Position numbers and translations under genes: made by a program. Below the pieces are notes generated by a model. That model made no database searches and had not been told where the DNA came from. It was given only the letters and a program-made list of their open reading frames with translations. From Eledone cirrhosa (taxonomy: Eukaryota), in NCBI GenBank assembly GCA_964016885.1, contig CAXHJY010000892.1:34391-98390 (forward strand): DNA of 64,000 nt, in the 5' to 3' direction. Below are positions 1 to 64,000 of this stretch, in pieces. The number at the start of each line of letters is the position of its first letter. Position 1 is the first letter of the stretch.

Positions 1-189
1 TCAGAGTGAAAGAATTAATGTTGGATTTTGTAATGAGTAAAGAACTGTTCCAAAATAATGCCTTCCTCATCTCTTGAGATTTATATTTTGTCAATTTTTA
101 AAATAATTCCTGAAATCATTCATTAAGAAATAAATGACAGGCCAGCAAACCACAACAATCTATGAAATTATACAATAGCTTTAGGAGAC

Positions 190-380
190 TGAAGGAAAAT
201 ATTGGACTGGACCACAAACCAGCGTAGCAGACTGAATAAAAGTAAAGGACTGGACGATTAACCAGCCTAGGAAACTGAATAATAATAATTGACTGAATGA
301 TAAACCAGCTTAGTAAACTAAATATTAATAATGGACTTGACTATAAACCAACCCAGTAAACTAAATGTAAATAATGGACA
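190..380. repeat. Degenerate ~42-bp minisatellite, about 4 copies
   Basis: Recurring motif 'ggactg..a.aaaccagc.tag.aaact.aat'. Confidence 0.6.
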
Positions 381-854
381 GGTCCACATATCCACAAAGG
401 AGAACAATAAATATATATGTGTAAGGAACAGTAAACTTGAGGATTTCAGATGTCTTTATCATGAGTTTAATTTTCTCTCTCTCTCATATATATATATGGT
501 GTGTGTGTGTTTGTTTTGAACAATTAAAATAAAACAAAGGTGAAGATAGGTTCTTATTTAGTTTGTTGTTTTACGATCATAGTAAATCGATATATTCATC
601 AGAAGCAATCTGATTGTTTCTGAGGAAGACATGGAGATGGATCTAGGATATCATGACTAGTCATATGTGCTGGTATAGCCATTGTCAATTAGTCAATATA
701 TCGATTTACCATAATCAATCATCAACCTTCTGAAACAATTGTAAAACTATGAACTAATTAAGAACCTATCTTTACCTTTTGTTTTATTTTCATTGATCAA
801 AACAGATATATATATATGACTTTGTAGTTCATTTAGAATCTACAATAGAATTTT

Positions 855-890
855 AGATGATGAAAGTCCTCCTACTAAAACAATGTCTCT
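855..890 (+). ncRNA. Degenerate minimal hammerhead-like remnant
   Basis: aga-TGATGA-a-agt..act-aAAA-caatg-TC-tct. Stems I, II and III can be drawn, but C3 is missing and GAAA reads AAAA. Confidence 0.3.
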
Positions 891-1026
891 TGCTGCATGA
901 GCTCATTGAAATTATCTCTTCAAGACTGCATGGAGTTCTAACAACAATATATATATATATAAATTTTGTTGTACACACTCTACTAATGTATTGAGTACCT
1001 TACTTACTTTGGTTACTCCCAATATA

Positions 1027-2552
1027 TCATCATCATCATTTTACGTCCGCTTTTCCCTGCTTGCAAGGGTTGGACAGGTCCTATTCAGCACAGCATCTCT
1101 CCACTTGTCACGGTCCTTCGTCATCTCCTCGGTGAGTTACTGCGATCTGAGGTCTGCTCTCACCACCTCCTCCCATGTTTTTCGTAGTCTACCTCTACAG
1201 CGTCTTCCCTCAACTGGGACTTCCTGGCACTTCTTCACCCATCGGTCATCCTCCATGCGCATCACATGTCCATACCATCTCAGTCTTCTTTCCTGCACAC
1301 CACAACTTATCCTTCTTATACCCAATTTCTTTCTCAACTTGTCTATGCTTGGTTGTTCACTCACATTGACATTGCCCATCCAACGGAACATACTTGCTTC
1401 ATTTCTCTCCAGCCGTCACATATCTTCTGCAGTTGCTGCCCATGTCTCACTACCATGTAGCATCGCGTATCTCACACAGGCATCATACAACTGTCTCTTC
1501 GTATGCAGGGAGAAACCTTTCTTTGTCAACAGAGGAAGCAGCTCCCTAAACTTCTTCCAACCCGTCCTTATGCTAGATACTAAGGCCTCGGAACACCCCT
1601 CCCATACTAATCTGATCACCTAGGTACTGGAAGCTATCAACCACTTCTATAGAACCCACCTGCATTGGAAAAATGAGTCTATCACAGCGATTACTACTGC
1701 CAAATTTCTCTGTACGTCTACTGCATACGTAGTTTTCCCTACCTGTTAGTTTGCCTGCTATACCACTACATCTCTTGTGTACCCAAGATCTGCATTGCGT
1801 ACATTTTATGGAATTTATGCCAGTTCCTTTCCTACATATCGAACATGGCCATTTCCCTGATGGAATCAGAGTGTTGTCCTCTCTTCTACTTATCAACACT
1901 TTTGTTTTAGCTATGTTCTCTCTCAAGCCTCTTGATTCCAAGTGCTGTTCCATAGCCAGAATTTATTGTCTAGCTCCTCTACTGATTCTGCTATAAAAAC
2001 CAGATCATCAACATAGAGAAGTTCCCATGGGCATCCAGTCTTAAACTCCTCTGTTATGGCTTGGAGGACTATAATGAACAAGAGTGGGCTGAGGACAGAA
2101 CCTATCAAAGGCCTTCTCTAGGTCAACAAAAGCTAAGTATAGTAGCTTATTCTTCTCTAAGAACCTCTCTTGTAGTTGCCTCACTTTGAAGAGGGCATCT
2201 GTTGAAATTTTTCGAGGCACAAAATCAAACTGCATCTCATATCTAGAATTCCTCACTAAACTCCATTCCTATTCTCACTTTACTGACATCCCCCCTGTAC
2301 ATAGCTTGCACTGTCCTCACAAGCCATTCCTCTACACTTAGTTTCCTTAGAGACCATCAGATGACAGATCAGGGTACCCTATCAAAGGCCTTCTCTAGGT
2401 CAACAAAAGCTAAGTATAGTGGCTTATTCTTCTCTAAGAACCTCTCTTGTAGTTGCCTCACTTTGAAGAGGGCATCTGTTGAACTTTTTCGAGGCACAAA
2501 ATCAAACTGCATCTCATCTAAATTGACTCTTTCTCTAATCAGTTGCGCTAAT
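1027..2552 (-). mobile_element. 5'-truncated decayed RTE LINE (short-3'UTR subfamily) with internal duplication
   Basis: ORF pieces LAFVDLEKAFD, GSVLSPLLF, LYVDD, WPCSICRKG..WVHKRC and RRLRWYGHV. (GAT)n tail at 1027. Bases ~2101-2245 duplicate ~2378-2520. Confidence 0.92.
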
Positions 2553-2780
2553 GAAGATTATAAAGGGGTTGGTTCATATTGACTACAGGTACGCTTGTGG
2601 CCACTCCAGTGAATGTTGGATAGGCAGGCATGGCTGCAGTGGCTGCAGCTAAAGGTTTGGTTAGGGTTTAATATGACTTGGTGTTGTGGCTTTTCCTACT
2701 GTGCTTTTTGTCTATGGATGTTTTTGAAGGTGGAAACAGCATGGTTGATGTTCAGGTACTAGGCATCATGGCTCTCAGCT

Positions 2781-3100
2781 AGAATAATACAGGATTCAAA
2801 GTATTGTGCATTTACAAAAACATAAGCTTGTGTATATACTTTTTATACATGAGAAATAAAGAGTTATGAGCGTTTTTCACAAATATGTTAAAATGCATTA
2901 ATTGGTTATAACCAATTAACAGCTTTAATGTATTTTAACATATTTGTGAAAAATGCTCATAAATCTTTATTTTATATGTCATCATCCTCACCGTTTAACA
3001 TCTACCTTCCACGCTAGCATGGGTTTAGACAGGTATAAAAAGTATATACACAAGCTTTTGCTTTTGTAAATGCGCAATACTTTTAATCCTGTATTATTCT
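2781..3100. repeat. Imperfect fold-back inverted repeat interrupted by a ~55-bp RTE 3' end (about 2980-3033)
   Basis: agaataatacaggatt... pairs with ...aatcctgtattattct. Apex at 'aattggttataaccaatt', ~2910. Confidence 0.85.
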
Positions 3101-3619
3101 TGATTAGTTTTATGATTTTAATCAATTTATTGTTATTTTTTATTATATTTCTTGAAGAGATACAGCTTTAAGTAGAGCACCTATAATGGAGTTACTTAAC
3201 TGATAATATCTGGGGTTTTTTCTCTACAATTGATGAAATACTCTTGCCGCATTAAAACACTCCATTGAAACGAAAGTGCAGCCTAAAGCCACTCAACTTC
3301 AAAAGCTCAACAAAAAACAAGAGAAAATGTTAGGAGCCAAAATTAAAATGAAAAAGGGAGTTAAAAACTCGCGTTAATACCCTATAATTTATAAGCTCAA
3401 AGTATGAAACCTAGGCTCTTTACAATATAATATATAGAAATAAACACACACAGAAGTGTGTTTAGAATTACATGGGTTGAAAAGCCACTTTGATGCAATG
3501 CATATAATCTATGAACAAACGGAAAATACATAATAACCGGAAAAGATGAATTAAAATGTCTATATATACATATATTTTGCAAATTTAAAGAAGGCCTTAG
3601 GGTTTGTTTTTATATTTTC

Positions 3620-4060
3620 TATGATACTGGCCTCTCTCTCTGCCCTCTCCTTTTCATGGGAAAGTTTAAGTGTAGTTTCAATTTCAAGCAGTGCCTGTTT
3701 CAAATGGGGTTCTTTCTTGTTCTTCTGTTGTGCATCTACCAGGTTTGAGATCTTTGTTCTTCATCTCATGAGGATTTTCCTGTCTCTGGGAATAAAAATG
3801 TTGTCTCTGTTGGCCTTTTCTTCCAGGATAAATTTACAGCATATGTTTTGTATTGTCATGAAATATTGAAATTGCATGTTGGTGTCTTGCATCATCTTTA
3901 CGTTATGGATGAGCACCATGTTATTTGTAAAGCAGAGATCCAGGACATTCTCTTCTCTTGTTGGGTGTAGTACTACATGTTCTATAAACAGCCTTCTTCC
4001 ATTTTCTGAGGCTATCTTCAAACTTACCTTCATGACTAGGGGTATTTGGTAGCTGATATG
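3620..4060 (-). mobile_element. Decayed non-RTE LINE (CR1/L2-like) endonuclease fragment
   Basis: VVLHPTREENVLDLCFTNN matches the APE C-terminal PTR...LDL..TN motif. Confidence 0.6.
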
Positions 4061-4099
4061 TGACACATATTAACCATTTTGATTTGCTTTAAATATACC

Positions 4100-4270
4100 A
4101 CTGCAAAGTGGTCGTGGAGGTGCCGCGGCAAAAAAGCACCCAGCACTCACTGTAAATAACGTTGGTGTTAGGAAAGGCATCCAGCTGTAGAAATCAAGCC
4201 AGCATCAGTTCCCGTCCCACCCTTGCAAGCAGGGAAAAAACGGACGTAAAAATGAAATGATGATGAAATG
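4100..4270 (+). mobile_element. RTE 3'UTR fragment
   Basis: gttggtgttaggaaaggcatccagctgtagaaa, terminal hairpin and (tga)n tail. Confidence 0.85.
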
Positions 4271-4697
4271 ATACTATTAGCATGTCGCAGACCAAGTTGG
4301 AATGTGACAACGATATCTTCAGGGTGTACAAAGCAACTCTACCATGACTTCTCTTCATCCAGTCAGTGCAAAATACAATTTACTTTGGTATGTGTATTTC
4401 TGCATCTGCTATGCTAGCTCTCAGGTGAGGCCTCTGACATTTAGTAGTAGCACTGATGTGACATTTTGGGTGGCTGCTGATATGGCATTTGTGTGGGTAT
4501 CAGTGGTAGCCACCCTGGGTCCTTTATTTGTGGTGGTTACACATGTATATTAAGTAAGGAGAGTCCAGCACAACCAGAAGCCTTTTTGAACATTATATTC
4601 ATTTGTGAATATGACCATCACACTTTATATTTATGATTCAAAGTAATCATATTCTTTTTCCTTTTTGCTGAAGTGAAGTAAAGTTATATATCTAACC

Positions 4698-5880
4698 AGA
4701 ATTACAGAGGAGCTTAAGAGCAGCTGCCCATGAGAACTTCTGTATGCGGATGATCTTACGCTCATAGCTGAATCCATGGTTGAACTAGAGAAGAAATTCC
4801 AAACATGGAAGCAGGGCCTAGAAAGAAGGGGTCTCAAAGTCAACCTGACAAAGACTAAGGTCCTAGTAAGTAGAAAAGAAAACAGAACCCAAATCTCCTC
4901 AGGGAAATGACCTTGTTTAGTATGTAGGAAAGGTGTTGGTAGAAATTCCATCCTCTATCCCATATGCAAAATGTGGGTACACAAGAGATGTAGTGGGATC
5001 ACAGGAAGTTTAGCTAAGAATGTAGGCTTTACATGTAGCAGTTACACTGGAACAGTAATCAGTAAAGGACTGCAGGAAACAAGCACTACCAAATTCTCGG
5101 AGGGCTCTGTAGAAATAGTAGATAGCTTCTGCTTCTTAGGTGACCGAATTAGCAGCAGTGGTGAGTGTTCTGAAAGTACAGTAGCCAGAGTAAGAACGGG
5201 ATGGAGGAAGTTGAGGGAGCTACTACCACTGCTAGCTACAAAAGGCTTCTCCCTCATAATGAAAGGCAGACTGTATGATGCATGTGTATGTACAGCTATG
5301 TTACATGGTAGTAAGACTTGGATGCTGTGTGCAGAAGGCTTGCATAGATTGGAAAGAAAAGAAGCCTGCATACTCCGATGGATGTGTAATAGTAATATAT
5401 GAGAACGGCAAAGCATAAATGAACTGAGAGAGGAACTAAGCATAAGAGGAATCAAATGCTGTGTGCAGGAGAGGAGATTGCATTGGTATGAACATGTATT
5501 GTGAATGAAGGATGACAGCTACATAAAAAAAGTGCAGAGCGCTCAAAGTCGCTGGAAGCCTTGGAGTGGGGAGACCCAGGAAGACCTGGGATGAGGTGAT
5601 AAAAGCCGATCTTGCCCAATTGCACCTCTTAAAGGTGATGACACATGACCGGGATCTCTGGCAATATGCAGTAATACAGAAGACCTGACTTCCCATGAGC
5701 ACAAGATGAAGCATATGTACAGTATGCCCAACCCCCCAGCCCACACTATAAAGTGGACGTGTAAAAGACACGGCAAAACACAGCCAACCCACACTGTAAA
5801 GTGGATGTGCAAAAGACATGGCAAAAAAAGCACTCAACCCACACTGTAAAGTGGATGTGTAAAAGACATGGCAATGACTC
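4698..5880 (+). mobile_element. 5'-truncated decayed RTE LINE
   Basis: YADD codons at ~4743, WVHKRC, SFCFLG and KGRLYDAC. Three copies of the ~45-bp 3'UTR repeat at 5735-5875. Confidence 0.92.
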
Positions 5881-6806
5881 CCATGACTACTATGATGTAT
5901 TATGTCACTCATCCTTTACCTAAATTCTTTTACTTTCTATGTCTCTGATACATTATACTTTCCATTAAATAATCCTTCGCATATTTACCATTAACTATAT
6001 AGATATATTTGTCTTATTAATTGCCCCACCTATGCCTTGGGATACATTCGCTATATAATATACAATAGTGTCTTCATATTATGGTGATAGCCTGGTTTGA
6101 ATGTATGTACCTTGCCTATGTGGATTACATCCAGTATGATTATGGGACTGACTGGCGCATGGAACCTAGGGACAGCTGGGGATTGTGTATAGTTTTTCCT
6201 ATCTCATTCTATCCTATGTAGCTTCAATTTTGATACTACTCGACTTTAGCACTAACTTCACTAGAATGGATGGCTACAAATACATGGCATGTTACAACAC
6301 TGGCTGGCTATGGGTACCCTTCTTGCTGCACTCGGGGCAACAGGATCTGTCCACCACCTAGAGTGCTTGGAAATAAACTAAATTTCCCTTTCTTATGGTA
6401 AACCGTAATTACTTGGAACGGTTGGTGACCTTTGGGCCCTGTTTGGGGGGGGGGGGGGGGAGTCACCTTTCTCAGTTGTTGTTAACCGCCATACCTTACT
6501 ACTATCGTAATTTAATTTAATATAACATTGAATTATGAGGAGAATCCGAAGCAGATAGCAACTGAACTTAGCTTAACTAACAGTGTGTTATTTGTCTTAT
6601 TAGGTCCCTGATTTACACAACTCTATAATTGGAATCATTAATGTAACTGGTCTACTTATTTAAATACTCAGTTTTAATCTTCAATTCTTAAAATTACAAA
6701 AGATTGTCATGCAAAAAATTCCAATTGATCTTTATGTTATATATATCTAGCTTGTCACCCTTCTAATTTGTGAATGTAAATGTGTGTCATCTAATTTCTC
6801 ATTCTT

Positions 6807-6842
6807 TCTTCTGATGCAAGACTAGCGTCCAAAACGTTAAGA
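6807..6842 (+). ncRNA. Degenerate hammerhead-like remnant (probable Penelope pLTR relic)
   Basis: tctt-CTGATGc-aa-gac-tagc-gtc-c-aAAA-cg-TT-aaga. Stems I and II are present, with two core substitutions. Confidence 0.4.
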
Positions 6843-7799
6843 CCCTCTTCCTGTTATTTCAAGCATTAAACTAATATATTCCTTCCATATACTGTACCGT
6901 TTGTGTTGTTATTTCTGTTTACCTTTTACATACATATGTATGTGTGTGTCTGTGTATATTTATATATATGTGTGTGTGTGTCTCCGTCTGTCTGTAAAGC
7001 TTGTTTGGTGATATTTGATATTTTCTACCAATAAAACCTTTTACAAAGGTTGTATGTTGTACAGCAAGGTATCTAATGAGTTATCACAATTAACAATAAT
7101 TTATAATGTGCTGCTCAAGCATGGCCATAACTGTCAAAGTGATGGTGGAAATAATGTTGATGATCGTGGAGGTGGTAGTAATGATGTTGATAATTGTGGT
7201 GGTGATGAAGCTGATGATGATGATTGTAGTGGGGGTGGTGATGGTGGTGGTGTTTTAGTGGTAGGGATAGTGACTATGGTGGAGGCAATGATGATTACGA
7301 TGTTGGTTGTGTAATGGTGGTGGTGATGATGATGATGATGGAAGTGATGTTGGTGATGAGTAAAGTGTATGTTTTTAGATAGAATCAATTTGTATGCTCT
7401 GTGGTCTGTTATGTAATGTTTCTCCAACGCTAATGGGGTGTCTGTCTGGTTATCTATCTTTTGTGGTGGTGGATCTAATAAATTTGGCTGGTGATGGGTT
7501 CACTTCTGGAACTTGTTTGAACTGCCAGAATTAGGGCCTGTTTCAGTAGTAGGCTTTGGATGTAGTGAGAGAGAAGGAAGGAGGAAAGTTGGGTTTGGGA
7601 GAAATATTGAAAAAAATAGATTTTTAAGTGACGAAAAGAAAAAGAGAAAAGGGGGTTGTTGTATCACTGATGTTTTGTGTATATATATATGTATATAGGA
7701 GCATTGTTTGATCTTTGTCAGTTCTGATAACTAGTGTTCCAGTCTAGATGATGTAATCAACAGAACTACCTGCGGTGGAAATTAGTATGTATTCATGGT

Positions 7800-7975
7800 T
7801 CCACACTGTAAATGTGGTTAGTGTTAGGAAGGTCATCCAGCTGTAGAAAACCTGCCAGATAGTCCTATACGAGCAAGACACGGTCACCCGACCAATCTTG
7901 CCTCAAGTGGGATAATTCCATCTAGCCCATGCTAGCGTGAAAGATAGACATTAAATGATGATGATGATGATGATG
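7800..7975 (+). mobile_element. RTE 3' end fragment
   Basis: tgttaggaaggtcatccagctgtagaaaa, cccatgctagcgtg hairpin and (gat)n tail. Confidence 0.85.
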
Positions 7976-7992
7976 TCACTGAGCATTCAACA

Positions 7993-8216
7993 GTATTTAG
8001 TATTTACATTACTCTATATATACTATTGTATTTTCACAGTAAAGGCTTTATCTTACATAATTATCTCACATAGTATTGAATCTGAGATTTTGATATTATT
8101 CATTTTGAGAACAATACCTTAACGTCATTATGAGTGGCTAGTTATGACCAGTTTGAACAGAAAGAGGTGAGAGAATTCTCGCCAGATACGGTCGGTTTAA
8201 ATGCTAAAGGGTTAAC
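7993..8216. mobile_element. piggyBac-type MITE (same family as 21887-22327, opposite orientation)
   Basis: Ends in aaagggTTAA. Internal sequence is the reverse complement of the 21887-22327 copy. Confidence 0.65.
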
Positions 8217-8324
8217 GTAGTTTTCAGTGAGATTCAGCAAGACAAAATATGACAAAGCTGGCCTCTTGAATTACACTAACTACTATGTAGTAATTGGTTG
8301 TTGTAGCAAAGTCATGAATTATCT

Positions 8325-8552
8325 TTTGCAGAATTGCTAACGAGTTGGACAAAATGCTTTGTAACATTTGTTCTACCTATTTACATTCTGAGTTAAATCT
8401 TACCTAAGTCAATTTTACTTCCATGCCTAAGCCAATTTTTAACTTTTATCCTTCCATGGTCAATAAAATAATGTATCAGTCAAGCACTGTGGTTGATGTA
8501 ACCAGCTTTCCACTCCCCCAAATTACTGGACTTGTGCCTCAATTAGAAACAT
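8325..8552 (+). mobile_element. Decayed Nin-domain tRNA-derived SINE
   Basis: ttttatccttccatggtcaataaaataatgtatcag and a cttgtgcctcaattagaaac tail, as in the 23851 copy. Confidence 0.6.
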
Positions 8553-9422
8553 TTAAATCCCTTTTATAGCATATTGACCTGAATCGGCTCTGGTACTATA
8601 ATAGTAAAACTACTCATTTTTAAATGTTTCTATTTAACTCTTAACATCCTATAATGGTTTAGAAGAAAACATTTCAAAACGGGTTTATGAATTCAAATAT
8701 TTTAGTACTTGTGAAAATTTGCAATAAACTAAGGTAAAGACTTCAATTTTTAATGTGATGATGCAGTCATAGTGTTTTGTACTTTTCTAGAGTGCTAATG
8801 TGATGTCATGCAATACTGACGTTAAGAGTTAAATTTAAATCTTCCAACATAATTTGATATAAGTATCTTTCAAGTTATTGTACATTTATCATTATAACAA
8901 TGAAATGATAAATGATTTTAATAAATCCTTCCAAATTCTTAATTAATTAATTAATTCAAAAACAGTTTATACCATTAGGAATATGGGAATAAAATAGTTA
9001 AAAACCCTAGTCATTATCAAATTCTCTATCTATCCAGGTTGGGTGGAAAGTAGAAGAGGAGGGGGATAATGAAAGAAGATGGGAGTGGAAGAGGAGTGGT
9101 GAGTAATGATAGGCTGTGGGAATAGAAGTTAGAAGGGCAGGAGGGAGCTATAGTTTGTTAAGTCTCATTCCACCAGAATTTGTTTCAAAGAGGCCAAAGA
9201 TAACAGCGACAGACATGGCATTGAATTTGAAACCAACCAGAATCACTACTACCACCACCTCAACCAGCACTATTACTACAACACTGACACACCACCATGT
9301 CCTTCAAAATTCCAGCCCTATCAGCCAAACAACAACCAACCAGCTCCAGTTGCTGGTATGGGGTGATGGACATCATCAGGCTACAGCTCTTGAATTAGGT
9401 AGTTTCTATATTATTCTTTCTT

Positions 9423-9590
<168 letters not shown>

Positions 9591-10087
9591 TTAACGAAGT
9601 AGTTGTTAGAATGATTATAACAAAGTTGTAGTAGTTGTTAGAATGATTATAACAAAGTTGTTAGATGAAATAACAAGAATGGCCGTTTTACTTCATATAT
9701 AAAGGTTTACTTCACTTCAGTCAAAAAGAACAATAAACAAGTAACCACGAGTTGCGGGGTTGACAATGTTATTTTGTTGTTGGTTCATGAGGCTGTTGTA
9801 GTCTGAGACCATAGTGAGTGAGAGAGAGTAATGGTCTGTAGTTGACTGTAGACCACTGTGGCCTGTAGATAGCGGTGAATCTTTCACATAGCTGGTCTGT
9901 ATCGTGGTGCTCCGATCTCTGTGTGTCTAAGGTGGGAAAATATAGGCTTTATATACCTGCTGCTTTCTGTCTCCCACCTTGAGGGGATAGCCCATGCATT
10001 AACCTGTTCACACCAAAAAGGGTGGTGACCTAGAGTTTGACCTTTAGGTGTCACCCAAAGTTCAAGGTGTGGACAGATTTTGCTACA
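9591..10087 (-). mobile_element. Candidate solo LTR
   Basis: On the minus strand it starts TGTAGC, has a TATAAAAG box and an AGTAAA, and is flanked by (TA)n on both sides. A 32-bp tandem duplication lies near its end. The terminal CA is not clean. Confidence 0.35.
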
Positions 10088-10735
10088 TATATATCATCAA
10101 CATTCTTTTACAACTACTTTCCATTCTGGTATAGATTGGATGAGTCATCATGGTCTGAGGCTAGATGGGTTGGAGAACCATATCTTGTTGTACATTCCAA
10201 TTTGGCATACTTTCTATAGCTGGATATCCTTCCTGACAGCAGCCACTGTATATTCATATATATTATTGTTTTCAATCTCCCTTCCATATAAATTTGTTTT
10301 GTTAGATCTTCATTGGTTCCAGTGATGAGTGTTCTAGTTGTTTGGTTAATGGAACAGCCTGCTCATGAAATTAGCATGCAAATGGCTGAGCATTCTACAA
10401 ACATATATACTCCTAACACAATTCACTGAGAAATTCAGTATGACACAGTGTGTGAAAAAGCTAGCTCTTTGTATTACAGGTACAACTCATTTTTGCCAGC
10501 TGAGTGGAGCAATGTGTACTAAAGTTCATTGTTTAAAGCCACAATATGTGGACAGGAATTGAACTCAACCTTACAATCATGAGCCGAACTCCCTAAACTC
10601 ACAGAAATATGCTGTCACCCCATATATATATACACACATATTAATTAGAGTATGTGTTAGTTTATCACGAACACTTTAGTATGCAGGGTAGAATACTGAA
10701 CAAAATACACAAGTGGGTCTGTTTACTCCGGAGTA

Positions 10736-11197
10736 TATTTATAATCATGAAGTACAAGTCAACAGGTTATAATTCACTTGATTTATTCATAATTGGTGTT
10801 ATATATATTTCAGTGATAACTGTTAGGCAACAGCTATGACCTCATCAGACAGCTAGAAGTTGAACAGAAAAAACAGAAAGAAGAAATAAAGCTTAGCTCT
10901 GTTGTTTCAAGTCATTGATATGCTCTGGGCTGGTATTTGGTGTTATTTTCTCAAAGCACCAGTAACATATGTCACTGGTGCTTTGAGAAAGTAACACCAA
11001 ATACCAGCCCGGGACTTATCAAAGAATGGAAACAACAGAACTAAGCTTTTCTTCTTCTTTGTTTTTCTGTTCAACTTCTAGCTGTCTGATTAGGTCATAA
11101 CTGTTGCCTAACGGTTATCACCAAAATATATATAACAGTGATTATGAATAAATGAAGTGAATTATTGTATATTACTTGTACTTCATGATTATAAATA
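10736..11197. repeat. Spacerless ~230-bp-arm fold-back carrying a hammerhead in each arm (PLE pLTR-derived)
   Basis: Apex catatg at 10966-10971. The arms align end to end with scattered mismatches. Confidence 0.92.
10796..10853 (-). ncRNA. Minimal type I hammerhead ribozyme
   Basis: Minus strand: ctgt-CTGATGA-ggtcatagctgtt-gcct-aacagttatcact-GAAA-tatata-TA-aca. The mirror copy at 11081-11139(+) has mutated cores (CTGATTA, aAAA). Confidence 0.8.
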
Positions 11198-11489
11198 TTA
11201 CAAAGGGAGACAGAAAAAGATGGTAGTTACAATACTGGACATGTTTTTTGATCCAGGCACTGAGTGGAGGGAAGGGGGAGAGAAAGCCCAACTGTTGTTG
11301 TTGATCTTGACCTGAGTATGTTGGTGTGTATATACATTTGTGAATTAATTAGTTATGTTTTTAAGTTATCTGCCTAATTATGATGATATCTGTGCAAGCC
11401 CAACAGATTTAAAGGTTATTCCAATTCAACATTTATATTGCTAAACACTCAGGTATTAATGTGCATATGGATGGGCTAAAAACAACAAT

Positions 11490-12182
11490 ATGCAATTTAT
11501 TGCAGGTAAGTTTCAAGCCCTCTGCTATCAACCCACAAACATAGAACCACCACAACAAATGCACACTGGACCAGGAGGAATTGAAATCCCTGAGTCAAAA
11601 TCCATTGGGGACGTAGGAAAAAGGGAAGTTTATGGGAGGGGAGATAGTAGGGAATGGTGTTGCCTACTAGGAATATGCCCCAGCCCAAGAATAAGATGGC
11701 AGGTCTTTTGTAATACTTCATAGCGCCAGAGGTCACTGTCCTGAGTCATCGCCTTAGTGAGGTGTAATTGAGCAATGAAAATGGCACACTCCAAGATAAT
11801 ACCAAAACCATGGGTGAGATACTGCAGAAACTATACTGCTCTGTTTTCAGCAATCCTGATATGACTGATCTAGGATGTATCAGTGATGTTAATCCCCAAC
11901 ACACTCTATCAGACATAACGTTTGGTGCCCCAGATGTCTTAGCGTCAATAAACAAAATTAAACACAATCCAGCAGTAGGCCCCGATAGGTTCCCTGCTTG
12001 TGTCCTGCAGGTGTGTTGACACTAACTTGGATCTCCTCTTGCAAATTTGTGGAGAAACTCACTGGATGCTGGCTATAATCCTGAAAACAGTCTGTCCCAG
12101 TTTTCAAAAAGGGAAACAAATCCCTGCAGTGAACTACCATCCGGTCTCACTCACCTCTCTTATCATCAAAGTTTTTGAGCAA
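11490..12182 (+). mobile_element. Decayed CR1-like LINE fragment (N-terminal to RT)
   Basis: INKIKHNPAVGPDRFPACVL and KGKQIPAVNYHPVSLTSLIIKVFE. Confidence 0.75.
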
Positions 12183-12199
12183 TAAAAAATCACATGCCT

Positions 12200-12273
12200 G
12201 TGTCAGCAAACCCATAAAAACTAAATCCTTAAGGGATTTTCAAACCCCAGGCAACGCCGGGTAAATCTGCTAG
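12200..12273 (+). mobile_element. Helitron-type 3' terminus
   Basis: Hairpin ccc(a)ggcaacgccggg followed 8 nt later by CTAG|T, the canonical rolling-circle element end. Confidence 0.65.
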
Positions 12274-12465
12274 TATATATATATATGTATATATATATAT
12301 GCATATATTTGTATATATATATGTATATATATATATATGCATATATTTGTATATATATTTGTATATATATGCATATATTTGTATATATATTTGTATATAT
12401 ATGTATATATTTGTATATATATATATATATGTATATATTTGTATATATATATATATGTATATATT

Positions 12466-12513
<48 letters not shown>

Positions 12514-12514
12514 C

Positions 12515-12562
<48 letters not shown>

Positions 12563-12569
12563 GTATATA
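12274..12569. repeat. (TA)n-derived compound microsatellite
   Basis: TA run with gcat/tttg variants. Confidence 0.95.
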
Positions 12570-15380
12570 AGGGGAACACGCCAATCAGATACATTATATC
12601 CTTACCAGAAGACGTGACAGAGTGTCTGTTGTAAACACTAAATCCCTCCCCCCATGAAGAATGCACCTCCCAACATAGCCTCATAGTTAGCGACCTCATA
12701 GTCAGGACGAGACGTACTCGACAACAGAGGAGGACTATCCTTAGGAGAAAAATATGGAAGTTAAAGGACCCCACAGCCAGTAATAAATTTAAAAGCATAT
12801 TACTTGATGCTTTTGACAGTAAGGAAGAGCAATTAGAGTCGCACAATATAGAGGAACAGTGGGAATTCCTGAAAGCTAACCTGCTGAAGGCAACAGATGA
12901 AATCTGTGGCTGGAGCAGACCTATAGGCAGGAGGAGAGTAACTTGGTGGTGGAACAGTAAGGTGGAGGAGTCAATTAAGGCCAAAAAGCAGGTTTAGAAA
13001 GTATGGCGGGATGGGGGAAGTAGAAAAGACTATCAAGTGGCCAGGAGGGAAGCTAGGAGACAAGTGTACTTCGCAAGAAGGGAAGCAGAGGAAAGAAAGT
13101 TAAAGCATGTTCTACAACGCGATGACGAAAAACGTGAGGTGTTCAGGATTGCTAGGCAATGTGTCAAGGAAAACCGTGATATTGTCGGGTAGAGGTGTGT
13201 CCATAATAATAATGGTGTACTTGCCCTCACTGATACTGATAAGAAGATAGCTTGGAAGTGTCACTACGAGAGACTACTAAATGAGGAGAATAAATGGGAG
13301 AAAGACAGTCTTCCCCACATCGATCCAATAGAGTGACCAGCAGTGCAAGTTGAAGGTAGTATAATAAGTAAGGCAATCAAAGATATGAAGACGGGCAAGG
13401 CGGCTGGGCCTTCAGAAATAGTTGCTGAAATGCTGAAAGCATCTGGAACGGTGGGACACACTATGGTCACCTGGATAGTTAACCAAGTCATACAGAATGG
13501 GGTCGTACCAAAGGACTGGCGTAGCAGCATCATCATTAACTGCTACAAGGGTAAAGGGGATGCCCTAGATAGGGGAAACTATAGAGGCATTAAATTAATT
13601 GACCAGGTCATGAAGGTCACAGAAAAAGTAATAGCGCAACTAATCAGAGACCGAATTGAACTCGATGAAATGCAGTTCGGGTTTGTGTCAGGTAAAAGTA
13701 CCACAGGCGCACTTTTCATTGTACGACAACTACAGGAGAAGTACCTAGCTAAAAATAAACCCCTATACTTAGCTTTTGTTGACTTGGAGAAAGCCTTTGA
13801 CAGAGTCGCACACCCCATTATCTGGTGGGCCCTCAAAAAACTAGGTGTTGATGAATGGCTGGTGAGAGCTATACAAGCCATGTATAAAGAAACAGTCAGC
13901 AAGGTTAGAATTAACAACGAATATAGTGAAGAGTTTAGCGTAAGAGATGGTATTCATCAGGGCTCCGTCCTTAGCCCCCTCCTATTTATTATCGCCGTCT
14001 CCCCCCGGCTATAACAGAGGAGTTCAAGACCGGCTGCCCATGGGAACTTCTAAACGCAGATGATCTAATGCTCATAGCCGAATCAATGGCTGAACTAGAG
14101 AAGAAATTCCAAACATGGAAGCATGGCCTAGAATCAAAAAGCCTTAAAATTAACTTGACTAGGACTAAAGTTCTAATATGTAGGAAGGAAAATAGGGCAC
14201 TGGTCCCATCTGGGAAATGGCCATGCTCAGTGTGTAGGAAAGGAGTAGGCAGAAACTCCATTTTATGTCCCAAATGCAAAGTATGGGCGCATAAAACATG
14301 TAGTGGGATCACAGGTAAGGTAACTAACAATATAGATTTTATAGTGGCCGGTGCTCAGGTGCAATAAGAAGCAGCAATGCCCACAGAATACTAGCTCATT
14401 CCATTGCCCAGATGGTTCTATAGAAATAGTGGACACCTTTCGTTACCTGGGTGACAAAATCAGCAGTGGTGGAGGGTGCTCCGAAAGTATTGTAGCTAGA
14501 GTCAGAACGGGATGGAAAAAGTTCAGAGAGCTTATACCACTATTGGCCGCTAAAGGTTTCTCTCTAAAAATGAAAGGCAGGCTGTATGATGCCTGCATAC
14601 GAACAGCGATGTTACATGGCAGTGAGACATGGGCCTTGTGTGCAGAGGATATACGCAGACTGGAGAGGAATGAAGCTTGCATGCTCTGTTGGATGTGTAA
14701 TAGTAATATACGCGAACGGCAAAGCATATATGAACTAAGTGAGAAATTAGGAATAAGAGGGATCAGATGCTGTTTGCTCGAGAGAAGACTACGTTGGTAT
14801 GGTCACGTGATGCGCATGAAAGACGACAGCTGTATAAAAAAGAGCAGGCCAATCAAAATAGACGGTAGCTACGGAGTAGGTAGACCCAGAAAAACCTGGG
14901 ACGACTTGATAAATTCCGACCTCACACACTCACACCTCTCCAAGACAATGTCACTAGACCGAGATCTTTGGCGCTACGCAGTAATACAGAAGACCTGCCT
15001 TGCCTAAGTACAAAGCGAAACCTACAGTCAGTATGCACCTCTTAACCAAAATACACCCCGTCCCACTACCCCCACCCCACCCCCATCTACACCACCCCTT
15101 TCGATGTAAAGTTATGTTGGTACCACAACATCCAGTCCTAAATAAATGAGGTTGTGTAGGTGTCACGACAAAAAAACACAGTCCACGCTGTAATGTGGCC
15201 GTGTAGGTAACACGGTAAAAACCTCCCAGTCCACACTAAACGTGGTTGGTGTTAGGAAGGGCATCCAGCCGTAGAAAACCCACCAGACAGTCTTGAACAA
15301 GACAACCAATCTTGCCTCAAGTGGGACAATTCCCGTCCAGACCCAGGCTAGCGTGGAAGATGGACGTTAAACGATGATGA
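12570..15380 (+). mobile_element. 5'-truncated RTE LINE with stops and frameshifts
   Basis: ORFs 13343-14014, 14068-14367 and 14351-15007 cover the RT, PHD and C-terminus. (GAT)n tail, (TA)n on both sides. Confidence 0.95.
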
Positions 15381-15416
15381 TATATATATATGTATATATA
15401 TATATATATGTATATA

Positions 15417-15958
15417 CGAGGGCAATCCCAAAAGTAAGGTCTCCAAAGCGATGGGGATGCAGAGAAATATTTTGTACGGCTGTTGGCAACACTATTGTGA
15501 TTGGTGCTTCCTTCACTCCCAAACAAGCATGCGCGCGCTTCGCTGGGATGCTCAATCTTGGCTTGGCAGCCGTTGAGAATGGAGCTCCCGTTGAACGCTA
15601 CCGTCAAGTGCGAAGTTCGCGCAGTTATTCGGTTTTTGAACGCAAAATGCGTTTAACCGATTGAAATTAATCGCCAATTGATGGAAGTGTATGGACAGTC
15701 GTGCATGGATGTCAAAAACGTTCGCAAGTGGTGTAGAGAGTTTACAGACCGTCGTACTGAAATTCACGACGAACAAAGGAGCGGGAGACCATCAATTTCC
15801 TACGAGAGAGTCGCAATTTTTCCGTTAAAATCCTGTGTATGGTGCTTCGGCAAACCTCAGGAACCAAAATGCAGAGAGCATCCAGAGTGATCCTCCGATC
15901 TTTATGCATGTTTTCCTCAACCTTTGCGACTGTCTCGTCGGAAATTGATGGTCTCCCG
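15417..15958 (+). mobile_element. Truncated mariner element with internal inversion
   Basis: TA|cgagggcaatcccaaaagtaag TIR. HTH 'VYGQSCMDVKNVRKWCREF..DEQRSGRPSIS' is on +, and its continuation 'GRPSISDETVAKVEENMHKDRRIT' is on -. Confidence 0.85.
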
Positions 15959-16055
15959 GTCTTAGTCTTTATCTTTTTAGATAGATACATAGATATAAAG
16001 TTGCACCCTTATAATATCTGTCTGCATTACGTCATTATGACGGTGTGTGTGTGTA

Positions 16056-16096
<41 letters not shown>

Positions 16097-16834
16097 TGAA
16101 CGTTTTTCGAAATATTTACTTCTGCATTCACAGATTTATTATTTTAGTTTCAGAAGATCCCGTTAAGGGTGAAAGCAGCGATTCTTTGCTTAAACTTTAA
16201 TCTGTTATTTTAATATATATGTGTGTGCCATCATCATCGTTTAACGTCCATCTTCCACGCTTGCATGGGTTTGGAATATGGGTGTATATATATATATATA
16301 TATAATTATCTATAAGTCGTTTGGAAGCCTCGACAATGCAAATGGGTAAATCTCCGGGTAACAAGGTCCGGTGGTGGAGAGAAAGATGTAAGTGGGTGTA
16401 CGTTGAGATGCGTGGTGTGTATAAGATGTGTGAGATGCGTAGAATGAAGGGAAGAGTATAAAGGATAAAAATAAGAATAGTAAAAAATACGGTGAAATCT
16501 TATATTTCTAATTTCAAACTGGCTCACTGTTTCAAAACATACTTACTTGTATATATATATATGTATATGTATATATATGTATTTGTATATATATATGTAT
16601 ATGTATATACATATACATATATGTATATATATATATATATATAACCCATGCTAGCGTGGAAGAACGGACGTAAACGGTGATGATGATGATGATGATATGT
16701 ATATATATATATGTATATGTATATAACCCATGCTAGCGTGGAAGAACGGACGTAAAACGGTGATTATATGTATATGTATATATATATATGTGTATATGTA
16801 TATATATATGTATGTATGTATATGTATATGTATG

Positions 16835-16884
<50 letters not shown>

Positions 16885-16887
<3 letters not shown>

Positions 16888-19427
16888 CATCATCATCATC
16901 ATCATCGTTTAACGCCCATCTTTCCCGCTAGCATTGGTTAGATGGGAGTTGTCCCACTTGAGGCAAGGTTGGTCGGGTGACCGTGTCTCGCTCATATAGG
17001 ACTATCTGGCAGGTTTTCTACGGCTGGATGCCCTTCCTAACACCAACCACATTTACAGTGTGGAACTGGGAACTTTTTACCGTGTTACCTACACGGCCAC
17101 ATTACAGCGCGGTCTGTTTTTTTATCGTGATACCTACACGATCTCGATCTCATTATCTCATTTATTTGGACTGGATGTTGTGGTACCAACTTTACAGAGA
17201 GAGGGGGGTGTCAGTGGGAGGGTAGGGGTAGTGGATTGGGGGTGATATTTGGTTAAGAGGTGCCTTCTGACTGTAGGTTTCGCTTTGTACATAGGCAAGG
17301 TAGGTCTTCTGTATTACTGCGTAACACGAAAGATCTCAGTCTAGTGACATTGTCTTAGAGAGATGTAAGTGTGTAAGGTCGGAATTTATCAAATCGTCCC
17401 AGGTCTTTCTGGGTCTACCTACTCCGTAACTTCCATCAATTTTGATCGCCCTGCACTTTTTTTATACAACTGTCGTCTTTCATACGCATCACGTGACCAT
17501 ACCAACGTAGTCTTCTCTCAAGTAAGCAGCATCTGATCCCTCTTAGTCCTAATTTCTCACTTAGTTCATTTATGCTTTGCCGTTCACGTATATTACTATT
17601 ACACATCCAACGGAGCATGTATGCTTCGTTCCTTTCCAGTCTGCACAGGTCCGCTGCATGCAAATCCCATGTCTCAGTGCCATGTGGCATTGCTGTTCAA
17701 TTACAGGCATCATACAATCTTCCTTTCATTTTTAGAGAGAAACCTTTTGTGGGCAACGGCGGTATAAACTCTCTGAACTTTTTCCATCCCGTTCTGACTC
17801 TGGCTACAGTACTTTCGGAGCACCCTCCACCACTGCTGATTTTGTCACCCAGGTAACGGAAAGTGTCCACTATTTCTATAGAACCATCTGGGCAATAGGA
17901 GCCAGTATCCTGTGGACACTTGCTACTTATTGCACCTGAACATCGGGCACATATAAAATCTACGTTCTTAGATAGTTTACCTGTGATCCCACTGCATCTT
18001 GGGACATAAAATGGAATTTCTGCCTACTCATTTCCTACACACTGAGCATGGCCATTTCCCTGAGGGCATCTGTGCCCTATTTTCCTTTCTACAAACTACA
18101 ACTTTAGTCTTAGACAAGTTAACTTTAAGGCCTTTTGATTCTAGGCTATGCTTCCATGTTTGGAATTTCTTCTCTAGTTCAGCCATAGGTTCAGCAATGA
18201 GAGTTAGATCATCTGCGTATAGGAGTTCCCATGGGCAGCCGGTCTTAAACTCCTTTGTTATAGCCTCAAGGGCAATAATAAATAGGAGGGGGCCTTGATG
18301 AGGACAGAGCCTTGGTGAACACCAACTTTTACACTAAATTCTTCACAATATTCATTGTTAATTCTAACCTTACTGACTGTTTCTTTATACATGGCTTGTA
18401 TAGCTCTCACAAGGCATTCATCTACACCTAGTTTTCTAAGAGTCTACCAGATAATTGTGTGGGGGACTCTGTCAAAGGCTTTCTCCAGGTCTACAAAAGC
18501 TTTCTCCAGGTCTACAAAAGCTAAGTAGAAGGGTTTACTTTTTGGCTAGGTACTTCTGTAGTTGTCGTACAAGGAAAAGAGCGTCTGTGGTACTTTTACC
18601 TGACACAAACCCAAACTGCATTTCATCTAGATCAATTCGCTCTCTGATTAGTTGTGCCATAACTCTTTCTGTGACCTTCATGACCTGGTCAACTAACTTA
18701 ATGCCTCTATAGTTTACCCTATCTAGAGCACCCCTTTACCCTTGTAGCAGTTAAAGATTATGCTGCTACGCCAGTCTTTCGGTATGACCCCATTCTGTAT
18801 TACTTGGTTTACTATACGGGTGACCAGAGTATGTCCCACCGTTCCAGATGCCTTCAACATCTCAACAACTATTTCTGAAGGCCCAGTTGCCTTGCCTGTC
18901 TTCATATCTTTGATTGCCTTACTTATTATACTACGTTTAACTTGCACCGTTGATGCTTCTATTGGATCGATTTGGGGCAGACTATCTTTTTCCCATTTAT
19001 TCTCCTCATTTAGTAGTCTCTCGTAGTGACACTAATAAACTATCTTCTTATTAGTATCAGTGAGGGTAAGTACACCATTATCATTATGGACACACCTCTC
19101 TCTGACAATATCACGGTTTTCCTTGACACATTGTCTAGCAATCCTGAACACTTCACGTTTTTCGTCCTCACGTTGTAGAACATGCTTGAACTTTCTATCC
19201 TCTGCTTCCGTTTTTGCAAGGTTCACTTGTCTCCTAGCTTCTCTCCTGGCTCCTTGATAGTGTTCTCTACTTCCCCCATCCTGCCATACTTTCCAAGCCT
19301 GCTTTTTGGCCTTGATTGTCTCCTCCACCTTAGTGTTCCACCACCAAGTTACTCTCCTGCCAATAGGTCTGCTCCAGCCACAGATTTCATCTGTCGCTTT
19401 CAGCAGGTTTACTTTCAAGAATTCCCT
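16885..19427 (-). mobile_element. 5'-truncated decayed RTE LINE
   Basis: ORFs 19032-19439, 18723-18947 and 17436-17690. 3'UTR and (GAT)n tail at 16885. Confidence 0.95.
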
Positions 19428-19595
19428 ACATAAATACATATTTATTTACGTACGTATAGCACGGAGTGCATGTGCATAAACACACACGCACCGTGTTATA
19501 TTTTGACGGTATTGTATTAGCTCAAAGTACGAGAACAGAGCCGTTATATGTAAAAGAAACCAAAGAACGTTTACATACTCAAACAGTTTTTATTT

Positions 19596-19640
19596 GCTTA
19601 CAATGTTTCATCCATACCGTTGGGTAGGAATCATCAGAGC
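19596..19640 (-). ncRNA. Minimal type I hammerhead ribozyme in a solo pLTR/retrozyme-like monomer (~19430-19850)
   Basis: Minus strand: gct-CTGATGA-t-tcctacc-caac-ggtatgga-t-GAAA-cattg-TA-agc. Both core boxes are intact. Confidence 0.8.
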
Positions 19641-20424
19641 TTAATAAACACAGTGCTGAGTATAAGCTCTACCAAGCTTAGTCACACGAACAATCGGATT
19701 CCTATTTTAAAAGGTATCTATATTTGAAGTGCTAGTTAAACTTTAATTGGTTACCTACCTAGCTATGTGTGCTTACATATTTTACAAATTATTCCCTGTG
19801 ATTGTTCCATATGTTTATTTTGTATATATATGTCAATCTATTTCTAGTTGATATATATGTATATATGTATATTTATACGTATGTATATATATATATGTAT
19901 ATATGTATATTTATACGTATGTATATATATATATGTATATATGTATATTTATACGTATGTATATATATATATGTATATATGTATATTTATACGTATGTAT
20001 ATATATATGTATATATGTATATTTATACGTATGTATATATATATGTATATATGTATATTTATACGTATGTATATATATATATATATGTATATATATTTAT
20101 ACATATGTATATATATATATATATATGTATATTTATACATATGTATGTATATATGTGAATATATATATATATATGTATATATGTATATTTATACATATGT
20201 ATGTATATATGTGAATATATATATATATATGTATATATGTATATTTATACATATGTATGTATATATGTGAATATATATATATATGTATATATGTATATTT
20301 ATACATATGTATGTATATATGTGAATATATATATATGTATATTTATACATATGTATGTATATATGTGAATATATATATGTATATTTATACATATGTATGT
20401 ATATATGTATGTATATTTATACAT

Positions 20425-21080
20425 ATCATCATCATCATCATCATCATCAACGTTTAACGTCCGTGTTCCACGCTTGCATGGGTTTGGACGGGGGTATTCC
20501 CACTTGAGGCAAGAGTGATTGTCTTGCTCGCATAGGACTGTCTGGCAGGTTTTCTACAGTTGGATGCCCTTCCTAACACCAACCACATTTACAGTGTGGG
20601 TCTGGGAGGTTTTTACCGTGTTGCCTACACGGCCACATTACAGCGTGGACTGTGTGTTTTTTTGTCGTGACACCTACACGATCTCATTTGTTTCGGCCTG
20701 GATGTTGTGGCACCAACATAACTTTACATAGGAGGGGTTGTGTGGATGGGGTGTGGGTGGTGGGACGGGGGTGTATTTTGTTAGAGATGCCTACTGGCTG
20801 TAGTAGGTTTTACTATGTATTTAGGTAAGGCGGGTCTTCTCTATTACTGAGTACCGCCAAAGGTCTCGGTCCAGTGACATTGTCTTGGAGAGGTGTAAGT
20901 GTGTGAGGTCGGAGTTTATCAGCTCGTCCCAGGTTTTTCTAGGTCTGCCTATTCCGTGGCTACCGTCTATCTTTATTGCCCTGCACTTTGTTATACAGCT
21001 ATCGACTTTCATGCGCATCACGTGTCCGTACCAACGTAGCCTTCTCTCGAGTAAACAACATCTGATCCCTCTTATTTCTA

Positions 21081-21086
<6 letters not shown>
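20425..21086 (-). mobile_element. RTE 3' fragment, close paralogue of 29696-30340
   Basis: ORF 20821-21021 (GRPRKTWDELI), 3'UTR and (GAT)n tail. Confidence 0.93.
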
Positions 21087-21123
<37 letters not shown>

Positions 21124-21127
<4 letters not shown>

Positions 21128-21451
21128 AGTCCCTGGTATTCGTGGGGTTACACTCCTAGAGCAACCGCGAAAATTGGACGTAGTCCATAAAAATGCCTAG
21201 AAGCGTAAAAATATAATAAAAAATGAGGGACCGCCTTATGCAAAAGGGGTGTCCAATAGGCCAGCAAATATCATATTGTCATTAATAATTTAGCGTTAAA
21301 ACATATATTTTGACACAAAAAGAGTCATTAAAAAATTGCAGAAGATATTTACGATTCCGCGAAGATGCGGTGGTTTCCATGAACAATTATTAATTAGGTT
21401 CTTATGAAAATTTCGCGAATAACTGGGACCGCAAATGCCGAGGGTACACTC
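21124..21451. mobile_element. pogo/Tigger-like MITE
   Basis: TA|caatagtccctggtattcgtgg ... cgcaaatgccgagggtacactc|TA, degenerate CAGT-type TIRs. Confidence 0.6.
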
Positions 21452-21886
21452 TATATGTATGTGTGTATATATATATATATACACACAGCAGGGAAAAGCA
21501 GATGTAAAATGATGATGATGCTGATGATGATATATATATATATATACACACACACACACGTATATGTATGTATATGTCTGTGATTGGAAAGGAAACCAAT
21601 CACACACACACACACACACTACTTCAAGTATAGGTCATATTGTTTCTCAACAGTTTACCATTCTCTATAGTGGCACCTAAGATTAAGCATGATTATTAGA
21701 TGCCATAGAAAGGCAAAGTTTTGAGGGTATTCTGTAGTTGTTATATTAAATGTGGGATTTTGAAAGCTGAGGATAGCAAGACAAGTGATTCAAAAATGGA
21801 ACTTTGTAAAGTTCTCGTTTTCGGTGTGTGTGAATGTGTCTGGCTTAGAAAAGGTACACTGTATCCCTGCATGTTGTAAAAATCAG

Positions 21887-22327
21887 TTAACCCTTTAACA
21901 TTTAAACCAGTCGTATCTGGCCAGAATTCCCTCACCTCTTTCTGTTCAAACTGGCTGTAACCAGCTGCTCATACTGAGGTTAAGGTATTGTTCTCAACAT
22001 ACGTAATATGAAAATCTCATAGATTCATTATTATTTGAGATAATTTTGTGAGTTATAACCTTTACTATAAAAATCATCATCACCGTTTTACGTCCATTCT
22101 TCCACACTAGCATGGGTTAGACGGGTTGTCCTGTTGTGGGCAACGCCAGGTCAAGTGACTATGTCTTGCTCATAGAGAACTGATTTTGGCTTGATTTCTA
22201 CAGCTGGATGCCCTTCCTAACACCAACCTCATTTACAGTGAGTACTGGGTGCTTTTTTTTACCGTGGCGCCTACACAACTGAAAATATAACAGTATATAT
22301 AGAGTAATGTAAATGCCAAAGGGTTAA
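21887..22327. mobile_element. piggyBac-type MITE with a nested RTE 3' fragment (22075-22278, minus)
   Basis: TTAA|cccttt...aaaggg|TTAA. Further copies near 25320-25512 and 28152-28340. Confidence 0.8.
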
Positions 22328-22677
22328 AAGAGTTGGTGCCAGGAAAGGCACCCAGCTGTTATACCAGTATGGAATGGTTCATGTAAAAATGATGATGATG
22401 GTAGTATAATTGTAAATCTGAGCACTCGTAACGAGGACAGATGTTGGAAAAATGGAGCCACACAGATGCACGCTCAAATCTTTATGTCATTGGCTCTGCT
22501 GGGTCTCACCACAATTTCTGTGCAATAAGAAGAGGATTATTCATCCCAGTGCACCATGGAAGACAACACAAGATGAACATTCTGTCTACCACTGCCACAT
22601 ACATAACACTGTCAATCATTTTTGGGAAGAGGGGAAATCATTTAAAACGACCCCAGTGCATATGTTACTGGTACTTT

Positions 22678-23191
<514 letters not shown>

Positions 23192-23638
23192 GAGTTAAAG
23201 AGAAACAGGTAAAGGAAGAGAGAAAAACGAAAGAAAACAAAGAAAGAAGGAAAGCAGGTAAGGATAGAAAGAAAGAAAAAGCATAGAAAAGGAAAGAGAG
23301 AAGGACATGGAGGAAGAATGAAAGGAAAAAAAGGAAGAAAGAACGGAAGAGAAAAAGAAAGAAAGATGGTAAGAAGAGAGAGAGAGAGAGAGAGCTGAGT
23401 CAGGTGTTCTGTGGTAGGTAATTTGTTGTATATAATAAACTCTGTGGAAAAGTGGTTGTTTTCTGGTTAAAATTACTACAAATAGACATTCCATCACGTT
23501 GCCCTTCAGTGCAACTGTCTGTCTCTCTTCACCTCTACTTGTCACCCCCTCTCTCTCACTATCTATCTATGTATTTGTCTATCTATCTATTTTCTCACTT
23601 TTACTATTTATCTATCTCTGTGTCTGTCTATATATCTA

Positions 23639-23670
<32 letters not shown>

Positions 23671-23850
23671 ACTAAATTTAAAGCAAACCTATTACTTATG
23701 GTGAGCTACACTGATTGAGTGCTGATTAAGAGGTCAATAAGATCAGATGCCGTTCCAGATTGTAGGTCAGTAGGTTCAAATCCCATGGGGGTAACTAGCC
23801 TATTGTGTTGTTCATATTATTAGTGTCCATTATAATTATTACTACTACTA

Positions 23851-24040
23851 GGGCGGTGGATTGGCAGTATCGGTAGAGGGTCGGACGCCATGCTTTGACG
23901 CATAGAGTTATGGCCCTTGCCATTCTGAGTTAAAATCCCGCTGAGGTTAACTTTGCCTTTCATCCTTATGGGGTCGATAAAATAAAGTACCAGTAATACA
24001 CTGGGTAATTGCTGGCCTTGTGCTAAAAGTAGAAACAATT
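23851..24040 (+). mobile_element. Nin-domain tRNA-derived SINE (octopus OK/OR-like)
   Basis: Head tggcagtatcggtag...gagttaaaatcccg. Core gcctttcatccttatggggtcgataaaataaagtaccag. Confidence 0.8.
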
Positions 24041-24227
24041 ATAATTATTACTACTACTTAGCCCAATGTTTAACACAGCGAATAAGTAATCTTCAATTAC
24101 GCACACACACAAGTGTGTGTGTGTAATGCATGAAATTGCATGCTAGAAGGTGGCTGAATCGATAAAAATGCAGTTGTATGTTCAGCTTATGTAACTTTTT
24201 CTGCTAATACTATATATATCATGTATC

Positions 24228-24395
24228 ATATCATCATTTTACGTCCGCTTTTCCCTGCTTGCAAGGGTGGGACGGGAACTGATTCTGGCTTGATTTCTAC
24301 AGCTGGATGCCCTTCCTAACACCAACCTCATTTTACAGTGAGTGCTGGATGCTTTTTTGCCGTGGCACCTGCACGACCACTTTGCAGTGGTATGA
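24228..24395 (-). mobile_element. RTE 3'UTR fragment
   Basis: ctacagctggatgcccttcctaacaccaacc plus the terminal hairpin. Confidence 0.85.
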
Positions 24396-24443
24396 TAAGG
24401 ACCCCAGTCCCTATCATCTCATTTCTAATATATATATATATAT

Positions 24444-24693
24444 TTATGTAATAAACAACATAAGGCAACTACTCCATTTACCAGTGGTTTCCTAAAAGCA
24501 AAAAATTCCGCCTCCAATCATCAGAACGAAAAAATCCTGGTCTGTTTATTGAATTTGGATTCTAAAAACTTATTGAATCCAAATTCAATAAACAGACCAG
24601 GACCCTTCCACTCCGATGACCGAAAGCAACATTTTTTGCTTTCAAGAAACCACTGGTAAATGGAACAATTGCCCTATGTTGTTTATTACATAA
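24444..24693. repeat. Fold-back (119-bp arms, 12-nt loop) with an outward-pointing hammerhead in each arm
   Basis: Left arm (-): CTGATGA...GAAA-ccactgg-TA-aatgga. Right arm (+): ttccact-CcGATGA-ccgaaagcaa..ttgctttcaa-GAAA-ccactgg-TA-aatggaa. Confidence 0.9.
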
Positions 24694-24767
24694 CTATTAA
24701 GCTCTGTTACCTACATAGAGCACTCTTTTTTCCTGGACTTTTCCGACGGAATTACTTCACATATATT

Positions 24768-24833
<66 letters not shown>

Positions 24834-26059
24834 TTGTAAATTGTGGATCCATTGAAAATATGATTAGGTATATCTAATGTATAAGGCAGTGAATTGGCAG
24901 GGTCATTAGAATGTCGGGTAGAATGCTTTATGGTACTCGTTCTAGCTCTCTGAGTTCAAATAACGCCTCGAAAGGATGAAAGGCAAAGTACTGGGGTCGA
25001 TTCTTCATTTATCTGGAAGAAATCTGCTGTACTTAGGCCTAGAGCGGGATGGGCCCCGCCAGGCTTAAAATGCTCAAGAAAAGCCGTATGTCAATACAGC
25101 GCCTCTACAACTCTATCAGGAGTTACGGGATCATACCATACCATATCTAACATATATATATGAATGCATGTATTTAAGTGAATACATATGTCTTAGTGGT
25201 TAGGGTGTGGTGAAAGTTGATTAAATTGACTCCAGTAATTGACTGGTACTTTAATTTATCAAACTTGAAAAGATAAAAAACCAAAGTAGGCTAGCAGTGC
25301 TGGCTCCGTGTCTAAAGCCACAATTGGTCACTTAAATTCCTGCAGATTAAGGGACTGATCTTAGCATCTGTCCACCTCGGCAATTGTTCTCAAAATAAAT
25401 AATATCAAAATGTCATAGATTTGATATTATGAGAGATAATTATGTAAGATAAAGTGTTTATTACAAAAATACAATCGTATATATAGAGTAATGCAAATGC
25501 TTCAGGGTTAAATAGCCACTCCAACTCGCAGAGCTCACTCCGGCAGATGGCCAACTCCGACCTGATAACAGTCAGTAGGGAGGTTGTTTAGGGACCAAAG
25601 AATACCAGAACTATCCACTTCTACAAGCTTTCTATCGGAAAGTAGCCGATACTTCAACAGTTTGTGATCTTCAGGTTGTTGGGCAGGCAATGGGCAATGA
25701 TGCCTGGGTTTGTCTATATACAGCTAAACAGACTGAGCTAATTGTCAGTTAAATGTCCTGGCTACTGACACAGCACTCTATCAACAAGAGGTCAACAACT
25801 GCTGACCTCTCTATACAATTTAGTTATGTCTCTGTACATTCCAAGTGTCAAGTCCTTTGCTTTTCACACTGTGGGAGGAAGAGATACTGAGAGGTTGGGG
25901 GGGGAGGGAGGGAGGAAGCCATACTGAGAGGCGGAGAGAGGAAGGAGGGGAGGTGGTGGGGGAGGTCAATAAACTAATTAACAGCAATATAAATGTTGTT
26001 GATTTAAACAACTGTAGTGTAAATTTGTGGCAGTGTGCCAGTGTAAGGAATTATTAGCT

Positions 26060-26960
26060 GGTTGGCCAGTCTTCTTGCAGTGTTTGTTTAGTAACAGCCC
26101 TTTACATTCCTAGTTCAAATCCCACCGAAGACAGATTTTTTTCTCATTCTTCCAGTGGCCAACAAAATAAAGTACCAGTCAAATACTAGGGTTGATTAAT
26201 TGACTTTATCCTGTCTTCCAAATCGCTGGTTTAGTGCCTAAAATAGACACTATTATCATCATCATCATCAGAGCGGTGGTTTGGCAGCATCGGAAGAACA
26301 TCAGAAAACATGCTTTGTGGCATATAGTTATGTTTCTTTACGTTCCAGGCCCAAATCCTGCCATGGCCAGCTTTTCCCTTCATCCTTACGAAGTAGATAA
26401 AACAAAGTACCAGAGATGCACTGGGATTGATTCAATCAACTTTCCCATACTCCAAAATCATTGGCCTTGTGCCTAAATTAATTTTGGGGGGAAGGGGAAA
26501 GTCGACTAAATCAACCCCACCGCATGACTGGTACCCCACTTTATCAACCCTGTAAAGATGAAAGGCAAAGCTAACCTCAGCAGGACTCGAACTCAGAACG
26601 TAAAGGGCTGTAACTATATGCCACAAAGTACGACGTCCAACGCTTTAGGCACAAGGCCAATAATTTTGGAGAGAGGGGAATGTTGTTTAAACTGACCCCA
26701 GTGCATTACTGGTACTCTATTTTATCGACCCCGTAAAGATGAAAGGGAAAGCTCACCTCGGTGAGACCTGATCTCAGAATGTAAAGAGTAAAAAAAGATA
26801 TGCTTTAACAATTCTGCTAACCGACTGGCTTGGACCTGGTGCTTTATTGTTTTTCAGAGCTCATAGGGATGAAATAAATGCAAAGTAGACTTTGGCGGGA
26901 TTTGAAATCAGAGAGCAGAGTGGGAACAAACACTGCAAGGTATTTAATTAATGCTCTAAT
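26060..26960. mobile_element. Cluster of about 5 Nin-domain SINEs (two +, three -)
   Basis: Repeated ctttcatcc...ataaaataaagtaccag and its reverse complement ctggtac..tttatcgaccc..gatgaaagg. Confidence 0.75.
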
Positions 26961-27289
26961 GACTCAGCTAATTTATTGCCGGTGTAATAGACGTTAAAAC
27001 AAAACGAGAAAAAAATTTTGCAAAAAAATAAATATACGAGTATCAAAAAAATACAGGTTTCAATGAGAATGTGTCTGTCTGTGTGTCTTTAAGAGCTTTT
27101 TTTTATTTTTTATTTTACTCTTCTTTTCTTTTCTGTTCCGACGGGCGAAAAACTTGCAGAGTTTCCCAGGGAATTGTTTGAATAAAACAAAAAATGAACT
27201 GTGTTCACCATTGACTGAAACTTTGTTTTGTCTTTCTGACAAATTTCGGAAATAGCATAAAACAGGTTCCACACACATACATACACAAT

Positions 27290-27560
27290 ATTGTGTGTGT
27301 GTGTATTTGTGTGAGTGCATGTGTATGTGTATGAATGTGTGTATGTTTGCATGTGTCTGTATGTGTGTGAGTGTATGTATGTCTGTGTGTGCATGTGTCT
27401 GCGTGTGTATGTGCATGTGTGTGTGAGCATGTATGTGTATGTGTGTGAGTGTATGTGTGTAAGCGTCTGTCTGTATGTGTGTGAGCATGTGTGTGTGCAT
27501 GTGTCTGTATGTGTCTGCGTGTGTGTGTGTGTGTGAATGTATGTGTGAATGTACATGCGT
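27290..27560. repeat. Degenerate (TG)n microsatellite
   Basis: Low-complexity TG/TA run. Confidence 0.9.
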
Positions 27561-27737
27561 AACATGTGTACATTTGGTAAAAAACATAAGCAGAAATTAA
27601 AGAATGTTTTTGTGAATACCACACATTCACACACATCTATGTGTGAAAGTGTGGTGAAAATATAAGTAGCAATTACATAAGGTTTCATGAACATCATACA
27701 CACATTTATCCATACACATATATCTGTGTGTGTGTGA

Positions 27738-27791
<54 letters not shown>

Positions 27792-28571
27792 TCACATGCA
27801 CATATATACACACATAAAGTGCCTCAGCATGGCCGCAGTCAAATGATTGAAGCAGATGACAGAATAACCCCTATCCACACACACAAGTGTGTGAGTGTGT
27901 GTATATATTATATATATATATAAAGACTACAATAAAGTCATTTTCCACCACCTCGACTTTTTTCTCTCATCGTTGTTATATATATATAATAAATAATAAA
28001 GAAACCATTATTGCTGTTATTGTTCATTGTGGGGTGTGACTGTGGTGGTGAACATCTAGAAGGAAGGAGTGGAGAAGTAAACAGCTGTGGGGGCTAAATG
28101 GATATGGATAAAATATGTATAGGGGTCTATATGATGATATGATCCCTCATACCCTTTAGCATTTACATTACTCTATATTTACTATTATATTTTCATAGTA
28201 AAGGCTTTATCTCACATAATATCGAATCTATGAGATTTTGATATTATTTATTTTGAGAACAATACTATAACATCAGTATGAGCAGCTGGTTACAGTCATT
28301 TTGAACAGAAGGGCGAGAGTTTAAAAGCTAAACGGTTAAATGGCTTTGAGGGTGTAACCCAGTATTGTCACAGTTTCATGACTGAAACCAGTAAAAAAAA
28401 GAATAATAGAAAAATGTATTTCATAAGAAATATGGTAAACAAAACTGTTAAACCGAGTGAGAGAATACTTCAATCACCCAGTGTGTAGTTGGGTGGTCAA
28501 TAACCTTTCCTAATGGAAAACAGTGTCATGCCCCTGCATGGCCACAGTCAAATAGCTGAATCTACTAAAAG

Positions 28572-28605
<34 letters not shown>

Positions 28606-28615
28606 ACTTCTATAT

Positions 28616-28777
28616 CGGGGTTTGCCAAATATTTTCAAATGCGGAACCTTTTTTGGTTCAGAAACTTTTGTCTAATACTGTTATATGGTTATAATATAAA
28701 TATACTCCTCTCCCTTTTTTTACGGAGCCCCAGACACTGCTTTGCAGAACCCGCGGAACCCACTTTGGGAACCACTA
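28616..28777. mobile_element. Short hAT (Charlie-like) MITE
   Basis: cggggtttgccaaa...tttgggaaccacta with gcggaacc subterminal motifs. TSD-like flanks ttctatat / ttctatgc. Confidence 0.55.
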
Positions 28778-29695
28778 TTCTATGCCTTGCTTCTTCAACT
28801 TAAACTCTAGACATCCAGTAAATGATCTGCAAAACATATCTAAAAGCAGATTTGTTAATTCAAATGTCTACAGAATCTTTACTGGTGGACAGATTGTTGT
28901 GAAAATTTGCAATCTTATGATTTTGATGTTATATAGTTATTGTGCTATGAATGTCTTGCCAATGTGGTTTCATGTGGTACAGGACATTAAGAGTTAAGTA
29001 ATCCGATCCAGGTCCTATTTATTGAAACTTACTCAACTGCAAACATTCAGAGCCCCACCCACTATTCCACACTGAAGATTCACAACACACGCTTATATAT
29101 TTTTTTCTTTTTCTTTTTTACTTACAGGCGGGCATTGATCTGCAAATGTTCAGCCTGGGCCACAATCGCCCCATAGTTCTTAACAATCTGGGAGGGTTTA
29201 CAAAGGCCATTGGTACACTACTTTCCACCACCACCACCACCACCACTTCAGTAAAAACGTCAACCTCAGCCTCGTGAAAAAATTAATTTAAAAAAAAAAA
29301 AATATATGTATGTATATATGTGAATATATATATATATGTATATTTATACATATGTATGTATATTTATACATATGTATGTATATATGTGAATATATATATA
29401 TGTATATTTATACATATGTATGTATATATGTGAATATATATATATGTATATTTATACATATGTATGTATATATGTGAATATATATGTATGTATATATGTA
29501 TATTTATACATATGTATGTATATATGTGAATATATATGTATGTATATATGTATATTTATACATATGTATGTATATATGTCAATATATATATATGAATATA
29601 TATGTATGTATATATGTGAATATATATATATGTATATATGTGTATATATATATGTATATGTATATATATATGTATATATGTGTATATATATATAT

Positions 29696-32600
29696 CATCA
29701 TCAACGTTTAACGTCCGTGTTCCACGCTTGCATGGGTTTGGACGGGGGTTTTCCCACTTGAGGCAAGAGTGATTGTCTTGCTCGCATAGGACTGTCTGGC
29801 AGGTTTTCTACAGTTGGATGCCCTTCCTAACACCAACCACATTTACAGTGTGGGTCTGGGAGGATTTTACCGTGTTGCCTACACGGCCACATTACAGCGT
29901 GGACTGTGTGTTTTTTTGTCGTGACACCTACACGATCTCATTTGTTTCGGCCTGGATGGTGTGGCACGAACATAACTTTACATAGAAGGGGGCGGTGTGG
30001 ATGGGGTGGGGGTGGTGGGACGGGGGTGTATTTTGTTAGAGATGCCTACTGACTGTAGTAGGTTTTACTTTGTATTTAGGTAAGGCGGGTCTTCTCTATT
30101 ACTGAGTACCGCCAAAGGTCTCGGTCCAGTGACATTGTCTTGGTGAGGTGTAAGTGTGTGAGGTCGGAGTTTATCAGCTCGTCCCAGGTTTTTCTGGGTC
30201 TGCCTATTCCGTGGCTACCGTCTATCTTTATTGCCCTGCACTTTGTTATACAGCTATCGTCCTTCATGCGCATCACATGTCCATACCAACGTAGCCTTCT
30301 CTCTAGTAAACAACATCTGATCCCTCTTATTTCTAATTTTTTCCTTAGTTCGTTTATGCTTTGTCGTTCACGTATATTACTATTACACATCCAGTGGAGC
30401 ATGCAAGCTTCGTTTCTCTCTAGTCTGCGTATATCCTCTGCACACAATGCCCAGGTCTCACTGCCATGCAACATTGCTGTTCGTATGCAGGCATCGTACA
30501 GCCTGCCTTTCATTTTTAGGGAGAACCCTTTAGCGGCTAATAGTGGTATAAGCTCTCTGAACTTTTTCCACCCAGTTCTGACTCTAGCTACTGTACTTTC
30601 AGAGCACCCTCCCCCACTGCTGATTTTGTCACCCAGGTAACGGAAGCTGTCCACTATTTCTATAGAACCCTCTGCGCAGTTGAAAGAGCTAGTATTTTGT
30701 GGGCACTTGCTGCTACTTATTGCCCCAGAACACCGGCCACATGTAAAATCTATGTTCTTAGTTAGCTTACCTGTGATCCCACTACATCTTTTATGCACCC
30801 AAACTTTGCATTTGGGACACAAAATGGAATTTCTACCTACGCCTTTCCTACACAGTGCGCATGGCCACTTCCCGGAGGGGACCGCCACCTTATTTTCTTT
30901 CTTACAAACTAGAACTTTAGTCTTAGCCAGGTTAATTTTAAGGCCTTTTGATTCTAGGCCGTGCTTCTATGTTTGGAATTTCTTCTCTAGCTCGGCCATT
31001 GATTCAGCTATGAGCGTTAGATCATCTGCATATAGGAGTTCCTCTGTTATAGCCTGCAGGGCAATAATAAATAGTAGGGGGCTAAGAACAGAGCCCTGAT
31101 GGACACCAACTTTTACACTAAACTCTTCACTATATTCGTTGTTAATTCTAACCTTGCTGACTGTTTCTTTATACATGGCTTGTATAGCTCTCACAAGCCA
31201 TTCATCAACACCTAGTTTTCTAAGAGCCCACCAGATAATGGAACGGGGGACTCTGTCGAAGGCCTTCTCCAAGTCGACGAAAGCTAAGTATAGGGGTTTA
31301 CTTTTAGCTAGGTACTTCTCCTGTAGTTGTCGTACAATGAAAAGAGCGTCTGTGGTACTTTTTCCTGACACAAACCTGAACTGCATTTCATCTAGATCAA
31401 TTCACTCTCTGATTAGTTGCGCTATTACTTTTTCCGTGACCTTCATGACCTGGTCGATTAATTTAATGCCTCTATAGTTACTCCTATCTAGGGCATCTCC
31501 TTTACCCTTATAACAGTTAACGATAATGCTGCTACGCCAGTCCTTCGGAACAACCCCATTCTGTATGACTTGGTTGACTATCCGGGTGACCATGGTGTGT
31601 CCCACCGTACCAGATGCCTTCAGCATCTCGGCAACTATTTCCGAAGGCCCAGCCGCCTTGCCTGTCTTCATATCTTTGATTGCCTTACTTATTATACTAC
31701 CCTCGACTAACACTGCTGGTCCCTCTATTGGGTCGATGTGGGGGAGACTGTCTTTCTCCCATTTATTCTCCTCATTTAGTAGCCTTTCATAGTGACACTT
31801 CCAAGCTACCTTCTTATCGGCGTCGGTGATGGCAAGTACGCCGTCATCGTTAAGTACACACTTCTCCCTGACAATATCACTGTTTTCCTTGACACATTGC
31901 CTAGCAATCCTGAACACCTCACGTTTTTGGTCCTCACGTTGTAGAACATGCTTGAACTTTCTTTCCTCTGCTTCCCTTCTTGTGAAGTACACTTGTCTCC
32001 TAGCTTCCCTCCTGGCCACTTGATAGTCTTCTCTGCTTCCCCCATCCCGCCATACTTTCCAAGCCTGCTTTTTGGCCTTAATTGACCCCTCCACCTTACT
32101 GTTCCACCACCATGTTACTCTCCTCCTGCCTACAGGCCTGCTCCAGCCACAGACTTCGTCTGCCGCCGTCAGCAGGTTTGCTTTCAGGAATTCCCACTGT
32201 TCCTCTACCTTGTACGTCTCTAATTGCTCTTCCTCACTGTCGAAAGCATCAAGTAATATGCTTTGGAATTTATTTTTGGCTGTGGGGTCCTTTAGCTTCC
32301 ATATTTTTCTCCTGAGGATAGTCCTCTTCTGTTGTCTAGTACGTCTCGTCCTGACTATTAGGTCACTAATTATCAGTCTATGTTGGGAAGTGCATTCTTC
32401 ATGGGGGAGGGATTTAGTTTTTACGACAGTCACTTTGTCACGTCTTCTGGTAAGGATATAATCTACCTGGCTAGTATGTTCCCCTGATCTGTAGGTGATC
32501 AAGTGATTGTCTCGTTTTTTTAAGTTAGTGTTGCAGATAGTTAGGTTATTTGCGTCGCAGAATTCCAGGATTCTGGAGCCTTCCTCATTTCTAGTACCAA

Positions 32601-34043
32601 ACCCATAGCCTCCATGGATTTCGTCGTAGCCGTCACAATGTTGTCCAACGTGACCGTTTAGGTCACCTGCAATAATTATATAGTCACTGTCGGTTATTTG
32701 GGAGGTAGTGAGCATCAGTGTCTCATAGAATCTGTCTTTTATAGTGCTGGGCAGTCCGGATTGGGGTGCGTACGCAGATATTACTGTCACCGTCGTTCTA
32801 CTGAGGACAAGTCTTATTTTAATTATCCTGTCGTTCACTCTATTTACGTCTATTATCTTATCTGCCCACTTTTCTGCTACCATGATTCCTACTCCACCCA
32901 GCCCATTGTCGTTTACCACCCAGAAAAGCTTATAGCATCGTTTTCTACCCACAATGTATCTAGCAGATCCACCCCTCCACCTGGTCTCTTGAATACAACA
33001 AACATCGACCTCCTTACGTTCAAGCATTTCTACAACCTCGTTAGAGCGACCCTTTAAGGTGCCTACATTCAAGGTACCAAATCTGAAGTTTTGGATTGCG
33101 TTTGGGGGGTTGGAAAGGTGGGGAGCGGGGGGAGATGGGGTTATGTTAGCCATCCGCGGCCGAAACAAAGAGGCATGCTCGCATTCTCGTCCACGAGGTG
33201 TGATTGTCTTTAACTTTGGCATTGTCGCTGAGCATCCAGATTTTTCTCTCTTCAACTCTCCGGAACTCCGTAGTCCTTCCATCCTACATATCGAAGGCGA
33301 CCAGGTAAGCGATAGTATAGGCCTCTGGCTTATGATTGGTCCACGTAATAATAATGGTGGTGTATGTGGGGGAGGGAGGGGTGTTGAGTTGTTAGCGAGA
33401 AGGATAGGTTTAAGTGAGAACCCCGTATTAACGAACAAAAATACAAGATTTGTTTAGTAAAATACGCCAAAAACTTCCGTATTTTTACAAGCATGACAGA
33501 AATACAAGAGATTTGTTTTGGAAAATACATGGGGAATGGAAAGAGGATAGAAAAAAATGCTATTGGAAGGACTAAAAATGCTGTTGGAAGGACTAATGGA
33601 GTTAGGCGTATGTTAGAAGAGGTAGAAAAATGAGTACATTACATTATAACCATGAATGAATGAAGTTCAGCCACAAGTTTGGCGAAAGTGAATTACTTTG
33701 TCTTATATATGTATCTGGGTTGGGTAGAGAGAGAGAGAGGGGGGTGGTGGTGGTGATTTGACCGCATGTTGTAGAGTGTGGTGGAGGGGAAGAAGATATT
33801 AAGGAGCGGGAATTAAGAGTTTGAAATAATAACATATATTTAAAATATTGTTAAGAGTTTGAAGTAACAAATATATTTAAAATATTTGTATATGAGAAGA
33901 GTAGGTTTTAGCGAGAAGGATAGGTTTAAGTGAGAACCCCGTATTAATGAACAAAAATACAAGATTTGTTTAGTAAAATACGCCAAAAACTTCCGTATTT
34001 TTACAAGCATGACAGAAATACAAGAGATTTGTTTTGGAAAATA
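29696..34043 (-). mobile_element. Near full-length RTE LINE, inactivated
   Basis: APE in ORF 31402-33438 (GTLNVGTL, CIQETRW, IAGDLNGH, SQVDYIL, SQHRL). RT and PHD in 30967-31386 and 30076-30888. In-frame stops at 31402 and 30967 and an in-frame loss of FKTGCPWE before LLYADD. Confidence 0.96.
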
Positions 34044-34301
34044 TGTGTATATATATGTAAGTATGTATGTATACGTACATACATATATGAGATTTGTTTT
34101 GGAAAATATGTGTATATATATGTAAGTATGTATGTATACGTACATACATATATGAAATTTCGTTTTCATTTTTTTCAACTTATCGTTTTCGGTATGCCTG
34201 ACCGATTTAACTCACTCAATATGCAAATTAGGCTGCTCAGCCGTTAATTTTCATAAGGAAAGTATATACTTTCGAACGTTCAACTATCTGGCAGATGGGT
34301 A

Positions 34302-34346
34302 AACGGTGCTGATGATAGCTAACAAGCTTGAAACTAGTACATCGTT
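34302..34346 (+). ncRNA. Minimal type I hammerhead ribozyme, copy 1
   Basis: aacggtg-CTGATGA-t-agct-aaca-agct-t-GAAA-ctag-TA-catcgtt: 7-bp stem I and palindromic stem III (ACUAGU). Predicted cut after A34339. Confidence 0.9.
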
Positions 34347-34780
34347 CCTGTGTCAGTGTTGAACAAAAAGGTGACGTGGTTGCCTTAACACCGTATGGCA
34401 TAAATTCAGGCTGTTCGATTTGTTGACAAACAAACGAACAAAGCAGGCGTTATAATAAACGTCGGCTAAACTGATGCGTGCATATATGTATGTGTACCTG
34501 TATGCATATGTGTATATATGTATATATATATATATATATATATGCATGCTACTGTACGTCTGTATACATATATGTATGTACGTATACATACATACTTACA
34601 TTTAAGTAAGTGCCATACTAAGAGTGAGAAATGAAATTTCGTTTTCATTTTTTTCAACTTATCGTTTTCGGTATGCCTGACCGATTTAACTCACTCAATA
34701 TGCAAATTAGGCTGCTCAGCCGTTAATTTTCATAAGGAAAGTATATACTTTCGAACGTTCAACTATCTGGCAGATGGGTA

Positions 34781-34825
34781 AACGGTGCTGATGATAGCTA
34801 ACAAGCTTGAAACTAGTACATCGTT
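34781..34825 (+). ncRNA. Minimal type I hammerhead ribozyme, copy 2
   Basis: Identical to copy 1. Predicted cut after A34818. Confidence 0.9.
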
Positions 34826-35010
34826 CCTGTGTCAGTGTTGAACAAAAAGGTGACGTGGTTGCCTTAACACCGTATGGCATAAATTCAGGCTGTTCGATTT
34901 GTTGACAAACAAACGAACAAAGCAGGCGTTATAATAAACGTCGGCTAAACTGATGCGTGCATATATGTATGTGTACCTGTATGCATATGTGTATATATGT
35001 ATATATATTT

Positions 35011-36190
35011 TTTTTTCATGACGTTATTATTGTTAATTTTACTGATGTAGTATTAACTTATTAACTTGGATATTTACCATGCGGTATTCTAATCCTATTG
35101 TATCTCTCTCAGTTATTTACCATGCGACCCTCAGTTCCTACCCCCCCCCCCCCCCTCTATGCACTTCTTTAAGGCTTACTACCCTGTCTTTAACCTAATT
35201 CATTCAATCTGAAAATATTGAAGAGATAAGACACTTTGCCATTCTTCTCTGCTAAAATGTACCAGTAGAGCTGATTCAAATTTTCCCAGCCAGCCATCCA
35301 CCTAATCTACGAAGGTATTTTAGCCTACATATTGTCGTTAATATTATGATGTTCCCTGCTGTATTAGCGTTAAATTTTCCCTGCTGTATTAGCGATAAAT
35401 TTTCGAGGGTTTCTCTTAGTAGCTTTTTCATGTCGTTAATATTATGATGTTCCCTGCTGTATTAGCGTTAAATTTTCCCTGCTGTATTAGCGATAAATTT
35501 TCGAGGGTTTCTCTTAGTAGCTTTTTTCATGACGTTATTATTGTTAATTTTACTGATGTAGTATTAACTTATTAACTTGGATATTTACCATGCGGTATTC
35601 TAATCCTATTGTATCTCTCTCAGTTATTTACCATGCGACCCTCAGTTCCTACCCCCCCCCCCCCTCTATGCACTTCTTTAAGGCTTACTACCCTGTCTTT
35701 AACCTAATTCATTCAATCTGAAAATATTGAAGAGATAAGACACTTTGCCATTCTTCTCTGCTAAAATGTACCAGTAGAGCTGATTCAAATTTTCCCAGCC
35801 AGCCATCCACCTAATCTACGAAGGTATTTTAGCCTACATATTGTCGTTAATATTATGATGTTCCCTGCTGTATTAGCGTTAAATTTTCCCTGCTGTATTA
35901 GCGATAAATTTTCGAGGGTTTCTCTTAGTAGCTTTTTCATGTCGTTAATATTATGATGTTCCCTGCTGTATTAGCGTTAAATTTTCCCTGCTGTATTAGC
36001 GATAAATTTTCGAGGGTTTCTCTTAGTAGCTTTTTCATGTCGTTAATATTATGATGTTCCCTGCTGTATTAGCGTTAAATTTTCCCTGCTGTATTAGCGA
36101 TAAATTTTCGAGGGTTTCTCTTAGTAGCTTTTTTCATGACGTTATTATTGTTAATTTTACTGATGTAGTATTAACTTGGATATTTACCAT
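35011..36190 (+). repeat. Nested tandem repeats in the RTE 5' region (~510-bp unit containing 98-bp subunits)
   Basis: 'catgacgttatt' at 35017, 35528 and 36135. 98-bp subunits start at 35333, 35431, 35842, 35940 and 36038. Confidence 0.92.
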
Positions 36191-36448
36191 GCGACCCTCA
36201 GTTCCTACCTCACAATTTCCCTCCCTCCCACCCCCACACACCACCATAGTCTATTCGACCAATCAAACCTAGCATGCCATTTCCACTGCTGCTGCTGCTA
36301 CTACCTGCCTAACTCTCTCCTCCTCTGGCGCATCCCAACACACCCTGCCATTACCCCACCACCACTGTCCTTCTAGCCCTCAATTTTCCCACCGTTATGG
36401 ATGGATGAGCTGGGAATACACGAGCAACTCTGAATCAATAGATGAAAT

Positions 36449-39400
36449 ATGAATCTGCGAGCTACCAAGCACCCACGTGAAGCGCCAACCCAGAGACCCT
36501 CCCCTACGAGTGTCGACAAATGCCCAAAACTCCGAGTTGGTACCATCAATGTAGGCTCAATGAAAGGAAGAGCAGGAGAAATCGTAGAAATGCTAGAGCG
36601 AAAGGAAGTTGATGTATGCTGTGTGCAAGAGACTAGATGGAGAGGAGGGTCTGCTAGAGTCCTTGTAGGAAAAAGCCAGTGCTACAAATTTTTCTGGGTG
36701 GGAAATGACGATGGGATGGGTGGTGTAGGTATACTATTAGCTGACAAGTGGGTAGATAAAGTAATCTCAGTGTACAGGGTAAATGCAAGAATCATTAAAC
36801 TCAGACTAGTCCTGAATAAGACAATTACCACAATAATATCAGCTTACGCACCCCAATCGGGGCTGCCAGACGAACTTAAGGATAGGTTTTACGAGTCCCT
36901 AATACACACTACTGCTCTAACAGACGACAAGGACTTCCTAATCATTGCAGGAGATTTTAACGGACACGTAGGTAAACACTGCGACGGCTTCAATAGAGTA
37001 CATGGAGGCCATGGAGTTGGCACAAGGAATGAGGAAGGATTCAGACTTCTAGAATTCTGCGACGCCAATGACATGTCGATATGTAACACAAACTTTAAAA
37101 AACCCGACAACCACCTGATCACCTATAGATCAGGGGAGCACTCTAGTCAGTTAGATTTTATTCTCATCAGAGGACGTGACAGATGGACGGTCGTAAACAC
37201 AAAAGCCTTCCCTAGTGAGGAATGTACATCCCAACATAGCTTAGTTGTCAGCGACCTCACGGTCAGAACTAGACGAGCCCTGAAACAGAGGCCAACCTGG
37301 AGAAGAAAGATCTGGAAGCTGAAAGTCCCCTCAACCAGTAACAGATTTAAAGATATTTTACTCAACGCCTACGACAGTAAAGAAGAACAGATAGAGACAT
37401 TTAACGTAGAAGAGAACTGGGAGTTCCTAAAAAATAACTTACTAGAGGCGACGGATGAGGTTTGTGGCTGGAGTAAGACCTCAAGCAGGAGGAGAGTGAC
37501 TTGGTGGTGGAACAATAAGGTAGATGAAGCAGTCAAGGCCAAGAGACAGGCATGGAAAGAATGGAAGAACGGGGGGAGCAGGGTACATTACATAGAGACC
37601 AAGAGGGAAGCTAGGCGACAAGTATACTTAGCTAGGAGGGAAGCAGAGGATAGAAAATTCAAGCATGTTTTACAACGTGAGGACCAGAAACAGGAGGTAT
37701 TCAAGATTGCGAGGCAGTGTGTCAGAGATAGTTGTGATGTCATTGGAGAGAAGTGTATCCGGAATGATAAAGGTGAGCTTGCCCTCACAAGTGCTGAGAA
37801 GAAAGATGCATGGAAGAGTCATTATGATAGATTACTAAATGAGGAGAATGCATGGGAAGAAGAGACCCTACCCCACGTAGACCCTATAGAGGGACCAGCA
37901 GTACAAGTCAGCGGCAGCGTAGTAAGTAAGGCAATCAGAGATATGAAGATAGGGAAGGCAACCGGTCCATCGGGTATAGCTGCCGAGATGCTGAAGGCAT
38001 CTGGGTCTGTAGGTCACACTATAACCACACGTATCGTTAACCAGGTAATACTAGAGGGGGCCATACCAAAAGATTGGTGCAGTAGCATCATTGTCAACTG
38101 CTACAAAGGTAAAGGCGATGCACTAGATAGAGGAAACTATAGAGGTATAAAGTTGATGGACCAGGTCATGAAAGTAACAGAAAGAGTTATAGCACAGCTG
38201 ATTAGGGACCGGGTGAATATAGACGAGATGCAATTTGGGTTTGTTCCAGGGAAAGGCACCACTGATGCGCTCTTCCTTGTGAGGCAATTACAGGAAAAGT
38301 ACCTAGCTAAAAGTAAGCCACTCTACTTGGCATTTGTCGACCTTGAGAAAGCCTTTGACAGAGTTCCACGTGCAGTAATCTGGTGGGCTCTTAGAAAACT
38401 AGGAGTAGATGAATGGCTTGTGAAAGCGGTACAAGCCATGTATAGGGGAGCAGTCAGCAAAGTTAGGATTGGCAATGAGTATAGCGAGGAATTTAGCGTA
38501 CAGGTTGGGGTCCACCAGGGCTCTGTTCTTAGCCCTCTCCTGTTCATCATAGTCCTGCAGGCAATAACGGAGGAGTTTAAGACCGGATGCCCATGGGAAC
38601 TCCTGTATGCTGATGACCTCGCACTCATAGCTGAATCTATGGTAGAACTAGAGAATAAATTCCAAACCTGGAAGCAGGGACTAGAGAGAAAGGGCCTCAA
38701 AGTCAACATGACAAAGACTAAGGTCCTTATAAGTAGACGAGAAAACAGAACCCAGATCCCCTCAGGGAAATGGCCTTGCTCAGTATGTAGGAAAGGTGTA
38801 GGTAGGAACTCCATTCTTTGCCCCAAATGCAAACAATGGGTACACAAGAGATGTAGCGGGATCTCAGGAAGCTTAATTAAGAATGTAGGATTCACATGCA
38901 GCAGCTGTGCTGAAACAGCAAGCAAACAGCCACAGGAAACAAGTACCACCAATCTCTGGGAGGGCCCTGTAGAAACAGTAGACAGCTTCTGCTACCTAGG
39001 TGACCGAATTAGCAACGGAGGTGGGTGCTCAGAAAGTACAATAACTAGGGTAAGAACGGGATGGAAGAAGTTTAGGGAACTACTACCACTGCTAGCTGCA
39101 AAAGGCTTCTCCCTCAGAATGAAAGGCAGACTGTATGATGCGTGTATCCGAACAGCGATGTTGCATGGTAGTGAGACCTGGGCGCTGAAGGTGGAAGACT
39201 TACGTAGATTAGAGAGAAACGAAGCCTGCATGCTCCGATGGATGTGTAACAGTAATATACGTGAACGACAAAGCATAAATGAATTGAGAGAGAGACTGAG
39301 CATAAGAGGAATCAAATGCTGCGTGCAGGAGAGGCGGTTACGCTGGTATGGACATGTGATGCGTATGAAGGATGACAGCTGCATAAAAAGGTGCAGAGCA

Positions 39401-39568
39401 CTAGAAGTTGATGGAAACCGCGGAGTGGGGAGACCCAAGATGACTTGGGATGAGGTGATAAAAGCCGACCTTACCCAACTACACCTCTCAAAGTCAATGA
39501 CACACGACCGTGACTTCTGGCGTCACGCAGTAATACAGGGTACCCGACCTCCCATGGGTACATGCTGA
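36449..39568 (+). CDS. RTE-clade ORF: APE endonuclease + reverse transcriptase with embedded PHD finger (1039 aa)
   Basis: GTINVGSM, CVQETRW, IAGDFNGH, SQLDFIL, SQHSL (APE). NYRGIKL, QFGF, FVDLEKAFD, GVHQGSVLSPLLF, YADD, KTK, YLG (RT). YGSETW-like HGSETW, RLRWYGHV and GRPKMTW (RTE C-terminus). Confidence 0.97.
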   Translation: MNLRATKHPREAPTQRPSPTSVDKCPKLRVGTINVGSMKGRAGEIVEMLERKEVDVCCVQETRWRGGSARVLVGKSQCYKFFWVGNDDGMGGVGILLADKWVDKVISVYRVNARIIKLRLVLNKTITTIISAYAPQSGLPDELKDRFYESLIHTTALTDDKDFLIIAGDFNGHVGKHCDGFNRVHGGHGVGTRNEEGFRLLEFCDANDMSICNTNFKKPDNHLITYRSGEHSSQLDFILIRGRDRWTVVNTKAFPSEECTSQHSLVVSDLTVRTRRALKQRPTWRRKIWKLKVPSTSNRFKDILLNAYDSKEEQIETFNVEENWEFLKNNLLEATDEVCGWSKTSSRRRVTWWWNNKVDEAVKAKRQAWKEWKNGGSRVHYIETKREARRQVYLARREAEDRKFKHVLQREDQKQEVFKIARQCVRDSCDVIGEKCIRNDKGELALTSAEKKDAWKSHYDRLLNEENAWEEETLPHVDPIEGPAVQVSGSVVSKAIRDMKIGKATGPSGIAAEMLKASGSVGHTITTRIVNQVILEGAIPKDWCSSIIVNCYKGKGDALDRGNYRGIKLMDQVMKVTERVIAQLIRDRVNIDEMQFGFVPGKGTTDALFLVRQLQEKYLAKSKPLYLAFVDLEKAFDRVPRAVIWWALRKLGVDEWLVKAVQAMYRGAVSKVRIGNEYSEEFSVQVGVHQGSVLSPLLFIIVLQAITEEFKTGCPWELLYADDLALIAESMVELENKFQTWKQGLERKGLKVNMTKTKVLISRRENRTQIPSGKWPCSVCRKGVGRNSILCPKCKQWVHKRCSGISGSLIKNVGFTCSSCAETASKQPQETSTTNLWEGPVETVDSFCYLGDRISNGGGCSESTITRVRTGWKKFRELLPLLAAKGFSLRMKGRLYDACIRTAMLHGSETWALKVEDLRRLERNEACMLRWMCNSNIRERQSINELRERLSIRGIKCCVQERRLRWYGHVMRMKDDSCIKRCRALEVDGNRGVGRPKMTWDEVIKADLTQLHLSKSMTHDRDFWRHAVIQGTRPPMGTC

Positions 39569-41284
39569 AGCATATAAACAATATGCCCCCCCCCCCCCCC
39601 CCCACCGCAAGGTGGTCGTGGAGGTGCCACGGCAAAAAAGCACCCAGCCCACACTGTAAAGTGGACGTGTAGGCGCCACGAAAAAGCACCCAGCACTCAC
39701 TGTAAATGAGGTTGGTGTTAGGAAGGGCATCCAGCTGTAGAAATCAAGCCAGATCAGTTCCTGTATGAGCAAGGCATGGTCAGCCGACCAGACACTGCCC
39801 ACAACAGGACAACCCGTCTAACCCATGCTAGCGTGGAAGAACGGACGTAAAACGGTGATGATGATGATATGCATGCTACTGTACGTCTGTATACATATAT
39901 GTATGTACGTATACATACATACTTACATTTAAGTAAGTGCCATACTAAGAGTGAGAAATGAAATTTCGTTTTCATTTTTTTCAACTGTGTATATATATAT
40001 ATACATGTATATATGTGTATATATGTGTATATATATGTATATATGTATATATGTGTATATATATATATATGTATATGTATATATGTGTATATATATATGT
40101 GAGTGTGTATATATATGTGAGTGTGTATATGTATATATGTGCATATATAAATGTATATGCATAGATGTGTGTGTATGTATATATATAGTAATGAGTTACT
40201 GCTTGATGGCTGAAATCTTGCTATTTCGACAGTCAGTTGTTAACTGAATAATTTCTTTCAGCTGTTTTCAAACCCTATCTCATCAGGGGCGGTGTCCTAA
40301 TCTGTTTGCCATACAGGGTAAGTAAAGTAGTGGTTGGATGGGGGGGTTACAGATTAACTTTTTTGATCTCCTGCCTGGTAGCGGTTGCCTCAAGCGGGAC
40401 GACTGAAAATCTCTAGGAATCTGCCTGTTAGTGTGTACTTGTGTGTCTGTGCATTGTGTAACCACCCATTTCAATTATAGGTACAGTTTTGCCAGCTGAG
40501 TGAATTGAATTGGACAACATGCTACCCAATCTGGGAGTCATACTCATAACCTTACAATCGTGAGCCAAACACCCTCACCACAAAGACATATGTTTTATGA
40601 TAAATGAAATAAATAGCAAAACTGACTAAATAATAGTCCTGCAATATGAAACCAAGTATAAATGTGATAAACATTAAGTAAAGAATTATTAGCAAGGCAT
40701 CATAAAAATAGTTTGTTAAATGATTTAGTTTACTTTGGTTGCTCTGTTGGTGTGTGGAGTTGACATTTTGGCTAAATAACATGATAGGGTGAAGGAGAGA
40801 GAGATGAGAAATGAGAGGGGTGTGAGTGAGAGAGAGGAGAGAACTAAAATGATTCCTTTCAAAAGGAAATAATCTGGGAGTTAATGTTTGTACATGTGGA
40901 TGATATTAGCAGGAGGTTGTTCTAGAAGATACATCTGATTTCTCAGATTGTTATTTAAAAAGGAAGGAAATAACATATACATTATACACACTTAGACACA
41001 CGCACACATATATCTATATTACACACATATATATGTATATACATGCACATGTACATCGTTACTCCCATCGTTTTTATCTCTCTTTTTCTATGCTTGCATG
41101 AGTGTGTGTGCATGTATGTATATACTCATACACTGCCCTCTCTCTCTCTGTATACACACACACACATGTGTATGCATAAGCCTTCTGCATTTTATTAGAA
41201 TTTTGTTAGTTTCCGCTTGCTTTGCAATTAGTGTTTAGATTTTTGTAAGTCACCTGGAATAAATTATGTGTAAATTGATAAAGA

Positions 41285-41480
41285 TCTGTGTCAGGTATGA
41301 TATAATTTCAACCAGGTGGCATACTGGACGTCTGTGTCTTACCTGTAGTTATCTGTGTTGAATAGGGTTATGTTGTAGTCAGGTGGATTATAGCAGCTTT
41401 CTCACCTGTAGTTCCCTGTGTCAGGTATGGTTATACCGTTATATATGGTAGTCAGGTGGAATAGAGGGAGTCTCGCCTTC
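41285..41480. repeat. Degenerate ~63-70-bp tandem repeat, 3 copies
   Basis: Recurring ctgtgt..ggt..tat....caggtgg....acctgtagtt. Confidence 0.5.
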
Positions 41481-42217
41481 TCATGTGGTTAGAGATCTAT
41501 AAAATAATTACCAGATTGAAATAAATATTTGGGTTAGCAAATAACTGAAACCAATAAAAGAATACATTCTGAAGAATGTGGGATAATGAGGGAGATGTGG
41601 TTTCTGGCCTGTATTGGAAGTCAATAGCTACGCATAAATACAGATGACCTATTTAACTGTGCTAGTATGGAGAAGGGATTTTAAATGGTGATGATTATTT
41701 CTTCCTCTTATTACCATTGCTAACTTTGTTGTTGCTTGTTTGTTTTTACCAGAAATATTTGTTTTCAAGCAATATTTGCCTTCAGTTCCACTGAGGGACT
41801 TTCAGGTTGTAAACACAAATAAAACAAACTGAATATTTGGAGGTGGGAGTCATCTTTCTTTTTAGCTTACTTTTTCAAGAACGGCTGGCCTTTCAGATTT
41901 TATCAACAAATATTGACTGGTTTTGAATCTGAACACCATGAGTTCAAAATATAGGTTTCTGGCACGCTAAGGTCACAGCCTGGTTTTCTTCCTTGATAAG
42001 ATGCAAGTTCCTCTTTACTTATTTCTTTAATGCACTTAAAAAACATAACAGTGTCCATATATCTCCTATTGCTTCCTCAAATAAACAGTCTTTTGTGCCT
42101 TGTCAGAATAGAAACCAATAGTTTTTAACAAGAAACACTATCACTACTGTTTTTCCTTTTATGAGTTCAACATATGCAATCATGAAAAAACAGTTTAAAC
42201 ATGGCGATTTTGATATC

Positions 42218-42779
42218 TTAACCCTTTCATTAGAACATTTTTAATGAAAGACACTGGCTGTTTTTTTAATAATTTTGAAAATAATCAAGAATTTGATTTG
42301 GATTTAGTAATCTTATTAACTTTCGTATTATTAAGCTGGTGTTTAGAACACAACCAATATTCTTACATAAAATTTATGATGGAAGATATTTTTTGATAAA
42401 TATTAACACCAACCTTTTCATTATCATATTTCTAAAAAGGCACTGTCCCCTATAATTTTTGAATAATTTTGAAAATAATCAAGACTTTCTCATTAAGTTA
42501 GTGTTTGGAATATACAAAGGTTTTTACATAAAATTATGATGAAAGGTTTTTAGATAAATATAAATACCATATTTCTAATGGTTTTCAAATGATTTTTAAA
42601 ATAATCAAGAATTTGAATGGTTTTACTAGCTTTCTCATTATTAAGTTGGTATTTGTAACATAAAGCTTATTACGTAAAATTATGATGGAAGGCTTTTAGA
42701 TAAATATAAACTCTCAAGATAAATAGTTTGTATTGTAGAACGAGGGGTGGTTTCAGACAATTTGTATCAAAAGAGTTAA
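42218..42779. mobile_element. piggyBac-like MITE with three internal ~120-bp repeats
   Basis: TTAAcccttt ... aaagagTTAA. 'ataatcaaga...ttacataaaattatgatg' occurs three times. Confidence 0.5.
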
Positions 42780-43249
42780 CCAAAGTAGAAGGGCAATGGA
42801 CTTTTGCAGAGATTCTGAGATTGGTGAGGTAAAGGACTAAACGATTGTAATAGTTTATCTAGGATTATATTCTTCAATGATACTAGCTTATCTAAGATAA
42901 TAGGGTGTTTTTGAAGATGAAATTTGGTTGCTATTTTTGCCAGGTCAGATGACCATGTAGAAACTGGATGTAGCAGACTGGATTGTTGATGATTCTGAAG
43001 TTGATAAACTGAGCACCACACATATACTAGACTCACTTTCTACACATACACATACTACCCCCCCCCCCCCCACACACACACACACATTATACACATTTTA
43101 CACACACATACGTCATATTTTATTACTTCTCATACACACGTACACACACTAAAAAAAAAAAATCATACATACACACTACACACATTCACCCTACCCACTA
43201 ACACATACATATATCTCAAAACCCATCCATATGTACACCTCTATCCCAT

Positions 43250-43450
43250 GATCCAGCCACGCACACACACCTCTATCTCCTAATCCAGCCACACACATAC
43301 CTCTGCCTCACAATCCAGCCACACACACACACACACACAAACACACTTCTCAATCTCACAACCCATCCAGACACACACACACACCTGTCTCCTAATCCAG
43401 CCACATACACACAAACATACACTTTTCTATCTAACAACCCAGCCACACAT
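43250..43450. repeat. ~35-bp minisatellite (cctctatctc..aatccagccacacac)
   Basis: About 6 degenerate copies. Confidence 0.7.
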
Positions 43451-43802
43451 CTCAACCCTGTCACACATCTCCCTCTAACAATACAGCAACACATCTCTAT
43501 TTAACACACACACACACCTCTATCTCACAGATGTCCAGTTGTGTGATTCATTAGATATTCCTCATTTACATTAGGGTGTCAGTATCCTGTATGTCCGTGT
43601 GTTGGGGGGAGGGGGTTTAGTTATAACACATCAGAGTTGAGAGCAATTGCAGAATGTTTAACCTTTTAAGTACACTGCTTATCTTATGGCATACAGACAC
43701 TACTACCGCCACCATCACTACTACTACTACTATTGTTAGCAGAATATTTCATATGGTTTAATCAATAACTGTTATTTTCACACTATAGCAATGTACATGT
43801 AA

Positions 43803-44160
43803 TAATTGTTTTTACTTTTGGCACAAGGCCAGCAATCATCCCAGTGCATTACTCTTACTTTATTTTATCAACTCCGTAAGGATGAAAGGTAAAATTAACC
43901 TCGGCGGGATTTGAACGCAGACTGTGAAGAGCCGTAACGAAGCCTCTATCATTAAAACACACAAGAAACTACATAAAAGGTTGATTAAAACCTGTAGAGA
44001 TGTAAGCTATATGTAATGAAAAGACTGACACACCTATCAAGAAACACCTATGTCAGGTGGTTTCTTAAATGGGATGAGTTAAACTATGTGGGTCGATAAA
44101 ATAAAGTACCAGTAATGCACCGGGTTATTGCTTGCCTTGTGCCAAATGTAGAAACAATTA
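43803..44160. mobile_element. Two Nin-domain SINE fragments in opposite orientation
   Basis: ggatgaaaggt..aacctcggcgggatttgaac (-) and ggtcgataaaataaagtaccagtaatgcac (+). Confidence 0.7.
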
Positions 44161-45616
44161 TTTTACTTTTTAATTTGTTTAACAACCATCTACTATATAC
44201 AGAAATAGTGAATTAATACAATATCTGTCTATCTACCTACCTACATATATGTCTGTTTGTCTACCTATCTATCTAACTACCTACCTACATAATGCAGCTG
44301 AATAGTTTAGCTTATATCTTTCATTATAAAAAGTATCTTTTTTTTATGGAAACCCATATTTAAATATTTTAAAAGGTTAAATAAAACACGAAGTGGCATG
44401 ATTGATTTACAGTGAAACTATTTGGAGGGAGAATAATTGAACTACATTTTTCCTTATCTAAAGTTTTAATATTCTGTAGAGAACATCAGGCCAAAGTATC
44501 CAGAAAGCATTACATAGTTTAGTTACTATGTACCTTTATTTTCTGCAAGACTGTAATTGGAATTTCAAGACAAACAACACGCAAGCAGCATTCAGAAGGT
44601 AAACAATTCGTTGCTGTTATCGATATTGGGGCAGGTTTATATAAATAAAATCTAACATTATCTTTTCCAATAGAATAATACATAGCATTATTCAAGGAAA
44701 GTAATATTAACACATTCCAGCAAAGATGAGCTGGAGTTGATGAAGGGCTAGGGGAAGCAGGTGTCTTGTTTTTTTTTGCATTATTTACGTCTATTCAAAT
44801 CTTTTGTTTTTATTCTCCTTTCTTTTCTCTCTCTCTCTCAGTGCCTTTCAATTTCTCCAGAAGTTATTATTATAACACACAAACACATACGCACACATAT
44901 ATCCACCTATACACAAACACACACACACACATCTATTCACTTTTTGTTTCAAACTTTCATATTGTTTGCTCCTTTGTCCAGTTAGATTCCCTGAGAATTA
45001 CATTGAATTGTACACATGGTGAATCTCCCTAGGAATTTACGAATTTATATACATCTATACAGACATATATAAATATATGTATACACACACATCATCACCA
45101 TTTAGCAAGGAAAAATGGACGTTAAATGGTGATGATGATGATAATTATGATAGACACATGTATAAATATGTATATGTTATACACACACATATATGAATCA
45201 ATATGTGTACATAACAGTTATTGGCAAATTGTATAAAAAAAAATGTATAAGGGAATGAGCTCCTTTAGATTCTTATTGGAAAAAATGTAAAAAAATACCG
45301 GAAAAAAAAAGCGATTAAAATTCAAGTTGTCATGGGCCAAGTCAGTATTTAATCAGAGCTGCTGACTTCTTAGATGGTAGCTGCATCTTGTTTACACATG
45401 ATCCCACAATCTTCAGGGTGTGTCAGGTGCGTTTTATCATGGCACTAGCACTAGGCAGGATGTTATGTTCACTTGACCATTTGTTGGCCAGTTTTCTAAA
45501 GCTGGATGCCCTTCCGATCAACTATAATCTTATGGATGTTAAATGAGGATAATGATGATACACACATACACACAGAACGAGAGAGAGACAGCTAAATATA
45601 TGTATATATATATATA

Positions 45617-46288
45617 TAATGTATAAAATCAATACAATATAATTACCTCATTACCAGAGGTTTCCCGAATGAGGCGAATACGAAATAAACGACTTCATTC
45701 GTTCGTCAGACGAGGCAATATAAAACATGGGCAAATACTTAGAAAAACACATCAAGAAAATCAAAAAAAATATATAGATAAATGAAATAGAAATTGAAAT
45801 ATATAAAAATCTATCAAGAAAAATAGTTAGGTGTGTGTATGTGTATGTATATACGCTCATAGATGTGCATATATGTATATGTGCACGTGTAAATTTATGG
45901 TTAGAAAGTGTGCGTAATTATAAAAATTTAGGGCAAATGTATCTATATGTCTGTATTATACAGACGGAAATGGTTACTTCGTAAAAATAAGAAAATAAAG
46001 TCGCGCGCATAAAAACGCCTGGACACTCGTACACTTAGATGCGGAAAGAAAGGAGATAAAGAGAGTATAATAAATAAAAGAAAAATATCTATTACGATAT
46101 ATTTATAAAAATATAGTAACGATAAATTAGAAAGACAAGATAGAAAGAAAAAATTAAAGAAAACAAAAAAAGCGGGGGTACATATATTGCCTCGTCTGAC
46201 GAACGAATGAAGTCGTTTATTTCGTATTCGCCTCATTCGGGAAACCTCTGGTAATGAGGTAATTATATTGTATTGATTTTATACATTA
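45617..46288. mobile_element. Non-coding PLE remnant: perfect 106-bp inverted repeats (45617-45722 / 46183-46288) around a 460-bp spacer
   Basis: The arms are exact reverse complements and each contains an HHR. Confidence 0.9.
46189..46260 (+). ncRNA. Type I hammerhead ribozyme (mirror copy 45645-45716, minus)
   Basis: gcctcgt-CTGACGA-a-cgaatga...tcattcg-g-GAAA-cctctgg-TA-atgaggt, with a 7-bp stem I. Confidence 0.88.
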
Positions 46289-46836
46289 AATTTTGCTCTG
46301 ATATTTACATAGAGCACTCTTCATTTCTATGACCTTTTCTGTTTCCAACTGAAATTTCAATACATATATATATATATTTCGTTTCTGAATTTGTTTAGCA
46401 AGATTCTTTATCTGAAATCGTGTGTTGAAACCGATATTGTTATACTTTGGGAGGGTCATGTTGCCAATAAGAAACACACGCACCAGTTGCTTTCACTTCA
46501 ATTTATTATATATTTATAAATTTACAAATCTACAAACTTATACATTTCTGGTTGGTTCCACAACCAGATAGTTATTTATATATAGTCATAGCCCTTTCGT
46601 CACACACTCTGTGACCTCTTCAGTGACTGGGGATTCCTTTCTTTGTTTCTGTGCCTTTCCTTTCTTCTGTCCTACGCCATTTTGTTTCTGTGTGTGTGTG
46701 TTGTGTGCTCAGTTTGCGCATGCGCCACATCCGGGTGTCTGTGTGTGTTTGTGTTCATTTATCTATTTGTTTATTTATTTACATGTTGTTGGTTGGTTGT
46801 TTGTTCTATGTGTGTGTGTGTGTTTTCATTTTGTCC

Positions 46837-48859
46837 TTAATTGTAAGTTGTGATGTTGCTGTTCCACTCATATTTTCTACTTAATTTTGGTTGTAATTCT
46901 TTTATGCTTACTGCCTCTGTAATTTGCCTAAACATTGCATCTTTTCTGTGTGTGGATTCTATTTTTATTTCTATGTTCTCTAATTTACCCCTGTGTTCTA
47001 TCTTAGCATGTTGGTAGAGTACAGATGATTCTTTATTATCTTGAAGGTCTCGCCAGTGTTCATTTATTCGTTCCCCTATACTACGAGCTGTCTCACCTAT
47101 GTACACTATATTTTTGTTTCTACATTGTCCTTCAGTACATCTTATGCTATACACTACATTTCTAGTTTTACAGTTAATATGGGGGCTTATTTTACAGGTT
47201 ATACATTTCTTATCTATACATGAGGGTCTTTGGAACGGGTATGTCTTACTAATAAGTGTTTTTTACGGAGGTACCAGGTCTTTCTACTATCTTAATATTG
47301 AGATTATGTTTATTTAGGGCCCTTCTAAATTTGTAGGCTAGTTCGCCTCTAGGGGTTGTATTGATGAACATTACACTCTGGTATTTATTGCTATCATACC
47401 ATGAGTTTATTCTATTGGCCTTGTTCCTAGTTCTTTCTATTCTATTCCAAAATTTGCTCCTATACAAGGGGCAGGTCCCATTTATGTCATTATTTACCAT
47501 TTTTTCCCATTTGGTTCTGGCTCCTTTATACACTCTGATTCTATCTCTCTGATTGTAGCCAGAGAACTGCATACGGTGGATGAAGTGTTGTATGTGTCTC
47601 TCTAGTTCTTCGGGGTTGCACATGCGGGACACATTTCTCATCACCCGTACCAAATCCGCAATCAGTATGTTGATTTTGGTATGGTCCGAAATGGCCGAGT
47701 TTCGGTGGATCAGATGTTTGGAAGTCATGGGTTTGGCATAATGGGAATGGAGGATTTGTTTTTGGTTGTTAATGGTATCTAACCAGAGCTCTGTGTCTAG
47801 TACAGGTAATCGATGGTTGGGGTGTCTACTTGGGTAGTCTATAGTAACTCTAATGCTCTGGTGGATGGAGTTTGCTATTTGCTGGATGCTTTCCATTGTG
47901 TTTTTCTCTAGTTCCTGACTGTTCTTTAGTGGGGGTGTCTTAACTACGATGTTTATATCATCTACGTAGCGGGAGTACATTATCAGGGTTAAGCTGTCTT
48001 CTAATTGTTCTTTAAGTTTTTGTTTAAGTCTACTGTCCCACCATACCATGAATAAGTTAGCTATGTCGCCTGCAATGCTAACACCAATGACTGCTCCTTC
48101 CTCTTGGGCATATGTTTTTCCATTAAATTTGAACATATGTTCCTTAAGGGTTAATCTTATGCTGGCCCCTACCGCATGTGCAATCATTTTCTTCAGTTCA
48201 TCGTGGTTTTCGGGTGTCCGTATGGCCCTGGTCCACCCGTTCCATCTATCTGTGTGGGTTTTCTTGGCCATTGAGGTAATGGTAGGTGGTCTGCCTATTG
48301 CTGGTCTTGTAGGGCACAGGTTGCTAAGGTCATAAGTCTCTAGGTAACTATTACTATGGGTAAGCTTAAGTAGAAGTCCCAGCTCACTGGTATCAATCCC
48401 ACGGAACTCAACCTTGCTCTCGCTGATCATTTCTACGCATTTCTCCACAGCAAAATCCACGTCAATAGATGGATACAGGGACACAACATCCATACTGCCT
48501 ATTACCGGTTACCCACGCCGATTCTGCCGAGGAGGTCCTCCGTGCTGTCACATACATCTGAGGACATCTCAATGATGGGGCGTATGATCAGGGAGAGGAA
48601 GTAGGACAGTCTGTAGTTACTAGCAATGTTAGCTCCACAGACTGGCCGTGTTGGTGGTCCCGCGACAGGGTCACAGCCCGTTTTATGGTCTTTTCGAAGC
48701 CCATACAACGCCGGCACGTCATTATTCCAGGCCTGGAAGTTGTTGGCAGTCCTTTTGTTGGGCTGCATTATATTCGTCCACATCACCATATGGGCATTGA
48801 GGGCTTTTTCTCTATCCTCATGCTCCTGTGGTGTTACCTCTCTTGTGTTAGTGATGTTA
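46837..48859 (-). pseudogene. Disrupted PLE RT + GIY-YIG ORF
   Basis: ORFs 48502-48894, 47249-48493 and 46837-47154. Confidence 0.92.
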
Positions 48860-48908
48860 GCGTAGGACAGAAGAAAGGAAAGGCACAGAAACAAAGAAAG
48901 GAATCCCC

Positions 48909-48953
48909 AGTCACTGAAGAGGTCACAGAGTGTGTGACGAAAGGACTATGACT
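48909..48953 (+). ncRNA. pLTR hammerhead ribozyme (mirror copy 46584-46628, minus)
   Basis: agtca-CTGAAGA-g-gtcaca-gagtg-tgtgac-GAAA-gg(a/g)c-TA-tgact. Confidence 0.85.
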
Positions 48954-49115
48954 ATATATAAACAACTATCTGGTTGTGGAACCAACCAACCAACCAGGAA
49001 TTTATAAGTTTGTAGATTTGTAAATTTATGAATTTCTAAATATATAATAAATTGAAGTGAAAGCAACTGGTGCGTGTGTTTCTTATTGGCAACATGACCC
49101 TCCCAAAGTATAACA

Positions 49116-49220
<105 letters not shown>

Positions 49221-49731
49221 TATAACTTTGATAGGTTTTGGTCAATATTGTCCCAGGCTATGTCTAACTTAATAGCACCACCTGGATGTATATAATTATA
49301 TATATATGAGAGAGAGAGAAAGATAGCACTTTATGTATATCTCTCACTCTATGTGAACAATTTTTACTACAGCTTCCTCTGCTCCTTAGCTCTCTAGCAG
49401 CTATTGGAATACCAAATACAGTATAAAGGCCATGTAATCTATGTACAGAAGAGGAAGTGATATCCAATAGTCTTAAATCAGTAATATGGTTATTAATTCA
49501 GGCACAAAGCCAGCAATTTTTGAGAGGAGGGGAAAAGTGGATTATAACAACCCAAACACTTCACTTATGCTTTATTTTATCGACTCAGAGAAGTTTATTT
49601 TTCATCCAGGTTTTATATTTAAACAGGAACAGTTCAGTTTTCACTTTTGGATCAGAGTATTGGGTGTAGCTTTCTCTGTTTATATGCATGTGTCTTTCTG
49701 TATATGTATGAGTGTATGTGTAAGTATAATA

Positions 49732-49777
<46 letters not shown>

Positions 49778-50322
49778 CATTTACTCTTTTACCTGTTCCA
49801 GCTGACAGGCTAAGGCTATGCTGGGGCACTGAAAACATTACTATTAATGTTCTCATTATTATTAGTAGTATTTTTATGTTTAATCATTTCACTTTTATTA
49901 ACATCATTTTCCACATATGGTAGCTAGAAATCATTCGGCTACTCTAAAAAGAATATGAGACACCTGATTTTTTCATAGCAAGAAGTTGTTCTTCTCACTC
50001 CACATAATGATGTAATTATCCTTGTACACATCTCAATAGAACGTCTTAGTGTACTACCGTTATGTCTTCCTGTTTTTTAAAGACACTATTTGGTCATAAC
50101 GTTTTTGAAATATTTACGTCTGCGTCTACAGATTTTGATTTTTCTCAGTTTCAGAAGAACCTATTTAGAGTGAAAGCAGAAATTCTTTGCTTAAACTTTA
50201 ATCTGTACTAATAATGAATATTTGCTCTATGGCTTTATCTATACTTATATATATACAATCATTATTGAGCCCTCTTCAGATTTTGGTCTTTGTATTTATT
50301 CAAGAACTTTTAAACTCTATGT

Positions 50323-51262
50323 CAAGGTTTCCCAACCTGGGCGATTTGAACTATCGGGTGGGCGATGAACGAATTTTTAGGAAATGGTGGCCGATCTAAA
50401 ATTCTGGTGGGCGACAAAGGATTTTTGGTAATTAAGTATGTTATTGATCATATAATGGCCGGTATGCTGTAATCACAGAGCTCGGATTCGCTCTTCCCTA
50501 GTCTAGACTAAGGAAGTAGTATCCAGCTGTATGACTGTAATTCATCTGTTTTCAACTGATTCATGTCTAGCAGTTTACGGCTGCCCAACAGCTCGCATTG
50601 GACGCGCACACATCCGCGTGCATCAGTAAGCTAAAACAGGTGATGACGCAAGACCAATGGCAAAACGTGTTAACACTGCTGTTGTCTCGCATCGTGAATT
50701 TCTTCCTTCGCCGATTCCGCTTCTATGAATTCTTTTTTCGAATTTTAACTTCCCTGATGCCTCCGGTAAAGAAAGCTTGTTGCCAGTAGAGCATTGATTA
50801 TTTATCATATGGATTTATTGCTTCTCCTCAGAACTGTCAATTACCCATGTGTCTTCTATGCCAGCAAACTTTGAGCAATGAAGCCATGAAATATCATTTT
50901 GATTTGAAGCATTCTGACAAAAAAGACAAACCGTTGTCATATTTTTTGCAACTTAAGGCCTCTTTCAAAAAGCGGAAAACACTGAACACCATGTTTAGGG
51001 AAGCAACTGTACAGGAAAATGACGGTATAATTGCATCGTACAATATTGCATTACTGGTCGCAAAGACCGGGAAGTCCCACACTATAGGAGAAACATTGCT
51101 TTGACCTGTCATTGAAGAAGTTCTGTAATGCATTCATTTTTTAAGCAACCGTTCTGAATAATACTTTATTTTTGCATCCTTAAAATTACTGCACAGGTGG
51201 GCGATGGGAATTTTTGTGTGTGGAAAAGTGGGCAATAACGACAAAAAGGTTGGGAACCCCTG
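50323..51262 (+). mobile_element. Internally deleted Buster-type hAT transposon
   Basis: TIRs caaggtttcccaacct / aggttgggaacccctg. 8-bp TSD ctctatgt / ttctatgt. Transposase N-terminus YLSYGF..PMCLLC..LSNEAMK..ASYNIALLVAKTGKSHTIGETL. Confidence 0.92.
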
Positions 51263-51732
51263 TTCTATGTGCTAAATTTGTGTTAAATAAATTATGACAA
51301 AAGCAGTTATTTTATTTCTAATGGGCAAGATTCACGAAAGTACATTATTGGAATATATATATGCATATATATATATAGTGTGAATCGAAGTTGTAGCCGC
51401 AATATAGCAGGTGCTAATCGAATTGTTTGAGGCAGCCACAAAGCACACAATGGAGTAAGAAGTCAATATATTATCATCAAGAGTAAACACAGGGTTAATA
51501 AAGTGTGACACGCATTAGGCGAAAAACCGCATTTTAAAGGCATTTTTTAGGCTTCTTTTAGGCGTAACTTAAAGATAATCCAGCCGATTTCCTTGACATT
51601 TGCAGCACACATTACTTAGTCCCCTCGCATTGCTGTGGACAAAAAAATGTCCGATTCCAATAATGGTTTCTAGGAAATTTACGAATTAGCATTGGGCATT
51701 ACATGCCATTTTCATTTTCAATATACATATAT

Positions 51733-52114
51733 ATATTAATAAGAGGAATTCCAACTTTGTCTGATTTACTCATTTTATGTACAATCCTTTAAAATTTATA
51801 ATGGTATTATAATGAAATAGTATGGTAGAATATTAAATGTTAAGTGTTAATTGAACAAGTACTTTCATGCTTTCGCAATCTTCAGGTTCATAATGTGTGG
51901 TGACAGTCAAGTTTGCAATTTTCGCTAATTGCAAACTTGACTGTCACCACACATTATGAACCTGAATATTGCGAAAGCATGAAAGTACTTGTTCAATTAA
52001 CACTTAACATTTAATATTCTATCATACTATTTCATTATAATACCATTATAAATTTTAAAGGATTGTAAATAAAACGAGTAAATCAGACAAAGTTGGAATT
52101 CCTCTTATTAATAT
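51733..52114. repeat. Fold-back (~188-bp arms, 6-nt loop, 4 mismatches) with outward-pointing hammerheads
   Basis: Apex gcaatt-ttcgct-aattgc. Confidence 0.95.
51852..51890 (-). ncRNA. 39-nt minimal hammerhead ribozyme
   Basis: Minus strand: tgaac-CTGAAGA-t-tgc-gaaa-gca-t-GAAA-gtac-TT-gttca, with palindromic stem III. The mirror copy at 51957-51995(+) has CTGAATA. Confidence 0.85.
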
Positions 52115-52330
52115 AATCTTCTATACACAATCATACACACCCGTGTATATTTATCTATATCTATATATGTATATTTATCTATATCTATATATGTATATAT
52201 ATATATATATGTATATATATGTATATATGTATATATATATATATGTATATATAACGAAGGAAATGTGGTAAGGAACCAGGTGGACCATAACGCACCAAAG
52301 TACTCAATACTTGAGGTAGTAGAGTGGGTA

Positions 52331-52430
52331 ATAGGAACCAGTAAGACCCCGACAGCTGAGCTCAAGCCGTTTCGACGGCTAGCCGTCGAAACGGCTTGAG
52401 CTCAGCTGTCGGGGTCTTACTGGTTCCTAT
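52331..52430. repeat. Perfect 100-bp spacerless palindrome
   Basis: ataggaacc...gacggct|agccgtc...ggttcctat. Confidence 0.97.
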
Positions 52431-52599
52431 ATGTATATATATATATATGTATATGTATATATATATATGTATATATATAGATAGATAAATATACACGGGT
52501 CTGTATGATTGTGTATACATATATATATATGTATGTATATATATGTGTATATGTATATATATAGATAGATAAATATACACGGGTGTGTATGATTGTGTA

Positions 52600-53340
<741 letters not shown>

Positions 53341-53708
53341 TAATATGTAAGTGATGAAACACAGATACCAACACATCTGTATATATATTGCAAAAGAAAA
53401 ATTTAGCCAGATTGAAGTATACTAATTATTATACTACAGTTTGTCCATATCGATTTAAAATAATAAATCAACGGAGACGAACTGTATTGCCAAAAGGCCG
53501 TGATGTTTAGACACATTTAAATTTCAAAATCAAACCTGTTCCGTAGATAAGTTTAGACTTTAAGATCCAAATATGTTTCGAGTTAAAAAAGTGTAGGAAT
53601 ATCATGTCCCGCTCTCCTCAGTAAACATCCAGAGACAAATTGATATGCTTCACTTCTAAATAATTTATATATATATATACATACACACACATATATATAT
53701 ATATACAT

Positions 53709-53763
<55 letters not shown>

Positions 53764-53768
53764 CACAC

Positions 53769-53799
<31 letters not shown>

Positions 53800-53811
<12 letters not shown>

Positions 53812-54027
53812 TGTATATATTTCTACTTGGCGTAGCAACCAGTAGATAGTATTAGCAATTAGAAAGACCAATGGAAACATTGTTTACTAGGTGCGATTTC
53901 ATGAAAGTCGATCGATATATCTATTTATATATATATATATTAGCAATTAGAAAGACCAATGGAAACATTGTTTACTAGGTGCGATTTCATGAAAGTCGAT
54001 CGATATATCTATTTATTTATATATATA

Positions 54028-54059
<32 letters not shown>

Positions 54060-54183
54060 GATATATCGATCGACTTTCATGAAATCGCACCTAGTAAACA
54101 ATGTTTCCATTGGTCTTTCTAATTGCTAATACTATCTACTGGTTGCAACGCCAAGTAGAAATATATACATGTATATGTGTATA
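53800..54183. repeat. Inverted repeat (~125-bp arms) with an extra direct copy at ~53939-54012 and a (TA)n centre
   Basis: ttagcaattagaaagacc...gtcgatcgatatatc twice on +, once on -. Confidence 0.88.
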
Positions 54184-54936
54184 TATATATATGTATATGT
54201 GTATATATATATATAATCGATATATCTATATCTATATTTATATATATATAATATATATATATATTTTGTTATACTTGGGGAGGGTCATATTGTTGTAATA
54301 ATATTGCCAGAAATAATAACAGAACACACTCATGTTTGGTTGGTGTTCGCTTCTGTATCTTTTATATCTCCACAGTTAATTCATTTGGTCCTCAATGTTT
54401 ATCATTGACTGACCAATCGTAAAAAATACAGAAATAAACACATATATATAGTCTAACAAAGTTCTTTGATGATGATATTTTATCTGACGAGGACATACTG
54501 GAAAAAAAAATGATTTGATATATGACATACCTCTATGGCCTTGATATTTCAATTCCAGTCTTGGCAGTGATTTATTTAATCAAATCTCAACATTTATTTA
54601 CCTCAAATAAAAATATGATAAACTTAAAGAAGAAAAGGACGTGGAGTGAAAACCGTTGTTTTCAAATATTAGGTCAATTGAGTCAACCAATCAGTTACCA
54701 TAGACCATTGAATATCTCTAGTATTTGGTTATGGTTAAGCTAATTATACTAATATAATATATCAAAATTAATCAATATACATTACTTTTCATAGCCTTCA
54801 CATATTTATTTAATTAAAAATTAATATAATTTAATTTAACTTATAGATTTTAATTTCTGGTTTAGGTAATATATTCCATAAGTATTTTGTTACAATTTTA
54901 AAAAATTGATCTTTAAAGCATATTTAAATATAATAC

Positions 54937-54979
<43 letters not shown>

Positions 54980-55452
54980 TATACATATACACACACACAC
55001 ATGTATACATAAATATACACACACACACCCCTATACATACACACACATATATAAATATACACACACACACACACATACACGTGCGTGTGTGTGTGTACAT
55101 AAACATATAGGCAGACAAACTATAAATACACACACGCTCACATGTGGGAGTATAAAAGGGAGTTACCAAAAAATGAAAAAATGATATTATACTCCAGAAT
55201 ACCCGTCGAGTACTTTGAATCAGTTAAAATTATATATTTATGTTGAATAACCGACAAAATAAATATCCCTATGCTTATAAATACGCGTACACATACATAT
55301 ACACACACATATATAAATATATATATATAAATATACACACACGCACGCACGCATACACACACATACACACACACACATACACACACACACACACGCACAC
55401 GCACACGCACACACACATATAAATAATAAAAACACGTATATAATGGCCATTA

Positions 55453-55720
55453 CGATCTCCCTTAAGATCTCTTATTCACTCCGGCACTTGAAAGGAGTCT
55501 ACGTGAAATGACAAAAAGCTGTTTCACCGTCGCTTTCGCCTAAATAGATGGAAAGCTGCTTTCTCGATCTGCATCTCTGGACCCTGGAATCGGCTTCCAG
55601 AAGAAATAGTCAAAGCACCAACCACGCAACAATTCAAGGCGAAATTGGACCGGTGTTGGACCACTGTGTTTCCGACTGTGTAAATTTTGCCCCTCTCCCC
55701 TCCTTACATGGCATCTGAAG
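55453..55720 (+). mobile_element. CR1-type LINE 3' end fragment
   Basis: Translates to KKLFHRRFRLNRWKAAFS..WNRLPEEIVKAPTTQQFKAKLD. Confidence 0.8.
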
Positions 55721-56234
55721 CATCTATGTTTTATTTTCTGCCAAATATATTGAATTGAATGTACACATAAGCCTGTCTGCATATGTGCCCACATACAACC
55801 TTACGTGAGTACACCTAAAAACCTAGTGGGTAAGTAAGGACAAGGGGGAGTAAAACTGAAATTAAATAATAAAAACAATTATTAAGAACAGGTAAGAGAG
55901 AAAAGGGGTGTAAAAGTTGTAGTAGAGAGTGAATGTTTGTGATGAGATCTGGATAAGGGTATATAGTTAAAAAGTGATCTGGGTAAAGAATGAAGGTGGT
56001 GGGTGTGTATGTGTTAAAGGTATGGAAGAAAGTGTGTATGTGTGTGTGTGGGGGGGGGGGGGGTTATAAGTCAAATGAAAAAAAAAAAAAAATCTAGAAA
56101 GAGATGAGGGAGAAAAAGTATATATTGGTAGAAAGTATGTGTTCATAAGGTGATGATATTGGTAGTGAGTGGAAGGCGTGATAAGTAAAGAAGCTCAAGG
56201 TGGTTGAGTAATCGTTGGTGTGTTAATCCAGTTA

Positions 56235-56335
56235 AGTAGATGCTATTTCAGGTGCGGACAACATCTAAAGATCTCGGTCTTAGAGTTGAGACAAGTGGGA
56301 GGGGTTTTCAAGGTTTTTGAGAATTCTAAATTTTT
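56235..56335 (-). mobile_element. Possible Naiad-type PLE C-terminal relic
   Basis: Minus-strand frame CLNSKTEIFRCCPH resembles the LN.RSE....C.H tail. Confidence 0.4.
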
Positions 56336-56341
56336 CCGTGG

Positions 56342-57180
56342 TACCACTATTGGCCGCTAAAGGTTTCTCTCTAAAATGAAAGGCAGGCTGTATGATGCCT
56401 GCATACCAACAGCAATGTTACATGGCAGTGAGACATTGGCATTGTGTGCAGAGGATCTGCGCAGACGGGAGAGGAACGAAGCTTGCATGCTCCGTTGGAT
56501 GTGTAATAGTAATATACGTGAACGGCAAAGCATAAATGAACTAAGTGAGAAATTAAGAATAAGAGGGATCAGATGCTGTTTACTTGAGAGAAAACTACGT
56601 TTGTATGGTCACGAGATGCACATGAAAGATGACAGCTGTATAAAAAAGTGCAGGGCGATCAAAATTGATGGTAGTTACGGAGTAGGTAGACCCAGAAAAA
56701 CCTGGGACGATTTGATAAATTCCGACCTTACATACTTACACCTCTCCAAGACAATATCACTGGACCGAGATCTTTCGCACTACACAGTAATACAGAAGAC
56801 TCGCCTTGCCTATGTACAAAGCAAAACCTAGTCAGTAGGCACCTCTTAACCAAAAATACACTCCCATACCACTACCCCTACCGCACCCCTTTCTCTGTAA
56901 AGTTATGTTGGTACCACAACATCCAGTCCTATAAATGAGGTTGTCACGACAAAAAAAACACACAGTCCACGCTGTAATGTGGCCATGTAGGTAACACGGC
57001 AAAAACCTCCCAGTCCACACTGTAAACGTGGTTGGTGTTAGGAAGGGCATCCAGCCGTAGAAAACCTGCCAGACAGCCCTATACGAGCAAGACAACTAAT
57101 CTTGCCTCAAGTGGGACAATTCCCGTCCAAACCCATGCTAGCGTGGAAGATAGACGTTAAACGATGATGATAATGATGAT
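56342..57180 (+). mobile_element. 5'-truncated RTE LINE
   Basis: ORF 56376-56831, 3'UTR and (GAT)n tail. Same subfamily as 12570-15380. Confidence 0.93.
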
Positions 57181-57191
57181 AGAAGAATATA

Positions 57192-57245
<54 letters not shown>

Positions 57246-57349
57246 ACATATGTATATGTCCGCTTTTCCCTGCTTGCAAGGGTTGGACAAATATATATGT
57301 ATATATATATATATATATGAATGAAAGGATTACAAAGGAGAATATATAT

Positions 57350-59728
57350 ATATACTGTCAGAATATGTTTATATAAAAGCACCTACATACGTTTCGCCCG
57401 AAAAGGGCTTCTCAAGGGCATAGAAAACTACAGAGTGTTCAGTACAGGACCCAGAAGGGGTTTTAAAGTGATACATACATCAAAGTTCATTCTTAGTTCA
57501 AACATACATACATGTTATTGACACAGAGCAAAAGGAGTAACTCTGGCCGGTGTTTGAATAATAGTCCCCAAAGGGCTTATTATCCGTTCACATGATGGTG
57601 GTTTTCCATTACTAATTTGTGGGTGCTACTTTACTATTGTCAATTCAGGTAGGGTCTGAGATGCATAGTTGGTGTACAGATGTTTATTTGCGCAGCCTAC
57701 CCACCAGAGTGTTATGGTTTGGTGCAGGGGGACCCAGTTTATGTTTTTCAGGTCTCTGTCCCTTTCCATCCAAAGAAAGACTGCTGTATTCGGTGTCTGC
57801 AGTTTATCACCAATTCTGCTCTGCTGTTGATGAGCTTGAGGGGTGCTCTTATGATATGGTAAAGTTCCATGAAGCCGAGCTCGCATTTCCTCTTGAAATT
57901 GTACGGTGCTGCCTTGCTGACAATTTCCCAGTGTGTGGAGAAGCTGATGTTGGAGTCTTTTAATGTTGTGATGTAATTGGCGAGTGACGTGGAGTGTCTT
58001 AGTTTCTTGTTTCTAAAAGAGTGGAGATGTGTTCAAAATCTCGTTTTGAACGGGTCAGAAGTGGCTCCTATATAATGTTTAACGCTATTATGGTTAGTTA
58101 TGGTGCACTTATAAATAACACTAACTGTCAGGCAACTTCCCCTAAGCGGGCACCTTCCCCGGTCCCGACAGTTGCATTTTCGGTTGCGGTCGTTCCTGGT
58201 GCCCGAAGTCATGCTATTACTATTGCTACCTATGTTATTATCCACGCCACCACCTCTATCTCTGTAGTTAGTACTATTATATCCTATGGCGTGCGGGGTA
58301 GTACCATTATTGCTCTGCACGCCGCAGCGCCTTCTGTTGCTGTCGCATGACCCATACAGGTCACCAGCATCTTCCCCAGTCTCGCCACAGTTATGTTGGT
58401 TGCTTCTGTTGGGGTTGCCGCCAATACTATTGGGTGCTGCAAGGGAAACGTTAAGGCTATTAGGGTTGCTGTCAAGTCTAGACGTATCAGTGCTAAGGTG
58501 CCGTGTTTTCCTGATCTTACTGTAATTAGTTATCCCTATGATGTCTGCTAAGTTAGGAGTAGTGGAGAAGGATATTTTAATATTGTTCTTATTGAGGATT
58601 TTCCTATATTTATGGTTGGGTGGGAAGTTCTCTAAAGCTTCGAAGAATATCCTGGGTAAGTTGGAGGCCACACTCCAAGAGTAGGGAGGATGGAACCATA
58701 GGACATTACGGTGGTGGTTACGTGTAGCTGTGGGCTTGCTACGGGTCGTGTTGGCTAGGTAACCGTTATTATTGTTGCTACTGTGCTGCAACCTATTACG
58801 CGTCCCCTTTGCTTTATGCTCGGGTGCACTCGCCTTCCTTCTGTTGCGTTTACATGTAGCTAAACGCTGGTTGGAAGGTGTAGGTAATAGGCCATCGCTA
58901 TTGTTAATCTTATAGTAAGGGAATAATTCTAGTAGTCTACAGCAACTAACGTTGCCTGTACCGAGACCCTTATTATGCGGTAGGTCTACTACACCACTAC
59001 TCGTGGAGTTAACAGTACGGCCGTGTTTCCTAGTGCGATTCTCTATACTGAAGTTATTGACTCTGTTTTGGCCGCTGCGTACTCGGTTATAGGTATGGCT
59101 TACTATAACATTAGTCCTATGATGGGGGAGGTTTCTAGAATTAGCGTTAAGGATGTAGGAGATTCTTCGGTTATATCCGACATCTACCAAGGCTTTATTG
59201 TAGTAGTCAGCTGCTTGGTTGAAGATATCCTCGTTGGCGGAAAGCTTCGAGATCGTATGGGATATGCTATATACTATAGAGTTGAGAGTAGACTTAGGGT
59301 GGTTGGATGCATAATTAATATATGATAGAATCTCACCGGGCTTATGGTATGGCTTGTATAGGCCTGTACCCAGCTCCAGGGTCACGTCGAGGAAGTTGAC
59401 TACCTGGTGGTTGAGGTCTATAGTCACGGATAGGCCGTATGACTTGAAGAACCTGTGTATGCGCTTCTTAAGGTTCTCTATCCTGCGGAGGCTATGGTTT
59501 CTAACGGTAAATAGGGCGTCGTCCTATATACACCTCCTTGTAGGACCGGTATCTCGTCCCTAAGTCTATGGAGGAGGTATATTCCAACCAGGTCGGTCAC
59601 TTGCATTGAGTCACTGGACGCCATCGTGATATCAAACTTATCAGGAGGGTTGGTTCTGGTCCAAAGGGAGCCCTTGAACTGGATAATAGTTCTATGCACT
59701 GCTAGTACTATATCTATCTTTTTTTTAG
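57350..59728 (-). mobile_element. 5'-truncated Naiad-type Penelope-like element
   Basis: [26 protein letters not shown] broken by a 1-bp deletion at ~59524, VNFLDVTL, SNHP, VLWFHPPYS, CNC-x4-CPLRGSC, VIYK..YIG..FKTRF. The frame continues past the TGA at 58033 to LINSRAELVINCRH and stops at 57748. Confidence 0.92.
57379..57419 (-). ncRNA. Hammerhead ribozyme, U3-A8 core variant, in the Naiad 3' region
   Basis: gccc-TTGAGAA-gccc-ttttc-gggc-GAAA-cgtatg-TA-ggtgc. The C3-G8 pair is replaced by U3-A8. Confidence 0.7.
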
Positions 59729-59816
59729 TGATATATATATATATATATATATACACATAGAAGTAAATACACACAAACACACACATATTTGTCTCCAGAT
59801 ATATACACATACATAC

Positions 59817-59848
<32 letters not shown>

Positions 59849-59882
59849 ATATATATAGATATATATATATATATATACATAT

Positions 59883-59943
<61 letters not shown>

Positions 59944-60065
59944 TATATATATATATATACATATACACACATATATATATATATAATATATATATATATA
60001 CACACATATATACATATATATACACATATACACACATACATTACACACACACATATATATATATA

Positions 60066-61352
60066 CGAGGGGGGATCAAAAGGTTCGCAGAATTTTTCAG
60101 AAAATTTTCTATTTTTTAAAAATATGATTTACCCTCAATTTATTTTTCTACATAGTTGCCATCCAGGTCAATACACTTCACAAGGCGATGCTTCCAGCTT
60201 TGTAAGCCGTCTCTAAAGAAAGTTGAAGGCTTTGTTCGAAGCCATGTGTTGGCAGTGTTTTTAGCTTCTTCAACACCACTAAAACTGGTTCCTTTTAGCA
60301 TTTCTTTGAGTTTTGGAAAGAGGAAAAAGTCTGATAGGGCTAAATCTGGACTATAAGGCGGGAGAGGAAGCACTTCCCATCGAAATTCCCGAAGAACTTC
60401 TTTTGCAACCCGTGCAGAATGCGCTGGTGCATTGTCATGGTCAAACAAGATCCCACCATGAAGTTTCCCTTTTCGTTTCTTGACTAATGCCTTTTTCAGT
60501 TTCCTTAAAACATTTGCATAGTAAGCTCCTGTCACAGTTCTTTGACCTTCAAGATAATCTATTAGTATCACCCCATCTGAATCCCAGAAAATGGTGGCCA
60601 TCACTTTTTTATCCGACTTTTGAGATTTGAACTTGATTGGCCCTGATGATCCACGTGGAAGCCACTGTTTTGACTGCTGTCTGGATTCAGGATCATACTG
60701 GTAGATCCAGGTTTCATCTCCGGTGATGATTCTGGTCAGGAAATGCTCTTCATCAACTTCAATTTTGTTTAATATCGCCAAAGACAGATCACTTCGAAGA
60801 ATCAGCTGATCTGGGCGCAACGCTTTTGGGAACCATCGCACTGAAAGCTTGCTTAGTCCCAAATTGTGCAAATCGTGCAGAATTGAATTTGCCAAACCAT
60901 ATGAAATGTCTAGGGACTTAGCTAACTGATTAAATGTTATTCTTCAATCTTCTTCAATAAAAGTCTGAGCAGACTCAACGTTTGGTCATTTTTTGATGTT
61001 CCTAGTCTTCCACTACGATGGTCGTCTTCAAGGTCGTCTCTCCCTTGTTTGAATCGCTGAATCCACTTGTAGACAGCAGTTTTCTTTGGAGCAGTAGCAC
61101 CGTAAACTTTAACTAAAGTTTCACCAGAAACTTGATATTCGATCTTATCTCAAAATAACTATTTTCCATTGTTCCAAAAAGAGGTTTTTTAAAGAGTGTC
61201 AGTACTGTACAATTGTTCACGCATAACTGACTACAAGTGACTAATAGCAACGTAAACACCCAGTGACAATGTTCTGATATGTTTAATATTGTTTTAACCT
61301 ATTTTTTTCTTACTACAATAAAATTCCACAAAACTTTTTGATACCCCCCTCG
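60066..61352 (-). mobile_element. Full-length decayed mariner (DD34D), 1287 bp
   Basis: TA TSD. TIRs cgaggggggatcaaaaggtt / aactttttgatacccccctcg. WFPKAL, ITGDETW, HDNA, PYSPDLALSDFFLFPKLK. The N-terminus is frameshifted. Confidence 0.96.
60140..60895 (-). pseudogene. Mariner transposase catalytic-domain ORF remnant
   Basis: 251-aa ORF with the D,D34D motifs. Confidence 0.92.
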
Positions 61353-61515
61353 TATATATACACATACATATATATAAAAAATACATACATACAAACCCAC
61401 ATATATATGTATATATATATATATATATATGTGTGTGTAATAGTAATATATGTGAACGGCAAAGCATTAACGAACTAAGGGAAAAATATATAGAATATAT
61501 ATATATATATATATA

Positions 61516-61556
<41 letters not shown>

Positions 61557-61593
61557 ATATATATATATATATATATAGAATATATATATATGT

Positions 61594-61685
61594 GTGGGAA
61601 AGTAAAAAATCGGAGAATAGACCGTTAAAACATGTTTAAATAAACATGTTTTAACGGTCTATTCTCCGATTTTTTACTTTCCCAC
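61594..61685. repeat. Perfect 45-bp-arm hairpin (2-nt loop)
   Basis: gtgggaaagt...catgttta-aa-taaacatg...actttcccac. Confidence 0.95.
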
Positions 61686-62159
61686 GTGCTTACGCTCTGC
61701 TAACTCTCTAGCCCACTAAATATTAACACTTCGAATATTTAATACTGCCGGCACTAGTATCGAGCACCTTTGGCATACGCTACTTGGCAAATAACTATAT
61801 GTATCACCTATCCTCCCCATTTTTCTCTTTCTCGATACGTAAATACTGTATATCATACACCTACGGTAGTAGGTGTATAATATTCTTAAGGTTCCATTTC
61901 GGTCACTCGCGACACCTTCAAAGCTTTGTCACTAATTCAATTTTTGATAGAATTGGATGCAGTCTTTTGCACTTTATAGGACCACAGATAAGCTACTTTT
62001 TGACATAAAAATATTGAAATTTGGTTCAGTAGAAAAAAAGTTACATAAAAATAACTGAGGACCAAAAGAGTGTAAGGAACTACATACATAAGTAACGCTT
62101 AGTTTGTTTCTAATTTCTAATACATTAAAATAGTGATAGATTGTGCAATAGTGAATTGT

Positions 62160-62232
62160 GGTCAGGTAACTCAGTCGGTAGAGCAGCGGACCGGCAATCC
62201 GAAGGTCATGGGTTCGATTCCCACCCTGATTA
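62160..62232 (+). tRNA. tRNA-like sequence (pseudo-tRNA or SINE head; nominal anticodon GGC)
   Basis: GGTCAGG-TA-ACTC-AGTCGGTA-GAGC-A-GCGGA-CCGGCAA-TCCGA-AGGTC-ATGGG-TTCGATT-CCCAC-CCTGATT-A, then TTTT. It has C33 and one mismatch in each of the D, anticodon and T stems. Confidence 0.7.
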
Positions 62233-62342
62233 CTTTTCCTATCTGCACTTCTTCCTATTCATTTATTTAACTTATTTGTTGATAAATATTTTTATTAATA
62301 TTAATATAATATCCTTGCATTGCCTGGAAAAAAAGTGGATTA

Positions 62343-63477
62343 CAGGGAAAAATGCGGGCGCATGTAAAGAAATATTCTTAAATTAATAAACCTAGAAAAG
62401 TAAAGGACAAGTTATTACACCTGGAAAAGTAAAGGACAAGAAAACTTCTTAAAATATTGCAGCTAAAGTCTAAATTTGAAAAAAAATATTTAGATTATAA
62501 AACTAAAAATAAATAATTATTAGTTAATTGTTAAAAAAATATCACTTTAAAGGACTGGAAAAATGACTGTCTTATAGGGAGAGTTGACTACTGTATACTT
62601 AATTTTTTTCTTGGTGTATACAAATTAATCTTTTTAAAATAAAATTTGTACAATAATTAATTAATAATAATAATAATTAATATGTACAATTTATTAATTT
62701 ATGTTATAAGATATTTAAAAATTTTCACTCTTAATCAAATTATATTTTTAAAAATTTAGTTATAAAATAATGCAGTAAAATAAATCAAAAACAGTGCATC
62801 ATATAATTGCACTTTTTATGAGTATTACAGAATTTTTTAATAATATAGTAAAATACAACTTCTCAAGGGGCAAAATTAGGTAAAAGTCAATTCATCAATT
62901 ATTCATTTATAGTGAATTCATCAATTCATTACATGAACTGTTGAATTAGACAATGTTTAATTTTACTCTACCTAAAAATGTAGATTGGTTATTTTGATCT
63001 CTGACAGGTCTTAAATTTCATTATTAAACAATTATAATTTGTTATTATTTATCATTACAGTTGGCTCCCTAATTAATTATTAATTAATTGTTAGTGTCAT
63101 TTACACGCCAAAATTTTGTTTTATTTGATGTTTAAAATTGTCACTCATTTTTTCAGTCCCATTTAGTAAAGTAAAATAAAGTATATTTATTTAATGACCC
63201 AACCACTATGGTGTAAATTAGGATCACAAAATTAAATAAATGATCATAATTTAGTATTATTATCAATTAGAGAGTCAACTGTATTATTAGAATTTATCAC
63301 TTTCTATGTATATTTAAATCAAATATTTTTTTTCAAATATTTTTTTTCAAATTTAGACTTAAGAAGTTTAAGAAGTTTTCTTGTCCTTTACTTTTCCAGG
63401 TGTAATAACTTGTCCCTTACTTTTCTAGGTTTATTAATTTAAGAATATTTCTTTACATGCGCCCGCATTTTCCCCTG
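62343..63477. mobile_element. Non-autonomous DNA transposon with ~150-bp TIRs (TA-flanked, Tc1/mariner-like)
   Basis: TA|cagggaaaaatgcgggcgc ... gcgcccgcattttcccctg|TA. Each TIR holds two cct(a/g)gaaaagtaaaggacaag direct repeats. AT-rich interior. Confidence 0.85.
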
Positions 63478-64000
63478 TAATATATATATAAATATATATA
63501 TATAGAATATATATATAGAATATATATATATATATATATAGAATATATAGATCAAATGGGTATCCTAAACTTTTGGAATGATTTCTGCTAGACAGGATTT
63601 GGTAAATAATTTTGGTTTTGTTTGCTTTTGATTCTGATGCTTATAACGAACTTGGCAATATATTGTCAATTAACCTTGAAGGGTTGATCTCTGTGGTTGA
63701 TTTGCGGGGCATACTATGTTTTATTTTTTATTTTTAATATTTTTAATATTTTTATTTTTAATATTTTAATATTTTTTTATTTTTTATTTCTGATATTTTT
63801 ATTTCTGTTCTTTATTTATGCTTGAACGATAATCATGTAGAGTAAAGACAAGAATAGTATTGTTAAAATTAATGTAGACTCTATATATATTTGTGTGTAT
63901 GTACACATATATGTATACTAGAATTTTATAGCACAATGAGAATGTTTTCGTGTGAAATAGAAATTTGCAGAGTTGATCACGTAAATTCACATGGATGTCT

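Follow-up and report, generated by a model that had tools for sequence, protein, structure and literature searches.

An 8.9-kb insert and its parent copy

The window (G000:C919:34391-98390), which is the whole stretch of 64,000 nucleotides that was analysed, is the terminal part of an unplaced contig of 98 kb, in a genome assembly of 3.0 Gb whose repeat types suggest an octopod. Within it, an AT-rich minisatellite is interrupted by an insert that is a copy of a segment of C18 (Table 1), referred to here as the parent. The insert carries two inverted repeats, a fold-back of a short repeat and a pair of inverted SINEs, and its left edge is formed by the 3' fragment of a LINE. A near-full-length LINE of the same family follows the right part of the minisatellite. 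The alignment of insert and parent consists of two parts on either side of a long GAT run. Among the scored matches only C18 and the window contig carry the insert, and there was no third copy.

Table 1. Features of the insert and its surroundings, in window coordinates
Feature	Position	Strand	Remarks
AT-rich target minisatellite, left part	19851..20426	.	interrupted by the insert
Whole insert	20427..29301	-	copy of G000:C18:27270590-27279024, 8,289 aligned bases
3' fragment of a young RTE-like LINE	20427..21086	-	presumed RNA 3' end; tail (CAT)7, (CAT)3 in the parent
(GAT)171 run	22680..23191	+	stands in place of ~95 bp of mixed triplets in the parent
Fold-back of a ~120-bp repeat with predicted hammerhead	24444..24693	-	19/91 minus-strand As changed to G
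Inverted SINE pair	26309..26624	-	75% complementary in the parent; 21/101 minus-strand As changed to G (26341-26588)
A run, endpoint of the copy	29290..29302	+	A12 in the parent; presumed 5'-truncation point
AT-rich target minisatellite, right part	29303..29695	.	same GTGAAT-containing unit resumes
Near-full-length LINE of the same family	29696..34043	-	endonuclease, reverse transcriptase, PHD finger; two stops

Colinearity with C18 is limited to the insert, i.e. to ~9 kb of the 98-kb contig. Thus the contig is no haplotig of C18, and this explanation was rejected. The insert itself is colinear with the parent apart from repeat-length gaps; it has no splice junction, and no intron loss relative to the parent was seen. 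An unspliced RNA template would equally give such colinearity without intron differences. In the 147+91 selected frames from C18:27.21-27.38 Mb there were no non-transposon Pfam matches that would point to a host gene near the parent. The only Pfam matches were two to zf-RVT, in a frame search that short exons would escape.

Compared with the parent, the insert has 61 substitutions, namely 48 T>C, 3 A>G, 3 G>A, 4 C>T and 3 transversions. The 13 substitutions other than T>C correspond to 0.16% of the aligned bases, and this low background divergence suggests that the copy is either very young or within allelic variation. The left 2.2 kb of the insert is devoid of T>C changes. Two repeats are longer in the copy: the GAT run and an A run at 28572-28604, which measures 33 in the copy and 8 in the parent. 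Both gains would fit polymerase slippage and could also be allelic; for (GAT)171, neither reverse-transcriptase slippage nor an allelic difference is a firm explanation. A lone GAC at 22686 within this run could be one further T>C.

Polarity of the changes in the fold-back

In a preliminary description of the window, the fold-back had been proposed to stem from an A-to-I edited hairpin RNA that was reverse-transcribed into the genome. Gap-free alignment of the two arms (24444-24562 and 24575-24693) reproduced the mismatch tally given there, i.e. 20 mismatches of which 11 are A/G, 8 C/T and 1 T/G, with no G/A or T/C, as well as the perfect pairing of the outermost 19 bp and the innermost 28 bp. 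The claimed strand asymmetry, with G.U pairs on the minus strand and A.C on the plus strand, matches the predicted folds: the minus strand forms a near-complete duplex with G.U pairs (-174.7 kcal/mol), the plus strand a broken one (-127.2 kcal/mol). The 19:0 split of the transitions between the strands has a two-sided p of ~4e-6. The lone T/G mismatch is a family polymorphism which is present in the parent copy too. Two other fold-backs of the window, at 10.7-11.2 kb and 51.7-52.1 kb, have mixed mismatches, as had been stated.

The arm is a member of a young family of repeats, with 1,143 candidates, 40 of which were scored, and 129 tight fold-backs. Polarised by the family majority, each of the 19 transitions is T>C on the plus strand and hence A>G on the minus strand, 8 of them in the left arm (24469-24527) and 11 in the right arm (24603-24674). 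The parent locus gives the same answer for both arms: its hairpin (G000:C18:27274206-27274463) has the same unique flanks and carries 0/19 of the changes. The A-to-G direction on the minus strand, which the preliminary description had assigned to both arms, is thereby confirmed, and the consensus shows neither mixed polarity nor a predominance of C-to-T. Since one parent copy supplies both arms, their derivation from two different subfamilies is ruled out.

As control served 76 loci, 30 of which were selected by right-arm similarity, which favours consensus-like copies, and 46 of which came from the first 50 entries in the list of 129 pattern matches. From these loci 55 arm pairs were obtained, and five polymorphic columns were excluded. 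The 54 arm pairs other than that of the window (53 places) had a mean of 2.1 changes of mixed type, and none had more than 2 one-strand A>G changes, compared with 19 in the window copy. Two family fold-backs with identical loops, G000:C3:62309231 and C3:62313940, lie 4.7 kb apart and are probably a local duplication.

Ordinary mutation combined with selection for a minus-strand hairpin that tolerates G.U pairs would account for a minus-strand fold that is nearly intact, its energy being close to that of the parent copy (-182.0 kcal/mol). However, selection for G.U pairs would admit C>U as well, whereas all 19 changes are A>G, and with 13 background substitutions in 8,289 bases there was too little time for 19 in 250 bp. 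Already contradicted by the polarity result, such selection has practically no probability.

The preliminary description had labelled the repeat a hammerhead ribozyme. The predicted fold of an unedited family copy is a three-way junction; it has a 10-bp stem II and a stem III that is short and palindromic, together with the motifs CUGAUGA and GAAA, and thus contains the type-I hammerhead core CUGANGA / GAAA / UH around three stems. Core motif and predicted fold, on which the label is based, are in line with it, but Rfam returned no hammerhead match for the family repeat. In the right arm of the window hairpin, the core is altered to CCGATGA. As the copy extends through the predicted cleavage site, the RNA molecule from which it would derive was uncut.

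Confinement to inverted repeats

Forty of the T>C changes are located in two places, 19 in the fold-back and 21 in the inverted SINE pair. Of all inverted pairs in the copied segment, these two are the closest. With two of the 48 T>C set aside as a shifted microsatellite edge, 40/196 Ts are changed inside the two inverted repeats and 6/2,408 outside (p=1e-40). The corresponding change on the opposite strand, A>G, is found inside them at 0/190 (p=2e-13). Folding predicts the edited As to be paired at 19/19 sites of the hairpin and 15/21 of the SINE pair. For the SINE pair, the pooled family majority has T like the parent at 16/21 sites and C at 5/21, so that at these five the family gives no polarity. 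One of the scattered T>C changes, at 24100, lies by eye at the base of a short CA/TG hairpin with the minus-strand A seemingly facing C; a local fold leaves 24100 unpaired.

This distribution bears on the possibility that the changes arose on DNA, either in a DNA-level duplication or in a cDNA deaminated on one strand, e. g. if ADAR attacked the DNA strand in an RNA:DNA hybrid. Editing of deoxyadenosine by ADARs is described for model hybrids in a section of PMC12925331, and the insert lacks a splice junction that would prove an RNA stage. Yet a hybrid spanning the whole copy would not restrict the changes to intramolecular inverted repeats, and the parent, which has the same repeats, is unchanged. 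An origin on DNA thus appears very unlikely.

Neighbour preference and a second, probably edited SINE

The ADAR motif described in passages of PMC9989829 and PMC3197674 comprises depletion of a 5' G and excess of a 3' G. In the insert, 3/28 As with a 5' G are edited, compared with 37/164 of the others (p=0.21), and a 3' G is favoured (9/30, p=0.22), while a 5' U is not (8/44). Thus the 5'-neighbour bias, which the preliminary description had suggested as a check, has the direction expected for ADAR but does not reach significance in the insert alone; the same holds for the 3' G.

A second SINE on the same contig, outside the window (G000:C919:2198-2532), departs from 23 siblings at 27 positions, 24 of which are T>C; none of the siblings has more than 4 T>C. 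Here As with a 5' G are edited in 0/18 cases (p=0.002), those with a 5' U in 8/12 and those with a 3' G in 13/28. The element ends in a (CAT)n tail, and no adjacent inverted partner of it was found. Judged from its sequence, it is a second, independent edited retrocopy. When it is pooled with the insert, both the 5' G depletion (p=0.003) and the 3' G excess (p=0.004) become significant. When the contig was scanned in 300-nt bins, family cover was sufficient in 98 of them, and eight were flagged: three with clusters of the insert, two with the second SINE, two with mixed changes in a LINE and one with a microsatellite.

Changed letters in read-derived contigs

The preliminary description had asked for the edited bases to be confirmed in genomic reads. 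For the region 23700-27250 we used three contig sets (X1-X3) from one sample, for which the kind of data is not on record. With 1.4 Gb of contigs, flat depth of unique sequence and huge depth of repeats, they are probably whole-genome DNA. They may be the source of the assembly itself and so do not stand for an independent individual. X1-X3 hold 0.52-0.59 of the words; a run with only the parent allele would reach up to 0.69.

For the SINE pair the support is direct. A contig of X1 (26307-26517, depth 11.5) covers 12 edited sites and one of X2 (26311-26463, depth 8.4) covers 11, both with 0 differences from the window. At 26350/26351 the unedited T is present beside the edited allele, at a depth of 11.3 of 22.8 in X1 and 11.4 of 19.8 in X2; X3 has only T there. 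X1 and X2 also hold a parent-like contig over 25463-26186. For this part of the sites, the edited letters thus appear to occur as DNA at a depth similar to that of the parent allele.

For the hairpin the support is indirect. Its edits were not seen in the run contigs, which have T throughout at 24509/24512 (X1) and 24621 (X1-X3); these sites are at a family depth of ~2,000-fold, where rare paths drop out. In the RAD run X5, which does not cover the diagnostic unique sites, 231/233 family reads have T at 24509; this is uninformative. Edited letters were thus seen at 12 sites of the SINE pair, in two of the three contig sets, and at none of the hairpin.

These data also weigh on a sequencing, assembly or polishing artefact, whereby the pattern would go back to errors in fold-backs or to RNA reads that had entered the consensus of a contig without placement. 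The contig is indeed an unplaced 98-kb piece, the hairpin edits are missing from the run contigs, the T>C direction is common to both edited elements of the contig, and clustered-mismatch artefacts in older trace data are mentioned in part of PMC2873906. Against this, the edited SINE-pair haplotype occurs in two runs at a depth of 8-11 beside the unedited allele, the 54 other fold-back pairs of the same assembly are clean, and the second SINE has an ADAR-like neighbour pattern. We consider such an artefact highly improbable.

Ends of the insert

The left edge of the insert coincides with the (CAT)n tail of the 660-bp LINE fragment, which has expanded from 3 to 7 repeats. The fragment lies in minus orientation, i.e. 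on the strand where the changes read A>G. It shows 0 substitutions and one 1-base gap relative to the C18 copy, and 91-97% identity to five other copies. From its architecture and tail, we regard the LINE as an RTE-clade member. The neighbouring full-length relative has Exo_endo_phos, RVT_1 and PHD matches in one frame broken by two stops, and no T>C excess against five siblings.

No target-site duplication is readable inside the tandem repeat; it would be ATAT at most. Neither junction is spanned by a read. Searches with three pieces of the left flank and one of the right flank gave only repeat matches among the scored matches, with neither an empty site nor an allelic flank. The target minisatellite directly adjoins a young repeat at 19430-19700, which is 91-98% identical to many copies and has a hammerhead-like motif on its minus strand.

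LINEs of the stringent type recognise the 3' end of their RNA, show slippage at the tail and mobilise in trans RNAs that bear a LINE 3' end, as parts of PMC3747384 describe, and RTE LINEs are active in octopus according to portions of 10.1101/2021.01.24.427974 and PMC13282606. Because the RNA of the insert would end in a LINE 3' tail, the mobiliser is probably the RTE-like LINE rather than a hammerhead element. Alternatively, ADAR-edited RNA could have entered DNA by a Penelope-type reverse transcriptase or by RNA-templated repair of a break in the minisatellite. The unreadable target-site duplication, the hammerhead-like repeat just left of the minisatellite and the internal (GAT)171 run, which suggests template jumps, would fit these routes. 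They do not, however, account for a copy that starts precisely at the lengthened tail of a young LINE fragment, nor for the fact that the target minisatellite is bordered on its other side by a LINE from the same family, and we regard them as unlikely.

Proposed mechanism

Most probably, ADAR edited a minus-strand transcript of the C18 region, and an RTE-like LINE then reverse-transcribed this transcript into a new site. Transcription would have proceeded on the minus strand from C18:27279024 to 27270590. In the transcript, the hammerhead fold-back and the inverted SINE pair are predicted by folding to form long duplexes, in each of which ADAR would have deaminated ~21% of the As, in both arms of a single strand. 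The LINE protein may then have bound the LINE 3' fragment at the end of the RNA and primed on the nicked AT-rich minisatellite, possibly through ATAT/CAT microhomology and with slippage on the tail. Reverse transcription would have read inosine as G, copied 8.9 kb and halted at a U12 run. The core of the preliminary proposal, an edited RNA reverse-transcribed into the genome, agrees with the 19/19 polarity and the unedited parent. The unit, however, appears to be an 8.9-kb RNA with a second edited duplex, not the hairpin alone.

The similar depth of the edited and the parent allele points to an event in the germline. It is likely that, in this genome, LINE machinery captures long host transcripts after ADAR editing and writes them into the germline, by a route in which single edited molecules are preserved.

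A-to-I editing counts as non-heritable, and the pair of parent and copy would show that edits can become mutations in animal DNA. They would be fixed in bursts of ~20 per duplex, and ADAR and an active LINE would have to meet the same RNA in germline cells. If this is true, LINE capture of edited transcripts is an RNA-to-DNA mutation route, and the 8.9-kb copy records one germline RNA in phase, with the parent still present to compare it with. Since a very young copy looks 8-9% diverged in the hairpin, the dating of such repeats would be biased. The claim is directly testable, as it can be read exactly from the parent which As are expected to be edited in RNA.

Relation to known systems

A close parallel comes from avian retroviruses, in which A-to-G hyperediting is reported for the U3 of Rous-associated virus and an inverted repeat of avian leukosis virus (sections of PMC12925331). 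There, as here, one-strand A>G clusters lie in an inverted repeat, and reverse transcription, which is inferred for the present case, turns RNA into DNA. The present case differs in that the transcript is cellular, mostly non-coding and 8.9 kb long and was presumably moved in trans by a non-LTR element; its product resides in the genome of the host, and the parent without edits can still be compared. LTR retrotransposons of vertebrates that were edited by APOBEC likewise carry inherited deaminase marks of the retro-cycle, in strand-biased clusters polarised against a consensus (PMC4866542, PMC2873906, in part). Their G>A changes are made on cDNA, whereas the changes found here are A>G and confined to duplex-forming repeats. 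A screen covered by the same extracts found no APOBEC marks in 19 invertebrates; A>G by ADAR is not a subject of these extracts.

ADAR hyper-editing of inverted SINE pairs in RNA (parts of PMC3197674 and PMC9989829) has the same type of substrate and ~20 sites per cluster; its 5' G depletion and 3' G excess recur in the insert as trends, which are significant only on pooling with the second SINE. There the pattern consists of transient differences between RNA and DNA, but here it is found in DNA. Trans-mobilisation by LINEs, in the portion of PMC3747384 concerned with it, involves a LINE 3' end whose tail of short repeats has another length after insertion, as in the insert. Unlike a mobilised SINE, the cargo here comprises ~8 kb of upstream unique and repeat sequence. 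In this it resembles a very long 5' transduction.

Penelope-type elements contain minimal type-I hammerheads with a short palindromic helix III (excerpts of PMC4209133), and the repeat of the fold-back shares with them the core motifs, the long helix II and the short palindromic helix III. In contrast to these, two copies here form a fold-back that would sequester the ribozyme, and the repeat would have been cargo and a substrate of editing rather than the mobile element itself.

A literature search, which left most subscription papers outside, found no report of ADAR edits fixed in DNA from cellular RNA or in cephalopods. A look-up of terms in two recent papers on octopus repeats (PMC13282606, PMC12988792) gave no mention of ADAR or editing, and PMC3880073 and PMC4189041 contributed nothing further. 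Work by Carmi et al. from 2011 may bear on how new such A>G fixation is.

Other repeats of the window

Another hammerhead-like motif forms an inverted pair at 45709 (-) and 46196 (+), with 99% identity over 109 nt and without edits. Upstream of the LINE open reading frame, 33300-36200 consists of nested tandem duplications with units of 65, 98 and ~500 bp, and the stretch 33100-34000 has 88-99% identity with many LINE copies. A tRNA-like Rfam match at 62160-62232 (51.5 bits) is possibly the head of a SINE.
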